A stretch of DNA of 64,000 nucleotides. It comes from an uncultured Bdellovibrio sp. (GTDB taxonomy: Bacteria; Bdellovibrionota; Bdellovibrionia; Bdellovibrionales; Bdellovibrionaceae). A program made the translations under genes and the position numbers. Positions 1 to 64,000 of the stretch are shown in pieces. Position 1 is the first letter of the stretch, and every line of letters starts with the position of its first letter. The stretch spans positions 224,001 through 288,000 of the forward strand of contig CAWVRN010000002.1 of NCBI GenBank assembly GCA_963932905.1, written 5' to 3'. A model generated the notes under the pieces. The model was given only the letters and a program-made list of their open reading frames with translations, made no database searches and was not told the DNA's origin.

Positions 1-55
1 TAATATGAAGGGCTTCAAAGTGTTTTAGTAAACAGGGTCACTAATTATACAAATG

Positions 56-85
56 AAAAAGCCACCTTGCGGTGGCTTTTTTTTT
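56..85. terminator. Bidirectional intrinsic terminator downstream of the DEAD-box helicase
   Basis: AAAAA-GCCACC-ttgc-GGTGGC-TTTTTTTTT, 3 bp beyond the helicase stop codon. Confidence 0.85.
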
Positions 86-88
86 AAC

Positions 89-1867
89 TTATTCAAAAGT
101 TCTAGTTCGTCTTTGTGTTGGTGCTGCTGAATCGCCTCGGCGTGGAGGTGGCATTGAACCACCGCTACGAGGACGACGACTGTAGCCGCCTCTTTCACCG
201 CCGCGTGCTTCACTGCGCTCGCCGCGACCCTCAGTGCGTTCAGCACGTTCTGGGCGATCACCACCGCGATCATCGCGATCACGGAATGATGTTGGCGCTT
301 CTTCACCGCGTTTAGCGAAACGGTCTTTGGCAAAATGAATGGCTGTTGAACGTTCACGACGACGGTCACCGCGCATAAAGCTTGGACGTGAATCGGTACG
401 AGGGCCACGACTACCATACCCGCCAGCTTTGAAGTTTGGATCCATTTCGCGAGGAATACGACCATTCAAGAAATCAAATGGCACTTCATAATCAGATGCC
501 GACGCATCGACTTTAGAAGCCAAGAATTTAAAGATTAATTCTTCTTTAGTTAATTCATTCAATGCTTGGAATTCAGACGTAGCTTTGAAATTTTCTTTCA
601 AAGTTGGAGTCAATCCACCCGCTTTTAAATTTAAAACAGCTTCACTGGCTGACTTTAATTTGTGATTTAAAACTTCAGATAACGTTGGGATGTTACCTTT
701 GATCAAGTTAGCTTTAGTTTTCTGTTGAACTGTTTTTAGTAAAGACAATTCACGCGGAGAAACAAGAGTATAAGAGAAACCTGTTTTACCGTTACGGCCA
801 GTACGACCAATACGGTGAACATAAGATTCAACATCCCATGGTAAATGGAAATTCACTACGTGTGTTAAATCAGGAATATCTAAACCACGAGCGGCAACGT
901 CAGTTGCCACGATAACTTTAACTTCTTGGCTCTTGAAACGTTTTAAAGTCCACTCGCGCTCTTTTTGGCTCTTATCACCATGAAGAGATTCAACATGGTA
1001 ACCACGTTTGTTTAGCTCTTGTTCGATCTGAGCACATTTGATTTTAGTTTCGCAGAAAATGATTCCGTAGAAATCATTTAAAGCATCTAACAAGTGAGTT
1101 AACGCTTTTAATTTCAAATCTTCTTTTACCGTGAAGTAAAGCTGAGTGATTTGCTCTGATAAGTTACCTTTTCTTTGAACTTCAACCATTGTTGGATCAT
1201 TCAAATATAAGCTAGTGATCTTTTTGATCGCTGGGCTCATCGTTGCAGAGAATAACCAAGTTTTGCAACCCGCGCGACGTTGTTTGCCACGTGGTTGATC
1301 TTCGTCTTGATCAGCATCATCTTTAGATGCTGATTTTTTCTCGGCATGAGTTTGCGCCAAGATTTCTTCTAAAGAATCACGGAAACCCATAGAGATCATT
1401 TCATCCGCTTCATCCAAAACCAAAGTCTTTAATTCGCGAATGTGGAATACACCTTGATCAAGCAAATCGATCAAACGACCTGGGGTCGCTACGATAACGT
1501 GCGCGCCACGACGTACATCTTCGATTTGTGTGCGATAGCTAGCACCACCGTAGATCGCTGCTACTTTCATTTTTTTGAATGATGAAAGCGTTTTTAATTG
1601 CTCAACGATTTGTAATGCTAATTCACGTGTTGGACTTAGGATCAAAGCTTGTGGAACTTTTTTCGCCATATCCAAATGCTCGATCATTGGTAGACCGAAT
1701 GCGGCTGTTTTACCAGTGCCTGTAGCGGCTAAACCGATAAAATCGCCTTCATGTTTTAATAATATTGGGATTGCTTTTGTTTGAATTTCTGTCGGAGCGA
1801 CGAAACCAATGCCTTCCAAATGTTTGATTAGCTCAGGCGATAAGCCTAAGTCTTCGAACGAACTCAT
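89..1867 (-). CDS. DEAD-box ATP-dependent RNA helicase (DeaD/CshA-like) with RG-rich C-terminal tail
   Basis: Q motif, AATGTGKT, PTRELA, TPGRL, DEAD, SAT, ARGLD, HRIGRTGR; ATG at 1867 with GAGG upstream preferred over the track start at 1885. Confidence 0.93.
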   Translation of the reverse strand: MSSFEDLGLSPELIKHLEGIGFVAPTEIQTKAIPILLKHEGDFIGLAATGTGKTAAFGLPMIEHLDMAKKVPQALILSPTRELALQIVEQLKTLSSFKKMKVAAIYGGASYRTQIEDVRRGAHVIVATPGRLIDLLDQGVFHIRELKTLVLDEADEMISMGFRDSLEEILAQTHAEKKSASKDDADQDEDQPRGKQRRAGCKTWLFSATMSPAIKKITSLYLNDPTMVEVQRKGNLSEQITQLYFTVKEDLKLKALTHLLDALNDFYGIIFCETKIKCAQIEQELNKRGYHVESLHGDKSQKEREWTLKRFKSQEVKVIVATDVAARGLDIPDLTHVVNFHLPWDVESYVHRIGRTGRNGKTGFSYTLVSPRELSLLKTVQQKTKANLIKGNIPTLSEVLNHKLKSASEAVLNLKAGGLTPTLKENFKATSEFQALNELTKEELIFKFLASKVDASASDYEVPFDFLNGRIPREMDPNFKAGGYGSRGPRTDSRPSFMRGDRRRERSTAIHFAKDRFAKRGEEAPTSFRDRDDRGGDRPERAERTEGRGERSEARGGERGGYSRRPRSGGSMPPPRRGDSAAPTQRRTRTFE

Positions 1868-1982
1868 AGTACCTCTTTCGAACAAGTCGCAACTTGTTCT
1901 TATGTGCTAGAGGGCATCTGAGTCGGCTTCACTATGTCACGTTTTCAAACGCTCTCTTTAATTAGTAGAGCGCAATCTACAG

Positions 1983-2009
1983 TAATAATTGGGAAATTCC
2001 CAGTTATTA
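1983..2009. repeat. Imperfect 13-bp inverted repeat (hairpin) between the TorF-like gene and the helicase
   Basis: TAATAATTGGGAA-a-TTCCCAGTTATTA. Confidence 0.55.
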
Positions 2010-2055
2010 AATTACTTTGTCTTTTTTATCGGGTAAAAATGAGAAAAAACAGTCT

Positions 2056-2778
2056 TTAAAAGCCAAAACCGACGCTAAAAATGCCGAAAACATCGCCGGC
2101 GCCATTGAATTGGCTAGGGGTAGACGTCGCTGTAACAGTAAATTTGTAGGTCAAATTGTTCGATTTACCCGCAATAGCAGTCATTAAATCAAAGTAATTT
2201 TGTAAGTTTTCCACGCTTAGGACCGTGTAACCCAGTTGATTTTCCCATGTGAAATCGGTGCTAATCTTGAACGATTTGTTAAAGGCAAAGTATTTGGACT
2301 TGGTTTCAGTGCCTTCCCAATTGGATTCAAGTTCATGAATGATCAGGTAATCAAATACGTTCAATTGCAAAGTCGTCGTATTACCGTCGCGAATACGGCT
2401 TTTGTAATACTGATTCATCGAATAGCCGATGGTCAAATTGACGTCTTTGTTGAATTCTAGTTTAAGCTCCACAGGAATTTTAATCAGAATGTGATTATCA
2501 AGCCCTTCATAGCTAACGTTAGATCCCCATAATCCAATTCGAAATTGAGGACCAATCGCCATGTACAGTGACGTTTGTAAACTGGGGTCTTTGTTCGTTT
2601 GACTTAATCCGTGCTGAACAAAGTGCGAAAGCATTGTGGCTTTGCCTTCGGTTTGGTAATTCGATTTTTGATCCCGACTAGATTGCGCAAGGACAGACTG
2701 TGAAGACAGAAATATAGCAAATAGTACTAGAGTTAAAACATTGAAAGTGCTATGGATAGTCCGCATAGAAAGGTTCAT
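2056..2778 (-). CDS. TorF/Gcw_chp-like putative outer-membrane porin
   Basis: Signal peptide; HGLSQTNKDPSLQ resembles the RGISQT..PAIQ family motif; GLWGSNV; C-terminal Phe. Confidence 0.65.
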   Translation of the reverse strand: MNLSMRTIHSTFNVLTLVLFAIFLSSQSVLAQSSRDQKSNYQTEGKATMLSHFVQHGLSQTNKDPSLQTSLYMAIGPQFRIGLWGSNVSYEGLDNHILIKIPVELKLEFNKDVNLTIGYSMNQYYKSRIRDGNTTTLQLNVFDYLIIHELESNWEGTETKSKYFAFNKSFKISTDFTWENQLGYTVLSVENLQNYFDLMTAIAGKSNNLTYKFTVTATSTPSQFNGAGDVFGIFSVGFGF

Positions 2779-2820
2779 GGCTTAATTATTTATCAAAATA
2801 GTCGAGTTTAAAAGAGAAAA

Positions 2821-3738
2821 ATGAACAAACAGAACAACAATTCATCAGATACTCAGACCATAGTACCTAACGCTTCATCAACAAGCGGGCTAGATACTCA
2901 AACCGCACTGAAAACTAAAATTTCGGATCTAACTTTTGTTGCATTTGATACAGAAACCTCTGGTGCATTTCCCATCAAAGAAGACATCGTTGAATTTGGT
3001 GCAGTCAAATGGCAGGGTGGGAAAGAAATCGATCGAATTGAATTTTTATTCAAGCCTCGTCGTCCAATGAGTGACTTCATCATCGGTATCCATGGTATCA
3101 CTAATGAAATGGTGGCTGATGCACCAATGATTGGAACAAATCTTCAAGAAATTAAGACGTTTATGTCGGAAGCGATTCCTGTGGCCCATCATGCTCCGTT
3201 TGACATGGGATTTTTGTCTGTTGAGTTTGAACGAGCACGAATGAAGTCACTTCATCTGCCTGTGGTATGTACTAGCTTGCTTTCTAGAAAGTTAATTCCC
3301 GAAACCACCGATCATAAGTTGCAAACACTTGTGAAGCATTTTCAGTTTAACAGTTTAGCAGCCCATCGTGCGTATGAAGATGCTAGATCCTGCATGATGG
3401 TCTTTAATAAATGTGTGGAACGTATGAGCCCAAACGCCACCTTGGAAGATATTGTGTCAGCTCAAGGAAAACGTTTAGTTTGGGACAATTTCTTTTTATT
3501 GAATCACAAAAATACAAATGTGCAAACGTTGATTCAGGCGGTAGAGACCGACAAGATGGTTCTTCTTCGTTATTCGAAGGGAGAAAAAAAGAATGAAACT
3601 CGTAAACTGATTCCTCAAGGTGTTGTCCGGTCTCCAGATGGGGATTACCTTCAGGCGATAGATCCCGAAGACAAAGAACAAAAATCAAAACGATATAAAT
3701 TAGAATATATCTCGGACGTTCAAATCGAGTATCTATAG
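2821..3738 (+). CDS. DEDDh 3'-5' exonuclease (DnaQ-like) with C-terminal WYL-like domain
   Basis: FDTETSG (ExoI), HHAPFD (ExoII), HRAYEDA (ExoIII); C-terminal LRY..R.L.P..YL.A..KRYKLEYI pattern is WYL-like. Confidence 0.8.
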   Translation: MNKQNNNSSDTQTIVPNASSTSGLDTQTALKTKISDLTFVAFDTETSGAFPIKEDIVEFGAVKWQGGKEIDRIEFLFKPRRPMSDFIIGIHGITNEMVADAPMIGTNLQEIKTFMSEAIPVAHHAPFDMGFLSVEFERARMKSLHLPVVCTSLLSRKLIPETTDHKLQTLVKHFQFNSLAAHRAYEDARSCMMVFNKCVERMSPNATLEDIVSAQGKRLVWDNFFLLNHKNTNVQTLIQAVETDKMVLLRYSKGEKKNETRKLIPQGVVRSPDGDYLQAIDPEDKEQKSKRYKLEYISDVQIEYL

Positions 3739-3740
3739 AA

Positions 3741-4034
3741 TTATTGGGGTTGAACGCGCGATCTATTAATAGTAAGTGATAATGCGCGATCACCGCCTAA
3801 AGCAAACGATCGGTTTGTGACGCTGATAGAGCCTTTGACGACCATTCCACCGCCAACTGCATTCATTTTTCCCGGAGTCATATGCAAGGTCATTGGCGAG
3901 GAAATAGACTTGGGAGTGGGACTCGCAAAATTGCCAGGTTTGGCACCCGATACGTAGTCCCGTACGAAGTTATTGCACCCGGGTAGAAAACTGAGAATAA
4001 AAATTAAAAGAGTCAGGTGTATAGCTTGTTTCAT
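3741..4034 (-). CDS. Small hypothetical lipoprotein
   Basis: From ATG 4034 (MKQAIHL), hydrophobic stretch and lipobox LPG-C. Confidence 0.6.
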   Translation of the reverse strand: MKQAIHLTLLIFILSFLPGCNNFVRDYVSGAKPGNFASPTPKSISSPMTLHMTPGKMNAVGGGMVVKGSISVTNRSFALGGDRALSLTINRSRVQPQ

Positions 4035-4095
4035 AGGATGTTTATCGGTAGATTGAATGAAAAAATTAAATCTCAATTTGAATCAATAATAGAAC

Positions 4096-6384
4096 CTAAA
4101 AGTGATAGTTCAACACAGAAAAGCCCTCGGTGTAGCCCTCGCGATAGGGTAGACTATTTTGTGGAGCCGATTTTTCAGAGCCAGCTTCCAGCAAGTGAAC
4201 ACGGTAGCCAACCCCCAACGACCAATCGGTGGTTAAGAAATAACCGACATGACCCGAGATTTCTTTTTTCTGAGTTTTATCAGATCCCAATCCATAAACA
4301 AATTCCCCGCCACCGGTCCATCGAGATGCCCATGGAAATTCAAGGGATGTTCCAAATTTCACAAGGTCGTACGAGCTAGAATACGACCCGCCAGAATTTC
4401 GGTACATTTCGAATCCAAAAAAACCAGATATTTGTAATTGCCGATCTAAGGACCAAGGGAGTTTTGTAAATATACGATAGTGATAACGACCTTCGAAATT
4501 TTTCAAAGATTTTTGCGAGTTACCGTTGTCGTTCAATCCCACAGCGCCAGACTTCATCGTTCCTTCAAAACCGTTCGATCCACGCCAATAAGTCCCGTGC
4601 AACGCTAGGCCTGAAACGATAGGGTTGGCTTCATTATTGTAAAACTGTACTGACGAAAACTGCGTCCAAACAAATGCGTTAAGAGACATTTTTGACGCAT
4701 GAAATTTTTCATTCGTTACTGTTGACGTCCTGCCTTCAACTTTCAAAGTGCTGGAATTTTCGTTGCTAGCCACAGACCGAGGTTTTTCTTTTTTCGCAAC
4801 CAAAGGTGAAAGCGGAGGCGGCGGTTTGGGGGCCACTTTGATTGCTAGAGGCAAAGAGGCCGAGCTTTGCTGGCCATATTGATTTACTGTCCACGCTTGA
4901 GCTTGATAGTTTCCTTCAGCTTCTGGAGTCCAAGTTAATTGGCTACTTTTTATTTCTTTAACAGTCAGGCCGTTCGAATCGATAATTTCTATACGAGTTT
5001 CAATTCCCTGAGAATTCCATCGCATTTGAATTTCTTCACCTAGTAGCAGACTATCATTGTTGATTTGAGCCAAAACTGGGGGGCGAGGAGGCAGGGGGCG
5101 AAATACTTTGAATTGAGATGGCTGGGACCAGTCTGATAATTCTTGAATATTACTGACCGAGCGAAAACGATAGTAATATTCGCCGGTTTTGAAAAAGTTT
5201 ATTTTTATTTGATTCGATGCTGACCAAAACAACTTGCTATTTTCTTTGGAAAAATTAGCATCTTGAGAAGCCTGTACAACAAACCCCAGCGGATTGGGCA
5301 GAGTAGATTTTAAAGTCATCGGTATCGAAACTACATCATCAACCAACGGGATCGGGCCTTCTGGGCTTTGTATCGACATCTGTATACCGTCAATGAATTT
5401 TGGTTGGACAATAAATTTATTTATGGGGCTGGTAATTTTGTCATCCACAGTCACACGCCAAAAATTTTCCCCCACAAAAACTTTTCTCATAACGATTGTT
5501 TTTTCATTTGTTATAAATTTGTCGGCATTGGTCAGTTGGTCGTTGTTAGCGAATTCAACTGTACTTGTCTGGGCTTCGGTCGTCCAACTTAGTGTCTGGT
5601 CGAAAACAACAGAAATTGTTGGAGTTGTTTTTTCAAAAATTTGTAGTTCCTCTATGCTGTACAGGTCGTAAAGCTTCCAATTGTAAGTGATAGGACTAGA
5701 AACTGGTGATAAAATCGCAGGTGGCAACGGCATAGGATCTTCTGGTATCGCAGTAGTAGGCGGTTGCTGAGCCACATTGCGAAACGGTACTGCGGCAGAC
5801 CTGGGAATTTGGACAACTTTATTTTCCTCAAGTAACACAGGTCGTTGGTTTTTCTTTTTTACTGAGGCCTTACCTCTTATCAATCGCGCCTGCGATTTTT
5901 TATTTTTGTCCATGAAAAATTGTATTTCAGAATTTTTCCCAGTGACTTCTGTGACTTCACCTTGAATGGCAATTTTAATTTTACCGTTCACTTTGAATCG
6001 AAAGTTTCCAGACTGCAAATCGGCGACTTTTATTTTATCCATCATCTTGAAAACAATTAGCGAGTTTTCGCCAACCGTGATTTGATTCTTATTTGCCAGT
6101 TCGACTTTAGCGGATGATTTTTGACCAGCAAAAATAGAATCGCCGACTTCTATAGATTGATTCAATGTTGTTGGGCGCCATACAAGTTCGTGGTGTTGTT
6201 TTAGTCGTGTGTCGTTTCCTTGGTAAGTGATTTTGCCAATGGATAAGCCTTCGGGCTTTGATTTTTTTTCAAATAGAACTTTGTCAGCGAACGGAGTGAG
6301 TAAAAAAATGCAACACAGACAGACCGCAGCGGCTGTCCAAAAAATCGCGCGCTCTTCCTTGGCGAACTTTTTGTAGAAAATCAT
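4096..6384 (-). CDS. FecR-like domain protein with Ig/Fn3-like repeats and C-terminal beta-barrel-like region
   Basis: N-terminal TM, GDSIFAG..SSAKVEL..ENSLI FecR-like motif, YYYRFRS..WS Fn3-like segment, alternating beta strands ending in YHF. Confidence 0.6.
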   Translation of the reverse strand: MIFYKKFAKEERAIFWTAAAVCLCCIFLLTPFADKVLFEKKSKPEGLSIGKITYQGNDTRLKQHHELVWRPTTLNQSIEVGDSIFAGQKSSAKVELANKNQITVGENSLIVFKMMDKIKVADLQSGNFRFKVNGKIKIAIQGEVTEVTGKNSEIQFFMDKNKKSQARLIRGKASVKKKNQRPVLLEENKVVQIPRSAAVPFRNVAQQPPTTAIPEDPMPLPPAILSPVSSPITYNWKLYDLYSIEELQIFEKTTPTISVVFDQTLSWTTEAQTSTVEFANNDQLTNADKFITNEKTIVMRKVFVGENFWRVTVDDKITSPINKFIVQPKFIDGIQMSIQSPEGPIPLVDDVVSIPMTLKSTLPNPLGFVVQASQDANFSKENSKLFWSASNQIKINFFKTGEYYYRFRSVSNIQELSDWSQPSQFKVFRPLPPRPPVLAQINNDSLLLGEEIQMRWNSQGIETRIEIIDSNGLTVKEIKSSQLTWTPEAEGNYQAQAWTVNQYGQQSSASLPLAIKVAPKPPPPLSPLVAKKEKPRSVASNENSSTLKVEGRTSTVTNEKFHASKMSLNAFVWTQFSSVQFYNNEANPIVSGLALHGTYWRGSNGFEGTMKSGAVGLNDNGNSQKSLKNFEGRYHYRIFTKLPWSLDRQLQISGFFGFEMYRNSGGSYSSSYDLVKFGTSLEFPWASRWTGGGEFVYGLGSDKTQKKEISGHVGYFLTTDWSLGVGYRVHLLEAGSEKSAPQNSLPYREGYTEGFSVLNYHF

Positions 6385-6520
6385 AACCTAGCAAATAACT
6401 CCGTTTCAAACTGATCGGATTAAACTGAGTCATTTCAAAGGCTTGTTCTTATTTTTTTTATCAAAATGTACCTCAAATCGAAATATTTGGGTGTCGGTGA
6501 AGAAATGGTTAAAAACAGTC

Positions 6521-6547
6521 TCAAGCTACTGAAAATACCGCCGAAAC
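6521..6547 (+). promoter_or_regulatory. Putative sigma28 (FliA)-type promoter of the fibre gene
   Basis: TCAAG-N14-GCCGAAAC, 7 bp before the ATG. Confidence 0.5.
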
Positions 6548-6554
6548 GTCTGGT

Positions 6555-8912
6555 ATGGATTGGAACAAAATAAGGTTTTTAAGTTGGATTTTTGTCTGTG
6601 TCTATGTGTCTGTTGGCGTTGCCACTCAAGAAGTCCCGCAAACTTTGACTTTCGATGGTCGTGCGTATGGCGATTCGGATGCTACGGTTCCGATGCTCGA
6701 TACGATATCGACGAAAATTCAAATTCTAACACCAGCTCAAGACTGCGTTTTGTATGAAGAGACTCAAAGCGTGGATACGCGTTCAACAAACGGTTACTTC
6801 ACGATTCAAATTGGGTCGGCGGTTAGCGATCCAAAGCGAACAGGTTACGATTCCAATTTGTCTATGAGTCGCATTTTTGCGAATCGTTCTGTTGTTATTT
6901 CTGGTAAGCGGGTTACGGATGGAACAGCTTGTGGCTATACTCCAGCCAGTGGCGATAGGCGATACGTTCGGGTACAAATGACTCCGTCTGCCGATGGTAT
7001 TACACGTAGCATTTCGCCGAATATGGTTTTGGATTCTGTACCGAATGCAATGGTTGCTGAAACAGTTCAAGGTTTGGCTCCGTCCGATTTTATTCAGGTA
7101 AACAATAGTGGCAGTAGTGTTTTATCCCAATCGAATTTGGAAAATATTTTTTCCTCTACTAATTATCCTAATTTAGTAAACCTTCTTTCTGTTGCGCCAA
7201 CAAATTACGTAAGAACTGGGACTAACGGAAGCGCCACACTGCCAAGCGTCTCAGGAAATCCTGCCTCTGGGTTAACCGCAGGACAAATCTGGTACGACTC
7301 TGTGGCCAACGTTATTAAATATTACGACGGATCCACAAAAACTTTGGGAACGTCTTCTGGTTTATCAAGCGTTGGTTTAACATTACCTTCGATTTTCACT
7401 GTGACGGGATCGCCTTTGACAGCGAATGGGGCCATTTCAGCGACTCTTGCGAATCAAAATGCCAATCTATTTTTTGCGGGACCTTCAAGTGGCGGTGCTG
7501 CTGCGCCCACATTTAGAGCCATCGCATCTTCGGATTTGCCAACAACGGGTGCCTCGGGGATGTTCGTAAATGGTGGTAATTCTTTCGGTGTAGCGGCAAC
7601 CATCGGAACCAATGATGCCAATACGTTTGCGATTAAAACTAACGGAACTGCTCGTATGTCTTTTGATACCAGTGGCAATGTGGGAATTGGCGCCTCAACG
7701 CCTGTAACAAAACTTGATGTCCGCGCAGCAGACAATACAACAATTGCAACGTTTGGAAATACAAGTAACCAGGCCGTTTTTGAAATTCGGTCACAAGGCG
7801 CAAGTCAAAGCCAAGCGCTTGCGTTTAAACGAGCAGATGGTGCGTATGATCAATTCGGATTTTCTCCCCCATCTGGGTCGCATTCTAATTCGATTTTTAC
7901 TTCTGCAGGAGGATATGATTTTACGGCAGACTCGCAAGGCTTCGGGGTCGCTTCAAGCTCCTCTTTTGGAGTATTCGATTTTAGTGCGGTTACGGGTTTG
8001 ACATCAAGTTCGGGAGAACATAATTTTTTCTATATCAAACCTAAGATTAATCAATCGGGTACAGCTGGGTACAATGGATTGTATGTTGATGCCACTGAAG
8101 TAACCACGGGAAGTGGAAATAAAAACATTGCAAACTTTGCGTCTGGTGGCACATCTAGAATGGTTGTTGCTTCTAATGGCAATGTAGGAATTGGTACCAC
8201 GACACCAGCTTCGGTACTTCACGTAAAAGGAGGAATCGTGTCACTTGCTGGTGCAGATCCTTTTTTTGCGGTGTCAGCGCCTTACATGGCGGCAGCTGTG
8301 TCTTCAGGTCAGTCGACAACGCCTGTTTACTCTTTTTGGTATCAGAGCGGAACCGGAATTTCTAATCCTCTAGTCAATGCGGTGGGAGTAGCGACCGGTG
8401 GTACTGAACGCATACGTGTACTAGCGTCCGGGGAAGTGGGTATTGGGACAACTACTCCTAGTGCGGGATTGGATGTTGCTACGACCGGTGCTAACAGCGC
8501 TATTGTAGTTCCAAGAGATACAACAGCCAATCGCCCGACGGGAGTCGAAGGTATGATTCGCTACAATACGACAACTGCGAACTTTGAAGGATTTCAAGGG
8601 AGCTCTTGGAAAAAACTTCCCGCTTCAAATGACGTAACGTGTGCGTCGGCCTCTGAATCAGGAGTTGCCGGGACAGGTGTGGTCTGTATTCGGACTACAG
8701 ACGGAAAAACATGTATTCAAGGTTTGGGCGCTGGGACATGGTCATGTAATACACCTACTGGATGGCCCGGCGATAGCACATGGCAATGTACGCTTAGCTA
8801 TTCTACTGGATATCTTTCGGTCTGTGTCCGTGCTAACGATGGACATACCTGCTACAGCGTCCCGGGCGGTGGGGCGTGGACATGCTCCACTCCGACAAGC
8901 TGGGGATTCTAG
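6555..8912 (+). CDS. Bdellovibrio-type fibre/adhesin (cell-surface-anchor / MAT-like) with Cys-rich C-terminal tandem repeat
   Basis: Signal peptide; N-terminal FDGR..CVLYEETQ..GYFTIQIG head; three G(N/E)VGIG..TP repeats; GQIWYD and GMIRYN segments; Gly/Ser/Thr-rich. Confidence 0.8.
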   Translation: MDWNKIRFLSWIFVCVYVSVGVATQEVPQTLTFDGRAYGDSDATVPMLDTISTKIQILTPAQDCVLYEETQSVDTRSTNGYFTIQIGSAVSDPKRTGYDSNLSMSRIFANRSVVISGKRVTDGTACGYTPASGDRRYVRVQMTPSADGITRSISPNMVLDSVPNAMVAETVQGLAPSDFIQVNNSGSSVLSQSNLENIFSSTNYPNLVNLLSVAPTNYVRTGTNGSATLPSVSGNPASGLTAGQIWYDSVANVIKYYDGSTKTLGTSSGLSSVGLTLPSIFTVTGSPLTANGAISATLANQNANLFFAGPSSGGAAAPTFRAIASSDLPTTGASGMFVNGGNSFGVAATIGTNDANTFAIKTNGTARMSFDTSGNVGIGASTPVTKLDVRAADNTTIATFGNTSNQAVFEIRSQGASQSQALAFKRADGAYDQFGFSPPSGSHSNSIFTSAGGYDFTADSQGFGVASSSSFGVFDFSAVTGLTSSSGEHNFFYIKPKINQSGTAGYNGLYVDATEVTTGSGNKNIANFASGGTSRMVVASNGNVGIGTTTPASVLHVKGGIVSLAGADPFFAVSAPYMAAAVSSGQSTTPVYSFWYQSGTGISNPLVNAVGVATGGTERIRVLASGEVGIGTTTPSAGLDVATTGANSAIVVPRDTTANRPTGVEGMIRYNTTTANFEGFQGSSWKKLPASNDVTCASASESGVAGTGVVCIRTTDGKTCIQGLGAGTWSCNTPTGWPGDSTWQCTLSYSTGYLSVCVRANDGHTCYSVPGGGAWTCSTPTSWGF

Positions 8913-10264
8913 TTCTCAACCCTCGTATTGGCGACTTCTTGGCCGCGAAATTTCTCTAGCTGAGTTAGCTTTTCAAGCTGAGAAATTTTCTCAGGGTGGA
9001 TGAACAAGATAAAACCTTTTGGTAGTAAAGCATCTACTTGGATTGATTTTCTAATGTCCGGATTTAAATCTATTAATTCTTCCTTGGAAATCAAACCCAT
9101 ATTAATTATTTTCGACGGTTTCATTCGTCGAGTTAATTTATAAGGTTGAAATTCAATGGTCGCCAATCGATCTAAGTCGGACCACAAGTCGTTCGAATAA
9201 GTTTCAACATACAATGCTGCTAAAAATTCAGAATAGAAATTCTCAGACGCAAAACTAAATTGTCGTGATTGAAAATTATTAATAATTTTAACGATGTTTT
9301 TAGTCTTCAATTTCTTAACGGCTTTCTTGATGCCGCCGGGGCCGTGATTGTAAGCCGTGATAGCCAAAGGCCACGACTTAAACATGATCATGTAGTTCTC
9401 TTTCATTAACTCCGCAGCAGCCTCCGTTGATTTTAATGGAGAACGACGTTCATCAATATGTGAATTGATAACTAGAAATTTCTTTCCGGTTCCATCCATA
9501 AACTGCCATAATCCCGCAGCGCCCACCTTGCTTGTTGCCAGTTTATTAAAGCTGCTCTCGACTAATGGTAAACGAGCTATCTCTTTAGGTAGACCGTGTT
9601 CTTGAAAAATTCTTTCCATATGAGGAAGATAACGATTGGCTACCGCTAAACCTTTAGAAAAGAAATCTTTCTGCCCCGTTTGCACCCGTACTCGTTGAGC
9701 TGCGAGTCGTACGTTTTTAACTATTGAGCCAGGTAGAGTTTGTAATTGATCCACCCACTGTTTTTCTCGCTCAGATAATTCTGGAAGATTCTTTCTGTTT
9801 AATTTTTTGGCTAATGCGCGTAATTCTGCACGAACAACGTTCAAGCGAATACGAGTTTCTTTATCTGCTTTTTCTGGATTAATCCACGGGAAGCGTTGAG
9901 GGCGCGCTAGAATTTCCGAGATATTAAAGATCTCGAAATGAATCCATGGGTAATCCATATGATGGATGATCTTATTTGTAGAATCATATTTAGAGTACAC
10001 TTCAAACCAAAAACCAACTCGTTGCTCAAGGCCTTCTGGAACAGCGAAGTCTGGATCAATTAGACTTTTTGGGTCTTTTAAAATTGTCTCTTTATCTAGA
10101 TTAGTTGAGCTTTCAGGGTTTTGAGCTGTCGGAATTGGAGTCACTTCAAATAGCGCCGTTTCGGCGTCTAGGGATGAAGAATTTTCAATGACAACCAATA
10201 AAAACAAGCCTAAAACAAGAAAAACTGCACATAGAGACTTATTCGATTTATAATTTTTTTTCAT
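8909..10264 (-). CDS. Lytic transglycosylase (MltD-like SLT domain with degenerate C-terminal LysM)
   Basis: LPLVESSF (catalytic Glu), AAGLWQFM, AYNHG; LIDLNP near the C-terminus. Confidence 0.88.
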   Translation of the reverse strand: MKKNYKSNKSLCAVFLVLGLFLLVVIENSSSLDAETALFEVTPIPTAQNPESSTNLDKETILKDPKSLIDPDFAVPEGLEQRVGFWFEVYSKYDSTNKIIHHMDYPWIHFEIFNISEILARPQRFPWINPEKADKETRIRLNVVRAELRALAKKLNRKNLPELSEREKQWVDQLQTLPGSIVKNVRLAAQRVRVQTGQKDFFSKGLAVANRYLPHMERIFQEHGLPKEIARLPLVESSFNKLATSKVGAAGLWQFMDGTGKKFLVINSHIDERRSPLKSTEAAAELMKENYMIMFKSWPLAITAYNHGPGGIKKAVKKLKTKNIVKIINNFQSRQFSFASENFYSEFLAALYVETYSNDLWSDLDRLATIEFQPYKLTRRMKPSKIINMGLISKEELIDLNPDIRKSIQVDALLPKGFILFIHPEKISQLEKLTQLEKFRGQEVANTRVEN

Positions 10265-10286
10265 GCTAAATCATAGAGCAACCAAT

Positions 10287-11339
10287 ATGCCAATTTTTAA
10301 ACGTGTATTAGCCATAGAAACCAGTTGTGACGATACTTCCGTGGCTGTCGTTAGTTCAGACAATCATGTATTAAGTATGATGGCCGCCAATCAGGACAAG
10401 GATCATGCACTATATGGTGGAATCGTTCCAGAGATCGCGAGTCGCAATCACACATTTACTTTATTGCCGCTGGTGAATCAGGTTTTAGGCCACGCTAATA
10501 TGACTTTAAAAGATATAGACGGAATTGCAGTTACAAATAGACCTGGCTTGATCGGCGCACTGATCGTGGGTTTGACGTCGGCTAAAAGTTTATCGATGTC
10601 GCTAGATATTCCGTTCATTGGTGTTAATCACCTTGAAGGACATTTGCTTGCGCCGTTTTTGAAAGACGATTCTTATGCGCCTCCGAGTAATTTTAATTAT
10701 CCGTTCTTAGCTTTAGCCGTTAGTGGTGGGCACACCAGTTTGTATGTTGTGCATGACCTAGGAAAATATGAAATCATCGGACGAACGAAAGACGATGCGG
10801 CGGGGGAGGCATTTGATAAATTTGCTAAAACGCTTGGGTTTGAATTTCCAGGTGGAGTTAAAATTGATCAGTTGTCAAAAGGTGGCAACGTGGCCTTTGT
10901 TGATTTTCCACGAGGCTTAATTGATTCCGCAACTTTGGATATGAGCTTTTCAGGATTGAAATCTTCGGGAATGCGCTACATACAATCAATCGGCGCCGAA
11001 GAGAAAAACAAAAACATTAATTCTATTTGCGCTTCTTTCCAGGAAGCTATTGTGGATACATTGGTTACTAAACTAAATTTGGCATTTAAAAAGTATAAAA
11101 TTAAAAATGTGGTTTTGACTGGTGGAGTGAGTGCTAATTCACGTTTGCGTGAAAAAACGCTAGAGTGGGCACGTCGCCGCGGTATTACAGTTGCAATTCC
11201 TCCCCTGCGTTATTGCACGGATAATGCGGCCATGATCGGCATTGCTGGGATACAACGATTAAATCGTGGTGAACATTCTGATATGGGTATTGGTCCAATG
11301 CCCGATTATTTAAAATCTGACTTTGTAAACGAGTACTAA
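10287..11339 (+). CDS. tsaD: tRNA N6-adenosine threonylcarbamoyltransferase TsaD
   Basis: IETSCDDT, GGIVPEIASR, NHLEGH, SGGHT, DDAAGEAFDK, CTDNAAMI; ATG 10287 likely start. Confidence 0.96.
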   Translation: MPIFKRVLAIETSCDDTSVAVVSSDNHVLSMMAANQDKDHALYGGIVPEIASRNHTFTLLPLVNQVLGHANMTLKDIDGIAVTNRPGLIGALIVGLTSAKSLSMSLDIPFIGVNHLEGHLLAPFLKDDSYAPPSNFNYPFLALAVSGGHTSLYVVHDLGKYEIIGRTKDDAAGEAFDKFAKTLGFEFPGGVKIDQLSKGGNVAFVDFPRGLIDSATLDMSFSGLKSSGMRYIQSIGAEEKNKNINSICASFQEAIVDTLVTKLNLAFKKYKIKNVVLTGGVSANSRLREKTLEWARRRGITVAIPPLRYCTDNAAMIGIAGIQRLNRGEHSDMGIGPMPDYLKSDFVNEY

Positions 11340-12155
11340 ATGACAGTTAAAGAACGTTTGGATTTATTTTTCTCAAAATTTCCCGTTGAAGCTAAAAAAG
11401 CGTTGGGACAGAATTTTTTAGTCTCAGATTATGCAGTTACAAAAATGATTTCGAGTTTAAAAGAATTTAAATTTGAGAATCTTATTGAAATTGGACCGGG
11501 GCCGGGCGCATTGACGGATGTTTTGAAAACATTGACACCAAATTTTCGCGTTCTTGAATTGGATAATTTTTTTCACGAGTATTGGGTCGGTCAAGGACTG
11601 CCAGCTATTCACACGGATGCTTTGCGATGGAATTGGAAAGAAGAAGTTCTTGATCCTCAGAGTACTGTTTTAATCAGCAATTTGCCGTATCAGATTTCGT
11701 CCGCGATTGTAATTGATCGATCTATGGATGAAGTGCCATTGCAGGCCATGATTTTAATGTTCCAAAAAGAAGTCGCGCAGAAAATCAGAATGAAGTCTAA
11801 AACATCTGAATTTGGTTTACTTAGCGTAGTAGCTCAAGTTTTTTGGGATATCGAAACTGTCTGTGATTTAAGTCCTAGAGACTTTTTGCCGGCTCCTAAG
11901 GTAGCCAGTCGGGTATTATGTTTTCGATCCAAGAAAACGGACATCCAGGATAAGAAAGCATTCTTAGTATTTTGCAAGGCCGGATTTGCGCAGAAGCGAA
12001 AACTGTTAAAAAAGAACTTATTGACCCTAAATCAAATGGATACTCAGAAAATTATTGCCTCTTTCCAAAATTTAAACTTGAATGAGACGTCGCGCGCGGA
12101 AGAGCTGTCTCCAGCTCAATGGGTCGCTTTATACAAAGATTTAGGTTTTAAGTGA
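11340..12155 (+). CDS. rsmA: 16S rRNA adenine dimethyltransferase RsmA/KsgA
   Basis: LGQNFL, EIGPGPG, SNLPYQIS, FQKEVA, RAEELS. Confidence 0.95.
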   Translation: MTVKERLDLFFSKFPVEAKKALGQNFLVSDYAVTKMISSLKEFKFENLIEIGPGPGALTDVLKTLTPNFRVLELDNFFHEYWVGQGLPAIHTDALRWNWKEEVLDPQSTVLISNLPYQISSAIVIDRSMDEVPLQAMILMFQKEVAQKIRMKSKTSEFGLLSVVAQVFWDIETVCDLSPRDFLPAPKVASRVLCFRSKKTDIQDKKAFLVFCKAGFAQKRKLLKKNLLTLNQMDTQKIIASFQNLNLNETSRAEELSPAQWVALYKDLGFK

Positions 12156-12604
12156 GTATATTACTAATTCAAGATAATAAAAAAGCCAGATTCGATTACG
12201 AGATCCTAGAGGTCATTGAGGCTGGTATTGTTTTGATGGGCAGTGAAGTGAAAGCATTGCGAGAAAAAGATGTTCAATTAAAGGATGCCTACGTATCCTT
12301 TCAAAATGGAGAAGCATTCTTACAGAATGCTCACATCAGTCCTTATAAAGCCAGCAGCTATAATAATCACACGCCTGAACGTCTGCGAAAGCTTCTTTTG
12401 AATCGTAAAGAGATCAACAATCTAATGGGCAAGGTTCAAGAACGCGGTTTATCGATCGTACCGTTAAAAATATTTTTTAAAAAGGGTATGGTTAAACTAG
12501 ATTTGGCCTTAGTGCGTGGTAAAAAAGCCCACGATAAACGTCAAAGCATTAAAGAACGCGAGTCTAACAAATCGCTTAAACAGACCTTACGACATTCTAG
12601 ATAA
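12152..12604 (+). CDS. smpB: SsrA-binding protein SmpB
   Basis: NKKARFDY, EAGIVLMGSEVK, RKLLL, GKKAHDKR. Confidence 0.96.
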   Translation: MSILLIQDNKKARFDYEILEVIEAGIVLMGSEVKALREKDVQLKDAYVSFQNGEAFLQNAHISPYKASSYNNHTPERLRKLLLNRKEINNLMGKVQERGLSIVPLKIFFKKGMVKLDLALVRGKKAHDKRQSIKERESNKSLKQTLRHSR

Positions 12605-12607
12605 AAA

Positions 12608-13300
12608 TTAGCTAACTTTTCTTTTACCGGCTTGAACGATGTTGTCATTTAGCGGAATAACATTTGTTCCTTTGCCGTTGATGAATTCATTTTTGTTTTT
12701 TACGGTTTGGTTGTAGTCCAAACCTAGTTGTTTACACTTCATTTGAACTAGTTTCTGCCACGCCAGCAGCGAGTCGCGATTGGCTTGGTCGATATTTAAA
12801 CTACGTAAGATTTCTAGTTCTTGTTCGGTATTGCTTCTGAGAACGCGATAAAAGTATTCATAGTTAATTTTGATAGAGTTCAATTCGCTTTTGTTAGAAT
12901 CAAAAACAATCGGGTCTTTAAAGTTACCAATCATCAACTGTTGTAAGTGGTCTTCGATTTTTTTGATAGGTTTGATGGTATTAGAAGTAAATTTTTTTCC
13001 GAAATAGAGAATTAGGGAAAAAGAAAGCAAGGCGCTGCTAATGCAGTAAATCCATAGCCAAGATTTCTCTTGATACAAGTTTGTGATCAAAGTCGGATAG
13101 GTATTAAAAGCGATGGATTCAAAGAAATAGTAGTTACGCGAGAAAAAGAAAATCAAAGGTATAGCAAAAAGTGTAAACGCGAATGCAGAAATGCACGCAA
13201 AAATCAGGACGTAGTTCCATTCGAACTGATTGTCATGCCAGCTTTGCTGCTGTTTATGATGAACGTTTCTATTAAGCAATTTCCTAGGACCTTGAAGCAT
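12608..13300 (-). CDS. Two-TM membrane protein with HAMP-like linker and no recognisable output domain
   Basis: Two hydrophobic helices, then KPIKKI..LMIGNF..SELNSI HAMP-like pattern. Confidence 0.55.
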   Translation of the reverse strand: MLQGPRKLLNRNVHHKQQQSWHDNQFEWNYVLIFACISAFAFTLFAIPLIFFFSRNYYFFESIAFNTYPTLITNLYQEKSWLWIYCISSALLSFSLILYFGKKFTSNTIKPIKKIEDHLQQLMIGNFKDPIVFDSNKSELNSIKINYEYFYRVLRSNTEQELEILRSLNIDQANRDSLLAWQKLVQMKCKQLGLDYNQTVKNKNEFINGKGTNVIPLNDNIVQAGKRKVS

Positions 13301-13368
13301 ACTAACTAATCGGAAAGGCCGGATAAAAGATGATTGCCTATAGCAAAGAAAAGGCTAAACTAGACGAT

Positions 13369-14076
13369 ATGACTAAATATTTTATATTCTTATTTGGACT
13401 TCTATTCCTACTTAACTGTTCTTCTACAGAAGATAAAAAACCAACGCAGCCTTTGGTCGAGGATAAATACAGACTTAAGGAAGATCGTGAAGAGATCAAC
13501 AAGCTGCGTAGCGAAGTTCCCGAAGAAAAGCGACAAGAGAACGATGAAATTGCACTTAATCTAAAATGGATGAATGAAAAACGCCTAAGTCCTTCCGAAG
13601 TGCGTAATCGTTTTTCACAAATGGCGTCACGAAAGCGCCGTATATTTAACCAAGACATAAATAAAGGTCGACAAGAATTCTCAAATCAAGAACGTAAGTC
13701 TCGTAAAGAGTTCGATGCGAAGCTAAAAGAAGAACGTGATTCTATCAAGAGTTATACTAAACGTACGGCCAAGGAAAAAAAAGAATCCATGGATGAGTTA
13801 GAATTAAAAAGAAAAGATTTTAATCTAAACCAAAAAACACAGCGTGATGCTTTTGAAGAAGAAGTAAAAGATAAAAAGAAAAACTTCGAAGACTACATGA
13901 GGCAAAAACAAGAAGAATTCAACGCGGATTTGAAAACATACACGAATGAGTACAACGATAGAAAGAAAGAAGAAAAAGATAAGCAAAAGCAAAAAGATAA
14001 GGAAAAATTAGAAAACAAATCGACGGAAAAAAATTCGGAATTGAAAAGGATACATTTGGAAACAGAAGGCCAGTAG
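13369..14076 (+). CDS. Highly charged coiled-coil lipoprotein
   Basis: Start MTKYFIF, lipobox LLN-C, K/E/R-rich helical body. Confidence 0.7.
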   Translation: MTKYFIFLFGLLFLLNCSSTEDKKPTQPLVEDKYRLKEDREEINKLRSEVPEEKRQENDEIALNLKWMNEKRLSPSEVRNRFSQMASRKRRIFNQDINKGRQEFSNQERKSRKEFDAKLKEERDSIKSYTKRTAKEKKESMDELELKRKDFNLNQKTQRDAFEEEVKDKKKNFEDYMRQKQEEFNADLKTYTNEYNDRKKEEKDKQKQKDKEKLENKSTEKNSELKRIHLETEGQ

Positions 14077-14083
14077 TTGGTAA

Positions 14084-14785
14084 CTAGCTGCTGATTTTTT
14101 GGAAAAATGTGCGATAGAGTTCCATGTTGATTCGAGATAGGTTTTTTTCGTTTTCAGTACTTAAATTGTAAAATTGAAATCCGTATAGAAACAGATCATG
14201 TTTTTTGTCGTTAATAACTTCGCTACTGTCACTTCTGTGTCGTAAATGTGCCTTTAACGTTAGGGTCGGATGCCCCGGAACATTAATGTCCAGCTCCACT
14301 TCATCCCCTAGTTTAATAGTTCGCGTATCTTTGTGTGAAGCGACTCGGATGCCCCTAGTGCTTAAATCAAATACGCGGCCAGAAAACAATTCTCCCTTGG
14401 CTTCAACTGTTACTTTAGACGATAACCCAGCCGGAAATTTTAATCGGTAATTTTCCCGACGCTGAATCATATAGAAATCAGCATCTAAAGTTAAACACGG
14501 TACATTTTTTTCTGTCGTGTAGTGACATTTAAAAATATAAAGATTTTCTTTTTTGTATAGAAACTGGCAGATAATTTCTTCACCGTTTAAGACAGAAATA
14601 TCGTTTTTTGTAAATCGAATTTGTAAAAGATTGGGAGCTTTAAATGCTTGCGGACGAACGATGAAAAGTTCACTTGTTGATTTGCAAAGGATGTCTTCGG
14701 GGTGAGAAACAAGGTCGGTAACGACCTTGTTTTTCTCTTCGTTAGTCAACTTTTTAAACTGATCATCTCGCTTGAGCGTGTCCAT
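14084..14785 (-). CDS. PilZ-domain c-di-GMP receptor (YcgR-like)
   Basis: QRRENYR (RxxxR) and DLSTRG (DxSxxG). Confidence 0.85.
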   Translation of the reverse strand: MDTLKRDDQFKKLTNEEKNKVVTDLVSHPEDILCKSTSELFIVRPQAFKAPNLLQIRFTKNDISVLNGEEIICQFLYKKENLYIFKCHYTTEKNVPCLTLDADFYMIQRRENYRLKFPAGLSSKVTVEAKGELFSGRVFDLSTRGIRVASHKDTRTIKLGDEVELDINVPGHPTLTLKAHLRHRSDSSEVINDKKHDLFLYGFQFYNLSTENEKNLSRINMELYRTFFQKISS

Positions 14786-14792
14786 AGTTCAT

Positions 14793-15092
14793 TTATGCGG
14801 CTTTTGGCACAGTTACTGGTTGGCAAATGCCTTTTTGACCAAGAACATTTCCTAGTGTACCCCAAAAACTTTCTTTGTGTTTTGTTTCATTTGGAGTGAA
14901 TTTGATTTTAGGAAAATCATTTTTTGTGTAGTGTTCGCAGAAGCTTTCTTTGTTTCCATTTCTCACAATTTTAAGCATCATAGAAAAATGGTCATTTGTG
15001 AATGTTTTGTTATCGACAAGAATTTGTCTTAACCCTTTTTCCGGGGTCATCGATAAAAAGTCATGCATTTCACTTGGATCATATTGAGACAT
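14793..15092 (-). CDS. Small hypothetical protein
   Basis: GGAGGA SD before ATG 15092; 7 bp upstream of the PilZ gene on the same strand. Confidence 0.7.
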   Translation of the reverse strand: MSQYDPSEMHDFLSMTPEKGLRQILVDNKTFTNDHFSMMLKIVRNGNKESFCEHYTKNDFPKIKFTPNETKHKESFWGTLGNVLGQKGICQPVTVPKAA

Positions 15093-15214
15093 AATGTGTC
15101 CTCCCATATAGATTTATCGGCGTATTTCGAAAAATTTGGAGTGAAAACGCTGAATTTTTCGTGCAGACTCAGATTCAAGTTGATGTAATTTGAAAAGTAA
15201 TTGGACAGTTTGTA

Positions 15215-16081
15215 ATGCATAATATTGAAAAGACATCTAATGTCATTCGATCCCTGAGTGGTCTAGTTAATTACCATGACTTGGTAATTGGGGTTAGTGA
15301 TGAATATCATGGATTATTTGTCAGGGGTCCTGATGGCGATAGGTTTTATAATTTTTCTGGGTATCCCGCTCATCTTAGCTATAAAGATCAAAAAAAAATT
15401 AAGCCTGATCAAGAAAGTATTTCGCTGATTTCGTTCGAAGGCCGTGAATACATAATTGCGTTTCCGTCACTATCAAAGCCGAATCGAACCGAAGTCGGTA
15501 TTTTCCATGTTTCCTATAGTAACGGTCAGTTGCAGATTCATTCTCATAAACGATTCCAAGTAGGAAAACTTTATAACGAGCTTGTCGGAAATCGGGAAGT
15601 TAATATTGAAGGACATATTCTGTTTGGTGATGATTTACTTCTGCTGAATCGAGGAAACCAAACTTCCTGCAGTGAATTAGTATCTATCAAAAATGGAATG
15701 TCTTGGCTTGAATACGTTGTGGGGCGATCTTCAGATAAAGACTTTTCTTATATAGTTTCAAAAGCTAATGTTGATTTGGGACAGTTTCAAGGGCATCCCA
15801 TTCATTGGACCGATGCTCTTCGTGACAAAGACGACATGATTCTCTTTTTAGCTACCGTTGAAAAAACAGATAATGCTTATGACGATGGTGTCGTGCTGGC
15901 CAGTTTTTTGGGTCGCTTTGATGTTAAGACTCATCAAGTTTTGGAGATTAAGAAAATTATAGATGCAAAGAAGGCCGAAGGCATTTGCCATTGGCAATCA
16001 CGCTATTTGGTAGCTATCGATTCTGATTCTCCAGAGATGGTAAATGAGTTTTATAGCTTTTCTCAAGACGTATTAGATTGA
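15215..16081 (+). CDS. Hypothetical beta-propeller-like protein (DUF6929/DUF3616-like)
   Basis: SLSGL, VSDE, NIEG, LLLNRGN, KAEGI, IDSD motifs. Confidence 0.5.
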   Translation: MHNIEKTSNVIRSLSGLVNYHDLVIGVSDEYHGLFVRGPDGDRFYNFSGYPAHLSYKDQKKIKPDQESISLISFEGREYIIAFPSLSKPNRTEVGIFHVSYSNGQLQIHSHKRFQVGKLYNELVGNREVNIEGHILFGDDLLLLNRGNQTSCSELVSIKNGMSWLEYVVGRSSDKDFSYIVSKANVDLGQFQGHPIHWTDALRDKDDMILFLATVEKTDNAYDDGVVLASFLGRFDVKTHQVLEIKKIIDAKKAEGICHWQSRYLVAIDSDSPEMVNEFYSFSQDVLD

Positions 16082-16161
16082 GTAGGACCTGGGAAAAATG
16101 GTTTTGACAACGCCAGCGTGGTCTCGTTAGCCTTAAAAAGAGTCAGGATAAGGAGATCTCT

Positions 16162-16656
16162 ATGTTTAAAATCTTAATCGCATTATTACTACCTTTGATG
16201 TCACAAGCGGCCTTACCACCCGCAAAAAATATTCAAAAAAGTCTTATCGTTGATCAAGGTGCTATCAGCGGCGGTATCGCAGGAAATGGATTTTCGATGC
16301 TTAAGATGCAATTAGTATCAATGCCATCCGTCAAAATGGAACGATACATTTTTGATATTGGTGATTTAAGAGGTCAAAAAATTAAAGGCCTCCCTGGTTT
16401 CTACCATGTGCAATTGGTTAAGAATCCACCTCAAGTCGTAATAGATTTCTCTCAAATGCCGGTTTCACGTGTTTTTGAAAATGATTTAACCAAAACGATT
16501 AAAAAATCTGTCTTAGTATCAAGCGGTAAGTTGATTTCAGACCCAACGGACAAAACATTAACTATGGTTTTGAACTTGAAAAGACCAGGTAAAATGAAAG
16601 TGATGCAAGTTAAAGGTGATAAAGACACTGGTAAGCTGGTTGTCGATTTATATTAG
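16162..16656 (+). CDS. Secreted AMIN-like domain protein
   Basis: Signal peptide; ERYIFD, PPQVVIDF, KLVVDL AMIN-like strands. Confidence 0.55.
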   Translation: MFKILIALLLPLMSQAALPPAKNIQKSLIVDQGAISGGIAGNGFSMLKMQLVSMPSVKMERYIFDIGDLRGQKIKGLPGFYHVQLVKNPPQVVIDFSQMPVSRVFENDLTKTIKKSVLVSSGKLISDPTDKTLTMVLNLKRPGKMKVMQVKGDKDTGKLVVDLY

Positions 16657-16674
16657 TTTCTAATCGAGGTCATT

Positions 16675-17406
16675 TTGTACGCGAAGATAGTTACTGCCAT
16701 TTTTTTTTCCACATTGTTTTGCCAAGCGCGCGTACTTAATTTAAGTGACGAAAAATTCTCTAGTTATTTTGCCCTTGAAGGCGGAAGTTCGCTTCTAAGT
16801 ACGAATCCGTTCGATCAAAATATAGCGAGTGTTGACTCTTATTCAGATGAATACAAAATGGGCCTAGGGGGTGAGTTTGGATTCGTCTATTCCTCACCTT
16901 ATGTGGGTTGGCGTTTTTCATTTGAGATTCTTAAACCATCTAAATTAAAGGAAGTCCAAGCTTTAGCAGGCTCGACAGCTCAACACATTGTGGATTCTGA
17001 TATTACCGCTGTGGCGCCTAAACTAGGATTGGAAATCCATTTAAACAAGAATCCTAATCATCGTTTTTATTTCTTTGGCTATTACGGATCATCAAATCTC
17101 ACGATGACTCACGTGTATTCGGGCGTTTCTTCACCTTATGTAGACCACACCGTCGAAGCCAAAGGTAGCGCAGCCGAAATGGGTGGGGGGCTTGGTTTTG
17201 AAATGAGTTTTGTGGATACCACTTCGATTACGTTTGAAGTGGGATACCGCAGCTTAACATTCAAAGAAATTAAGTATTCAAAAGACGTTACGACTTTCCA
17301 AGGTGCTAAAACGGTCGGCGAGGCTTTGACGAATTTAAATGGCGACAATCGCAGTTTAAATTTTTCGGGTGTCACGGGATCTATCGGTTTTCGCTTTTGG
17401 CTCTAG
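16675..17406 (+). CDS. Outer-membrane beta-barrel protein
   Basis: Signal peptide, amphipathic strands, C-terminal GFRFWL. Confidence 0.65.
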   Translation: MYAKIVTAIFFSTLFCQARVLNLSDEKFSSYFALEGGSSLLSTNPFDQNIASVDSYSDEYKMGLGGEFGFVYSSPYVGWRFSFEILKPSKLKEVQALAGSTAQHIVDSDITAVAPKLGLEIHLNKNPNHRFYFFGYYGSSNLTMTHVYSGVSSPYVDHTVEAKGSAAEMGGGLGFEMSFVDTTSITFEVGYRSLTFKEIKYSKDVTTFQGAKTVGEALTNLNGDNRSLNFSGVTGSIGFRFWL

Positions 17407-19172
17407 TAGAGACGGCTAATCACGTCTTTATATTTTTGATCTAATAATTTTCGCTTCACTTTTAATGAATGTGTTAATAAACCATTTTCAACCGTGAATT
17501 CATCAGCGATCACTTGATATTTTTTGATAGACTCGTGATTCGCCAATTCTGAATTCACTTTCATTATATGACGACGAATTTCATCCGCAAATTTTGAGCT
17601 ATTAATAATTTTGCTTATGTCCGACGAATCCAGATCATTAGTTTCAGCCCATTTTTTCGTTTGTTGGTGGTCTAAGCTTAACAGTGCAATGATATATTTC
17701 TTTTGATCACCATGGATCAGAACATTGGCAATCAGCGGATTTAGTTTTAACAAACCTTCTAATTTTTGAGGTGCTACATATTTTCCATTGGCTGTTTTAA
17801 TCAAATCTTTCTTGCGGTCAGTGATACGTAAATGGCCTGATGGCGTTAGTTCACCAATATCGCCTGTCTTGAACCATCCATCTTCAAAGGCCGCTGCTGT
17901 TGCTTGTGAGTCTTTGTAGTATTCGATTGCGACCTTATTGCTTTTCAGTAGGATCTCGCCATCTTCGGCAAACTTCAATTTTACGTCACCAATAGGGCGA
18001 CCGACGGTGCCGATTTGAAAATCATACGGTGTATTAACTGCGATCGCAGCGGTCGTTTCTGTCAATCCATAGCCCTCTAAAATTTTGACTCCGCAATGAG
18101 CAAAGAATTCAGCAATAACCGGATTCAAGGGAGCTCCGCCACTAACACAGAAACGAAGTTGGTTGCCAAACGCACGGCGCACTTTGTCTAAGATCAAAAT
18201 TTGAGCGACTTCAGCAAGGGCCCAGTCTTTCAACGGCACTAATTCAAACTTACGAGTTTTATCAAGTTTGTTTTTTGCTTGGTTCAGAGCCCAATCAAAA
18301 GCCGCTTGTTTAATTTTGTTGTTTTCAATGTTGGCAATAACAGCGATATAAACTTTTTCAAAAATTCTTGGAACCGCAAAAACAAATGTAGGATTGATCT
18401 CAACCAAGTTGTTTTTGATTTTTTCCATACTTTCGGCAAATGCCATTTCATAGCCAAAGTGAGTATGCGCCCAATTTTCAATACGCCCGAATACATGAGC
18501 GAACGGTAGAAAGGTTAAGGTCCTGTCAGCGGAGGTCGCTTGACAACTGTTAAATGCTTCCACAACTTCGCTGATTATTTGTCGATGCGTGAGTACAACA
18601 CCTTTTGGATTTCCTGTGGTTCCACTGGTGTATACAATAGATGCCATTGTATCAATTTTTATTGAGTTAATCGTCGATTGAATTGCCTTCGTATCCTCTA
18701 GAGTTGTTTTTCCGTCCAAAATTTTATCCCAACTGATGATCGGTGAATCAACAAGATCAAATTTATCAATGATTACGATCGTCTTTACAGACGGACACGA
18801 TTGACTGATTTTTTCCCATATGCGAACTTGAGTTTTGTTTTCAAAAAACAAAACTTCGATTTCTGCATGGTTAATTATATATGACATTTCTTCTGGAGTT
18901 ACGGCCGGGTAGATAGGGACAAGAACTCGTTTAGCACATTGAGCGGCTAGGTCTGTGACACTCCATTCATAACGTGTACTAGAAACTATACCGACTTTAG
19001 CGAGTTCTGCTTTTGTGTTTTTAAGCAAGAAATTACTGATTTTGAAAATGTCTTTTTGATATTCAGACCAAGATACTTTGGTCCACTCACCTTTAGCTTT
19101 TATTAAAAATGCATTTTTTTCAGATCGCAGATGAAAGTCGGCGACGGTATAGGGCAGTGGTTTGGCCGACAT
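17403..19172 (-). CDS. Long-chain fatty acid--CoA ligase
   Basis: YTSGTTGNPKG, GYGLTET, FKTGDIG, DRKKDLI. Confidence 0.92.
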   Translation of the reverse strand: MSAKPLPYTVADFHLRSEKNAFLIKAKGEWTKVSWSEYQKDIFKISNFLLKNTKAELAKVGIVSSTRYEWSVTDLAAQCAKRVLVPIYPAVTPEEMSYIINHAEIEVLFFENKTQVRIWEKISQSCPSVKTIVIIDKFDLVDSPIISWDKILDGKTTLEDTKAIQSTINSIKIDTMASIVYTSGTTGNPKGVVLTHRQIISEVVEAFNSCQATSADRTLTFLPFAHVFGRIENWAHTHFGYEMAFAESMEKIKNNLVEINPTFVFAVPRIFEKVYIAVIANIENNKIKQAAFDWALNQAKNKLDKTRKFELVPLKDWALAEVAQILILDKVRRAFGNQLRFCVSGGAPLNPVIAEFFAHCGVKILEGYGLTETTAAIAVNTPYDFQIGTVGRPIGDVKLKFAEDGEILLKSNKVAIEYYKDSQATAAAFEDGWFKTGDIGELTPSGHLRITDRKKDLIKTANGKYVAPQKLEGLLKLNPLIANVLIHGDQKKYIIALLSLDHQQTKKWAETNDLDSSDISKIINSSKFADEIRRHIMKVNSELANHESIKKYQVIADEFTVENGLLTHSLKVKRKLLDQKYKDVISRLY

Positions 19173-19174
19173 GT

Positions 19175-21178
19175 TTATTCAACTTTCTTAAGAACCATTT
19201 CCAGTGTGCGACGAGTGTTTTCTTGAACATTAACAACCTCACGCGCTTTCATTCCTAAAGAATTTGTTATCTCGACCACTAGATTTTGGTTGGCCGGGAC
19301 TTTGATTTCTTGTCTTAATTGGTAGGTACTTTTGTATTCATTGTTGATAACGATTTTATAGTCGCCCCCCGCGTAAAGGGCATCGATAATTAACCGAGCG
19401 TATTGCTCTTCTTGCAGATTTTCTTTGATAATCATGTTGTCTCCGTTGATTAAAACGGATCTTTCGACATCAAAGTACCCTTGCTTTCTAAATTTAATAC
19501 GAACATCGCCTTTAGATGCGATGTCTAGTTTCATCGGCGTACGACCTTGGAATACATTGTCTAGATAAATTTCTGCCTGTTTCGGTTCCGAATCGAAATG
19601 TACCGCGAATTTTCTAACCGTCGGAACTGCGACTGGTTTTGTAGTTTGGCCAATAGCCTCGCAAACGGATTTGTCGCCGTCTTTACATCTAGCAATACAC
19701 TCTTTCAGTTTTGGTTGTGATTTACACAACGCCACGGGAGACGGAGCCATATCGACTGGATTGTTTGATGAATTGTGACTCTCGCCCTTGTACGCAAACT
19801 GATACCAAGCTAATCCGCCAATAACCAAAGCGGCCATTAGAACTGGCATATAGAAACTAGATTCTTTTTTGGTTCTAGTTTTCTCGAAATTGTATCTAGT
19901 AGCGCGCGTTTTTGGCGAAGACGAGTGTGACAAAGATGTAATAGACGTTTTACCTTTATTTGGTTCCTCTTGACGGCTATCGCGTTTTTTCAATTTAACA
20001 TCAATGTTTTCATTGATATCTACATTCAATTGCAAGTTTTCAACGTTGTTTTCAGCCATACCTGAACTAGGCAAAATAGGGCTGCCCTCAGATTTTTTAG
20101 ATTGAGAGTCTTGATTAGAATTGCTGTTGCTACTGCTATTGTTTTGATTTTTGAATTTCTCATTTACACGGGTTACCGTGTTCGACTCAACACCATCATT
20201 AGGTTGTATATGCGAGAATTCTACTAGTTTCCCTTTTTGTTCAGAATAGGCATCAGCGAATGCGTGCTTGATGAAAACACTGAAATCTTGTGGAGAAAAC
20301 TCTGGATAATGTGTATTTAAAAATCTATTTAAGTCTCGGTGTAAAGCCGCAGAAGTTTGGTAACGAAGATTTTTATCTTTTGCTAGAGCTTTACTAACGA
20401 TTTTATCTAACTCTGGATGAATTGACGGATCGATCTTTCTTAACGACGGAATATTTGATTCGCGAATTTTTCTTAAGATAGCGGCTTCGGAACTGCCAGA
20501 GAATAGGCGATCTTTTGCAAGCAATTCCCAAAGAACAATCCCTAATGAGAAAACGTCTGTACGCAAATCAATGTTTTGGCCATCGGCTTGCTCAGGACTC
20601 ATGTAGCCAAATTTACCTTTTAAGGTTCCCGCTTTGGTGGCTTCTAGTTGTGTTTCTGCTTTAGCGATACCGAAATCGATGATCTTGATTTCACCTTCAA
20701 AGCTGACCATAACGTTTTGCGGGCTCATATCACGGTGAGTGATATTAAGCGGTTTACCAGTTGTGCCATCTAGGCAGCGATGTGCGTGATCTAATCCAGC
20801 GGAAACTTCCTTGATGATGTAAACGATTTGATCGATTTGGAAATGATTAGCTTTCTTTTTTAATTCGTTCAGAATTTGTCGTAGATTTCTACCTTCGACA
20901 TATTCCATAACCAGATAGAATTGATTTTTTTCGATACCAAATTCGTGGATGTGAACGACGTTACTGTGATTTAAATTCACGGCAATCTTCGCTTCTTCTT
21001 TGAACATCTCGATGAATTCTTCGTTATCAGAATATTGCGGAAGGATGCGCTTGATAGCCACAAACTTACTTACGCCATTGGCACCCGAGTTCTTTGCCAA
21101 ATAGACTTCGGCCATACCGCCGGAGGCAAGTTTCTCAAGGAGTACATATTTACCAAAACGTTCAAATGTGTGAGCCAT
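19175..21178 (-). CDS. Hanks-type Ser/Thr protein kinase with TM helix and extracytoplasmic PEGA domain
   Basis: ASGGMAEV, VAIK, HRDMSPQN, DFG, GKFGYMSPE; TM; SEPKQAEIYLD..GRTP PEGA motif. Confidence 0.93.
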   Translation of the reverse strand: MAHTFERFGKYVLLEKLASGGMAEVYLAKNSGANGVSKFVAIKRILPQYSDNEEFIEMFKEEAKIAVNLNHSNVVHIHEFGIEKNQFYLVMEYVEGRNLRQILNELKKKANHFQIDQIVYIIKEVSAGLDHAHRCLDGTTGKPLNITHRDMSPQNVMVSFEGEIKIIDFGIAKAETQLEATKAGTLKGKFGYMSPEQADGQNIDLRTDVFSLGIVLWELLAKDRLFSGSSEAAILRKIRESNIPSLRKIDPSIHPELDKIVSKALAKDKNLRYQTSAALHRDLNRFLNTHYPEFSPQDFSVFIKHAFADAYSEQKGKLVEFSHIQPNDGVESNTVTRVNEKFKNQNNSSSNSNSNQDSQSKKSEGSPILPSSGMAENNVENLQLNVDINENIDVKLKKRDSRQEEPNKGKTSITSLSHSSSPKTRATRYNFEKTRTKKESSFYMPVLMAALVIGGLAWYQFAYKGESHNSSNNPVDMAPSPVALCKSQPKLKECIARCKDGDKSVCEAIGQTTKPVAVPTVRKFAVHFDSEPKQAEIYLDNVFQGRTPMKLDIASKGDVRIKFRKQGYFDVERSVLINGDNMIIKENLQEEQYARLIIDALYAGGDYKIVINNEYKSTYQLRQEIKVPANQNLVVEITNSLGMKAREVVNVQENTRRTLEMVLKKVE

Positions 21179-21201
21179 TTAATCCCTTCTACTGCATTTA
21201 A

Positions 21202-21228
21202 CTATCGGTTTTTCTATAGTTACCTTAA
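21202..21228 (-). promoter_or_regulatory. Putative sigma28-type promoter of the Ser/Thr kinase
   Basis: Minus strand TTAAG-N14-ACCGATAG. Confidence 0.5.
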
Positions 21229-21344
21229 GAAAAGAATGTCTTTTTTAGCCTTGACCATAGTCCAAAAAAAATCGCTTTGACCTAAATAATTACAGGACAG
21301 ACGGGTTATTGATGTCTCATACTGAGATTAGAGTAGGAGGTTTA

Positions 21345-21953
21345 GTGCTTTGGGTTGGGATCACTGGTTCCATCGGGACTGGGAAGTCTACATTTTCAAA
21401 CTTGTTGCGAAAAAAAGGACACTTTGTCTTAGATGCTGATGTCTTGGCAAAGCAGAATTTGGAAAAAACAAGCCCCGCATTTGCCAAAATCGTCGCCGAG
21501 TTCGGTCGATCTATCCTGGATGCGAATGGAAATATAGATCGTGGAATTTTGGCAAAGATCGTTTTTTCCGATCGTCAAAAGCTGGAAAAATTAGAATCTA
21601 TTAGTCACCCGGAAGTTCAATTGGTTGTAGAGAAATCTAAAGACGAACATAGAAAAAACAATAAGAAATATCTATTTTACGACGTGCCGTTGTTGTTCGA
21701 AAAGAACATGGAAAAATCGTTTGATTTAGTTGTCCTGGTTACCTGTACTGTCGAAAATCAGATAAAAAGAATTAAAGCCCGAAACAATTGGTCCGACGAA
21801 GAAATACAGAAGCGGTTAGCCGCGCAGCTACCTTTATCTGAGAAAGAATCTAAAGCTCATGTTTTGATTAGTAATAATGGCGATTTGTCGCAATTGTCTC
21901 TTGAAGTAGACCGCTTTATTGCTTGGTTAAAGTCAACTCAAAACCAAGATTGA
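21345..21953 (+). CDS. coaE: Dephospho-CoA kinase
   Basis: GITGSIGTGKST, DADVLA, IDRGILA, HPEV, DVPLLFE; GTG 21345 follows AGGAGG. Confidence 0.93.
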   Translation: MLWVGITGSIGTGKSTFSNLLRKKGHFVLDADVLAKQNLEKTSPAFAKIVAEFGRSILDANGNIDRGILAKIVFSDRQKLEKLESISHPEVQLVVEKSKDEHRKNNKKYLFYDVPLLFEKNMEKSFDLVVLVTCTVENQIKRIKARNNWSDEEIQKRLAAQLPLSEKESKAHVLISNNGDLSQLSLEVDRFIAWLKSTQNQD

Positions 21954-22480
21954 AACGAAATCGAATACGCCAGGCCTTTTAATCCATAGTAAGCCTGCGC
22001 TTGAAAATAGGTCGCAAAGTCGATATAGAAATTGATTTTTGATTGATTGATATTCACCAAGTTAGAAACTCCGTCGCGCCCCCAGATGAACTGACTAAAA
22101 CCTATTCCGTAGTCGTTCCAAACCGGGTCCATCAGAAACAAACTGGAAAAATCAGATTGTAATTTTAGTTCGATACTTTCATTCGAAGCCAGTGATGCGC
22201 CCCAAACAAATGTGCGTTCAAATTCAAATTCACTACGTCGAGCAATACCAATTAGATAGTGCCAATCTGTTTCATGGTTGTCATTGAACGCACCACTCAG
22301 TCCACCAAACTGCAATCGAAAATTCTGGGGAGAGGTGGGGGGAAAAAAATCATCATTTTCATGTTTCAACACAGATTTGTCTTCGATGGGCGAGATAGTC
22401 GTTGGTGCTGATTGGGGAGCCGCATTAACACCGTTTAGCACGACGAAGGTCAAAAAAATGAAAATTATAAAACTACGCAT
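21938..22480 (-). CDS. Secreted/outer-membrane hypothetical protein
   Basis: Signal peptide, aromatic C-terminus (FQSWF). Confidence 0.6.
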   Translation of the reverse strand: MRSFIIFIFLTFVVLNGVNAAPQSAPTTISPIEDKSVLKHENDDFFPPTSPQNFRLQFGGLSGAFNDNHETDWHYLIGIARRSEFEFERTFVWGASLASNESIELKLQSDFSSLFLMDPVWNDYGIGFSQFIWGRDGVSNLVNINQSKINFYIDFATYFQAQAYYGLKGLAYSISFQSWF

Positions 22481-22534
22481 ACTAAAAAGTATAAATTGTT
22501 TTTACAATTTTTGTGAAGTGCTTATGGAGGATAA

Positions 22535-23713
22535 ATGAAAAAGTTAATACCTTTCGTAGGGGTTTGCCTTTTTTGGGGCCAAATGAGTTTGGCAGCCTAT
22601 GATGGGGTTTCTTATCGAATTCATCAACAATACCAATCGCCACGTGCGTTAGGTATGGGGAATGCGTTCGTTGCAGTGGCAAATGATTATTCGGCATTGT
22701 TTTACAACCCCGCAGGTTTAGCATTTCGTGAAAGCCACGAGGTCAATCTATCTTTCGATTTAGGTGCTACTGATGCCTTTGGTACATTTAGCAAAGACAT
22801 CTCTGATGCCGCGGCAACCAAGGGCTCCGAAACTGACAAACAAAACGCAATATTTAATGCGATTCAAAAGCAGTATGGAAAATCGTTCGGTGGACGTGTG
22901 ACGGCCCCTAATGGAATATGGGTCGGACAAGGTTGGGGTATCGGTTTTATTCCGGCAGATCTATCTATCGAGTTAACGCCGAATCAACCCGTATCTATCA
23001 GCTCGACAATGTATCTAGATACGACTTTGGCGTTAGGCTATGCGGATACATTCAAAGAAGTCGAAAATGCCAAGGTCGCTTGGGGAATCACCGGAAAAGT
23101 CGTCAATCGCGGGTACTTTAGTAAATCAGTAGATGCAATTGAGTTAGCTGCTGATTCAAATGTCGTTAAGACATCGGATTTAAAAGAAGGATATTTTATT
23201 GATGCGGATATTGGATTTTTATATAAACCACATATTCCCGACGATGACAGTCTGTTTTCGTGGTTTCGTTTAGCTCGACCAACGTTTGGTGCCGTGATTA
23301 AAAACGTAGTGGATGCCCAATCAGTAGGAAGTTTAAAGTTATTCAACAAAGAAGCTAGTGCCGATTCAAAACCGGCCAAGCTAACACGTGTAATTGATAT
23401 TGGAACCCGCTGGGAATACCCAAGCGCTTGGATTTTTGGTGGGCGTGGAACTTTAGATGTCAAAAACATTTTGCACCCAGCATTTAACTTCCATAAAGGA
23501 TTAAGTTTAGGTTTTGAATTCGATTGGACAGTAACAAATTGGTGGAAGGGCAGCTATCGAGTCGGCTTAGGCCAAGGTTATCTATCTGCCGGGTTATCAG
23601 CGATGTTCACTTGGTTTAATCTAGATTTGGTAACCTATGGCGAAGATGTGGGTACTTACAACACACCTAAAGAAAATCGCCTTTTCCTGTCTAGATTCTC
23701 GATGAATTTTTAA
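22535..23713 (+). CDS. Outer-membrane beta-barrel of the TraF_2/PorV/FadL-like group
   Basis: SPRALGMGNAF and FYNPAGL N-terminal motifs; C-terminal Phe. Confidence 0.7.
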   Translation: MKKLIPFVGVCLFWGQMSLAAYDGVSYRIHQQYQSPRALGMGNAFVAVANDYSALFYNPAGLAFRESHEVNLSFDLGATDAFGTFSKDISDAAATKGSETDKQNAIFNAIQKQYGKSFGGRVTAPNGIWVGQGWGIGFIPADLSIELTPNQPVSISSTMYLDTTLALGYADTFKEVENAKVAWGITGKVVNRGYFSKSVDAIELAADSNVVKTSDLKEGYFIDADIGFLYKPHIPDDDSLFSWFRLARPTFGAVIKNVVDAQSVGSLKLFNKEASADSKPAKLTRVIDIGTRWEYPSAWIFGGRGTLDVKNILHPAFNFHKGLSLGFEFDWTVTNWWKGSYRVGLGQGYLSAGLSAMFTWFNLDLVTYGEDVGTYNTPKENRLFLSRFSMNF

Positions 23714-24345
23714 GACTGAATGTTGTATTTCTTCGCCCTTTCCGAAAGGGCGCTCAGTTCTTTTACCAAATATTCGATTTGTTTAGGATCTGAATTTTGC
23801 CCCGAAGTCACTTGCGCTAACGATAGCGTCAGGGAATCTAGTTCATTAAGTGCTTTTTGATTTATAGAATACAGTTCTTCAAAATGAGCTAAATATTTTT
23901 GATGAATCTCTAGTTTGCTTTTTTCTGCGACCGTTAATGTATCAGAAGATTTCCTAGATAAGTCCTTTACACTGCCGACGTTGTTACCGATGAAAATTGT
24001 AACGTCTTTTAATTTTCGGAAATTTTCATATAGGCTCTGCTGAACTTGTTGTACGGGCTGAAGATAACGATCGTAGGTAATTTCGCTAGGGTTGAATTTT
24101 TGATTCAGTGTTTGTAAGTAAGAGTTATATTTGTTTTCGAGTTCATCAAACTGTTTTGAAATTTTCTCGCCATATTTTTCTGCGTTTTCTGTAAATTGAA
24201 GTTTGAACAGGTCTGATTTTAACACCTTTGTAGCGTCGTTAACGTTTTTGATTCCCGAGGCACTTGAATAGCCACGGCTCTTTTTGATCAAGGCCATGCT
24301 GACTAAAATTAACGCAGCTAAACCCAAAATTAAGAACCAAGTCAT
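23710..24345 (-). CDS. Membrane-anchored helical protein, possible XpaC-like TelA partner
   Basis: N-terminal TM, helical body with KFNPSEITYDRY; divergent from SPFH-telA. Confidence 0.45.
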   Translation of the reverse strand: MTWFLILGLAALILVSMALIKKSRGYSSASGIKNVNDATKVLKSDLFKLQFTENAEKYGEKISKQFDELENKYNSYLQTLNQKFNPSEITYDRYLQPVQQVQQSLYENFRKLKDVTIFIGNNVGSVKDLSRKSSDTLTVAEKSKLEIHQKYLAHFEELYSINQKALNELDSLTLSLAQVTSGQNSDPKQIEYLVKELSALSERAKKYNIQS

Positions 24346-24495
24346 AGAAGAATCTCCTTGATGAAAACTGGCTTCTATTAAAGCGGTTATTCAGCGTTTT
24401 GCAACAAGTTAAGCGTAAAGAGATGCTTTAAGAAGTTTATTGTCATTATTTTTAACTCCCTATATATTTTAGGGGCAACTCAAAGGGAGGCTGAT

Positions 24496-25470
24496 ATGGT
24501 TTTTGGTTTTTTTAAGAAGCAGATGCTTGATGTAATCGAATGGCCAGATGAAGCACCCGGAGTTTTAGCATACCGATATCCAATGCAAGATCGTGAAATT
24601 CAAAACGGTGCTCAATTGACGGTTCGTCAAACCCAGTTGGCGTTATTCGTAAACGAAGGGGTAGTTGCGGATTTATTTGGTCCTGGAATGCACACAGTGG
24701 AAACACGCAACTTACCAGTGCTTACTAATTTGCAAAACTGGGACAAGATGTTCCAATCGCCTTTTAAATCTGATTTGATTTTCTTTTCTACGAACGAACA
24801 AATCGATCAAAAGTGGGGAACGGCGTCGCCCATCACTGTGCGGGACAAAGATTTCGGTGTAGTTCGTATTCGTGCATTTGGTACATTCAGCTATCGCATT
24901 AAGAACCCAAAAGTGTTTTACCAAAAGCTCTCTGCCAACAAAGAAATTTTCATGGCGGGGGATCTAGAGGGCCAATTGAAATCAACAATCTTAACGTCGC
25001 TGGCGACCTACTTTGGGAAATCTCAAGTTTCTTTCTTGGATATGGCCGCTCACCAAGAAAACTTCTCGCAGACATTGAAAACAGAATTAGCTGATGATTT
25101 TGAAAATTATGGTTTAAGCTTGGAGTCTTTCTATGTGCAAAGTGTATCGTTACCTGAAGACGTTCAGGCACAAATCGACAAAATGGGTTCAATGAAAATT
25201 ACGGGCGATATGAAACAGTACACTCAGTTTCAAGCAGCCGATAGTTTGACTAAAGAAGGCAATGGTAGTTCGGCTGGTGTTGAGCTGGCGACGGCACTTG
25301 CATTAGGGCAAAATGTAGCTAAATCGATAGGCTCAGGTGAAGCCAGTGGACCGACGAATGATGATGTCTTAAAAACAATCGGTCAATTGCATGATTTAAA
25401 AACTAAAGGCGTAATTTCAGAATCTGAATTCGAAGCTAAAAAAGCAGAACTGTTAAAGCAAATCAAGTAA
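24496..25470 (+). CDS. SPFH/band-7 domain protein (YdjI-like) with C-terminal SHOCT
   Basis: GAQLTVRQ, FGPGMH, KWGT, RAFGTFSY; LHDLKTKGVISESEFEAKKAELL SHOCT motif. Confidence 0.85.
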   Translation: MVFGFFKKQMLDVIEWPDEAPGVLAYRYPMQDREIQNGAQLTVRQTQLALFVNEGVVADLFGPGMHTVETRNLPVLTNLQNWDKMFQSPFKSDLIFFSTNEQIDQKWGTASPITVRDKDFGVVRIRAFGTFSYRIKNPKVFYQKLSANKEIFMAGDLEGQLKSTILTSLATYFGKSQVSFLDMAAHQENFSQTLKTELADDFENYGLSLESFYVQSVSLPEDVQAQIDKMGSMKITGDMKQYTQFQAADSLTKEGNGSSAGVELATALALGQNVAKSIGSGEASGPTNDDVLKTIGQLHDLKTKGVISESEFEAKKAELLKQIK

Positions 25471-25481
25471 AAGGAGTTTTT

Positions 25482-26687
25482 GTGGACACTAAAACAGCAG
25501 ATAAAACACGCATTGATGATATTTTTTCTACGGAAACTATTAAAAAAGATTTAGCTTTGCCCGATGCAAATCAGCAACTTCAAGCAAGCCCTAATGTTCA
25601 AGCGAACTTGGAAAACAAAGCGACTGAATTCATCGACCGAATTATGAATTTAAATCCGCAAGACTACAAAGGTCGCGAAGACAACAAGGCGGCCGTTGAT
25701 ACATTTGGTTTAGATTTGCAGCGTGAGGCCGCTAAGAAAAGTGAATTATTAAAACAGCCAGTTAAAAAATTGTCAGATCGTTCGCAAGAAGGTGGTGAAG
25801 TTGCTAACTCGCTGATCAATTTGAAATTAAAAGTAGAAGAATTAGATCCAGCTAAGTTTAATTTTGAACCAGGATGGGTTTCAAGAACTCTTGGATTTCT
25901 TCCCGGAATCGGCGATCCACTAAAAAAATATTTTTCAAAATTTGAATCGGCTCAGGACGTAATTGCCGCTATCATCAAGTCACTTGAAAATGGTCGCGAT
26001 CAATTGCAGCGTGATAACATCACGTTGACGGAAGATCAAAAAAGTATGCGCGAGATCAGCGACAAGTTGACTCAAATGATCGCTTTATCACAAGTGATCG
26101 ATAACAAACTTCAATACAAATTAGAACGCGAAGTTGCGCCGGGATCTGATCAGCATAAATTTTTGAGCGAAGAGATTTTGTTCCCACTTCGTCAACGTAT
26201 CATCGATTTGCAGCAGCAGTTAGCAGTCAATCAACAGGGCGTGATAGCAACTGAAATCATCATGCGTAATAATAAAGAATTGGTGCGCGGGGTGAATCGC
26301 TCGTTAAATGTGACCGTCAGTGCTTTGCAAGTAGCAGCTACCGTTGCTATGGCATTAGCTAATCAAAAAATCGTGCTTGATAAAATCAACAGCGTTAACC
26401 AGACGACTAATGACCTTATCGCGGGAACCGCATCGCGTTTGAAAACTCAAGGTGTGGAAATCCAAAAGCAGGCCTCATCAGCAAGCCTAAACATGGATAC
26501 ATTAAAAGTGGCCTTTCAAGACTTGAAAACGGCGATGGATGATATTTCTACTTTCCGTCAGAAAGCCCTTCCTCAGATGGCTCAGGCTGTAATTGAAATG
26601 GAGAAATTGACTACGGAGGCGCAGGCGTCTATAGCAAAAATGGACAAAGGTAACCAAGCTAAACCGACACTAGCCATTGATACATAA
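25482..26687 (+). CDS. Toxic anion resistance protein TelA/KlaA family
   Basis: All-helical; KYFSKFESAQ..I, LQRDN, IDLQQQLAV, NNKELVRGV, NQKIVL. Confidence 0.85.
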   Translation: MDTKTADKTRIDDIFSTETIKKDLALPDANQQLQASPNVQANLENKATEFIDRIMNLNPQDYKGREDNKAAVDTFGLDLQREAAKKSELLKQPVKKLSDRSQEGGEVANSLINLKLKVEELDPAKFNFEPGWVSRTLGFLPGIGDPLKKYFSKFESAQDVIAAIIKSLENGRDQLQRDNITLTEDQKSMREISDKLTQMIALSQVIDNKLQYKLEREVAPGSDQHKFLSEEILFPLRQRIIDLQQQLAVNQQGVIATEIIMRNNKELVRGVNRSLNVTVSALQVAATVAMALANQKIVLDKINSVNQTTNDLIAGTASRLKTQGVEIQKQASSASLNMDTLKVAFQDLKTAMDDISTFRQKALPQMAQAVIEMEKLTTEAQASIAKMDKGNQAKPTLAIDT

Positions 26688-26702
26688 GGATTTGAGGTTT
26701 CA

Positions 26703-27734
26703 TTGAAGACAAGTTTCAATATTGAAAAAATTGAATTAGACAGCAATCGTAAAGCACAGATTTTAAAAAAGATCCCACTCATGGCCAGCAAAAAAGTTCT
26801 TGTCGTGGGTGATGTGGGCCTAGATGAATATATTATCGGCGCTGTGAAACGTATTTCCCCTGAAGCTCCGGTTCCTGTGATGGATGTTGAATCTGAAGAA
26901 AAACGCCTAGGCTTGTCAGCAAACGTAGCCCAAAATATTACAGCTTTAGGCGCCCAAGTCGGCATTCTATCGGTCGTTGGAAACGATTTTGGTGCAGATT
27001 TATTAAAACCGCTATTCAAAGAAGCTAAAATCCCTTGGGATCTTATGCAGGTCGATGATTCTCGTCCGACAACGCGCAAATCGCGTGTGATGGCGGGACC
27101 TCATCACATCGTTCGTATTGATTATGAATTAAAAAAATATTTATCGGAATCAGTTAGCGCGCGCGTGTTTAAAGCCTACTCCGAGGCGATCACCCAATAT
27201 GATGGAGTGATTTTGCAAGACTACGCTAAAGGTATTTTCGACGAGACGTTGATTCAAAAAATGATCGATGAAGCCAATCGAGTAAAGGTGCCGGTATTCG
27301 TAGATCCACACCGTACGCAACCATTAGGTTTCTACCGTGGTGCTTCGTTATTTAAACCGAACTACGATGAATCATTAGTTCTTGCGGGTTTCAATTTTGA
27401 AGACCTTCGCGAGAATCCAAATAAAGTCTATGAAATCGGACAAACTTTACAAAAAAAGTTGAATACTAAAGATATCGTTATTACTCGAGGTAAAGAGGGC
27501 ATGACGATTTTCTCGGGTGAAAGAATTACCGAGGTTCCGACGTTTGCTAAGCGAGTATTCGATGTTACGGGTGCTGGGGATACAGTTATTGCGACTATAG
27601 CGCTATCACAGGTTGCGGGCTTTTCATTAAATGAATCTTGCCTATTAGCAAACGTGGCTGCAGGCAATGTCGTTAGCAAAGTAGGCTGCGTGCCCGCTGA
27701 CCTGAAAGAGATGATTGAATTTATTTCACACTAG
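26703..27734 (+). CDS. hldA: D-glycero-beta-D-manno-heptose-7-phosphate kinase (RfaE domain I / HldA)
   Basis: GDVGLDEY, RISPEAPVPV, QDYAKG, DVTGAGDT; no adenylyltransferase domain. Confidence 0.88.
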   Translation: MKTSFNIEKIELDSNRKAQILKKIPLMASKKVLVVGDVGLDEYIIGAVKRISPEAPVPVMDVESEEKRLGLSANVAQNITALGAQVGILSVVGNDFGADLLKPLFKEAKIPWDLMQVDDSRPTTRKSRVMAGPHHIVRIDYELKKYLSESVSARVFKAYSEAITQYDGVILQDYAKGIFDETLIQKMIDEANRVKVPVFVDPHRTQPLGFYRGASLFKPNYDESLVLAGFNFEDLRENPNKVYEIGQTLQKKLNTKDIVITRGKEGMTIFSGERITEVPTFAKRVFDVTGAGDTVIATIALSQVAGFSLNESCLLANVAAGNVVSKVGCVPADLKEMIEFISH

Positions 27735-27767
27735 CTTTTTGAGTCGAAAACAGGCATACCTCTGGGC

Positions 27768-28934
27768 ATGCAAACAGAGTCTCAAACTACTGAAACTGAA
27801 GCGGTAACTGCGTCTAGCGCAGTGCCAAGTTCTAGAAACTTCTTCGCCCTAACTTTGGGTGATTTAGAGGCTCTTTTTAAGTCTTTCGGTAAAGAAAAAT
27901 TCCGCGCACAGCAAATCTACAAATGGGTCTACGATAAAAACGTGACTGATCCAGAACAGATGTCGAATTTATCAAAAGACTTCCGTGTTGAATTGAAAAA
28001 CATGATTCAGTTCGACCTTCCTAAAGTGGTTAAACATTTAGTCAGCAAAGACGGCACTCAAAAATTCCTATTTGATGTAGGTGATGGCAAAACGGTTGAG
28101 TCCGTAGTTATTCCAGCGGAAGATCGTCAAACATTGTGTATCTCATCCGAGGTGGGCTGTAATATGGCCTGCAAGTTTTGTTTTACTGGAAAACAAAAAT
28201 TGCAAAAGCGTTTAACGGCTGACCAAATCGTTGGTCAGTTCTTGCAGGTTCAAAGAGCAATGCCGGAAGGCCATCGCTTGACGAATGTTGTGTTCATGGG
28301 GATGGGCGAGCCTTTAGATAATTCAGATGAAGTATTTAAAGCGATCGAAATTTTGAATTCGCCATGGGGAACTAATTTTTCTCGTCGCCGCGTAACTGTG
28401 TCTACATCAGGTATCGTTCCAGAAATGCATAAAATCTGGGAAAATAAAACTCGTCTCGCGGTCAGTTTGAATGGGTACGATGATGAAAACCGTACTTCAA
28501 TCATGCCGATCAATAAAAAATACCCGCTGAAAGATCTATTAAAAGCGTGTGAAGTGTACGCTAAAGAAACGGGTGAGCGTGTAACGTTTGAATACGTTTT
28601 GCTTAAAGGGATCACGGATCAACTTGAACATGCAGAAAAATTGTTTCATTTAACGAAGCACATTCCGTGCAAGATCAATATTATCCCATTCAATGAACAT
28701 CCCGGTTCAGGGTTTGAACGTCCATCTGATTCGCAAGTAATGAAGTTTCAGCAATTGCTGATCGGTAAAGGTGCGCACGTATTGTTACGTCGTACGATGG
28801 GTCGTGATATTTTTGCAGCTTGTGGACAGTTACGAAGTGAATTTGAAAGTCATCCACAGCAGATGGACACGTCGAATTCCAAATTGATTCGTACTTTACA
28901 TTTAAAATCTAATTCACTATCGTCACATACATAA
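27768..28934 (+). CDS. rlmN: Radical-SAM 23S rRNA/tRNA m2A methyltransferase RlmN
   Basis: CNMACKFC, MGMGEP, AACGQL. Confidence 0.95.
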   Translation: MQTESQTTETEAVTASSAVPSSRNFFALTLGDLEALFKSFGKEKFRAQQIYKWVYDKNVTDPEQMSNLSKDFRVELKNMIQFDLPKVVKHLVSKDGTQKFLFDVGDGKTVESVVIPAEDRQTLCISSEVGCNMACKFCFTGKQKLQKRLTADQIVGQFLQVQRAMPEGHRLTNVVFMGMGEPLDNSDEVFKAIEILNSPWGTNFSRRRVTVSTSGIVPEMHKIWENKTRLAVSLNGYDDENRTSIMPINKKYPLKDLLKACEVYAKETGERVTFEYVLLKGITDQLEHAEKLFHLTKHIPCKINIIPFNEHPGSGFERPSDSQVMKFQQLLIGKGAHVLLRRTMGRDIFAACGQLRSEFESHPQQMDTSNSKLIRTLHLKSNSLSSHT

Positions 28935-28960
28935 ATTTTAAAAAACAGAAGGGGACTTGA

Positions 28961-29884
28961 ATGTCACAATTATTAGTTGTTGGATCACTTGCCTATGATT
29001 CAATCCAAACTCCGTCCGGAAAAGCAGATAAAACTTTAGGCGGTTCAGCTAACTATTTCTCTTTGGCAGCCAGCTTATTTGCCTCTGTGCGCGTTGTCGG
29101 CGTAGTGGGTGAAGATTACTCTCAGGCTGATAAAGAAATGCTACTAGCGCGCAAAGTAGATCTATCTGGCCTTGAAACAGTTCCTGGTAAGACATTTCAC
29201 TGGGAAGGCAAATACGAAGGCGATATGAACGAAGCTAAGACGTTAAAAACAGAATTGAATGTGTTTGAACACTTCAATCCTAAGTTACCGGCGTCGTTCA
29301 CGGAAACTCCATTCGTGTTCCTTGCGAACATTGCTCCTGAATTACAAACTCAAGTTCTATCGCAAATCAAAAGTCCAAAATTCGTTGGTATGGATACAAT
29401 GAACTTCTGGATTCAATCGAAAAAAGAAGCGTTGTTAAAAGTTCTAGCTAAAGTGGACGTTGTTTTGATCAACGAAGGTGAAGCAGATCAATTGACAGGC
29501 GCTAAGAATGCGATCGAAGCGGCTCCTAAAATCTGCGCGATGGGTCCACAGTACGTAGTTATCAAGCGTGGTGAATACGGTTTTGTATTGTACTCTAAAA
29601 CGGAAGGTTTCTTCTTATTGCCGGCGATGCCAGTACCTAACGTTGTTGACCCAACTGGCGCGGGAGATACGTTTGCGGGCGGCTTCTTTGGTTACTTGAC
29701 TTCATTCAACCAAAAACCAACATTTGAAGATCTTAAAAAAGCGTGTGTAGTCGGAACAATGTGTTCCAGCTTCACAATCCAAAACTTTGGCGTGAAGGCG
29801 ATCGTTGAAGTGAATAAAGAAAAACTTAAAGCCCGCTACGCCGAATTCAAAAAATCAGTGGGCTTAATCGAACCAAGTCTTTAA
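28961..29884 (+). CDS. PfkB-family carbohydrate/nucleoside kinase
   Basis: LGGSANY, DTMNFWI, DPTGAGDTFAGG. Confidence 0.9.
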   Translation: MSQLLVVGSLAYDSIQTPSGKADKTLGGSANYFSLAASLFASVRVVGVVGEDYSQADKEMLLARKVDLSGLETVPGKTFHWEGKYEGDMNEAKTLKTELNVFEHFNPKLPASFTETPFVFLANIAPELQTQVLSQIKSPKFVGMDTMNFWIQSKKEALLKVLAKVDVVLINEGEADQLTGAKNAIEAAPKICAMGPQYVVIKRGEYGFVLYSKTEGFFLLPAMPVPNVVDPTGAGDTFAGGFFGYLTSFNQKPTFEDLKKACVVGTMCSSFTIQNFGVKAIVEVNKEKLKARYAEFKKSVGLIEPSL

Positions 29885-29887
29885 AAA

Positions 29888-29940
29888 GGTGCCAGGCTAC
29901 ATTTACGGACGCCCTGCGTCCGTAAATGTAGCCTGGCACC
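29888..29940. repeat. Perfect 25-bp inverted repeat between convergent genes (REP-like / bidirectional terminator)
   Basis: GGTGCCAGGCTACATTTACGGACGC-cct-GCGTCCGTAAATGTAGCCTGGCACC, flanked by A-rich and T-rich tracts. Confidence 0.9.
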
Positions 29941-29949
29941 CTTTCTTTC

Positions 29950-32763
29950 TTATTTGCCGCCGTAGAAGCGGATGCAGAGAATGTTTGAACTGCGTATATT
30001 GTTTAGGTCTTTTTCTAAAGCGTTTGCTTTTTCTGATCTTGGTACGTATTTTTGTTTGTCAAAAATCGAAGGGACCGAGTTTTTAACAGTTCCCACCGGG
30101 ACAAGTTTGGCTTCAGTGGCTAATAGTTGAATCATGTCTTCTGGGCGGTAGCCTGCTTTGCCATACGCTTCTTCATTTGTGAGATTGTCTTTTTTCATTT
30201 TTTCGCGACGTTTTTCTGCCATAAAAAACGCGACTTCTGGAGAACCCATTGAAGTTCCACTGATTTCGGCCCTTTGGTCATTGAACTGCAGAGCCTTGTG
30301 GCTGCGAACCATATCTGTTGTTTGTATTAGTAATGATCTTAGCATTGCAAATTCTTCGAAAGGAATTTGCATTCTTTCCATGGCATCAGCTACGCGCGAG
30401 TCCGAGTCATCAATCCCAGACATAAATCTTTGAGCTCTGAAGACTTCAGGATAACGAGCTTTAATCATCGTGTTCGACATATATAAACTGTATCCCATCG
30501 CACCCGAGTTTATGTTTTCTCCGCGAGCCATGAATTGAGCGTTTTCAGTGAAGATCATATTTGAAAAGCCTGAACGGTTGCCGTCTTCATTCGCGCTCAT
30601 TACGATCGCAATGTTAGAAACTTTTTCACCAGGCAAAGGACCCTCACCTGGAAGTTTATATTTTTCCAACCATTTAGGACGTAAATCAGCCGGGAAATCT
30701 GACTGTGTCGTTCCATCACCGACATTGTTACTATTACCAGCAGCCATAAAATAAAGAGTGTTTTTTCCGTGAGTCGCAAGACCCTCAGCAATCATATACT
30801 TTTGGAACTCGTTAAAAATAAAATCCATTTTTGAAGCTAGTTTTTCTTCAGGAGTATCTAGGGTCGCGTGGCGGGAAGGGAAACTAGATTCACCACCCAA
30901 TGAAAGATTGCCAATCGGACGTTTTGCCATTGCATCGTCTTTGAAGCGTTCAATCAAGTTTAAATGAAGTTCAAGACCAACCATGCCTCGTTGAGACGCC
31001 ATAGACATTAAGTTAGGTCCAAATTTTTGCGTCATGAATTTAGCTAATTTTTGAATATCTTCTTGGGTGTCTATCGATTTAGGCAAATTGGCGCGGCCTT
31101 CTGCCGTTTCTGTGATGCCATCTTTTTTTAAAGTATCAAAAATAGCGCGTGCCACTACCGGTTTTTGAAACCAGGCATTAAGTAATTCTAGATTTTTTAT
31201 TACCATTTCTTGTTGTACTTGAACGTTGGCACCGATAGCACCCAAACCAACCCGAGCACCATCAGCTACGTAACCTTTATTTAAATAAGCTTCGCCTGTT
31301 GTGGCAACGTGAGTTCCATGAAATTCTGCCTCTTTGTGCATGTCAGGCAGTTTTGTGCGCATGACAAATTTTCTATAAAGTGAACTCTCGCCAGGAATCC
31401 AGGGCGCACGTCCTTTTTCTTCAATTTGTTTCAAGATGACTTCGAAGTTTTTGTTTTTAGTGCCTTCGTAAATAAATTTTCTAACCAAATCCAAGCTAGC
31501 TAACTGGCCTTTGATTTCATTTATTTCCGCAAAGTTAGTTTGTGTCGCTGGATCTTGTAACATCGTCGCTAAAACACCCGTGTAAACGTTGAAAGCGCGC
31601 TCGATAATTTGATCCCAAGTAGCACCTGGGTAAACGGCTTTCATTTTTCGTAACGCCAGATAGAAATCATTAGACGGATTGTAAATTTGAGTTCCTAATT
31701 TTTTGAACGCAATTTGTTCTGATAGTTTTGCCATTGTATAGGCACCCACCAATTTCCTTGGTGTGTTTGTTTCAAAGTGATGACCTTTAAAATAGGTTGC
31801 CTGAACACCGATTAGTTTTTTCAAAGACGCACCTAGACCGGTTTCACCACCGACACTGAGTGCTTTATCAACGGTTGCTTGAAGTTCCTTTAATCCTTTT
31901 AATCTTTCTAATTCAAACAAAGATAAGAAGTCAGGAAGACCTGCATCAGATGACATAATCCAAGATGTTGCCGCAAACTTTAACAATGACGCATCTTCAG
32001 GATTTACTTTCACTGGGCTTGTTTGAGGACTTATCAAACGACCTTGTTTTTCAAATTGAGCCACCACCTTTTCATCAGCATGGTAACCTAAAAGTCTTAA
32101 CAAACCAATCATGTTGGTATTCGAAGAATTGATTTTAGTGAAAAACGTATTTTGTAAATTTGGATTTGCTTTAATAGCTTTCACTACGGCTTCCATTACG
32201 TCTTCATTTAGTTTTGTCAAAAATTCGATAGGGTTTTCCTTGGCTCCTACCACACGAAATATTTCATCAATGCCATCGGCGCCAATAGCGTAAATCCAAG
32301 GATCTTGCAATTGTGGTATAGCCCACGGAGTGTTGCTTAAAAAGTCTTGTCCTGCACCGACAACTTTACCATTTTGAATTTTCCAATCGAGGATAGATTC
32401 AGCAAAATTATTCAAAGGATCAATTCCCGAATCGATAATGGAAACTGGTACGATAAATTTATCGCCTTCTCTGGCTTTTACCATTTCTACGATTCGGTTG
32501 TGTTTGCCTTTTAGAGCGATGAATCGTTCTTGTGCAGTTAGGAAAGATTTAGGTGGATTTACGGTTTTAGTTTTGGGATCTGGAGCGAAAAAGTTTTCTG
32601 CTCTTTGAACTTCGATTGGATTATCGACTTCGACGGCCAGCAAATTCAGTTTTTTCTCGACGATGGTCACCGGCTTTTCTGTGACCTTTATTTTTGCATA
32701 GCTGTTTAAAGTGAATGAGACTGTGAGTAGTAAGCTTAACAATACGTTGAACCGATTTCGCAT
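29950..32763 (-). CDS. Secreted S8 (subtilisin-like) serine protease with very large insertions
   Basis: Signal peptide; IIDSG (D111), HGTHVA (H482), AAGN, GTSMGSP (S838). Confidence 0.82.
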   Translation of the reverse strand: MRNRFNVLLSLLLTVSFTLNSYAKIKVTEKPVTIVEKKLNLLAVEVDNPIEVQRAENFFAPDPKTKTVNPPKSFLTAQERFIALKGKHNRIVEMVKAREGDKFIVPVSIIDSGIDPLNNFAESILDWKIQNGKVVGAGQDFLSNTPWAIPQLQDPWIYAIGADGIDEIFRVVGAKENPIEFLTKLNEDVMEAVVKAIKANPNLQNTFFTKINSSNTNMIGLLRLLGYHADEKVVAQFEKQGRLISPQTSPVKVNPEDASLLKFAATSWIMSSDAGLPDFLSLFELERLKGLKELQATVDKALSVGGETGLGASLKKLIGVQATYFKGHHFETNTPRKLVGAYTMAKLSEQIAFKKLGTQIYNPSNDFYLALRKMKAVYPGATWDQIIERAFNVYTGVLATMLQDPATQTNFAEINEIKGQLASLDLVRKFIYEGTKNKNFEVILKQIEEKGRAPWIPGESSLYRKFVMRTKLPDMHKEAEFHGTHVATTGEAYLNKGYVADGARVGLGAIGANVQVQQEMVIKNLELLNAWFQKPVVARAIFDTLKKDGITETAEGRANLPKSIDTQEDIQKLAKFMTQKFGPNLMSMASQRGMVGLELHLNLIERFKDDAMAKRPIGNLSLGGESSFPSRHATLDTPEEKLASKMDFIFNEFQKYMIAEGLATHGKNTLYFMAAGNSNNVGDGTTQSDFPADLRPKWLEKYKLPGEGPLPGEKVSNIAIVMSANEDGNRSGFSNMIFTENAQFMARGENINSGAMGYSLYMSNTMIKARYPEVFRAQRFMSGIDDSDSRVADAMERMQIPFEEFAMLRSLLIQTTDMVRSHKALQFNDQRAEISGTSMGSPEVAFFMAEKRREKMKKDNLTNEEAYGKAGYRPEDMIQLLATEAKLVPVGTVKNSVPSIFDKQKYVPRSEKANALEKDLNNIRSSNILCIRFYGGK

Positions 32764-32893
32764 AGAATCCGCCTTTAGTCTGGGTTTTGCAGGATTCGTT
32801 CCTGCCTATATCGGTTTTTAGTCCTTAAACTGTCTACATTTTTGACAGTTCATTGGGGGAATAACTTTTTTTCGCCGACACTCTAGAGTTCTT

Positions 32894-32920
32894 TTAAGTC
32901 CGGCTGCGAATTACCGATAA
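32894..32920 (+). promoter_or_regulatory. Putative sigma28-type promoter
   Basis: TTAAG-N14-ACCGATAA, 9 bp before ATG 32930. Confidence 0.55.
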
Positions 32921-32929
32921 ATAGTTAGA

Positions 32930-34414
32930 ATGTTAAAGAAAAATTCGAATAAGAAAAATTCGGCAGCAGATGATCTACTAAGCTCCTTGCTTGAGGACGT
33001 GGATCAGCTTGATCTTGGTTCCGATGATAAAGAGGAACTCGAGCCGACGTTCTATGGAAGTTCGAATGATTCAGATAAAAAGAAAAAAGATATTTCCGAT
33101 GTTTCTTCTGATTTCTTAATGCCAGCTTTTGAAGCTGAAAAATCAGGAATGAGTGTTGGTCTTAGCACTGGTTCTGATGATGATAGTTCTCCGGATGATT
33201 TCTGGGAACAAGCAGAAAAGATGGCGAATAAAAGTATTAACTTCGGTCAGCTCAATGAATCCGATGAATTCAAAGATCTCGAAAAGAAAAAATCTACTTA
33301 CAAAGGCCCCGAAGCATCCAGTGATTTTCTTGATCAAATCAATGCTCATTTGTCCCCAGTACATAAATCGGGAACTGTAAACACAGGTTCTTCTGACAGC
33401 GTTGGAAAATCGACGTATGATGGTAAATCTATTCCGCAATATGAAGACAGCCGAGCGGAACAAAATGACAGCCGTCTTCTTCAGGGATTGAACCCAGCCA
33501 CCGAGGTCGTACGCGAAATTATATTAGAAAAACCAGAAGTCGTGAATGATGCGACGGTTCCTTTTTCAGCTGTTGACGGTATCGATATTCCTCAAATTTT
33601 AGGTTTGGGTAGCGTAGCGGCCAATACCGATGCGGATAGAACTGTTGCTGTAACTCAGTTCGCGAATAAACAAAATAAATTGAAGAATCAAACGGATCAG
33701 CAGGATTCGCCTCATAAAACTTCGGCAACTTCGCGATTAGACCCTGATATGAACCCGGACGAACGCATCATGCTTGTGACCCAGAAGCCACCGAAGGTGA
33801 ATTCAAGCCAGGTTTCGATCGATGCCAGCTTGGCGCAGGCTGAAAATTTGAGAATGGCTCAAAATCGCATTTTAGATTTAGAAAAAGAAATTGAACGTCT
33901 TCGTCAGGAGAACGACGAAATCTTAACGGCGTCGGAAATCATGCGTACAAAAGCGGAAGAGTACACTCTTCGTCTTTCTAATTTGGAAAAAGAACTAAGT
34001 GAAGGCAAGATTGATTTCAAAAATGAACTAGCTATCGTTAAAGGAACTCTTTCCTTTAAAGAGGCTGACAATCAGAAATTGAAAATGAAAGTCGATGAAT
34101 TAGAATTGCGTATTAAAACGGATTTTAAGAAAATACGTATTCGTGAGCGCGAACTTGAGAATCGTCTAGAATTGGTGAAGGCGGAAAAGCAAGCCATTGC
34201 TAAGTCTAAAGACGAGTTATTGTTAGACTTGCAACGTAAGAACGATCAGGCCAAAGCTGAGATCGATAATTACCGTGAGAAAGTCCAAGAATTAAATAAA
34301 AGTTTAGAAAGTACCCAAAGTCAGATTAAAATGACAGTCAGAGCCCTTCGTATTGCACTTTCGCATATTGAGGACAAATCGGATACTGCAACGCCAATTA
34401 AAAAAGCAAATTAG
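32930..34414 (+). CDS. Hypothetical protein with acidic disordered N-terminus and long C-terminal coiled coil
   Basis: D/S-rich N-half, heptad-rich C-terminal ~190 aa. Confidence 0.75.
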   Translation: MLKKNSNKKNSAADDLLSSLLEDVDQLDLGSDDKEELEPTFYGSSNDSDKKKKDISDVSSDFLMPAFEAEKSGMSVGLSTGSDDDSSPDDFWEQAEKMANKSINFGQLNESDEFKDLEKKKSTYKGPEASSDFLDQINAHLSPVHKSGTVNTGSSDSVGKSTYDGKSIPQYEDSRAEQNDSRLLQGLNPATEVVREIILEKPEVVNDATVPFSAVDGIDIPQILGLGSVAANTDADRTVAVTQFANKQNKLKNQTDQQDSPHKTSATSRLDPDMNPDERIMLVTQKPPKVNSSQVSIDASLAQAENLRMAQNRILDLEKEIERLRQENDEILTASEIMRTKAEEYTLRLSNLEKELSEGKIDFKNELAIVKGTLSFKEADNQKLKMKVDELELRIKTDFKKIRIRERELENRLELVKAEKQAIAKSKDELLLDLQRKNDQAKAEIDNYREKVQELNKSLESTQSQIKMTVRALRIALSHIEDKSDTATPIKKAN

Positions 34415-34416
34415 AA

Positions 34417-35538
34417 ATGACTGCCCAAGAAATTGAAAGAAAAACCGAGACGACTCCAAAGAAAATCAAATTGGTGATTAGTAACCTTCATATGGGTAAA
34501 GGTCGTTTTCTTGAAAACGGTGGGATGAATCCGTTAGAAGAGTTTTATTTCAATGAAAAGTTTGTTGAGTACATCAATTACTATTCCAGCGGTATTTACA
34601 AAGACTACGAGGTCGAATTAATTATAAACGGCGATTTCATTAATTTCCTGCAAGTGGATTACAAAGGCCACTTTCTTTCTGTATTGACGGAATCTGTGTC
34701 GCTTGAGCTGCTTAAAAAAGTAGTTAAAGGTCATAAGAATGTTTTTGATGCGCTGGCCTCGTTTGCGGCCAAAGAAAACAAACAGATAACGTATATCATT
34801 GGGAATCAAGATCAGGCGATGTTATGGCCTAGCTGTAAACTCTATCTAAATCAGGTGATAGGCTTTCCAGTCCGTTTTAAAAACATTATGCATTACTTTG
34901 ATGGTTTTCATATCGAACATGGGCATATGTATGATGCAATTAACCGAGTCGATCCTAAAAAGTTTTTTCTTAAAAAGAATTTGCCAGAACCCATATTGAA
35001 TCTACCTATTGGTAGCCATTTTTTTATTGAATTGGTGCTTAAAGTTAAAATGAAGTATCCGTTTATAGATAAAGTGCGTCCATTTAAAAAACTTGTGACC
35101 TGGACTATGTTCAACCATACGAAACTATTTATTTCATCAATTATTGCTACGATTAAATTTATTGTTTCTAACTTTTTCTTTAAGAATAATCCCAGGAAGA
35201 ACTTTTCATTAAAAACGCTATCGAAGATGCTGATTCAGAGCGCATTGTTTCCTGATTTATCGCAATCGGCGCGTCGTCTGTTGAACAATGATAGAATTCA
35301 TACGGTTATTTTTGGCCAATCCCAGGGCTATAAGTATCGCCAATGGGAAATGGACAAGGAGTTTTTCAATGTTGGAAATTGGACAGAGATAACTTCGCTC
35401 GATATTTCATCACTCGGCAAGGTTTCTAAGCTTACTTATGTTCTAATCGAATACCCAACAGACGAGTCACGACCAAGAGCCAGACTAAAAGAGTGGCGCG
35501 GTTATTATCGAATCGAAGAAGACGTCGTAATTAGTTAG
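34417..35538 (+). CDS. Calcineurin-like metallophosphoesterase-fold protein with degenerate active site
   Basis: ISNLH, GDFIN, GNQD, EHGH, FGQSQ in the order of DxH, GDxxD, GNHD, H, GHxH. Confidence 0.75.
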   Translation: MTAQEIERKTETTPKKIKLVISNLHMGKGRFLENGGMNPLEEFYFNEKFVEYINYYSSGIYKDYEVELIINGDFINFLQVDYKGHFLSVLTESVSLELLKKVVKGHKNVFDALASFAAKENKQITYIIGNQDQAMLWPSCKLYLNQVIGFPVRFKNIMHYFDGFHIEHGHMYDAINRVDPKKFFLKKNLPEPILNLPIGSHFFIELVLKVKMKYPFIDKVRPFKKLVTWTMFNHTKLFISSIIATIKFIVSNFFFKNNPRKNFSLKTLSKMLIQSALFPDLSQSARRLLNNDRIHTVIFGQSQGYKYRQWEMDKEFFNVGNWTEITSLDISSLGKVSKLTYVLIEYPTDESRPRARLKEWRGYYRIEEDVVIS

Positions 35539-35546
35539 CACCGACT

Positions 35547-35571
35547 AGCTGGGACTCATGGTCCCAGTTTT
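35547..35571 (+). terminator. Putative intrinsic terminator
   Basis: AGCTGGGAC-tcatg-GTCCCAGTT followed by TT. Confidence 0.5.
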
Positions 35572-35616
35572 CCAAAAATATTTGTAGCTTCTATATTTTA
35601 GGGATATTCTTTCTAT

Positions 35617-36534
35617 ATGTCAGGAAAAGACGATACAAACGAAAAAACGATGGTGGCATCGGATACCACCTTAAAAAAAGAATTACTTCGATCCGATAGT
35701 GCTCCTCCGATGCTTGTGGTTCTGATGGGACCGCCGGGATATCAAGGAAAACAGTGGGCGTTGACAGATGCGTTTGTAATTGGCCGTGCAATTGAATCTA
35801 ATGTATTTATCGACGATAAAAGTCTTTCACGATCGCATGCGCGCATCGATATCAAGGGTGACAAAGTTTACGTTGTCGATTTAGGTTCAACAAATAAGAC
35901 AATCGTGAACGGACAAATTCTTCCGCCCATGGTTTTGTGCGAATTAAAAAACAATGATCAAGTTAAAACGGGTAATGTTATTTTCAAGTTTCTAGAAACT
36001 GGAAATATTGAAGGCTTAACAACACAGATGTTGTTCGAAAAAGCGAACCGTGATGCTTTGACTGGCGCGTACTCGAAAGGGGCACTGCTTGAAAAAGGCC
36101 CTGAATCGATCAAGCGCTCTGAGGTTTTGAATGAAGCCCTAAGCGTAATTGTATTTGATATCGATTTTTTCAAGAAAATTAACGACAGCCACGGACATCC
36201 TTGTGGTGACTTCGTGCTAAAAGATATGGCTCGTGTTGTTTCAACAAAACTAATTCGTTCAAACGATTTTTTCGCACGTTATGGTGGTGAAGAATTCGTA
36301 CTGATTCTAAGCGGCACTCCAGACAAGGTAGCTGCAGAGATCGCAGAACGGATTCGTACAACGATCCAAAACCACGAGTTCAAATTCGATGGCAAGATAA
36401 TCCCAGTGACCGTTTCAGTTGGCGTCACCTCAAAACAACCCAACGATACTCAATGGCAATTCATCTTCGATCGCGTGGACAAAGCACTCTACACCTCAAA
36501 ACAAACAGGCCGAAATAAAGTCACCATCGGCTAA
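35617..36534 (+). CDS. dgcB: FHA-GGDEF diguanylate cyclase, DgcB-like
   Basis: N-terminal tail NEKTMVAS; FHA motifs IGR, SRSH, STN; DIDFFKKIND and RYGGEEF. Confidence 0.85.
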   Translation: MSGKDDTNEKTMVASDTTLKKELLRSDSAPPMLVVLMGPPGYQGKQWALTDAFVIGRAIESNVFIDDKSLSRSHARIDIKGDKVYVVDLGSTNKTIVNGQILPPMVLCELKNNDQVKTGNVIFKFLETGNIEGLTTQMLFEKANRDALTGAYSKGALLEKGPESIKRSEVLNEALSVIVFDIDFFKKINDSHGHPCGDFVLKDMARVVSTKLIRSNDFFARYGGEEFVLILSGTPDKVAAEIAERIRTTIQNHEFKFDGKIIPVTVSVGVTSKQPNDTQWQFIFDRVDKALYTSKQTGRNKVTIG

Positions 36535-37088
36535 AAGGTACCTCCTAACATTCTGGAGCCCGCAGCGTTAAACGCGCTGGATACCAGAATAGTAGGGGGG
36601 CTCAAGTCGCATCTGTATATAGATAGAGCAATCACGAAAAGACGAAAACGTAAACGGTACCTCAAACGGCTACGCCCAAAGGTTTTCCGGTCCGTCCACC
36701 GTGCACCAGCGTTTCGCGCAGATGCATTTTGGCTCTGTCAAAATTTTTTGCAAAATTAGCTGCGCTCAAGATTTGCCATAAAAAATTCTTATCCCAAACT
36801 GTTCATCTCAAACCAATACAATCTGATTTCCAGTGTCTAGAGTTTATCCAAACTTATACTTATGATTCGGGGTCAATTTGACCTTTTCTCGTTGGCCTTT
36901 GCGTTGCTTAGTAGATAAGCAGAGCGCGGGTTTGAATAAGAGGGCTATTTCCCGCGATCGAGTGAGTAGGCGCAGGTTTCATGAGGTGAATGAAAAAGGC
37001 GGCTAACCACTAGAAAGTAAAAAGGAAAATTTTTTTACTGAAAAAAATAGAAAAAATTAACCTAATTACCAAGTCGAGGGTCTAAACA

Positions 37089-37703
37089 ATGGGAAAAGAT
37101 TTACTAATCTTAACTGACAATGAGCTTGTGCAGGAGATTAAGACAGGAAACCGGAAAGCCTTCTCTGAGATCGTAAAGAGGCACCAAAAATCGTTGCTAC
37201 GTATGTCGCTTCGATTTGTAAAGGATTTAGATATGGCAGAAGACGTAGTCCAAGAAAGCTTCATCAAAGCGTTTGAAAAGCTAAATGCTTTCGAAGGACG
37301 TTCTTCTTTCAAAAGCTGGTTGTTCCAAATCGCAGTAAACACGGCGAAGAACAAACTGCGTGAACGTAGACGAGCAACGACGGATATTGATTCCGTACAG
37401 CTGGCGGTGGGAGCTGTGGCAGAATCATCGCTGGTACACTCGGCACTGTCACAAGAAATACAAGAAGAGATTGATAAGTTACCAACTAAACAACGAACCG
37501 CTTTGATCTTACGAGTATACGAAGATTTAAGCTTTAAGGAGATCGCAGATATTATGGAATGCCCATACGACACAGCGAAAGCTAATTACAGACATGCGTT
37601 GATGAAGTTAAAAGATAGTTTCGAACAAAAATCAGATATGAGTGTATCAGAATCATTTGGTGGTTTTTACTCTGAAGTCGCGCAATACGTGGAGGTTGAA
37701 TAA
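37089..37703 (+). CDS. ECF RNA polymerase sigma factor
   Basis: AEDVVQESF, SFKSWLFQIAVN, LSFKEIADIM. Confidence 0.92.
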   Translation: MGKDLLILTDNELVQEIKTGNRKAFSEIVKRHQKSLLRMSLRFVKDLDMAEDVVQESFIKAFEKLNAFEGRSSFKSWLFQIAVNTAKNKLRERRRATTDIDSVQLAVGAVAESSLVHSALSQEIQEEIDKLPTKQRTALILRVYEDLSFKEIADIMECPYDTAKANYRHALMKLKDSFEQKSDMSVSESFGGFYSEVAQYVEVE

Positions 37704-37704
37704 T

Positions 37705-38175
37705 ATGAACCCAAGAACTTTACCTCCAGATTTAAAACCGACGGAAAGAATGTTGAAACGACTTGAGGCCGCTGAGCCCGAACCGCAGTTGCCAGAGTCA
37801 GAAGATTATTACCAAATGTTGCATGATAAAATAATGGCGCAGGTGGAAACAAAGGAAATTAAACCGCCGCCTCCGCCGATCAGAAAAACTCAAGCTTTGT
37901 TAAAGCGTCACTGGCGCAACGGATTGTATCTAGTGACGATGAGTGCATTAGCCGCTGTTATCAGCGTGAAAACAGTAGGGAATATTGATACTCAAGTTAA
38001 TCAAAATCATGCCGTAATAAAATTCCAGAATGAAGACCAATTAATAGGTCTATTGAAAGATGCGCCGGAAGTTTTGGACAACACAGTGTTGTCCTCATAT
38101 AACTCTCAAGACTTAATGAGTGATGATCTATATTCAAATATAGACTTGACCAAAGATGTATTCGACTCGATGTAG
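37705..38175 (+). CDS. Putative single-pass anti-sigma factor
   Basis: Starts 1 bp after the sigma stop with GGAGG SD; PESEDYY..LHDKIM segment, one TM helix. Confidence 0.6.
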   Translation: MNPRTLPPDLKPTERMLKRLEAAEPEPQLPESEDYYQMLHDKIMAQVETKEIKPPPPPIRKTQALLKRHWRNGLYLVTMSALAAVISVKTVGNIDTQVNQNHAVIKFQNEDQLIGLLKDAPEVLDNTVLSSYNSQDLMSDDLYSNIDLTKDVFDSM

Positions 38176-38205
38176 ATTGCTTATATAAATTAACAAACTA
38201 AAAAT

Positions 38206-38242
38206 AGTAATAAGCCCTGAAGTACTTTCGGGGCTTATTACT
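38206..38242. terminator. Long hairpin abutting the next start codon
   Basis: AGTAATAAGCCCTGAA-gtact-TTCGGGGCTTATTACT, then TT-ATG. Confidence 0.6.
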
Positions 38243-38244
38243 TT

Positions 38245-38715
38245 ATGACATACACTAAAACTATTCTTGTTCTATTTTTCCTGAGTTTTTCTGCACTAGC
38301 AGAGGTCGATCGACAGGTTAAAAAATTCGAAGACTTGTTTATTTGGAAAATTTCAGATGAATTGAAACTGACACAAAAAGAAGAAACGATCGTTGCCGAA
38401 ATTGTCAAAGACACTAATAAAAAGAAACAACAGTCGAACGCGGACCTTGAGGCTTTATATAAAAAGCTAAACGAAGAAACGACGGAGTCAGGAAAAAGGA
38501 CGGCCTTTAACAAAATCAGAGCCCTTCATAAAGCGCAGCTGAATATTACTTTAGAAGAATTAGATCGCTTAAACAAAGGTGTAGGATTAAAGCGCCTAGG
38601 TCAGTACTTAGAAGTAAAACGAGATCTTTCAGAGAAAATCAAAAACGTTTGGTCACAAACGGAAAAAAAAGGCGACAAAGTGTTGCCGCCACCCAAAGTT
38701 ATCGAAGAGAAATAG
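38245..38715 (+). CDS. Periplasmic helical protein (Spy/CpxP-like), third gene of the ECF locus
   Basis: Signal peptide, ELKLTQKE motif, helical. Confidence 0.55.
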   Translation: MTYTKTILVLFFLSFSALAEVDRQVKKFEDLFIWKISDELKLTQKEETIVAEIVKDTNKKKQQSNADLEALYKKLNEETTESGKRTAFNKIRALHKAQLNITLEELDRLNKGVGLKRLGQYLEVKRDLSEKIKNVWSQTEKKGDKVLPPPKVIEEK

Positions 38716-38801
38716 AATTTCCAGGCAGTCAGCCCAGGCATCGGGCAGCCAGACATCTATAAGTATGGACTTAGATTTGATCTGACACTAGTTGAAGTAA
38801 T

Positions 38802-38906
38802 GGCACTTCTAGAAACGAGAGGCGAGGTTTGGAGCTTCGCCGTTCTTTCCTAGGAAGCGCCACAAAAAGCTAAGTGGTGCATGACCAAGTAGCGTATAGA
38901 AGTATT
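38802..38906 (+). repeat. 105-bp element, copy A (inverted relative to copy B)
   Basis: 38802-38898 is the exact reverse complement of 41075-41171, then 1 mismatch and 7 more matches. Confidence 0.97.
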
Positions 38907-39039
38907 TGTTTTTGGACCGGATTTTGAATTTGAAAATATAGTGTGAGTTTACGCCAATTGAGCTGGCTCTCTGCAATTTAAAATTGAGACTCAGTTAACA
39001 ACTGAAAAGCAATTTTCGGCTGTATCAAAAGGAGACATT

Positions 39040-40503
39040 ATGTTTGGTAACAAAACTACAATTACCTACGTGATAGTGCTGTTCAGCTTAAACATATTTT
39101 TTTTTGAAAATTCTTTTGCGCGAACCTCCCGAGAAGTGGTTAATGATAAATTTGAAAACGTTGGACTCATTCACAATCGCGGAAAAAATGTATGCACTGG
39201 AACAATCATAAAACATGGAGTTATTTTAACTGCAAAACATTGTTTTGGATCCCGTGAAGTTGGAGAACTTGGCGCAAGTCATCTTTCTGTCTCATTTATC
39301 TCTGCGAGATACCCACTAACAAAAGCTTTCTTAATTAATGGAAATGACATTAAAAGAATTGTTCCCGATACCGGAAACAATGATATAGCCTACATGCTCT
39401 ATGAACCCAAGGCTACTGAAGAAAAAATAGATTTAGTCGTTAGTCAGATTCAGCTTTCTGTTCCAAGTAAAGGAATGCCAGCCTTGATCATCGGCTATCC
39501 AACTCAAACCAATAACCCCGAACATTTATCAAAAATTATTTCAAGAAATTGCTCTTTTGACGGAGTTTCTTCTGAATACACCCAGATGGTTCTATCAAAT
39601 CAATATCACGGCAGACTCTACCAAACTTCCTGTGCCGGTTTTTATGGAAACTCAGGAGGACCAGTCATTATTCGTGACAATTTAAATCGTCTCAAGCTTA
39701 TTGGCGTCGTTGCACATACTTTTTCGGTTGATTCATTCGGCCAGATTCTCGAAAAGAGAATTGAAACAGATCCCTTCGGTCAATACATCGCCGATGCAAA
39801 TGTGTCTTTGCTTTCTGATGCAAAATCACTTTCTAATGTTTTATCCCTCGACATCACGAAAATTCATAACAACGCACTACTGAGTGATGAATTGACTCAA
39901 TTAGGCCCTCTCAGAGAATACAGATCATTTGATTTAGATTCGGATGCTTTTTCATTCTTTTATCCTCAGTTAAAAAAACCTGCATTAGATGAGTCTTTTG
40001 AAACCCAATCTGTTGAAAAAATCTTTCGACGGCGAAGCGAGTACGGTGATGCGAATTTAAACTGTTCCTCACAGTTTAACAGAGTTAAAGTTGCATTTGA
40101 TAACATTATTAAGAAGAACAAGCTGGAATCCAAATTCTCTGACGAAAATTTTTACGTAGCTTTGTCTTGCAACGGCCTGGGACCAGACGCCAACTATAGC
40201 TTTGGAGTTTTATTTCTAACTGGAGAAATCGTAAATCTTATGGATACCGACGGAAAATTAACTTGCTTGATTTCACACGAGTTGAGCCATCGTCTACTGA
40301 AACATGATCGTATTCGAGTTGGGCAAGCCCAGCAAGAGCTAGATGCGGACGCTCTGGCTACAATTTTAACGGTTCGCAGTGGCTATCGCAAACAAGACTG
40401 CCGTGATTTTGTTGGCGAGACTTCAGTTTTTGATGCTCACTTAGACGGGTATCCATCAAGCTTTGAAAGGCTGCTAAATATTAATAGGATGATTTTTCCT
40501 TAG
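39040..40503 (+). CDS. Secreted fusion of trypsin-like (S1) serine protease and M48-like zinc metallopeptidase
   Basis: Signal peptide; TAKHC, DIAY, GNSGGP; then HELSH..ELDAD; AAGGAG SD. Confidence 0.78.
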   Translation: MFGNKTTITYVIVLFSLNIFFFENSFARTSREVVNDKFENVGLIHNRGKNVCTGTIIKHGVILTAKHCFGSREVGELGASHLSVSFISARYPLTKAFLINGNDIKRIVPDTGNNDIAYMLYEPKATEEKIDLVVSQIQLSVPSKGMPALIIGYPTQTNNPEHLSKIISRNCSFDGVSSEYTQMVLSNQYHGRLYQTSCAGFYGNSGGPVIIRDNLNRLKLIGVVAHTFSVDSFGQILEKRIETDPFGQYIADANVSLLSDAKSLSNVLSLDITKIHNNALLSDELTQLGPLREYRSFDLDSDAFSFFYPQLKKPALDESFETQSVEKIFRRRSEYGDANLNCSSQFNRVKVAFDNIIKKNKLESKFSDENFYVALSCNGLGPDANYSFGVLFLTGEIVNLMDTDGKLTCLISHELSHRLLKHDRIRVGQAQQELDADALATILTVRSGYRKQDCRDFVGETSVFDAHLDGYPSSFERLLNINRMIFP

Positions 40504-40542
40504 CTTAAACCCCTGGCTATTTTCCAGAGTCGCTTTCGCTAC

Positions 40543-40686
40543 CTGAGCTTTTATGACCAGACGATGCAGGAATAGTTCCAACGTTTAAGCCAATTAGTGC
40601 TATTGAAGATTGGCCAATATTTGCATGAGGCCTGGCTCCACATATCAATAAGATCTTTCCGCGAAAGTCTGGTAACGAAAGCTCAG
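40543..40686. repeat. Imperfect inverted repeat between the two convergent cargo genes
   Basis: CTGAGCTTTTATGACCAGAC (40543-40562) vs reverse complement of 40667-40686, 17/20 identical; central palindrome ATTGGCCAAT at 40609-40618. Confidence 0.75.
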
Positions 40687-40722
40687 TCGACGACTACAAC
40701 TAAGCATTCAAAACTTAGGGTT

Positions 40723-41025
40723 TTAGGGGCACTGAACAGCATAAAGCTTTTGCGGATTTTCGTTTAGAGGAAGGCGCAAAGAATTACCAACCTTGTATTG
40801 ATCTGAAAAAGGATATTTCTCGCTTAAGATGATCTCGGCACCAAGACTACCTTTTGCAGGGTTAATTATTTTGTAGGTAACACCCATTTCCTCGTCTTTT
40901 ACGCAGCCACCAATTTTAAAGATAGTCTCAGCATTAGTTCCTACTGTTTGCTGAATGTAGTGGTTCAAAGTGAAATAGGTAACAGCGACGAGAACAATCA
41001 ATCCGATTATGATTTTTTTCAGCAT
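40723..41025 (-). CDS. Small membrane-anchored/secreted hypothetical protein with two Cys
   Basis: ATG 41025 (MLKKIIIG), N-terminal TM, GGC...QCP. Confidence 0.65.
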   Translation of the reverse strand: MLKKIIIGLIVLVAVTYFTLNHYIQQTVGTNAETIFKIGGCVKDEEMGVTYKIINPAKGSLGAEIILSEKYPFSDQYKVGNSLRLPLNENPQKLYAVQCP

Positions 41026-41066
41026 GTCTAAATGTATAATCAAGATTTAAATCTGTCCAGTAATCC

Positions 41067-41171
41067 AATACTTTTATACGCTACTTGGTCATGCACCACT
41101 TAGCTTTTTGTGGCGCTTCCTAGGAAAGAACGGCGAAGCTCCAAACCTCGCCTCTCGTTTCTAGAAGTGCC
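41067..41171 (-). repeat. 105-bp element, copy B
   Basis: Reverse complement of 38802-38906 with one mismatch. Confidence 0.97.
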
Positions 41172-41301
41172 CTATTCTTAGACGCAGTTACGGGAACTAA
41201 TGAAACTTAATGCCCATTATTTCTGGCTGTCTGATGAAACAGAAACCTATTGTCGGTAGTGTCGGATCGAATTTAAATTTCTGCACTACTTACGATAGGC
41301 A

Positions 41302-42885
41302 CTACTTAAGAAGTCCTTGTGCTAACAATTTCTTATAAAGCGCGCTATTTAATCCGTAATAGTCATCAAAGAACTGAATTTTATTTCCTGATTCCGCTAC
41401 CGTGAGGCTCACGATGTATATCGTTAACGGTTTGCTTAAACGAATTCCTGTGTCTTTTTCTATTTTCTGTCCTGGCTTTGCAACCGTCGCATCGATCTTT
41501 GCTCGTGTCCAAGTCGTACCCTTTAGAAGGTATTCGGCGAAATCCAGTGGTTTTTCTAAACGTACGCAACCAGAGCTTAATAGACGGTAGTTATTCTTAA
41601 ACAGATGACGATCGCCCGTATCATGCAAATAAATCGAATATCTATTTGTCATTGGGAACTTAACTACGCCCAAAGCATTGTCATAGCTTGGTTGCTGCAC
41701 GATTTGAAAATCGATGTTGTTGCGACTGACATTCGCCCAATCGATACTAGCGGGATCAACTTCCTGATCTGTCTTTAAATTGATAATTTTATAACCGTGT
41801 TGTTTTAGGTAGCCTGGATTTTTCTTCAAGATAGGAAGCTTATCTTTAAAGAAGATATTCATCGTCGCGGTCCACGTTGGATTCAAAATAACCGATTGGA
41901 CTTTGTCTTTCATTAACGGAGTTCTGCGGCTAGTTTGGCCACCGATAGCTTTAAACTGCATGATATAATCATTAGAGTTAATATCAGCGTCTTGCACATA
42001 AAACATTTGATTCGCTATATTGGCAATCGCATGTCTTGATTCAAGGACATCAGACATCCAGCGAACTTTTTCAAGGTTCAATTCAGTTTCGCGGACGCGA
42101 CTGCGTATTTCTGAATTGATCAAGCGCCATGTTTTTGAATCTTTACTTAAGCCTTTTTCAAATGGAACAGACAGATCCAATTGAATATTTTTTAAAACAG
42201 CATCAAATTCAGAGTCATACAGTGGGCTTTCATTAGAAATTCCGTACCCAAGCAAATTCAGCTTGGCCTTAATCGCCGCTACGGATGAATGAGATTGGCC
42301 AAATAGTATTGTATTGGTCGGTTTTTCAACAGTTACCCAAAGATTTCTATCTTCTATGTCGCTCAGGCGAGCGAGAACTTTTCTTAAGCCAGAATAAAAT
42401 TTATTTTTTGGAGCCACTTGATTGTACAAGTTTGCGAATGTCGCTGCAGAAACCGTCGTTAGTAAATTCCATTGAGTGAATGCTTTTGGTTCGTACTTAA
42501 CATCGTCATTGATTTTTCGAGGATCAATTCTACCACCGACTGTGTGAATGATTGATTTTAAAAGATTCTCAGCGACGAATAATTCAGTTTTTAAATCTGT
42601 TGGGCCATTTTGTTTAACAAGTTCAGTTATGTTCTGAAATTGGTAATCACCGGCGCTTAGGCCATGCGATTTAATAGCTGTTCGAATCGCCTCTAGGTCG
42701 CCCAAAGAAATGGCCCACTGTCCGTTGCGTGCAAAGATCGGTTCGAAATTTCTATTTTGATAAGTTTTTTTCAAATAGGTCGGCGCCGTTGGTGTTGTGG
42801 CGAAATAATTATTTAATTCTACGGCGGTCTGTGCGAATACGAAAGAACTTAATGCCGTGATGGCGATAAAAAGGCGTACTAACAT
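41302..42885 (-). CDS. L,D-transpeptidase (YcbB/LdtD-like) with scaffold and PG-binding domains
   Basis: NPTW, NALGVVKF, IYLHDT...SSGCVRL. Confidence 0.9.
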   Translation of the reverse strand: MLVRLFIAITALSSFVFAQTAVELNNYFATTPTAPTYLKKTYQNRNFEPIFARNGQWAISLGDLEAIRTAIKSHGLSAGDYQFQNITELVKQNGPTDLKTELFVAENLLKSIIHTVGGRIDPRKINDDVKYEPKAFTQWNLLTTVSAATFANLYNQVAPKNKFYSGLRKVLARLSDIEDRNLWVTVEKPTNTILFGQSHSSVAAIKAKLNLLGYGISNESPLYDSEFDAVLKNIQLDLSVPFEKGLSKDSKTWRLINSEIRSRVRETELNLEKVRWMSDVLESRHAIANIANQMFYVQDADINSNDYIMQFKAIGGQTSRRTPLMKDKVQSVILNPTWTATMNIFFKDKLPILKKNPGYLKQHGYKIINLKTDQEVDPASIDWANVSRNNIDFQIVQQPSYDNALGVVKFPMTNRYSIYLHDTGDRHLFKNNYRLLSSGCVRLEKPLDFAEYLLKGTTWTRAKIDATVAKPGQKIEKDTGIRLSKPLTIYIVSLTVAESGNKIQFFDDYYGLNSALYKKLLAQGLLK

Positions 42886-42887
42886 AC

Positions 42888-43175
42888 CTATTCCGCCTTC
42901 AAGACGTTAAGTTTGTTGTCCGTCGTAATCTTGATAATAGTCTTTTGACTTTGGCTTTTTGAAAGTACGGAAAGAACCGCTTCAAAATTTGGAGCTTTGT
43001 TATCTAAATACAAAACTTGAGACGCATTTTTTAAAACGATGATTTTTCCATCGTCGTCTTCTTTGATTTTTAGAACAGTATCCGTAACAAGCGATGCTAA
43101 GTTATTAGCAAGCGCATCTGAAATGCCGAAGAAGAAGATAATCAACATCGAAATGGCAAATAAAAAATATTTCAT
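42888..43175 (-). CDS. Small secreted hypothetical protein coupled to the LDT gene
   Basis: Signal peptide (..ALA); stop 2 bp before the LDT start. Confidence 0.65.
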   Translation of the reverse strand: MKYFLFAISMLIIFFFGISDALANNLASLVTDTVLKIKEDDDGKIIVLKNASQVLYLDNKAPNFEAVLSVLSKSQSQKTIIKITTDNKLNVLKAE

Positions 43176-43250
43176 AGTGACCCCAATTTGGAGTCACATA
43201 TAGCGCGAACTTTAAATTAATTGTATTACGGAATCACGGGTTGGAAAAAA

Positions 43251-45128
43251 TTACTTAAGGATAATTAGTTTGCGAATCACACATTTACGGATATCCCCAA
43301 GCAATTTAGTCATTTCTGGGCTTTCGAATTCTTCCTGTAACACCCTTGGTTTTAATACTGTGATCACGTCATGAATTTGAATGGCCTTCGACTTTTGAGT
43401 TACCTTTCGGTCAAAGGCAATCCAAGGCGATTTAAACCCGCAGCTCAGCTTATTTGTGCCTTGGCTAGAGGCATCTTTGAACGAAATGATATATTCAGAA
43501 ACCCTTGGGTAACTAAGTCCCAGGTCAGTGAATCTTTTATCCACTCGATCAGCGATTTGCGATAGGGCCTGGTTTTCCCATAAAAGAAACCCTACACCCT
43601 GATTGGATTCATAGAAGGCATTCATTTCTTTGAATTCGTAGCTGAATTCAAGGTCGCGTGTGATCCGCGACATCAACGAAAATGGTGTGAATTTTACATC
43701 CGTGACTGTTTTCACATTGCTTGCTGTCCATTCAAGTAAACGGAATTGAAGGGAATCCAAAGACGACCGCAGTTGATCTCCGGTCCATTCCGTCGCGGCA
43801 ACTCCTGACAAATTCAGTTTAGTTTTGACGTGGACATACGGTTTTTTTACGTCGGCGTATTCAACTTGAATGACAGTGCGATTCTTTTTGTAGTCTGTAG
43901 GAGGAATGTCTTTTTCGCGCGGATTTTCAGGGTCTAAAAGGACGGCTACGCGACCGGAAATATCAGGCAGTGGTTCTTTAGTGAAAACCATGCTATTCGT
44001 TGCATCTAGCCAGCGGGGCTTGCCTTGAATTTCAACGTACGTGATGGCGTGATTTTGAACTTTTGTGCTTGGTAATTTTGGATTTTCAAACTGCATGTTA
44101 TCGCCGCGATAGACCCAAGCGACATAACTTTTGTAGCCCAGTTTTCTAAGTATGGCGGCAAGTGATGCTGAATAGTCTTTGCAATCGCCGTAACCGCTGC
44201 GAGCAATTTCAGCTAGTGGGCGAGGTATCATCGCGCCTTTTACACTGCGCCAGTCACCCAAATATCGAATGTGAGTTTGCAGGCGATCAATAATGAGTTC
44301 CATACGGTCCTCATCGCTTTTCAGTTTTTTTGCATCTTGATAAATCTTCTCGTGCATTTCGGGTAATGGTTCATTCAAAACAAGTTCATGGCTGGTCGTG
44401 ATAGACTTCATCATTTCCTTCGACCACGTTTTTTCGGACGATATTTCAATATGTGGGACAAGTCGTCGAGTTAAATAGGAATCTTTTTCTTCCACTGGGT
44501 TAATGTAAATTGGCTTTTTCTGACTGACATTAATATAGAATTTGCCCTTTTCTGTTTTGGCTTCTACGGCCAAGGAATCTATCTTGTCGCTGATGCTGTA
44601 AAATATCGGCATTTCGCTTTCGATGTATAGATTTTGCTTAATCGAATTCTCGCGCCAACCAAAATATTCAATTGTTCCAAAATAGTTATCAACCGACAGA
44701 GTGTGGGTTTCCATGTTCATTTTAAAATACAGTACTGATCCGACTTGAACGTTAGGAAAGGCTATAGAAACTTGGTTGTCGTTATCGAAGCCGTCTTTGC
44801 TGGACGCCAGGGGCTTATCTTCAATGGAATTGCTTTCGACTTTAGAAATGGAATCCCCATTTTTGGTATACGCTTCGATGCTAGTGATTTTTGATAAATA
44901 TGGTGGATAGGTAAATTTGTAGAAACCAAATTCGCGTCGGCCGGTTTCATTTAGAATTTCAACTTCAAATTCGGAAACACTTTTGTAATGGCCGCTCTTT
45001 TTAACTTGATAGTATTGATTCACTTGAAGAAATTTATGACTGGCTTCTTCGGGTCGCTGTAGCCGGGCTTTTGCCGAAGGTGAGAAAATAAATATCAGTA
45101 ATAGGGTAAGAGCAATCAAATGTTTCAT
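43251..45128 (-). CDS. DUF3857 + transglutaminase-like domain protein
   Basis: AFPNVQVGS, IRY, GDCKD, NHAI, WLDAT. Confidence 0.85.
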   Translation of the reverse strand: MKHLIALTLLLIFIFSPSAKARLQRPEEASHKFLQVNQYYQVKKSGHYKSVSEFEVEILNETGRREFGFYKFTYPPYLSKITSIEAYTKNGDSISKVESNSIEDKPLASSKDGFDNDNQVSIAFPNVQVGSVLYFKMNMETHTLSVDNYFGTIEYFGWRENSIKQNLYIESEMPIFYSISDKIDSLAVEAKTEKGKFYINVSQKKPIYINPVEEKDSYLTRRLVPHIEISSEKTWSKEMMKSITTSHELVLNEPLPEMHEKIYQDAKKLKSDEDRMELIIDRLQTHIRYLGDWRSVKGAMIPRPLAEIARSGYGDCKDYSASLAAILRKLGYKSYVAWVYRGDNMQFENPKLPSTKVQNHAITYVEIQGKPRWLDATNSMVFTKEPLPDISGRVAVLLDPENPREKDIPPTDYKKNRTVIQVEYADVKKPYVHVKTKLNLSGVAATEWTGDQLRSSLDSLQFRLLEWTASNVKTVTDVKFTPFSLMSRITRDLEFSYEFKEMNAFYESNQGVGFLLWENQALSQIADRVDKRFTDLGLSYPRVSEYIISFKDASSQGTNKLSCGFKSPWIAFDRKVTQKSKAIQIHDVITVLKPRVLQEEFESPEMTKLLGDIRKCVIRKLIILK

Positions 45129-46186
45129 TGCGCGGCTCCTTTTTTCAGGTCAGCAACTAGATCTTTTAAGCCTTGAGATGGCTTTTCATGTGTTTCTAGT
45201 TTTTTTACCGTATTCATAAACTTCTCAAAATCTTTTCCGCATAACGTATATAGGTTTTCAAAATCACTCATATCTTGGAGGTATGTTTTATATACGATCA
45301 GACGAGCGTTATTTAAATCGATCGTATCGAATTTTGAATAGCTGTCGGTAATTAGTTTCGGTTTTACCTTTTCTGCAAAGTTAGTTTGGATTTCTTTAAA
45401 TCGAGACCGACGAAGTTCTTCTTTTTGTTCTTTCTGATCAGAATACCATTTTTCAACCGATTTAATTTCAGAAGTAATAAATTCTGAGAATTGTTTTTCA
45501 TCGATATTTTCGTTGCGGACCAATTTCAGCGTCTCCGAATTCTCGCCTTCCTTTTGTTGGTAGTATAGCTCCATCCCTTTATTTCCTAAGAACGTAGCAA
45601 GGCGTTCATTGAAATCTGCTTCGCTTTTGATAAACAAAGTCGCGTGGACAGATTCGTGGATAATTGTATTTACTAAATCGTGGTCTTTGTAGCGTAGCAT
45701 GCTGGAAAGTAGTGGATCTTTAAACCAACCGAGCGTCGAATACGCCGATACGCCACGTACATAGACATCAAAATTTTCAGCTTTTAACGATTCCGCTTCC
45801 TCTTTAGCATCAGCTTCAGCAAAAAAACCTTTGTACGGCATCTTGCCCACAATCGGAAAGCCCCATAAATGAGTTTCCAGTTTCCATTTAGGCGATGCGC
45901 TGACAACGTAACTTACATAAGGGCGATCTAATTTTACATAGGTAGAGTAATTCTTTTTAACATTGAGTTTTAATTTAGATTCAGCAAATTGCCTGACATC
46001 TTGAGATAATAAAAGTTTTTGTTTTTCGTTAGGTTCCAGCTTAGGGTCATTCAAAGCGTCTTCGATGGGAACTCGTTGATTCAGTAGGCTAAGCTGGTTG
46101 TAAGCACTTTTAGCAAGGTAGCCAATTTGGCAACTGGCCGTCATAAATCCAATAGCTAAAACAAATGTAATCTTTAGAGCATCCAT
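45125..46186 (-). CDS. Putative zinc aminopeptidase lipoprotein
   Basis: Lipobox TAS-C; AYSTLGWFKDP, IIHESVH, FNE. Confidence 0.85.
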   Translation of the reverse strand: MDALKITFVLAIGFMTASCQIGYLAKSAYNQLSLLNQRVPIEDALNDPKLEPNEKQKLLLSQDVRQFAESKLKLNVKKNYSTYVKLDRPYVSYVVSASPKWKLETHLWGFPIVGKMPYKGFFAEADAKEEAESLKAENFDVYVRGVSAYSTLGWFKDPLLSSMLRYKDHDLVNTIIHESVHATLFIKSEADFNERLATFLGNKGMELYYQQKEGENSETLKLVRNENIDEKQFSEFITSEIKSVEKWYSDQKEQKEELRRSRFKEIQTNFAEKVKPKLITDSYSKFDTIDLNNARLIVYKTYLQDMSDFENLYTLCGKDFEKFMNTVKKLETHEKPSQGLKDLVADLKKGAAQ

Positions 46187-46746
46187 GTAATACCAGCACG
46201 AATGGAACTATCCTCAACATTGGATTTGTTGCCATTAGAATCTTTGGATTCTGTCCGCCAGGCTTCGTAACTGAGTTTGATTCCAAATGATTCGGACAAC
46301 GCAAACTTAAGACCTGCACCATAACTGGGTGAGGTAGAATTGATAGGATCCGTGTCGTAAACAAATACGCCAGCATTTTTTGTTGTTAATGTTTTCTGGA
46401 TCTGGGCAATACCGCCCTTGATATAAGGCTGCACCATCGCTTTTCTATCTGCTAACATAAAGATTAACGACGAATCGTAGACAGCCATTTTTTGCAAAGA
46501 GGTTTGTTGCTGAAAACCGGTACCATTAAAAATAGTTTCTTCGCGAAGGATCGAAGCATCCGTATAACTTAACTCGACAGCCATTTTTTCCATAAAGTAG
46601 AAGGAGACGGATCCAGTGGTGGACTCTGTATTGTTATAATTCTGATTATTGTAGTAGGTTTTTTTCTGCGCGTAAGAAACGGAAACTTCTGTTAAAAACG
46701 CAAAACTTTTTAGACTCAAAAGTAGTAATAATATAAGTATACGCAT
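46174..46746 (-). CDS. Outer-membrane beta-barrel protein
   Basis: Start MRILILL with signal peptide; QPYIKGG, YGAGLKF, AGITWML. Confidence 0.7.
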   Translation of the reverse strand: MRILILLLLLSLKSFAFLTEVSVSYAQKKTYYNNQNYNNTESTTGSVSFYFMEKMAVELSYTDASILREETIFNGTGFQQQTSLQKMAVYDSSLIFMLADRKAMVQPYIKGGIAQIQKTLTTKNAGVFVYDTDPINSTSPSYGAGLKFALSESFGIKLSYEAWRTESKDSNGNKSNVEDSSIRAGITWML

Positions 46747-46830
46747 ACTTATATTGTATGCCCATTTTCCCGGAGCGTCTTTAAATTCCAGGTGGTCCAG
46801 GACCGAACACAGACCGAGATCCAAAGACCT

Positions 46831-47748
46831 TTAGCGAGCTAAAAAACTAGGATTGAAGAAAACGTGGAATGAGTAACGTAAGTGAATAAAACCATCACTT
46901 TGTATCATTTCTTTAGGTGGATTTGGAAACACTTTAGCGTCCTCAAATGCGCGTATAGACGACTGATCAAAAGGCCTCTGTCCCGATTCTTTTAGAAGAA
47001 TGGCTTTACGCAAATGCCCTTGGGGATCTATTAAAAACTCAATCTGAGTAATCCAAGTTTTCTTGGCGATATTTTGAATGACATTACGGCGATCAAACTG
47101 ATCGATCGCATTGCGAACATGGGTTTCCCAGCGATAGCGAACTAAATCCTCAACCCGCGCATAGAAAGTATAGAACTGGTATTGATCCGTATTCAGTGCC
47201 GTGAAATCACCGACAGAAACATCTTGTGGAAGCGATTCTCCAACTGTTGATCTCATATATTGTTCTTTAGGAAACAGCTCCACCGGTTTGTAATCTTCAT
47301 TATTTTTGCCACCGCGTTTTACAATCACATCGCCATCATTTTGCTCGGAAATAGATTGTAATTCCTGTTTGATTTTATTTTCTAATAGTTCACGTTGATA
47401 TTTAGGAATATTGCTATTTCGGTTTTGAGTTTTCCCGGTTTCTTTAGCTTGAGTTTCTAAAATCACGCGCTGACGTTTTTCTGACAGAAAACGAGCGGGA
47501 TCATAAACCTTGGTATCATCCTGCATACGTTCAGGGGCATCAGCTTGACGTACAATTTGTTGCTTGGGTTGTTTTTCTTGAAGAACGACTTCTAGTAATG
47601 ATGGTTTTTCTACCGGGACTTGACCCGAAGATGGTGGGGTAAAGCTAAGCAGGTAACTTTTAGGCACAAGCCATATAATCGCCACCAAAACTAAGTGGAA
47701 AATCAGGCTCAGAGCTAAGGCTAGGGGCAGGTACTGTTTCGCTCTCAT
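46831..47748 (-). CDS. TonB C-terminal domain protein (energy transducer-like)
   Basis: SLIFH TM motif; ESG..FDQS..AF...FPNPP C-terminal domain. Confidence 0.75.
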   Translation of the reverse strand: MRAKQYLPLALALSLIFHLVLVAIIWLVPKSYLLSFTPPSSGQVPVEKPSLLEVVLQEKQPKQQIVRQADAPERMQDDTKVYDPARFLSEKRQRVILETQAKETGKTQNRNSNIPKYQRELLENKIKQELQSISEQNDGDVIVKRGGKNNEDYKPVELFPKEQYMRSTVGESLPQDVSVGDFTALNTDQYQFYTFYARVEDLVRYRWETHVRNAIDQFDRRNVIQNIAKKTWITQIEFLIDPQGHLRKAILLKESGQRPFDQSSIRAFEDAKVFPNPPKEMIQSDGFIHLRYSFHVFFNPSFLAR

Positions 47749-47794
47749 TCGTCTCAATCTAGAACAATTTGGACCCGTTTTCCACTAAAATGGC

Positions 47795-47821
47795 TCAAGT
47801 TTGATACAAAAATGACGATGA
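47795..47821 (+). promoter_or_regulatory. Putative sigma28-type promoter of the PilZ gene
   Basis: TCAAG-N14-GACGATGA. Confidence 0.4.
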
Positions 47822-47869
47822 ATGATACAATAAATGAACATTTTATATGTGAGTAATCGGGGGTATCTT

Positions 47870-48376
47870 ATGGGAAAAGTCATTGACATCGTAGATCGCA
47901 TTAAGTCAACAAAACGATCGCCTACAACAGCCAAAAGCAAGGCGCCTGTCATGGATATCACAGAAGTCAGAAAAGAAATGATTAATAGCGAACGTAGAAC
48001 GGTAAAACGTACTATTTTGACTGAATTTATCGGCGCTTTCGTTATTCTTCCAGATCAAGGATTGTTAAAAGTTTCAGTATACGACATTTCAGACAACGGT
48101 ATCGCGTTTGATATCGATACTGAAAAGCCTATTTTCAGAGAAAATGAAGAAGTCGCAATGCGAGTTTATTTAAACTATAAAACTTATTTTGGTTTTGTAG
48201 TGAAAGTTCAAAATTCACGCTTTGTTCCGAGTGAAGGTGTTGTTCGTCACGGAACTCATTTCATGAAAGGCACGTTGAATGACGTTGCACTACATCATTT
48301 CGTAAAATTCATCGAAACCGTAAGCGCAAGTTTAAAAACTGACGACGGTGACATTCAAGTTTCAAATATATCTTGA
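47870..48376 (+). CDS. PilZ-domain protein
   Basis: ERRTVKR and DISDNG; GGGG SD before ATG 47870. Confidence 0.8.
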   Translation: MGKVIDIVDRIKSTKRSPTTAKSKAPVMDITEVRKEMINSERRTVKRTILTEFIGAFVILPDQGLLKVSVYDISDNGIAFDIDTEKPIFRENEEVAMRVYLNYKTYFGFVVKVQNSRFVPSEGVVRHGTHFMKGTLNDVALHHFVKFIETVSASLKTDDGDIQVSNIS

Positions 48377-48443
48377 TCTGCAACCTTCTTAAGATGATCC
48401 TATGAACAGCAGTCGTTGTTCTTAGGATTAATCTGCAGAGGGG

Positions 48444-49808
48444 TTGTACAAATTGAGCAAAAATAATAACAGCAATAACAATAGTTCAAATCCAAAAAAG
48501 AAAAAAATCGTAGTCGATACGAACGTGATTCTTTTCGATTCTCAAGCTCTAACTAAGTTTGGTGAAGCCGATATTCACATTCCTATGTCGGTTATTGAAG
48601 AGATCGATCGTTTTAAACGTGATCAAGGTGAAAACGGGCGAAATGCACGTCAATTCAGCCGCTTCATCGACGTTCTAAGAGAAAAAGGTTCATTATCTCA
48701 AGGTGTTCAAATTGATGGTCATGGCGAAACATTTGTTTACGTTAGCACAGATTTGATGGCTCATGGCCTGAACGCAGAATTAAACCAAGAAAAAGCAGAC
48801 AACAGAATTTTGATGACAGCGATTGGCTTACAAAAGCAACATCCTCGTCACAAAGTTGAATTAATCACCAAAGATATTAATCTTCGTATCAAAGCCGACG
48901 TTTACGGTATCATCGCCAAAGATTACGAGCCGACAAACGCGGACGTCGCTGATCTATACGAAGGTTACCAAGAGATCGAATTGACATCGGAACAAATCGA
49001 TCAATTCTATCGCGACAAAAAATTCACGCCGGCAGCAGGGCATAAACTGATTGCGAATCAATATTTGATTATCAAAAATCCATCGAATCCAAATCATTCA
49101 GCCGTTGGACGTTATTCCGTCGCGGAACAAAAGATTGTTCCTTTATTGACTCCGTCAGACAGCATTTGGGGTATCCATGCTCGTAACGTTGAGCAGGCGT
49201 TTGCTTTAGATTGCTTGTTGAACGATGAAATTTTGTTTGTTTCCTTGGTGGGTAAGGCCGGAACGGGTAAAACATTGCTAGCGATCGCTGCCGGGCTGCA
49301 CAAGACATTAGATGAAGGCCGTTTCCAAAGATTGCTAGTGTCGCGTCCGATTTTCCCAATGGGTCGTGATATCGGTTATCTACCTGGCGATATCGAGCAA
49401 AAGCTGAATCCGTGGATGCAGCCTATATTCGATAACGTAGAGTTTTTGATGGGCGCTGATAAAAAAGCGGCGGGTCGTGCGCAAGAATTGATCAATCAGG
49501 GTATGTTAAACATCGAGCCATTAACGTATATCCGTGGTCGCAGTATTCCGAAACAATATTTGATCGTAGATGAGGCGCAAAACTTAACCCCTCACGAAAT
49601 TAAAACAATCGTGACAAGGGCCGGTCGTGGAACGAAAGTTGTCTTGACTGGAGACGTCTACCAAATCGATAATCCCTACGTCGATTCAGCAAATAGCGGT
49701 CTGACGTACGCAGCAGAACGTTTCAAAGGTCACGGTATCGCGGCCCATGTAACGTTAACTAAAGGTGAGCGTTCAGAGCTAGCTGAATTAGCAGCAAATA
49801 TTTTATAA
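48444..49808 (+). CDS. PIN-PhoH family ATPase (PhoH2/YlaK-like)
   Basis: VDTNV PIN, TKDINLR, GKAGTGKT, GYLPG, RGRSI, DEAQN; start may be TTG 48453. Confidence 0.92.
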   Translation: MYKLSKNNNSNNNSSNPKKKKIVVDTNVILFDSQALTKFGEADIHIPMSVIEEIDRFKRDQGENGRNARQFSRFIDVLREKGSLSQGVQIDGHGETFVYVSTDLMAHGLNAELNQEKADNRILMTAIGLQKQHPRHKVELITKDINLRIKADVYGIIAKDYEPTNADVADLYEGYQEIELTSEQIDQFYRDKKFTPAAGHKLIANQYLIIKNPSNPNHSAVGRYSVAEQKIVPLLTPSDSIWGIHARNVEQAFALDCLLNDEILFVSLVGKAGTGKTLLAIAAGLHKTLDEGRFQRLLVSRPIFPMGRDIGYLPGDIEQKLNPWMQPIFDNVEFLMGADKKAAGRAQELINQGMLNIEPLTYIRGRSIPKQYLIVDEAQNLTPHEIKTIVTRAGRGTKVVLTGDVYQIDNPYVDSANSGLTYAAERFKGHGIAAHVTLTKGERSELAELAANIL

Positions 49809-49825
49809 TAAAATCGGGATTTGAA

Positions 49826-50242
49826 ATGGGTCATAATATTCAGTTTGATAAAGGTTATACATTCAACTTGTCAGTCCAAGTGACTGACGAGATGGTCAGA
49901 AAATTCGCCGACATGTGCGGTGACTATAATCCTATCCATCTGGATGATGAGTACGCCAAAGGCACTCGTTTCAAACAAAGAATCGCTCACGGTATGATCG
50001 TGGGCGCTTTATTTTCTAGAGCTTTAAACGATTGCATGGGCGCAGGCGGAATTTACTTAAGCCAAACCATGAAGTTCCTGCAGCCGGTTTTAATCAACGA
50101 CACGATTCACATGGAATTTCTAGTCACAGCAATGCGCAAAGAAAAAGGTATCGCAACGGTAGAAACTCTAGCTAAAAAAGCGAACGGTGAATTGTACGTT
50201 AAAGGTGAGGCTATCGTAATGGTTTCATCCGCCGTTAGCTAA
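49826..50242 (+). CDS. MaoC-family (R)-specific enoyl-CoA hydratase
   Basis: GDYNPIH, IAHGM. Confidence 0.9.
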   Translation: MGHNIQFDKGYTFNLSVQVTDEMVRKFADMCGDYNPIHLDDEYAKGTRFKQRIAHGMIVGALFSRALNDCMGAGGIYLSQTMKFLQPVLINDTIHMEFLVTAMRKEKGIATVETLAKKANGELYVKGEAIVMVSSAVS

Positions 50243-50301
50243 ATGACACTACAGAAATGTGATTCAATCTATTTTCGTTAAATATACGCGATTCTGAGAT
50301 T

Positions 50302-51651
50302 TCATTTTTTGTGAAGCTGCCCAATGATTTTTTGTCGATAGGAAAAAATGGCTTCCACATCTTTTCGTATAAAGGGTGTCAGCAACCACTTGCCAATGAT
50401 CGAACCCGGTACCCGAAACGTAACGTCATCACGTATCAAAGTTCCCCCTGCAACGTCGTGAAAAGAGTGTACGTGATACCATTTGGTATAGGGGCCTTTT
50501 AGTTGTTCATCCACAAATAGTTCGTCAGGTTGCCACTTTGAAATTCGGGTGCGCCATTTTACTGGGATGCCGTGAATCTTAAGTTTGTAATCGATCAAGA
50601 TATTTTCTGCGATTTTGTCTGCCGATTTATGAGTTATTTTAAAATTCAGCCAAGGCGGTGTGATTTGCTCTAAGTTTTCGGCCAAGCTAAAAAAGTGAAA
50701 TACTTTGTCTTTTGGAAGTGGAATAAATTGGTCGGCGTTGTGGTAGTTATCTAAAAAATTATCATTTCCATATATATTGTCTAGAGCGCCCTGAAAGCTA
50801 TTAAATTCAAAATTAAAACCGGTACGAAGTAAGCGATTAGCCAGAACCCTTTGACTGGCTATTACAACCGAAGCCATTTCTCCTAAAACTAGTTTCAATA
50901 TTTTTTCAGGAGTTCGCATGACAAAGGGGAATCCCATTTTTTTTGAATACACTCGGGTAAGATCAGAATTTTTAATTGGTTCTGGGCTGGTTAAATTATA
51001 TGGGCCCTTGAAACTAGGATTGCTGATGGCTTCATTTACAAACCGCACGACATCAGAAATGTGGACCCAGCTTATCCACTGATTTCCATTGCCTAGAATT
51101 ACAGGAGCCATTTTGCGAAGAAAGCCCCCGTTCTTAGATAGAATAATTCCAAGACGCATATTTACGACACGTACATTATAGTGCTCTTCAATTTTTGTGG
51201 TTTCTTCCCACTCGGTACAAAGTTCAGCTAAAAAACCTTTACCAGCGGGCCAGGATTCGTCAAAAATTTTTCCAGCATCTTCGCCGTATATTCCTATTGC
51301 GGAGGCAGAAATAAATACTTTAGGGCGGTGTGATTCCGGAATAGACGTGATGCTTTTCACCAAATTGCGAGTTGTGTCTAGCCTTGAGCTACGCAGTTGT
51401 TTTTTGCGTTTTGTGGTCCAAGGCTTGTCGGCGATGCCTTCGCCCGCCAAGTTAATCACTACGTCTTTGCCGCTGATGGCATTTGTGGTCAGGGAAGTAT
51501 CTTTATCCCAGAGGTAAACATTGTTTGGGTTCAGTCCCACGACTTTTTGGGGATTTCTTACCAATGCGAAAACTTCATGCCCTTGGATCTGTAATTCAGT
51601 GACCAAGGCTTTTCCTACTAATCCACTAGCGGCAGTGATTAGGATCTTCAC
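50302..51651 (-). CDS. TIGR01777-family NAD-dependent epimerase fused to SRPBCC domain
   Basis: TAASGLVG, NLAGE, SASAIGIYG, WVHISD; C-terminal NLEQITPP, FVDEQLKGPY..WYHVH. Confidence 0.88.
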   Translation of the reverse strand: MKILITAASGLVGKALVTELQIQGHEVFALVRNPQKVVGLNPNNVYLWDKDTSLTTNAISGKDVVINLAGEGIADKPWTTKRKKQLRSSRLDTTRNLVKSITSIPESHRPKVFISASAIGIYGEDAGKIFDESWPAGKGFLAELCTEWEETTKIEEHYNVRVVNMRLGIILSKNGGFLRKMAPVILGNGNQWISWVHISDVVRFVNEAISNPSFKGPYNLTSPEPIKNSDLTRVYSKKMGFPFVMRTPEKILKLVLGEMASVVIASQRVLANRLLRTGFNFEFNSFQGALDNIYGNDNFLDNYHNADQFIPLPKDKVFHFFSLAENLEQITPPWLNFKITHKSADKIAENILIDYKLKIHGIPVKWRTRISKWQPDELFVDEQLKGPYTKWYHVHSFHDVAGGTLIRDDVTFRVPGSIIGKWLLTPFIRKDVEAIFSYRQKIIGQLHKK

Positions 51652-52169
51652 AGCGCACTCGGTTGTTTGTCGTAAATTAAATCACTTATATTAAAACCTC
51701 GCGTTTTTAAATTTTCTAAAATCATTTCGAGTGTTGAATTATCCATCTGGGCTGTTCTTGATAAGATAAACAGTGATTTCATATTTGGTCCACTGACGAC
51801 TGCCCATTGATAGTTCTCGTCTAGATCGACGATCCAATAGTCACCTTTTCTAAAAAATCCAAAATCCACTTGTAATTTCGCTGGCGCAAGACTGTCTTTT
51901 GCTGCGGCGGTACCGGAAATAGAAGTGATTTGTTTTTCGCCTTTGTAGCATCGATTTAAGACACTGACTTTACCACTTTCTAGCAGTTGGTATTCTGCTG
52001 TCGACCATTCGCATAGATTTTGGAAAAAATTGGGTTTGTGCGCGATTTCATACCATTTTCCCATATATCTATTTAAGTCTATGTTTTTAATGACTTCGGG
52101 ATCGCGCCCCTCTTTGGACCAACTTAAAGATCCGCATAGAAACATCAGAAGGAATATAAGTAGTCTCAT
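51648..52169 (-). CDS. Bacterial lipocalin (Blc-like)
   Basis: DLNRYMGKWYEIA, GDYWIVDLD, ILSR; start ATG 52169 with GGAG SD. Confidence 0.9.
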   Translation of the reverse strand: MRLLIFLLMFLCGSLSWSKEGRDPEVIKNIDLNRYMGKWYEIAHKPNFFQNLCEWSTAEYQLLESGKVSVLNRCYKGEKQITSISGTAAAKDSLAPAKLQVDFGFFRKGDYWIVDLDENYQWAVVSGPNMKSLFILSRTAQMDNSTLEMILENLKTRGFNISDLIYDKQPSAL

Positions 52170-52206
52170 TTTGAACTCCAGGTTAGATTTAATTTCCTTT
52201 GATTGT

Positions 52207-52252
52207 TGCACAATAGATGTATAATGTAAATACTGTGCATATATTGTGCAGT
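52207..52252. promoter_or_regulatory. Putative CarH/LitR-type operator in the divergent promoter
   Basis: TGCACA (52207) and TGTATA (52218) 11 bp apart; TGTGCA at 52234 and 52245, 11 bp apart; TGCACAATA/TATTGTGCA inverted repeat. Confidence 0.6.
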
Positions 52253-52269
52253 ATAAAAGTAGGGTAAAT

Positions 52270-53220
52270 ATGCAGAATATGAATATCAAAGTCGTCGTCC
52301 AAATCACGGGAATAAATGAAAATACCCTAAGGGCCTGGGAACGACGCTACAAAGTTATAGAACCGGAACGGGGCGCTGACGGGCGACGTTTATACTCTAA
52401 AAAGGACGTCGAGAAAATAGCTCTACTATGGAAGTTGGTAAAAAAAGGGTACTTAATAGGTACATTAGCTAACATGTCCAACCAGCAGCTGAAAAAAATG
52501 GAAATGGAAGGTTCCGAGATTGAACTCTCTGCCGAGTCATCCAATGTTTTGAACGATACCCAAGTTGAAAAAGAACAAGTGCACCTGAATACCATTATTG
52601 ATTCGTTGAAAAAATTCAATTTGGATTCGATTCAACAAAGCCTTCAACGGGCACGATTTGAATTGAGCCCTCAAACGATCATCAGTGATCTTATTCTACC
52701 TTTATTGCGAGAGGTAGGAATTAGAGTGGCCGAGGGGACACTCAGTATTTCCCAGGAACATCTGCTGTCCAGTTTGCTGCGTGATCATTTAGGAAATTTG
52801 TATCAATCTCTCTCTCCTTACGATTACAAAAAGAAAATAAATTCAGAAAAAGTTTTGCTGACGACGCGTGAAGGAGATCTTCACGAATTTAGCATTTTGC
52901 TTGCGGCCATATTATGCCGTATCCATGGATACGAAACTTATTATTTGGGGCCCAACATGCCAGTCAAAGATTTGGCTCAGGCTTGCCAGCAATTCAAAAT
53001 AGACATTTTGATTTTAGGACTGGCCAGTTTACCAGTTAAAAATGAAATGATCACAGCAAGTGATTTTATTAGTGAACTAGATCAATTAGCTCCTAAAAGA
53101 ATTCAGTTTCTATCTGGCGGTGCCGCAAAAGTTTCAAGCGGAGCCATTAAATCCGGTAGAAAATATTTAAATTTCTCTTCGATTCGGGATTTAGAATCAT
53201 TTCTGTCGAGCGCGACATGA
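52270..53220 (+). CDS. MerR-family regulator with cobalamin-binding domains (CarH/LitR-like)
   Basis: TLRAWERRY..P.R...GRRLY HTH; SISQEH; GDLHEFS; YLGPNMP. Confidence 0.88.
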   Translation: MQNMNIKVVVQITGINENTLRAWERRYKVIEPERGADGRRLYSKKDVEKIALLWKLVKKGYLIGTLANMSNQQLKKMEMEGSEIELSAESSNVLNDTQVEKEQVHLNTIIDSLKKFNLDSIQQSLQRARFELSPQTIISDLILPLLREVGIRVAEGTLSISQEHLLSSLLRDHLGNLYQSLSPYDYKKKINSEKVLLTTREGDLHEFSILLAAILCRIHGYETYYLGPNMPVKDLAQACQQFKIDILILGLASLPVKNEMITASDFISELDQLAPKRIQFLSGGAAKVSSGAIKSGRKYLNFSSIRDLESFLSSAT

Positions 53221-53230
53221 AGGGGGCATT

Positions 53231-54481
53231 GTGAAAATAGCAGTTGTCGGCAGTGGAATTAGCGGCTTGGCTTCAGCTCTGATATTGTCCACCAAGCATG
53301 AAGTTTCTTTGTTCGAGGCGGAAGGACGCCTGGGAGGCCATGCGCATACTGTTAAGATAACAAATGAAGCCGATAAAGGTCTTGCGGTCGACACAGGATT
53401 TCTGGTTTACAATACAATCACTTACCCACATTTTACCAAATTCTTAAAGTATCTGGATGTGAAAACAGTGGAATCAGATATGAGTTTAGCAATTCAGACA
53501 AAACACGGCCTTGAATGGGCGGGCACCAATTTATTTACAGTTTTTGCGCAAAAGAAAAATATTTTTAATTTCAAGTTTCTATTGATGCTTAAAGAAATTG
53601 TTTCTTTTAATGACCAAGCAGAGGAAAACCTAGTTTTATCGCGAGAAAGAAAATGGACACTGTCTGAACTCGTTAGTTACAGAAAACTAAGTGATAAATT
53701 TTTAAAATGGTATTTGTTGCCGATGACCGGTGCTATTTGGTCCATGTCTTATGCCCAGGCGTTGCAGTTTCCGGCAGAGACTTTTCTGACTTTTTGTATT
53801 AATCACCATTTGCTGCAAGTTAATGGTAGACCCGTATGGAGGACAATTGAAAATGGGTCTGTCAATTATGTAGATAAAGTTAGCGCTAAATTGAAATCGG
53901 TTTTTCTAAACTCGCCTATTGAATCGATAGAGCAAGAAAATGGAATGCTTGTGCTATCGACTCAGGGAAAGAAATATCAGTTTGATAAAATTGTTCTTGC
54001 GACTCATGCCCCAACGTCCTGGTCATTGGTGAGAACGGTTTGTCCTGAAATGGCCAGTTTACTGCAGCCTTTACGAACTAACCCAAATAAAGTGGAACTG
54101 CACAGAGACAGTAAAGTGATGCCTATAAATCGGCAATGTTGGTCTTCTTGGAATGTATGCTCCCAAGATAAAGTAAACGACGAAACTAGTATTCGACTGA
54201 CTTATTACCTAAACAAATTGCAACCTCTAAAGACACATCATGATTACTTTATAACTTTAAATAATCCGGCTCCCGTTGACGGTGTGGAGCAAGTCTTTAC
54301 TTATCATCATCCACAGATGGATTTTGCAACTATTGCTGTCCAAAATAAACTATCAGAGTTTCAGGGAAGAAAGGGAATTTATCTTGCCGGAGCTTGGACC
54401 CGGTACGGGTTTCATGAGGACGGCATTTTAAGCGCTGTGAATGTGGGGCAGCTTTTAGGCTGTAAAGAACCATGGAGTTAA
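53231..54481 (+). CDS. FAD-dependent amine-oxidase-like protein (UfaD-like fatty acid desaturase)
   Basis: GSGISGL, LGGHAHT, VDTGFLVYN, WSSWN, YHHP, GFHEDG. Confidence 0.85.
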   Translation: MKIAVVGSGISGLASALILSTKHEVSLFEAEGRLGGHAHTVKITNEADKGLAVDTGFLVYNTITYPHFTKFLKYLDVKTVESDMSLAIQTKHGLEWAGTNLFTVFAQKKNIFNFKFLLMLKEIVSFNDQAEENLVLSRERKWTLSELVSYRKLSDKFLKWYLLPMTGAIWSMSYAQALQFPAETFLTFCINHHLLQVNGRPVWRTIENGSVNYVDKVSAKLKSVFLNSPIESIEQENGMLVLSTQGKKYQFDKIVLATHAPTSWSLVRTVCPEMASLLQPLRTNPNKVELHRDSKVMPINRQCWSSWNVCSQDKVNDETSIRLTYYLNKLQPLKTHHDYFITLNNPAPVDGVEQVFTYHHPQMDFATIAVQNKLSEFQGRKGIYLAGAWTRYGFHEDGILSAVNVGQLLGCKEPWS

Positions 54482-55251
54482 ATAAATACTTTTTATCACC
54501 GGATGCTCAAGTATTGATTGGCGAAGGGTGGGTCTATCACGGAAGGCCTGCCGATACTGCTATGGGAAAACCAGGGAATCATTTCAAATATTCTCTGTTT
54601 AATCTATTGATCCCACTTCATCAAAAGAACGCACTTTCTAGCTTGAAACGATTTTCGTTTCTGTCATTGAAAACAAGCGACTATTTATCAGGAAGCGACG
54701 GTGATTTATTCACCAATGCCAAAGAATTCATTCAGCAAAATTTGGGATTTGCTCCCGACGTAATTTGGTTGCAAACGTTGCCTAAAATTTTGGGATATTC
54801 ATTTAATCCGATCAGTTTTTGGTTTTGTTATTCAAGTAATAGACTTGACGGCATTCTATGTGAGGTTAACAACACATTCGGTGATCGCCACTTCTACTTC
54901 GTTAAAAGCCTTGATGGTTTGCTGCAAGAAACCCATATGCTGCCAAAACAGTTTCATGTTTCTCCGTTTTTTCCCATTTCGGGCTCTTATACGTTTGAGT
55001 TTTCTTTAGAAGCAATGGTTTCTGATATTAAAATCACTCTTAAAGATATAGGCAAAATCAAACTTGATACAAGGCTATTCCTAAATTTGGAAATCTTGTC
55101 AAATAAACAACCATGGGAGATTTTTAAAAAATATAAATGGCTTACGGTCGCCGTAATTTTTCGTATCCATTTTCAAGCGTTCAGACTTTGGCTGAAAGGA
55201 ATAAATTTTTATCGGCGTCCAAGTCCTCCGGAGGAAAGGTTTACTTTATGA
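54472..55251 (+). CDS. DUF1365 family protein (UfaO-like)
   Basis: FNPISFW, EVNNTFGDRH, FHVSPF, IHFQAFRLWLKG. Confidence 0.88.
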   Translation: MELNKYFLSPDAQVLIGEGWVYHGRPADTAMGKPGNHFKYSLFNLLIPLHQKNALSSLKRFSFLSLKTSDYLSGSDGDLFTNAKEFIQQNLGFAPDVIWLQTLPKILGYSFNPISFWFCYSSNRLDGILCEVNNTFGDRHFYFVKSLDGLLQETHMLPKQFHVSPFFPISGSYTFEFSLEAMVSDIKITLKDIGKIKLDTRLFLNLEILSNKQPWEIFKKYKWLTVAVIFRIHFQAFRLWLKGINFYRRPSPPEERFTL

Positions 55252-56429
55252 TTAACACGTCTTATTCAACGCGACTCATTTTCAACGCGCTAGAAAAAAC
55301 ACACTCTGGGAGTGTAAAAATTAGAATTGAAGGACAAAGGGAAGAAGTCTTTGGAGAGGGCCCTGTTGTCGCGGAAGTTTTTGTTAAAAGTCCTAAAATA
55401 TTTCGCGATATTGCATTAGGCGGTGATATTGCTTTAGCGGAGGCCATTATTGCTGGAAATTTAAAAATTTCCGATGAACCGGCATTTATCGAGTGGGCTT
55501 GTCGTAATGACGAAAATTTGAAACGAGCCATACATGGAACTTTTATGGGTACTTTGTTTTCGCGGATTAAATCCTTTTTGCGCCCGAATACAATTGAGGG
55601 CGCCAAGAAGAATATTATGGCCCACTATGATTTGGGAAATAAATTCTACCAAAGCTGGCTAGATCCATCTATGAGCTACTCATCTGCCCTGTTTTACAAT
55701 CCAGAATTCAAAGAAGATTTTACTCAGGCCCAGATGAATAAATATGACCGAATCATTGATGAGTTAGAAATCAAGCCCGGTGATCACGTTCTTGAAATCG
55801 GGTGCGGATGGGGCGGATTTTTTTCCAGAGCTATTGAACGCACCGGATGTAAGGTCACTGCGGTTATGAATTCGCCCGCTCAGGCCAGTTTTAACCGTGA
55901 ACTCATTGCTAGGAAACATTTAGAAAATCACGTTAATTTAAAGCAAATAGATTATCGCGAAATCAGTGGTACATACGATAAAGTCGTATCCATCGAAATG
56001 ATCGAAGCCGTCGGCTACCAGTTTTGGCCGACGTACTTTAGCAAGGTTTCAGAATCGTTAAAAACCAAAGGTAAAGCCCTTATTCAATCTATCACGATAA
56101 AAGAAGATCGGTTCGACGAATACAGGAAAAATCCAGATTTTATCAATACCTATATTTTCCCTGGTGGTATGCTATTAACAAACGAGGCTGTAAGATCTAA
56201 CGCAGAAGCGCGTGATTTGATGGGAGCCACGCCATTTGAATTTGGTTTGAGCTATGCAGAAACTTTAAAACGCTGGCGCGATCGTTTTCGAAATTCATTT
56301 AAGAATCAGCTATTGCCTGAATTTGACGAAAAATTCTTTCGACTGTGGCACTTTTATTTGTCTTATTGTGAAGGTGCATTCAACGCTAACCGTATTAATG
56401 TTGCTCACTTTTCATTGGAGAAAAAATAA
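55248..56429 (+). CDS. Cyclopropane-fatty-acyl-phospholipid synthase family SAM methyltransferase (UfaM-like)
   Basis: HYDLGN, LEIGCGWGG, SIEMIEAVG, YIFPGG, YLSYCE; ATGA overlap at 55248. Confidence 0.9.
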   Translation: MINTSYSTRLIFNALEKTHSGSVKIRIEGQREEVFGEGPVVAEVFVKSPKIFRDIALGGDIALAEAIIAGNLKISDEPAFIEWACRNDENLKRAIHGTFMGTLFSRIKSFLRPNTIEGAKKNIMAHYDLGNKFYQSWLDPSMSYSSALFYNPEFKEDFTQAQMNKYDRIIDELEIKPGDHVLEIGCGWGGFFSRAIERTGCKVTAVMNSPAQASFNRELIARKHLENHVNLKQIDYREISGTYDKVVSIEMIEAVGYQFWPTYFSKVSESLKTKGKALIQSITIKEDRFDEYRKNPDFINTYIFPGGMLLTNEAVRSNAEARDLMGATPFEFGLSYAETLKRWRDRFRNSFKNQLLPEFDEKFFRLWHFYLSYCEGAFNANRINVAHFSLEKK

Positions 56430-56971
56430 TGCATAAATCAATTCATTCCGGTTTTAAAATTCTATTTTTGATTTTTTCAATTGTCTTGTCGTCGTGCTCA
56501 AGCATTACAGTCGATGCTTATAAAGGCCAAACTCCGGCATTTAACTTTGAAGAATTTTTTTCAGGAAATTTGGAGGCCAACGGTGTTTTCCAAGATAGGT
56601 CAGGTAAAGTCATTAAACAAATCCATTGCAAAATGAGAACAGAAAAAAAAGGTGATGATATCCTGATCCACGAAGACTTTGTATATTCCGATGGGATCAA
56701 AGAAAATAGAACTTGGATTATATCAAAAGGGAAAGACGGAAATTTGGTCGGTAGAGCTGGCGATGTTCTGGGCGACGCCAAAATTTCCACATCTGGTTTT
56801 GCATTTAATATGAACTATGTCCTTAGATTGAAAGTTGGGGACGATACAATCGATGTGAAAATGGATGATTGGATGTATCGAGTGAATGAAAAGCTCGTGA
56901 TTAACAAAACTAAAATGTCAAAATGGGGCTTTCACCTGGGCGATGTCTCTTTAGTCATCGAGAAAAAATGA
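56429..56971 (+). CDS. DUF3833 family lipoprotein
   Basis: Lipobox LSS-C; FFSG..A.GVFQDR, EDFVYSDG, MDDWMY. Confidence 0.85.
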   Translation: MHKSIHSGFKILFLIFSIVLSSCSSITVDAYKGQTPAFNFEEFFSGNLEANGVFQDRSGKVIKQIHCKMRTEKKGDDILIHEDFVYSDGIKENRTWIISKGKDGNLVGRAGDVLGDAKISTSGFAFNMNYVLRLKVGDDTIDVKMDDWMYRVNEKLVINKTKMSKWGFHLGDVSLVIEKK

Positions 56972-57675
56972 AATTTGTAGTTTTTTATTTTTTAATTGTT
57001 ACTGTTGCGGTAGCTGAAGTGTTGGTGGGCAAAGCAACTAATGATCAGGGTGAATTTGTATACACCGAAGAACATGTTGTAGATCGCGACGACCAAGGTC
57101 GCGCCAAACATATTGTCACGACCTATTTCGATCCCAATGGAAGAAAAATTGCACAGATGGACTCGGATTTTGAAGGCAAGCTTTCAGCTCCCAATTCAAA
57201 ATTCGAAGATTTCAGATTTGATCGAGTGTTTGAAGGGAAACATTTGAAAATTGACAACAAAGACGTTTATCAAATAGCCGAGTTTAACTCCAAGAAAAAG
57301 GTAAAAACAACAGATCTTGAATTCAAGACTGATTTGGTTTCGGGGCCAGGATTTGATAACTATATAAAAGAAAATTTAATTCGCAAAAAGGTCTCCAAAA
57401 GTTCAGTGCATTTTTTAGTTTTGCCTCGGCACGACTATTATCGATTTGAAGTTATCGCAAAAGGCACTAGTTCTGATTCAAATCAGGAATATGTGATCAA
57501 ACCGTCTCTTGTTTTAAGCTTGTTTGTTAAAGAAATCAGAATTTATTATGACGAAAAATCGGGACTTTTAAAACGATACGTAGGGCTATCTAATCTACCG
57601 TCGGCGCTGGATAAACCACAGTCAGTGACGATTGAATACCAAACTAAAGCTTCTCCAAAGTCGGAATCGTTGTGA
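56968..57675 (+). CDS. Secreted hypothetical protein
   Basis: Start MKFVVFY (ATGA overlap), signal peptide, GFDNYI and Y.GLSNL motifs. Confidence 0.65.
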   Translation: MKFVVFYFLIVTVAVAEVLVGKATNDQGEFVYTEEHVVDRDDQGRAKHIVTTYFDPNGRKIAQMDSDFEGKLSAPNSKFEDFRFDRVFEGKHLKIDNKDVYQIAEFNSKKKVKTTDLEFKTDLVSGPGFDNYIKENLIRKKVSKSSVHFLVLPRHDYYRFEVIAKGTSSDSNQEYVIKPSLVLSLFVKEIRIYYDEKSGLLKRYVGLSNLPSALDKPQSVTIEYQTKASPKSESL

Positions 57676-58184
57676 TATCGAATAGGTTGGTTCGTTTCAT
57701 TCAGTTTAATCTACTTTGGTTTTTGACGGCTTTTTTGGCGAAAACAGAATATATTAATTTTTTACTTATATTCTTTTTGGCTCTGCTTTTTTGGGATTTG
57801 CGGTTATCCAATACCAAACAAAGACTGATGGCCGTATTTGTGGTGGTAGTTGGTTTAGGATTTGATTTTGTTTGTCAGCGGCTGGGAGTTATCCGTTTTA
57901 TTGGTGGTGAAGGCCTTTTTTTACCTAGATGGTTAATTGCACTCTGGATATTGTTTGCATGGGTCGTTCCTTCTTTAATTATCCAATTTAAAGACAGACG
58001 GATTTTATTGGCTTGTTTGTCATTAGTTTTTGGTCCGCTAAGTTACTATTCAGGAGTTTCTTTTGATATCCTTAACGTTACCGATGTGTCTTTCTATTGG
58101 ATTTACGCAATCTTTTGGGGAATTTTTATCTATCTAGTTCATTTTTTAACTCACTCTAAAATCGAGGTTACTAGTGGAAATTAG
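57672..58184 (+). CDS. DUF2878 family membrane protein
   Basis: Multi-TM; PRWLIALWILF, GPLSYYSG. Confidence 0.8.
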   Translation: MISNRLVRFIQFNLLWFLTAFLAKTEYINFLLIFFLALLFWDLRLSNTKQRLMAVFVVVVGLGFDFVCQRLGVIRFIGGEGLFLPRWLIALWILFAWVVPSLIIQFKDRRILLACLSLVFGPLSYYSGVSFDILNVTDVSFYWIYAIFWGIFIYLVHFLTHSKIEVTSGN

Positions 58185-58956
58185 AAATAGAAATGTCGTT
58201 ATTACAGGATCAAGTCGTGGCATTGGCTGGGAATTAGCACGTGCCATCGCGAAAGAAGGGGCCACTCTTCATTTAGTTCAACGCACTTGGGATAGCAAAA
58301 AAATCGATGAGCTCAAAAACTTAGGTGCCGCTAAAGTAGTGACGTGGACCTGCGATCTGACTCAAACCCAAAACATAATTGATTTAGGAAAAAATTTAGC
58401 CAAAGAGAATATTGATATTTTAGTTAACAATGCGGGAATATTAACAGGTGAGTTGTTAGAGAAACAATCTGATAACGAGATCGTAGACGTTTTTCAGCTT
58501 AATCTAGTGGCTTCAGCTTTGCTGATTAAAGCCGTGCTGCCTTCGATGATCAATCGGCGTAGTGGAAAAATAGTAAATAACACCAGCGTATCGGCTTACA
58601 TGCGTTTTCCATGCGCTACGACATATGCTGCGGCGAAAAGTGGATTGCTGGCTTTGACAGAATGCTTGGAAACAGAATTGACGGGTACGGGAGTAAACAC
58701 ATTATCACTGGTTACCCCGGGAATTAAGACCGACATGTTTGACCAAATTAAAACTTCTTATGGGAAATATTTTGATTCGCCTTCAGACTATATAACGGCT
58801 GAGGCCTACGCTCAGCAAATTGTCGGTGCGATTAAAAAAGATAAAGCTTATTTAATGCCTTCGGGAGCAACTCGATTTGGATTGTTTATGACCAAATACA
58901 CGCCAGGGATTTTCAAGAAATTTGTGATAGGAAATTTTAATAGGAATCAAAAATAA
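58174..58956 (+). CDS. Short-chain dehydrogenase/reductase
   Basis: TGSSRGIG, NNAG, YAAAK. Confidence 0.92.
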   Translation: MEIRNRNVVITGSSRGIGWELARAIAKEGATLHLVQRTWDSKKIDELKNLGAAKVVTWTCDLTQTQNIIDLGKNLAKENIDILVNNAGILTGELLEKQSDNEIVDVFQLNLVASALLIKAVLPSMINRRSGKIVNNTSVSAYMRFPCATTYAAAKSGLLALTECLETELTGTGVNTLSLVTPGIKTDMFDQIKTSYGKYFDSPSDYITAEAYAQQIVGAIKKDKAYLMPSGATRFGLFMTKYTPGIFKKFVIGNFNRNQK

Positions 58957-58961
58957 GACGA

Positions 58962-59666
58962 CTATAAATGTTTTTCAAAGTAGTTCTGCAAAAATGTTTT
59001 GGCAGCAGCGATATCAGGCTTTTTTAATATCAGAGTTTCTACATTCGTCATGACAGATTGGGAAAAACCGCATGGGTACATTCCACGAAATGCCTTCGAG
59101 TCTGCAAATAAATTGATCGCAGCGCCATGATAGGTGATCCATTTTTTTACTGCAATTCCCAGTGAAGCCACTTTTTGACCATGTACCCAAACTCCTGTTT
59201 CTTCAACAGGATGGCCTTTGTAGTCGTGTTGGGGTTTGCGATTTTCAAGATCTAGTGTTTTGCCTTCAGCATTTATATCCAACGATTTCAACCATTCAAT
59301 AATGCCATTTTCTAACTTACGTAAATGTCCAGCCACGTTTTGTTGTTCGTTGGCCGGGCGACTGGCATGTTTTAAATTGATGATGGGATAGATCACCAAC
59401 TGCGAAGGTCCGTGGTAGGTAGCGCGGCCACCTCGACTAATTTCGGCGATGGGGCCATCCCAAGAAAATACGTCGCCATCTTCGGTCGATCGCCCTAACG
59501 TTACAATTTCAGGATGAGTGCAAAATACAATTATGCCCGGCAAGTCCATTGAATGCACACGTTCAACCAATTCAAGTTGTCGCGTGTTAGATTCAAAATA
59601 ATCAATCAAACCCCAATCTTGTATTTCCATCTTTGTTTGACCAGTTTTGTCTTGATTCATTTGCAT
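58962..59666 (-). CDS. lipB: Octanoyltransferase LipB
   Basis: HPEIVTLGR, RGGRATYHGPSQ, KVASLG, HGAAIN, PCG. Confidence 0.92.
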   Translation of the reverse strand: MQMNQDKTGQTKMEIQDWGLIDYFESNTRQLELVERVHSMDLPGIIVFCTHPEIVTLGRSTEDGDVFSWDGPIAEISRGGRATYHGPSQLVIYPIINLKHASRPANEQQNVAGHLRKLENGIIEWLKSLDINAEGKTLDLENRKPQHDYKGHPVEETGVWVHGQKVASLGIAVKKWITYHGAAINLFADSKAFRGMYPCGFSQSVMTNVETLILKKPDIAAAKTFLQNYFEKHL

Positions 59667-59821
59667 AAAGCCTTACTTGAGCCAAAAGTCTTGATTCTCT
59701 ATGTCTTTTGTTAAATCCGCCGGAACAGCTGCCACTATTTGTCCACAGTTGGATTTAATAGAATAGTCATATCAAGAGAGTACATTTAAAGCCACTAAAC
59801 CAACCAATATTTTTTTCATAA

Positions 59822-61264
59822 TTACTTCGTTGCTGTCGGCGCGGGGGCCGGAGTGTGAAGAGGTTTTTGAATAATATGAATCGCGTGTCCTAATGTCGCT
59901 TCTGCCGCTTCCATCATAGTTTCACCTAACGTTGGATGAGGGTGAATAGAAAGAGCTAAATCTTGTAAGCGTGCACCCATTTCGATCGCGACAACGGCTT
60001 CAGAAATTAAATTTGAAGCTTCAGGGCCTACGATATGAACACCAAGTAGAACATCGTTTTCGGATGCGATCATTTTTACGAAACCATCCGTTTCCATCAT
60101 CGAAACGGCACGACCGTTGGCGCCGAATGGAAATTTTGCGATTTTAAGATTTTTGTAACCTTTAGCGATTGCTTCAGATTCTAGCATACCAGCCGACGCG
60201 ATTTCTGGATCCGTGAATACAACCGCTGGGATTGTTTTCGCGTCGAAGGCACGTGGCGCGCCTTTGATGATTTCGGCCACCATAACGCCTTCGTGAGACG
60301 CTTTGTGGGCTAACATCGGCTGACCACATAAATCGCCGATTGCGAAAATAGTTTTAACATTTGTTCTGCGTTGAGCATCTACTTTTACGAAACCGCGATC
60401 ATCAATCTGAATACCGAGTTTTTTCAATGTCGGTTGATCGCCATTGGGACGGCGGCCTACAGTCACTAAAATCTTATCCGCTTTCAGAGTTTCTGTTTTG
60501 CCGTTCAGTTCATACGTAACTTCGTATTCGTTGCCAGTTTTCTTTTGTGACTTAGCTTTTGCCTGGTGAATCACTTTCACGCCCGATTTTTTCAATTTGC
60601 GAGCTACTACTTGTGAACAATCTGGATCCGCAACGCCAGCTAGTAGTGAATCTGCCGCTTCAAGGATAGTCACGTCTGTGCCTAGTTTCTTCATGTATGA
60701 AGAAATCTCAAGCCCGATATAACCCCCACCGATAGTCACCATGCGTTTTGGAATCGCATCTAAATCTAAAGCGCCAGTTGATGACACGATATTTTTTTCA
60801 TCGAATTCAAAACCAGGAATTTGTATTGGGCGTGAGCCTAATGCCAGGATGATGTACTGAGTTTGCAGAGTTTCTTTACCTTTACTGGATTGTACTTCGA
60901 TCTGTGTCTGCGACACAAACTCAGCGGTTCCATTGAAAATAGTAACTTTGTTACCTTTCAATAATTGATTCACGCCGCCGCTCATTTTATCGCAAACAGA
61001 TTGTTTCCATGCGACCATTTTTTTAAAGTCTATCTTAGGTTTAGAAACTTCGATCCCCATTTCTGGAAAACCGTGTTCGACTTTATCTAACCAGTGGGCT
61101 GCCGTGATCATCGCTTTAGACGGGATACAACCTACGTTCAAACAAACGCCACCCAGTTTTTCTCGTTCGACGATCGCCGTGTTTAAACCCAGCTGCGCAC
61201 ATTTAATCGCTGCTACGTAACCACCAGGACCGCTACCAACTACTACTACATCAAATTTTTGCAT
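59822..61264 (-). CDS. lpdA: Dihydrolipoyl dehydrogenase (E3)
   Basis: GSGPGGY, GGVCLNVGCIPSK, HPHPTLGE. Confidence 0.96.
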   Translation of the reverse strand: MQKFDVVVVGSGPGGYVAAIKCAQLGLNTAIVEREKLGGVCLNVGCIPSKAMITAAHWLDKVEHGFPEMGIEVSKPKIDFKKMVAWKQSVCDKMSGGVNQLLKGNKVTIFNGTAEFVSQTQIEVQSSKGKETLQTQYIILALGSRPIQIPGFEFDEKNIVSSTGALDLDAIPKRMVTIGGGYIGLEISSYMKKLGTDVTILEAADSLLAGVADPDCSQVVARKLKKSGVKVIHQAKAKSQKKTGNEYEVTYELNGKTETLKADKILVTVGRRPNGDQPTLKKLGIQIDDRGFVKVDAQRRTNVKTIFAIGDLCGQPMLAHKASHEGVMVAEIIKGAPRAFDAKTIPAVVFTDPEIASAGMLESEAIAKGYKNLKIAKFPFGANGRAVSMMETDGFVKMIASENDVLLGVHIVGPEASNLISEAVVAIEMGARLQDLALSIHPHPTLGETMMEAAEATLGHAIHIIQKPLHTPAPAPTATK

Positions 61265-61282
61265 AATAATTCCTTTATAGTC

Positions 61283-62944
61283 CTAGTGCATATCCAGCAT
61301 TAACAAAGCCGGTTTTTGAATGCGACCCAAGAACGCTTTCAAGAAACGAGCGGCTAATGCGCCATCGATTAAGCGGTGATCTGCAGTGATTGTGAAGTTC
61401 ATATATTTCTTGCTGATGACTTTGCCTTCAGCTGTAAGTTCTAAGCGATCTTGGATTTTGTACATGCCAAGGATAGCCACTTCAGGATGATTAATGATCG
61501 GAGTCGCATACGTACCACCCACAGAACCGATGTTTGTGATAGTGATGGTTGCACCCTTCATTTCATCTGGTTTCAATTTACCGTCACGTGCACGTTTAGA
61601 AAGATCAATGATTTCTTTAGAGATATCTAAGATCGACTTGTTATCCGCTTGTTTCACAACGGGAACTAGTAACCCATTCGGAGTGTCCGCAGCGAAACCT
61701 AAATTAAAGTACTTCTTGTAAACGATTTCTTGCGCGTTATCGTCAATAGATGCATTGAACGCTGGGAATTCACGGATTGTTGCGATTAGCGCTTTCATCA
61801 CGAACGGTAAGTAGGTCACTTTCGTTCCCGCTTTTTCAGCGATATCTTTCATGGATTCACGGAAGTGAACTAGTTCCGTTACATCCACCTCGTCCATCAA
61901 CGTAAAGTGAGGGATAATGTGTTTTGCCATTTGCAAGTTTTCAGCGATTTTTTTACGAATACCTTTTAATGGAACGCGTTCTTCAGCCGTAGCCATCGTT
62001 GACGAGTAACCTGGTTTAGGGAACGAGATTGATCCATTGCTAGTTGATGTTGCCGGAGCTTTCGCGCCGATTGAAACAGAATCCAATTGTTTTAAAATAT
62101 CTTCACGGGTCACGCGGCCTGCTAGACCTGTTCCTGTCACACCGTTGATGTCGACTTGCATTTCACGCGCTAAACGACGAGTTGAAGGAGTTGCTAAAAC
62201 TTTTGAATCCATTACCGGCGGATAGAAAGACGTGCTTGCTGAAGCGCCGTTTGTAGCTGCGGCCATCGTTGCCTGAGCGTGTGGCAGGGGAGCTTTCTGA
62301 GTTTGAGCAGGAGCCGAGTGCGTAGTTGCCGAAGCTAATGCTGCTTGAGTTCCACCAGATGTAGTGAGTGTTAATAGAACAGATTCTACTTTCACAACGT
62401 CACCAGCTTTGAATTTTAGGTCTTTAACTGTTCCACCTTTGGTTGTTGGAACTTCAACAGTCGCTTTATCAGTCATAATTTCAGCAACGGATTGATCTGG
62501 CTTAACAGCGTCGCCTGTTTTTACTAACCATTTGATGAGTTCCCCTTCAGTAACGCCTTCACCTAGTTCAGGAAGTTTTAATTCATACGTTCCACCGCCA
62601 GTAGCGGCACCCGCAGATACAGTCGTCGTTGGAGGATTGAATGCGTGGCCATTAGTTTGTGCAGGCGCTGCCGTTGTTGTAGCCGCTGCTTTTGCAGCAT
62701 TTGCACCTGATTCTTCTAAAGTAAGGATCGTAGATTCAACTTTGATTACCTCACCAGCTTTGAATTTTAATTCTTTCACAACGCCGGCGCGTGTAGTGGG
62801 AACTTCTACAGTGGCTTTATCAGTCATGATTTCGGCAACTGATTGGTCTGCTTTCACTGAATCGCCTGGCTTCACCAACCACTTGATTAATTCACCTTCC
62901 GTTACACCTTCTCCTAGTTCCGGTAACTTTAAGTCAAATGCCAT
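61283..62944 (-). CDS. 2-oxo acid dehydrogenase E2 dihydrolipoamide acyltransferase with two lipoyl domains
   Basis: Two near-identical LPELGEGV..TDKATVEVP domains, ATPSTRRLA, DHRLIDG. Confidence 0.94.
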   Translation of the reverse strand: MAFDLKLPELGEGVTEGELIKWLVKPGDSVKADQSVAEIMTDKATVEVPTTRAGVVKELKFKAGEVIKVESTILTLEESGANAAKAAATTTAAPAQTNGHAFNPPTTTVSAGAATGGGTYELKLPELGEGVTEGELIKWLVKTGDAVKPDQSVAEIMTDKATVEVPTTKGGTVKDLKFKAGDVVKVESVLLTLTTSGGTQAALASATTHSAPAQTQKAPLPHAQATMAAATNGASASTSFYPPVMDSKVLATPSTRRLAREMQVDINGVTGTGLAGRVTREDILKQLDSVSIGAKAPATSTSNGSISFPKPGYSSTMATAEERVPLKGIRKKIAENLQMAKHIIPHFTLMDEVDVTELVHFRESMKDIAEKAGTKVTYLPFVMKALIATIREFPAFNASIDDNAQEIVYKKYFNLGFAADTPNGLLVPVVKQADNKSILDISKEIIDLSKRARDGKLKPDEMKGATITITNIGSVGGTYATPIINHPEVAILGMYKIQDRLELTAEGKVISKKYMNFTITADHRLIDGALAARFLKAFLGRIQKPALLMLDMH

Positions 62945-62975
62945 GTACTCTCCTTCCTTGTACTATAAATTTTTA

Positions 62976-63893
62976 CTAAATTGATTTTTCTAATTTTAAA
63001 TTTTCTTGATTTGCTTGTTTGTTCTTGCGAATCACGCCTTCTAAGAAAAATTCACCTGCGCGATAAGAACTGCGAACCAAAGGACCAGACGCAACGTATA
63101 GGAAGCCCATGCTTTCGGCGACGTCTTGCCAGTATTTGAATTTCTCTGGAGTAATGAATTCAATTACTTTCAAGTGACGTTCGGTCGGTTGCAAGTACTG
63201 ACCAAATGTAATCACATCACAGCCTACCGCGCGCAAATCGCGAAGCGTTTCCATGATTTCGTCATCTGTCTCGCCAAGGCCAAGCATCAAAGACGATTTT
63301 GTGTACATATTCGGTTTGTGTTCTTTTACTGTTTTTAAGACTCCCATCGTTTGATCATAACCCGCACGTGGGTCGCGAACTGATGACGTTAAACGACGAA
63401 CCGTTTCGATATTTTGAGCAAACACATCGGGTTCGCTGTCAGCCAGTTGCTGGATTAATTCTTTATTGCCACGGAAATCAGGAGTCAGGATTTCTACGAT
63501 TAAATCTGGTTGCAATTTTTTGATAGTAGAAACTGTGCGTGCAAAATGGGAAGACCCTTGGTCTTCAAGGTCATCGCGATCAACGCTGGTGATGACGACG
63601 TATTTCAAATCCATTTGAGAAATTGAGTACGCCACCTTTTCTGGTTCGAAAGGATCAATAGCGCCTTTTGGATTTCCTGTTTTCACGTTACAGAAACGAC
63701 AACCACGCGTGCACACTTCACCCATTAACATAAATGTTGCCGTACCACCGCTCCAACATTCGCCCATGTTGGGGCACTTGGCTTCTTGGCAGACAGTGGC
63801 TAATTTTAATTCGCCTAAAAGGTCTTTAATTCGAGTGTAATTTTCACCGCTCGGAGCTTTCACTTTGAGCCATGACGGTTTTGGTGCGCGCAT
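62976..63893 (-). CDS. lipA: Lipoyl synthase LipA
   Basis: [24 protein letters not shown]. Confidence 0.96.
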
Positions 63894-64000
63894 GCTTCCA
63901 TTTCCTTTTTTTTAAGAAAACTAGGTATTTACTCTAGTTAGTAGAGTATGTAGCTTAATGCACTTCATTCGGCAATGCGACGGAAAAATATTTTGTAAAA

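Follow-up and report, generated by a model that had tools for sequence, protein, structure and literature searches.

Probable IS481-derived mobile insertion cassettes in a Bdellovibrio-like genus

Integron cassettes are compact single ORFs with an imperfect palindrome at the ORF 3' end, and they form arrays of unrelated accessory genes. Mobile insertion cassettes (MICs), such as MIC231 of Bacillus cereus and the TnXax1-related cassettes of Xanthomonas, carry passengers without a transposase between IS- or transposon-related inverted repeats; they are described as movable by a cognate transposase in trans, and solo ends and clusters of units occur as well (PMC4337579). In another system, cargo lies between two non-autonomous repeats derived from an IS or transposon and the transposase acts in trans (PMC13367494). 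Here we compare with these systems a locus from an uncultured Bdellovibrio sp., found in a stretch of 64,000 nucleotides (the window), where two unrelated genes are framed by inverted copies of the same sequence. The reading that we favour, with a probability of roughly 0.65, is that the block at 38762-41285 consists of two transposase-less IS481-derived cassettes, that is, MICs, arranged tail to tail.

Inverted cores, repeat units and their cargo

The locus had drawn attention because of a 105-bp inverted repeat (38802-38906 and 41067-41171). BLAST found 104 of its 105 positions identical (99%), and the inverted arms extend to 137 nt (38802-38938 and 41035-41171) at 89% identity. Each copy had been seen 5' of its own gene in the same relative orientation, which agrees with our classification of both as L-type cores upstream of a co-directional gene. 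The similarity noticed further inward (TGGAC..GATTT..) is real and overlaps sigma-70-like promoter matches on both sides. The likeness between two outward 18-mers is also present (14/18); the left copy (38739-38756) is external to the terminal repeat of the left unit and is homologous, in inverted orientation, to the empty-site spacer of the relative G006 (28/36). A second motif described downstream of both genes (I3, 40543-40562 and 40667-40686; 20 nt, 85%) proved genuine, as did its proposed role as partner of the 5' element: the whole-unit profile resolved it into two degenerate units of the R type, lacking the subterminal region U and placed head to head (40623 to 40507 on the minus strand and 40606 to 40735 on the plus strand). 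The window therefore contains two L-gene-R cassettes, tail to tail (Table 1).

Table 1. Features of the cassette block, in window coordinates
Feature	Position	Strand	Basis or remark
Outer terminal repeat (TIR) of left unit c1, 27 bp	38762..38788	+	Fuzzy TIR search; 20/27 vs right TIR of IS copy B
Shortened subterminal region U of c1	38789..38801	+	Unit alignment; profile match begins at model position 44
L-type core (GGCAC type), left copy	38802..38906	+	Repeat search, BLAST
Terminator-like hairpin in left core	38821-38841	+	Followed by GTTCTTTCCT
Sigma-70-like match TGGACC-18-TATAGT, toward gene 1	38913..38942	+	Consensus match alone
Cargo gene 1, 487 aa	39040..40503	+	Pfam Trypsin (E=7.8e-15), Peptidase_M48 (E=1.8e-4)
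R-type unit (GGCCAAT type), without U/TIR	40507..40623	-	Whole-unit profile, E=3e-5
R-type unit, without U/TIR, abutting gene 2 stop	40606..40735	+	Whole-unit profile, E=2.6e-4
Cargo gene 2	40723..41025	-	ORF listed as 40723-41043 from TTG; probable ATG at 41025
Sigma-70-like match TGGACA-17-TACATT, toward gene 2	41031..41059	-	Consensus match alone
L-type core, right copy	41067..41171	-	99% to left core
Subterminal region U of c2, second repeat R2 GAAATAATGGG	41172..41258	-	Unit alignment, profile
Outer TIR of right unit c2, 27 bp	41259..41285	-	21/27 vs IS TIR
7-bp direct repeat CTACTTA, 41286-41292 and 41302-41308, around 9 nt	41286..41308	+	Printed sequence

The inner end of the R unit at 40507..40623 abuts the stop of gene 1, with the R motif aaaatagccaggggtttaag directly before the stop complement, and both R units share the palindromic centre ATTGGCCAAT. 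The outer parts of the block are less uniform: U of c1 is without the usual ~45 nt separating two CTGACA repeats, and that of c2 has an additional ~43 nt ahead of the core. Positions 10-26 of the c1 TIR are, by eye, identical to the right TIR of IS copy B (see below), and the c2 TIR has three mismatches to the search pattern TGTAGAAACTTAAATTCGATCTGACAC. The CTACTTA repeat lies between the c2 TIR and the LDT stop codon.

Independent public contigs link left flank and left core (38202-38828) and cover the right copy entirely (38971-41900), with no joints reported. Against the suspicion of an assembly artefact, these contigs thus support independently the right copy and the left flank-to-core junction; the remainder of the left core and its junction with gene 1 lie in the stretch 38829-38970, outside the contig pieces listed. 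Metatranscriptome contigs (X12, 95-99% alike) cover gene 1 only, and DNA carry-over is possible for them.

The units recur across the genome that holds the window (G000; C numbers denote its contigs, and c and u labels repeat units). BLAST detected seven copies of the core at 68-100% identity and the U profile 13 matches at E<1e-8, and the whole-unit profile yielded 24 matches at E<=2.6e-4 among 35 rows, that is, 24 related units. Among 41 genomes searched, they were restricted to this Bdellovibrio-like genus. In a typical unit GGCACT lies ~75 nt inside the terminus, and near-identical cores occur next to diverged flanks. Their placement follows a simple rule. All 11 GGCAC-type units (L) lie 5' of a co-directional gene, which is the next ORF in 10 of them; in the L unit of c4, an unrelated IS separates unit and gene. 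All 11 GGCCAAT-type units (R) are followed by a convergent stop, at 103-142 nt in 10 cases and at 354 nt in one, and two mixed units are also found at 3' ends. At least six of 13 R units have their inner motif within 0-7 nt of the stop codon. The recurrence, orientation and 3' partnership expected by the original prediction are thus borne out, with L-5'/R-3' obeyed by 22 of 22 typed units. Moreover, 18 of the 24 units form nine inward-facing pairs within 3 kb that bracket accessory genes, compared with 0.09 pairs expected by chance (P(>=3) = 5e-5 by simulation). Junctions between R units without U, centred on ATTGGCCAAT, occur once in the window, twice on C12 and once on C9, at positions that range from 56 to 76 of the model.

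We also considered whether each unit might be a MITE with its own inner TIR. When the units were scanned with position weights for an inverted TIR 100-450 nt further in, only one of 14 exceeded the 99th percentile of the background (2,000 random windows); this possibility was rejected, and the units are therefore single ends.

The protein encoded by gene 1 starts with a hydrophobic leader; it contains a trypsin-like domain and also matches M48 weakly. It had no close homologue in 40 other genomes of the family, a sample that includes one other species of this genus only (best match, 31% identity). The product of gene 2 is small, with an N-terminal hydrophobic segment and no Pfam family. Eight of 13 cargo proteins scanned likewise lacked a Pfam family, and most have hydrophobic, signal-peptide-like N-termini; cargo elsewhere includes a broken desaturase, a LysR regulator and an RDD protein (Pfam).

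Terminal repeats of an IS481-family IS and empty sites

Contig C3 carries two copies (A and B) of a 1,224-bp IS, 85% identical, each with an intact 350-aa transposase frame that passes the equivalog cutoff of NCBIfam transpos_IS481 (279 bits, cutoff 224). The TIRs of the units, whose outer termini begin with TGT, TGC or AGT, match those of this IS at 18-27 of 27 positions in 13 of 14 G000 units (19-27/27 in 12 of 14): 27/27 in uC12b, 25/27 in c5 and c9, 21/27 in c2, 20/27 in c1, 18/27 in uC38b and 12/27 in c7. The 27-bp TIR is all that IS and units have in common. The original prediction had treated the block as an unknown kind of element and named a match to a known IS end as grounds for abandoning that view. 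Such a match is what we found, the outer termini being the 27-bp TIRs of an IS481-family IS in the same genome. Its suggestion of IS6/IS26-like ends (GGCACT-N5-AAA) was misplaced, since GGCACT is the start of the inner core and not a terminus, lying 40 nt from the left terminus and 114 nt from the right. A GGCACTGTTGCAAA-like sequence, as expected of ends of the IS6/IS26 type, is absent from the terminus of the element.

No transposase had been visible in the block, which is correct for the whole window (Pfam; tblastn with the IS transposase), and the U-bearing loci retrieved gave no tblastn match to this transposase either. No copy of the IS was detected in four unit-carrying genomes of the genus (G002, G003, G005 and G006), and three IS-bearing genomes gave no BLAST match to units; all these are draft MAGs, and such assemblies often miss repeats. 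An rve gene adjoining c4 on C20 was rejected as the partner transposase: it is part of another IS481-like IS, which has TIRs of its own (TTGAAyCATA..TAAATGATAC) and has inserted between the L core of c4 and the gene of that unit. A loosened terminal-repeat pattern gave 119 loci among genome contigs, only two of them matching the U profile, and a search for TniB gave one weak match, within a 1,292-aa frame.

Relatives have empty sites at three loci. The genes flanking the window block, where the original prediction had suggested looking for such a site, are separated by 92 nt in G006 and by 15 nt in G001. At the c7 locus, G006 and G003 have a 23-nt gap in place of the TIR-to-TIR cassette (query 1552-2605), and at the c5 locus the insert is absent in the same two genomes. 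Compared with G006, the spacer to the left of the window block is inverted, a difference that simple insertion leaves unexplained.

Target-site duplications are mixed across the family. None had been noticed at the block, and the sequences at its ends indeed differ (ATCTATA left, CTACTTA right). ATTATTT (7/7) flanks C7:98458-100157, so that the 7-bp duplication at the c5 locus surrounds a larger segment (a degenerate left end, the c5 cassette and an 87-nt remnant of an IS right end) and not the cassette's own TIRs. The flanks of the c7 cassette agree at five of seven positions (CATTAGC/CACTAGT), and no duplication was found at the ends of G006 L034 or of L070. For the IS itself, a perfect 7-bp AATAAAC flanks the copy in the relative G001, its one clean insertion; copies A and B of G000 show no flanking duplication.

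Ends of the same type also occur far from this genus. On a 55%-GC contig labelled Woeseiaceae, inverted U-type ends (21-22/27 to the IS TIR) flank ~2.2 kb with a predicted HTH regulator and three small ORFs, the first of them MerR-like by eye, and the same arrangement is present on two metagenome contigs. Such ends around unrelated cargo on a contig labelled as another phylum point to horizontal spread.

Proposed mechanism and rival explanations

The block has passenger genes and no transposase (Pfam, tblastn) between IS-related inverted repeats (38762-38788, 20/27; 41285-41259, 21/27), and a cognate transposase is available in trans in the two C3 copies. A full cassette would begin with a 27-bp IS481-type TIR and ~70 nt of U, which holds a second copy of the inner CTGACA motif of the TIR, probably a second transposase site. 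The L module would follow, with a ~105-nt GGCAC core bearing a terminator-like hairpin and then a sigma-70-like promoter directed toward the cargo. Next would come one cargo ORF and an inverted R module (GGCCAAT) abutting its stop codon, closed by U and the second TIR. Mobilisation would be exerted by the 350-aa IS481-family transposase encoded twice on C3, and it is plausible that a transposase acting in trans can move the cassettes. In the window, both inner U/TIR ends would have been lost, bringing the R modules together at the palindrome centred on ATTGGCCAAT; with only the outer TIRs left, the two cassettes would travel together as one unit of 2.5 kb. This copy may be immobile, given that its TIRs match at only 20-21 of 27 positions and U of c1 is shortened. 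With the U regions diverged, the 99% identity limited to the 105-nt cores would most readily reflect recent gene conversion or duplication involving the two inverted L cores. The original idea of a 5' element-cargo-3' element cassette thus stands in its recurrent architecture and in its accessory cargo with empty sites, but not as an unknown system. Of the two forms it offered, the non-autonomous cassette mobilised in trans, or MITE-bounded composite, came closer than the invertible segment.

The regularity with which R abuts stop codons exceeds what haphazard capture would give. One rival is an integron-like process: ORFs would be captured and concatenated by site-specific recombination at the palindromic junction of GAAATAATGG and CCATTATTTC, and the IS481 TIRs would merely move the array. 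The arrays with U-less R-R junctions, the R motif within 0-7 nt of the stop in at least six of 13 R units and the lack of relationship between cargo genes all agree with this process. We nevertheless consider it quite unlikely. Although the genome has 10 tyrosine- and 14 serine-recombinase matches, all are more than 5 kb away from any cassette (the closest, ~6 kb from the C4 unit), and none of the 10 Phage_integrase matches is on C2, C7, C9, C12, C20 or C38. In addition, the spread of junctions over model positions 56 to 76 would equally suit deletion of a long, unstable palindrome, and contigs of four runs contain no circular or alternative junctions. The variant in which L and R are the working parts of an integron-like system with an IS481-family DDE transposase in place of the integrase earns equally little credence from us. 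Single ORFs would then be captured precisely between a promoter-bearing L and a stop-abutting R, the cassettes would be joined at the GGCC-centred palindrome, and arrays would travel via their outer TIRs. The near-perfect inverted repeat around 2.1 kb, together with the left spacer inverted relative to G006, might also recall a DNA switch inverting through the 105-bp repeats. This is hard to believe, because the contigs of four of 19 sequencing runs show no inversion, deletion, joint or opposite orientation (contigs do drop rare variants, and uncovered parts carry no weight), there is no recombinase in or beside the block, and the same architecture exists at eight other places with diverged repeats.

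The remaining rivals dispense with cassettes altogether. In a secreted-protein regulon, L could provide a common promoter and 5' leader RNA and R a common 3' UTR or terminator, both spread by duplication and homogenised by gene conversion; the likeness to IS TIRs would then be secondary (e.g., the IS may target these sequences or have borrowed them). The strict placement of L at 5' and R at 3' ends would follow naturally, as would the promoter- and terminator-like matches inside L, the -35-like CTGACA in the TIR 16 nt before TATATT or TATACT in some units (by eye), the mostly signal-peptide-like cargo (8 of 13 scanned proteins without a Pfam family) and the near-identical cores beside diverged flanks. 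The evidence for an RNA is unfavourable. Rfam at permissive thresholds over 36000-44000 gave no match on the cores at E<=10 (best elsewhere, E=2.1). Single-sequence folds had z = -2.1 (plus strand) and -4.5 (minus strand), but the minimum free energy structures of individual units were mutually inconsistent. RNAalifold on 10 L cores returned a weak consensus (-5.4 kcal/mol, covariation term +0.7), and a candidate closing helix was paired at 73.5% across 33 units versus 71.0% in shuffles, 20 of 500 shuffles being as high. With no Rfam match and no convincing covariation, a structured RNA or riboswitch in the core is not supported. Promoter-like sites are not enriched in the region (six versus a shuffle mean of 6.4). 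A short coding frame in the core (ATGGCAC...) was also discarded, as it has stops in c5 and c7 and no ATG in c2 (by eye). Regulatory modules of the host are, in our judgement, unlikely, since entire TIR-bounded cassettes are present or absent between relatives, with a 7-bp duplication, TIR identity to the IS reaches 27/27, and the same ends surround unrelated cargo on the 55%-GC contig with the Woeseiaceae label; it is also hard to see a single regulon in cargo such as the broken desaturase, the RDD protein and the LysR regulator. Independent insertion of small repeats on both sides of genes, with no functional tie to the cargo, would suit a multi-copy, intergenic, genus-restricted repeat of graded divergence. 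It is very unlikely and was already disfavoured by the non-random type and orientation of the 22 typed units and by the nine inward pairs against 0.09 expected; a second TIR rose above the background 99th percentile in only one of 14 units.

Significance and comparison with known systems

If the reading as IS481-derived cassettes holds, this genus carries at least nine transposase-less cassettes per genome, and their cargo would be a natural place to seek variable predation or envelope factors. Ends that supply promoter and terminator would make them ready-made expression cassettes, movable by an IS481-family transposase. Under the integron-like view, the consequence would be shuffling of secreted accessory proteins in a predatory bacterium. 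In a narrow literature check on IS481/MITE and Bdellovibrio IS/MITE, we found no description of the family among the titles listed. It would add an IS481-derived MIC family of unusually orderly architecture, without opening a new category.

With the IS481-family IS, the cassettes share outer 27 bp that begin with TGT and match the TIRs of the 1,224-bp element; unlike it, they have no transposase and nothing in common with it beyond the TIR. They recall integron attC cassettes in their compact single-ORF units, 3' palindrome and arrays of unrelated accessory genes, but they have no integrase nearby, bring their own promoter-like module, have convergent genes at the junctions and end in the TIRs of a DDE transposon. 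The system of PMC13367494 similarly has cargo bracketed by two IS-derived non-autonomous repeats; its bounding elements are complete MITEs with two TIRs, whereas here each unit has one TIR and the two end types differ. The closest likeness is to the MICs, which, according to PMC4337579, also combine passenger genes without a transposase, IS-related inverted ends, solo ends and unit clusters. Compared with that account, the parent is here an IS481-family IS instead of IS231 or Tn3, the window copy is without a duplication and mobility is putative, the ends are ~200 bp long with a promoter-bearing left (L) unlike the stop-abutting right (R), and the cassettes are concatenated at U-less palindromic junctions.

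Repeat units and their position relative to genes

The 105-bp inverted repeat described in the original prediction was recovered by a repeat search as two 137-nt arms (38802-38938 and 41035-41171; 89% identity), with cores of 105 nt that are 99% identical by BLAST, and the second motif reported behind the genes reappeared as a smaller inverted pair (40543-40562 and 40667-40686). As had been claimed, each core lies upstream of, and is co-directional with, its own, different gene. Contigs of an independent public assembly run across the boundary between left flank and left core, and cover the right copy entirely; contigs from four runs, with the left-core part 38829-38970 without cover, contained no alternative joints around the block.

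BLAST of the core against the source genome (4.55 Mb, 58 contigs) detected seven copies (100, 99, 93, 76, 75, 73 and 68% identity). Alignment of their surroundings revealed a conserved segment of ~95 nt upstream of the core, here called U, which starts with TGTAGAAACTTAAATTCGATCTGACAC, carries a second ..TCATCGGACA.. repeat ~33 nt inward and ends with GAAATAATGGC. A U profile found 13 copies (E<1e-8) and a whole-unit profile 24 units (E<=2.6e-4), a full unit comprising a 27-bp terminal inverted repeat (TIR), U and a core. U is missing from nine of the 24, including the second motif of the window, which consists of two U-less units placed head to head with a common palindromic centre, ATTGGCCAAT. 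In the window, the left unit has a truncated U and the right unit a 43-nt insert; since the 99% identity is limited to the cores beside these differences, it would fit recent gene conversion between the inverted repeats. By BLAST, the family is present in five of the nine other species of the genus (G002, G003, G005, G006 and G008) and in none of 31 genomes from other genera of the family and order; matching public contigs are labelled Bdellovibrio or Pseudobdellovibrionaceae MAGs. At C49:14200-14265, a unit reaches a contig end by way of a tandem repeat of the GATGAGAT type, and the assembly probably broke because of this repeat.

What comes after GAAATAATGG sets two types of unit, GGCAC (L), to which the 105-nt core of the window belongs, and GGCCAAT (R). 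In a survey of the 24 units, all 11 L units were found 5' of a co-directional gene, the start of which is 44-319 nt from the anchor in ten; in the L unit c4, an unrelated, IS481-like insertion sequence (IS) has inserted between the core and a 107-aa gene, so that its transposase is the next ORF. A convergent stop codon comes after each of the 11 R units (ten at 103-142 nt, one at 354 nt), and two mixed units (c6 and C12:53895) also occupy 3' ends. In at least six of 13 R units, no more than 0-7 nt separate the stop codon from the conserved inner motif of R (..TAGGG/TAGTGG..).

Judging by position, L may act as a promoter or leader and R as a terminator. A consensus scan placed sigma-70-like hexamers directly past each window core, toward the cargo, and a terminator-like hairpin (GGCGAGG..CTTCGCC, then GTTCTTTCCT) within each core; promoter-like sites were not enriched (6 versus 6.4 in shuffles) and terminator-like sites were (8 versus 2.3). 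A structured RNA in the core was not supported: an Rfam search returned nothing on it, the alifold consensus was weak, and column composition accounts for the pairing of the only helix definable over 33 units.

Cassettes, arrays and cargo

Nine inward-facing pairs within 3 kb, each with one to three genes inside, take in 18 of the 24 units; random placement would yield 0.09 such pairs (P(>=3) = 5e-5). These cassettes (L unit, cargo gene, inverted R unit) also form arrays, with three abreast on contig C12 (50.6-54.6 kb) and two in the window, in which U and TIR are found on the outermost ends and the inner junctions consist of R><R palindromes without U.

Features of the repeat family and the related insertion sequence
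Feature	Location	Strand	Description	Basis
Gene 1	window 39040-40503	+	487-aa protein, trypsin-like domain, weak M48 match	Pfam
Gene 2	window 40723-41025/41043	-	small protein, no known family	Pfam
U-less unit	window 40623->40507	-	second motif, head to head with the next	whole-unit profile
U-less unit	window 40606->40735	+	second motif, head to head with the previous	whole-unit profile
Unit pair	C7:98556..100072		full U and TIR at both ends
Unit pair	C38:18451..19504		full U and TIR at both ends
IS copy	C3:27890-29113		1,224 bp	rve search and U profile
IS copy	C3:190772-191995		1,224 bp	rve search and U profile

Outside the window, eight of 13 cargo proteins scanned with Pfam had no family, the others representing a fatty-acid desaturase in two frames, an ABM monooxygenase, a LysR regulator and an RDD protein; most cargo proteins have hydrophobic leaders at the N-terminus. 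The desaturase (C12:50747-51736) is probably a pseudogene, as it is split into frames of 150 and 143 aa; its 5' unit is without the L core, which the orthologous locus in G003 (L032) retains. In G006, a 760-bp L...R pair (L034:1431-2191) surrounds only a 106-aa ORF, which is itself inside a further inverted-repeat pair (CAAAC.GTCA..GTTCCTGG..), an arrangement that resembles a nested insertion. A contig from a riverine metagenome matches gene 1 with full identity and diverges 11 nt past its stop codon (40514), where the R unit has its inner edge, so that in another population gene 1 is followed by other sequence on its 3' side.

Relationship to an IS481-family insertion sequence and evidence of insertion

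Two of the nine Pfam rve matches in the source genome, both on C3, lie exactly between paired short U-profile matches. These are the two IS copies; their DNA identity is 85% and their protein identity 92%, and both contain an open frame of 350 aa and end in 27-bp TIRs of the form TGTAGAAGTT(A/T)(A/G)GA(C/T)TTGATCTGACA(C/G); the protein scores over the NCBIfam IS481-family equivalog cutoff (279 versus 224 bits). The suggestion of a wholly unknown element is therefore not supported, since the outer tips of the units are an IS481-family IS end, with 18-27 of 27 positions identical to the TIRs in 13 of the 14 unit termini compared (27 in uC12b, 25 in c5 and c9, 20 and 21 in the left and right window units) and 12 in that of c7. 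Past the TIR, IS and units have no common sequence. Immediately next to unit uC7c lie 87 nt that remain of the right end of the IS. The IS occurs in five other members of the genus (G001, G004, G007, G008 and G009), and together with units in the source genome and G008 only, in draft MAGs where repeats are often unassembled. The second, unrelated IS481-like IS of the source genome, the one inserted at c4 (C20:39773-41086, L057), has a 404-aa rve protein of weak family scores and TIRs TTGAAyCATA..TAAATGATAC; homologues of it occur at contig ends in G001, and in G007 too.

The genes flanking the window block, coding for a 156-aa protein and a YkuD-type L,D-transpeptidase (LDT), are together on one contig in four relatives. 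Comparison with these exposed the empty site looked for, the two genes being 92 nt apart in G006 and 15 nt in G001. Gaps of 3.7 kb in G008 (C185, L049) and 2.5 kb in G009 (C92, L050) hold no U unit and are filled by two other genes (~650 and 510 aa); the locus is a hotspot of accessory DNA. The absence of a target-site duplication around the block was borne out. Between the right TIR and the stop codon of the LDT gene (41286-41308) are two copies of CTACTTA separated by 9 nt; on the opposite strand the repeat is 10 nt long (TAAGTAGTGC) and takes in the first three bases of the TIR. CTACTTA is as long as the 7-bp duplication of the IS, yet its two copies lie on the same side of the block. The 47-nt left spacer (38716-38762), within which the outward 18-mer of the original prediction falls, resembles the 92-nt empty-site spacer of G006 (C112, L047) only as reverse complement (28/36), which suggests that the spacer was inverted or that insertion took a more complex course. 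Farther upstream (37089-38715) are an ECF sigma factor (Pfam Sigma70_r2/r4_2/ECF), a 177-aa ORF without family, a terminator-like inverted repeat (38206-38242) and the 156-aa gene, which is conserved; in relatives, this operon does not include the block.

At the c7 locus, the alignment with G006 and G003 extends to query position 1543 and resumes at 2621, with 23 nt between; the cassette of the source genome runs TIR to TIR from 1552 to 2605, flanked by CATTAGC and CACTAGT (5/7), and the empty site reads AACTAGA. The c5 insert is likewise absent in G003 and G006. A perfect 7-bp repeat, ATTATTT, surrounds C7:98458-100157, with single-copy TTATTTT in the relatives; because this segment holds, besides the c5 cassette, the remnant of the IS right end and a left end that is TIR-like but degenerate, the duplication belongs to the composite, not to the cassette's own TIRs. 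The G001 copy of the IS481-family IS found on C3 has perfect AATAAAC on both flanks. U-type ends also occur on a contig labelled as another phylum (Woeseiaceae, 55% GC) and, arranged alike, on two metagenome contigs; there, two such ends in inverted orientation (21-22/27 to the IS TIR) surround ~2.2 kb with three small ORFs and a predicted HTH regulator that, by eye, appears MerR-like.

Origin of the cassettes and comparison with known systems

The best-supported reading of the repeat family is that of IS481-derived, transposase-less cassettes. Each unit being a MITE by itself was ruled out, since only one of 14 units has an inner inverted TIR above the 99th percentile of background. The U-less junctions may derive from deletion: two cassettes abutting end to end would create a long palindrome, the loss of which would leave such a junction. 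Several observations count against this reading for the window block, namely the degenerate TIRs, the missing flanking duplication, the inversion of the left spacer relative to G006 and the one-sided CTACTTA. Haphazard capture does not account for R units abutting stop codons in so orderly a way, and this keeps alive the more novel reading of L and R units as a "cassette system", although we consider it improbable; no site-specific recombinase was found within 5 kb of any cassette in the source genome. Of the 14 Resolvase-domain matches in that genome, ten belong to large serine recombinases with open frames of 566-636 aa; this is a high count for 4.5 Mb and hints at another mobile-element family.

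Searches for IS481 with MITEs and for Bdellovibrio repeats or insertion sequences retrieved no published description of the family among the papers listed, which is weak evidence of absence; a passage of PMC9769881 has IS481 only as a table entry. Besides mobile insertion cassettes (MICs) as the closest analogue, a second one is provided by composite structures bounded by Tn3-derived miniature elements, as presented in PMC13367494. The IS481-derived cassettes differ from both in their IS481-family parent, in their ends of ~200 bp, with the left unlike the right, and in being joined at palindromic junctions.
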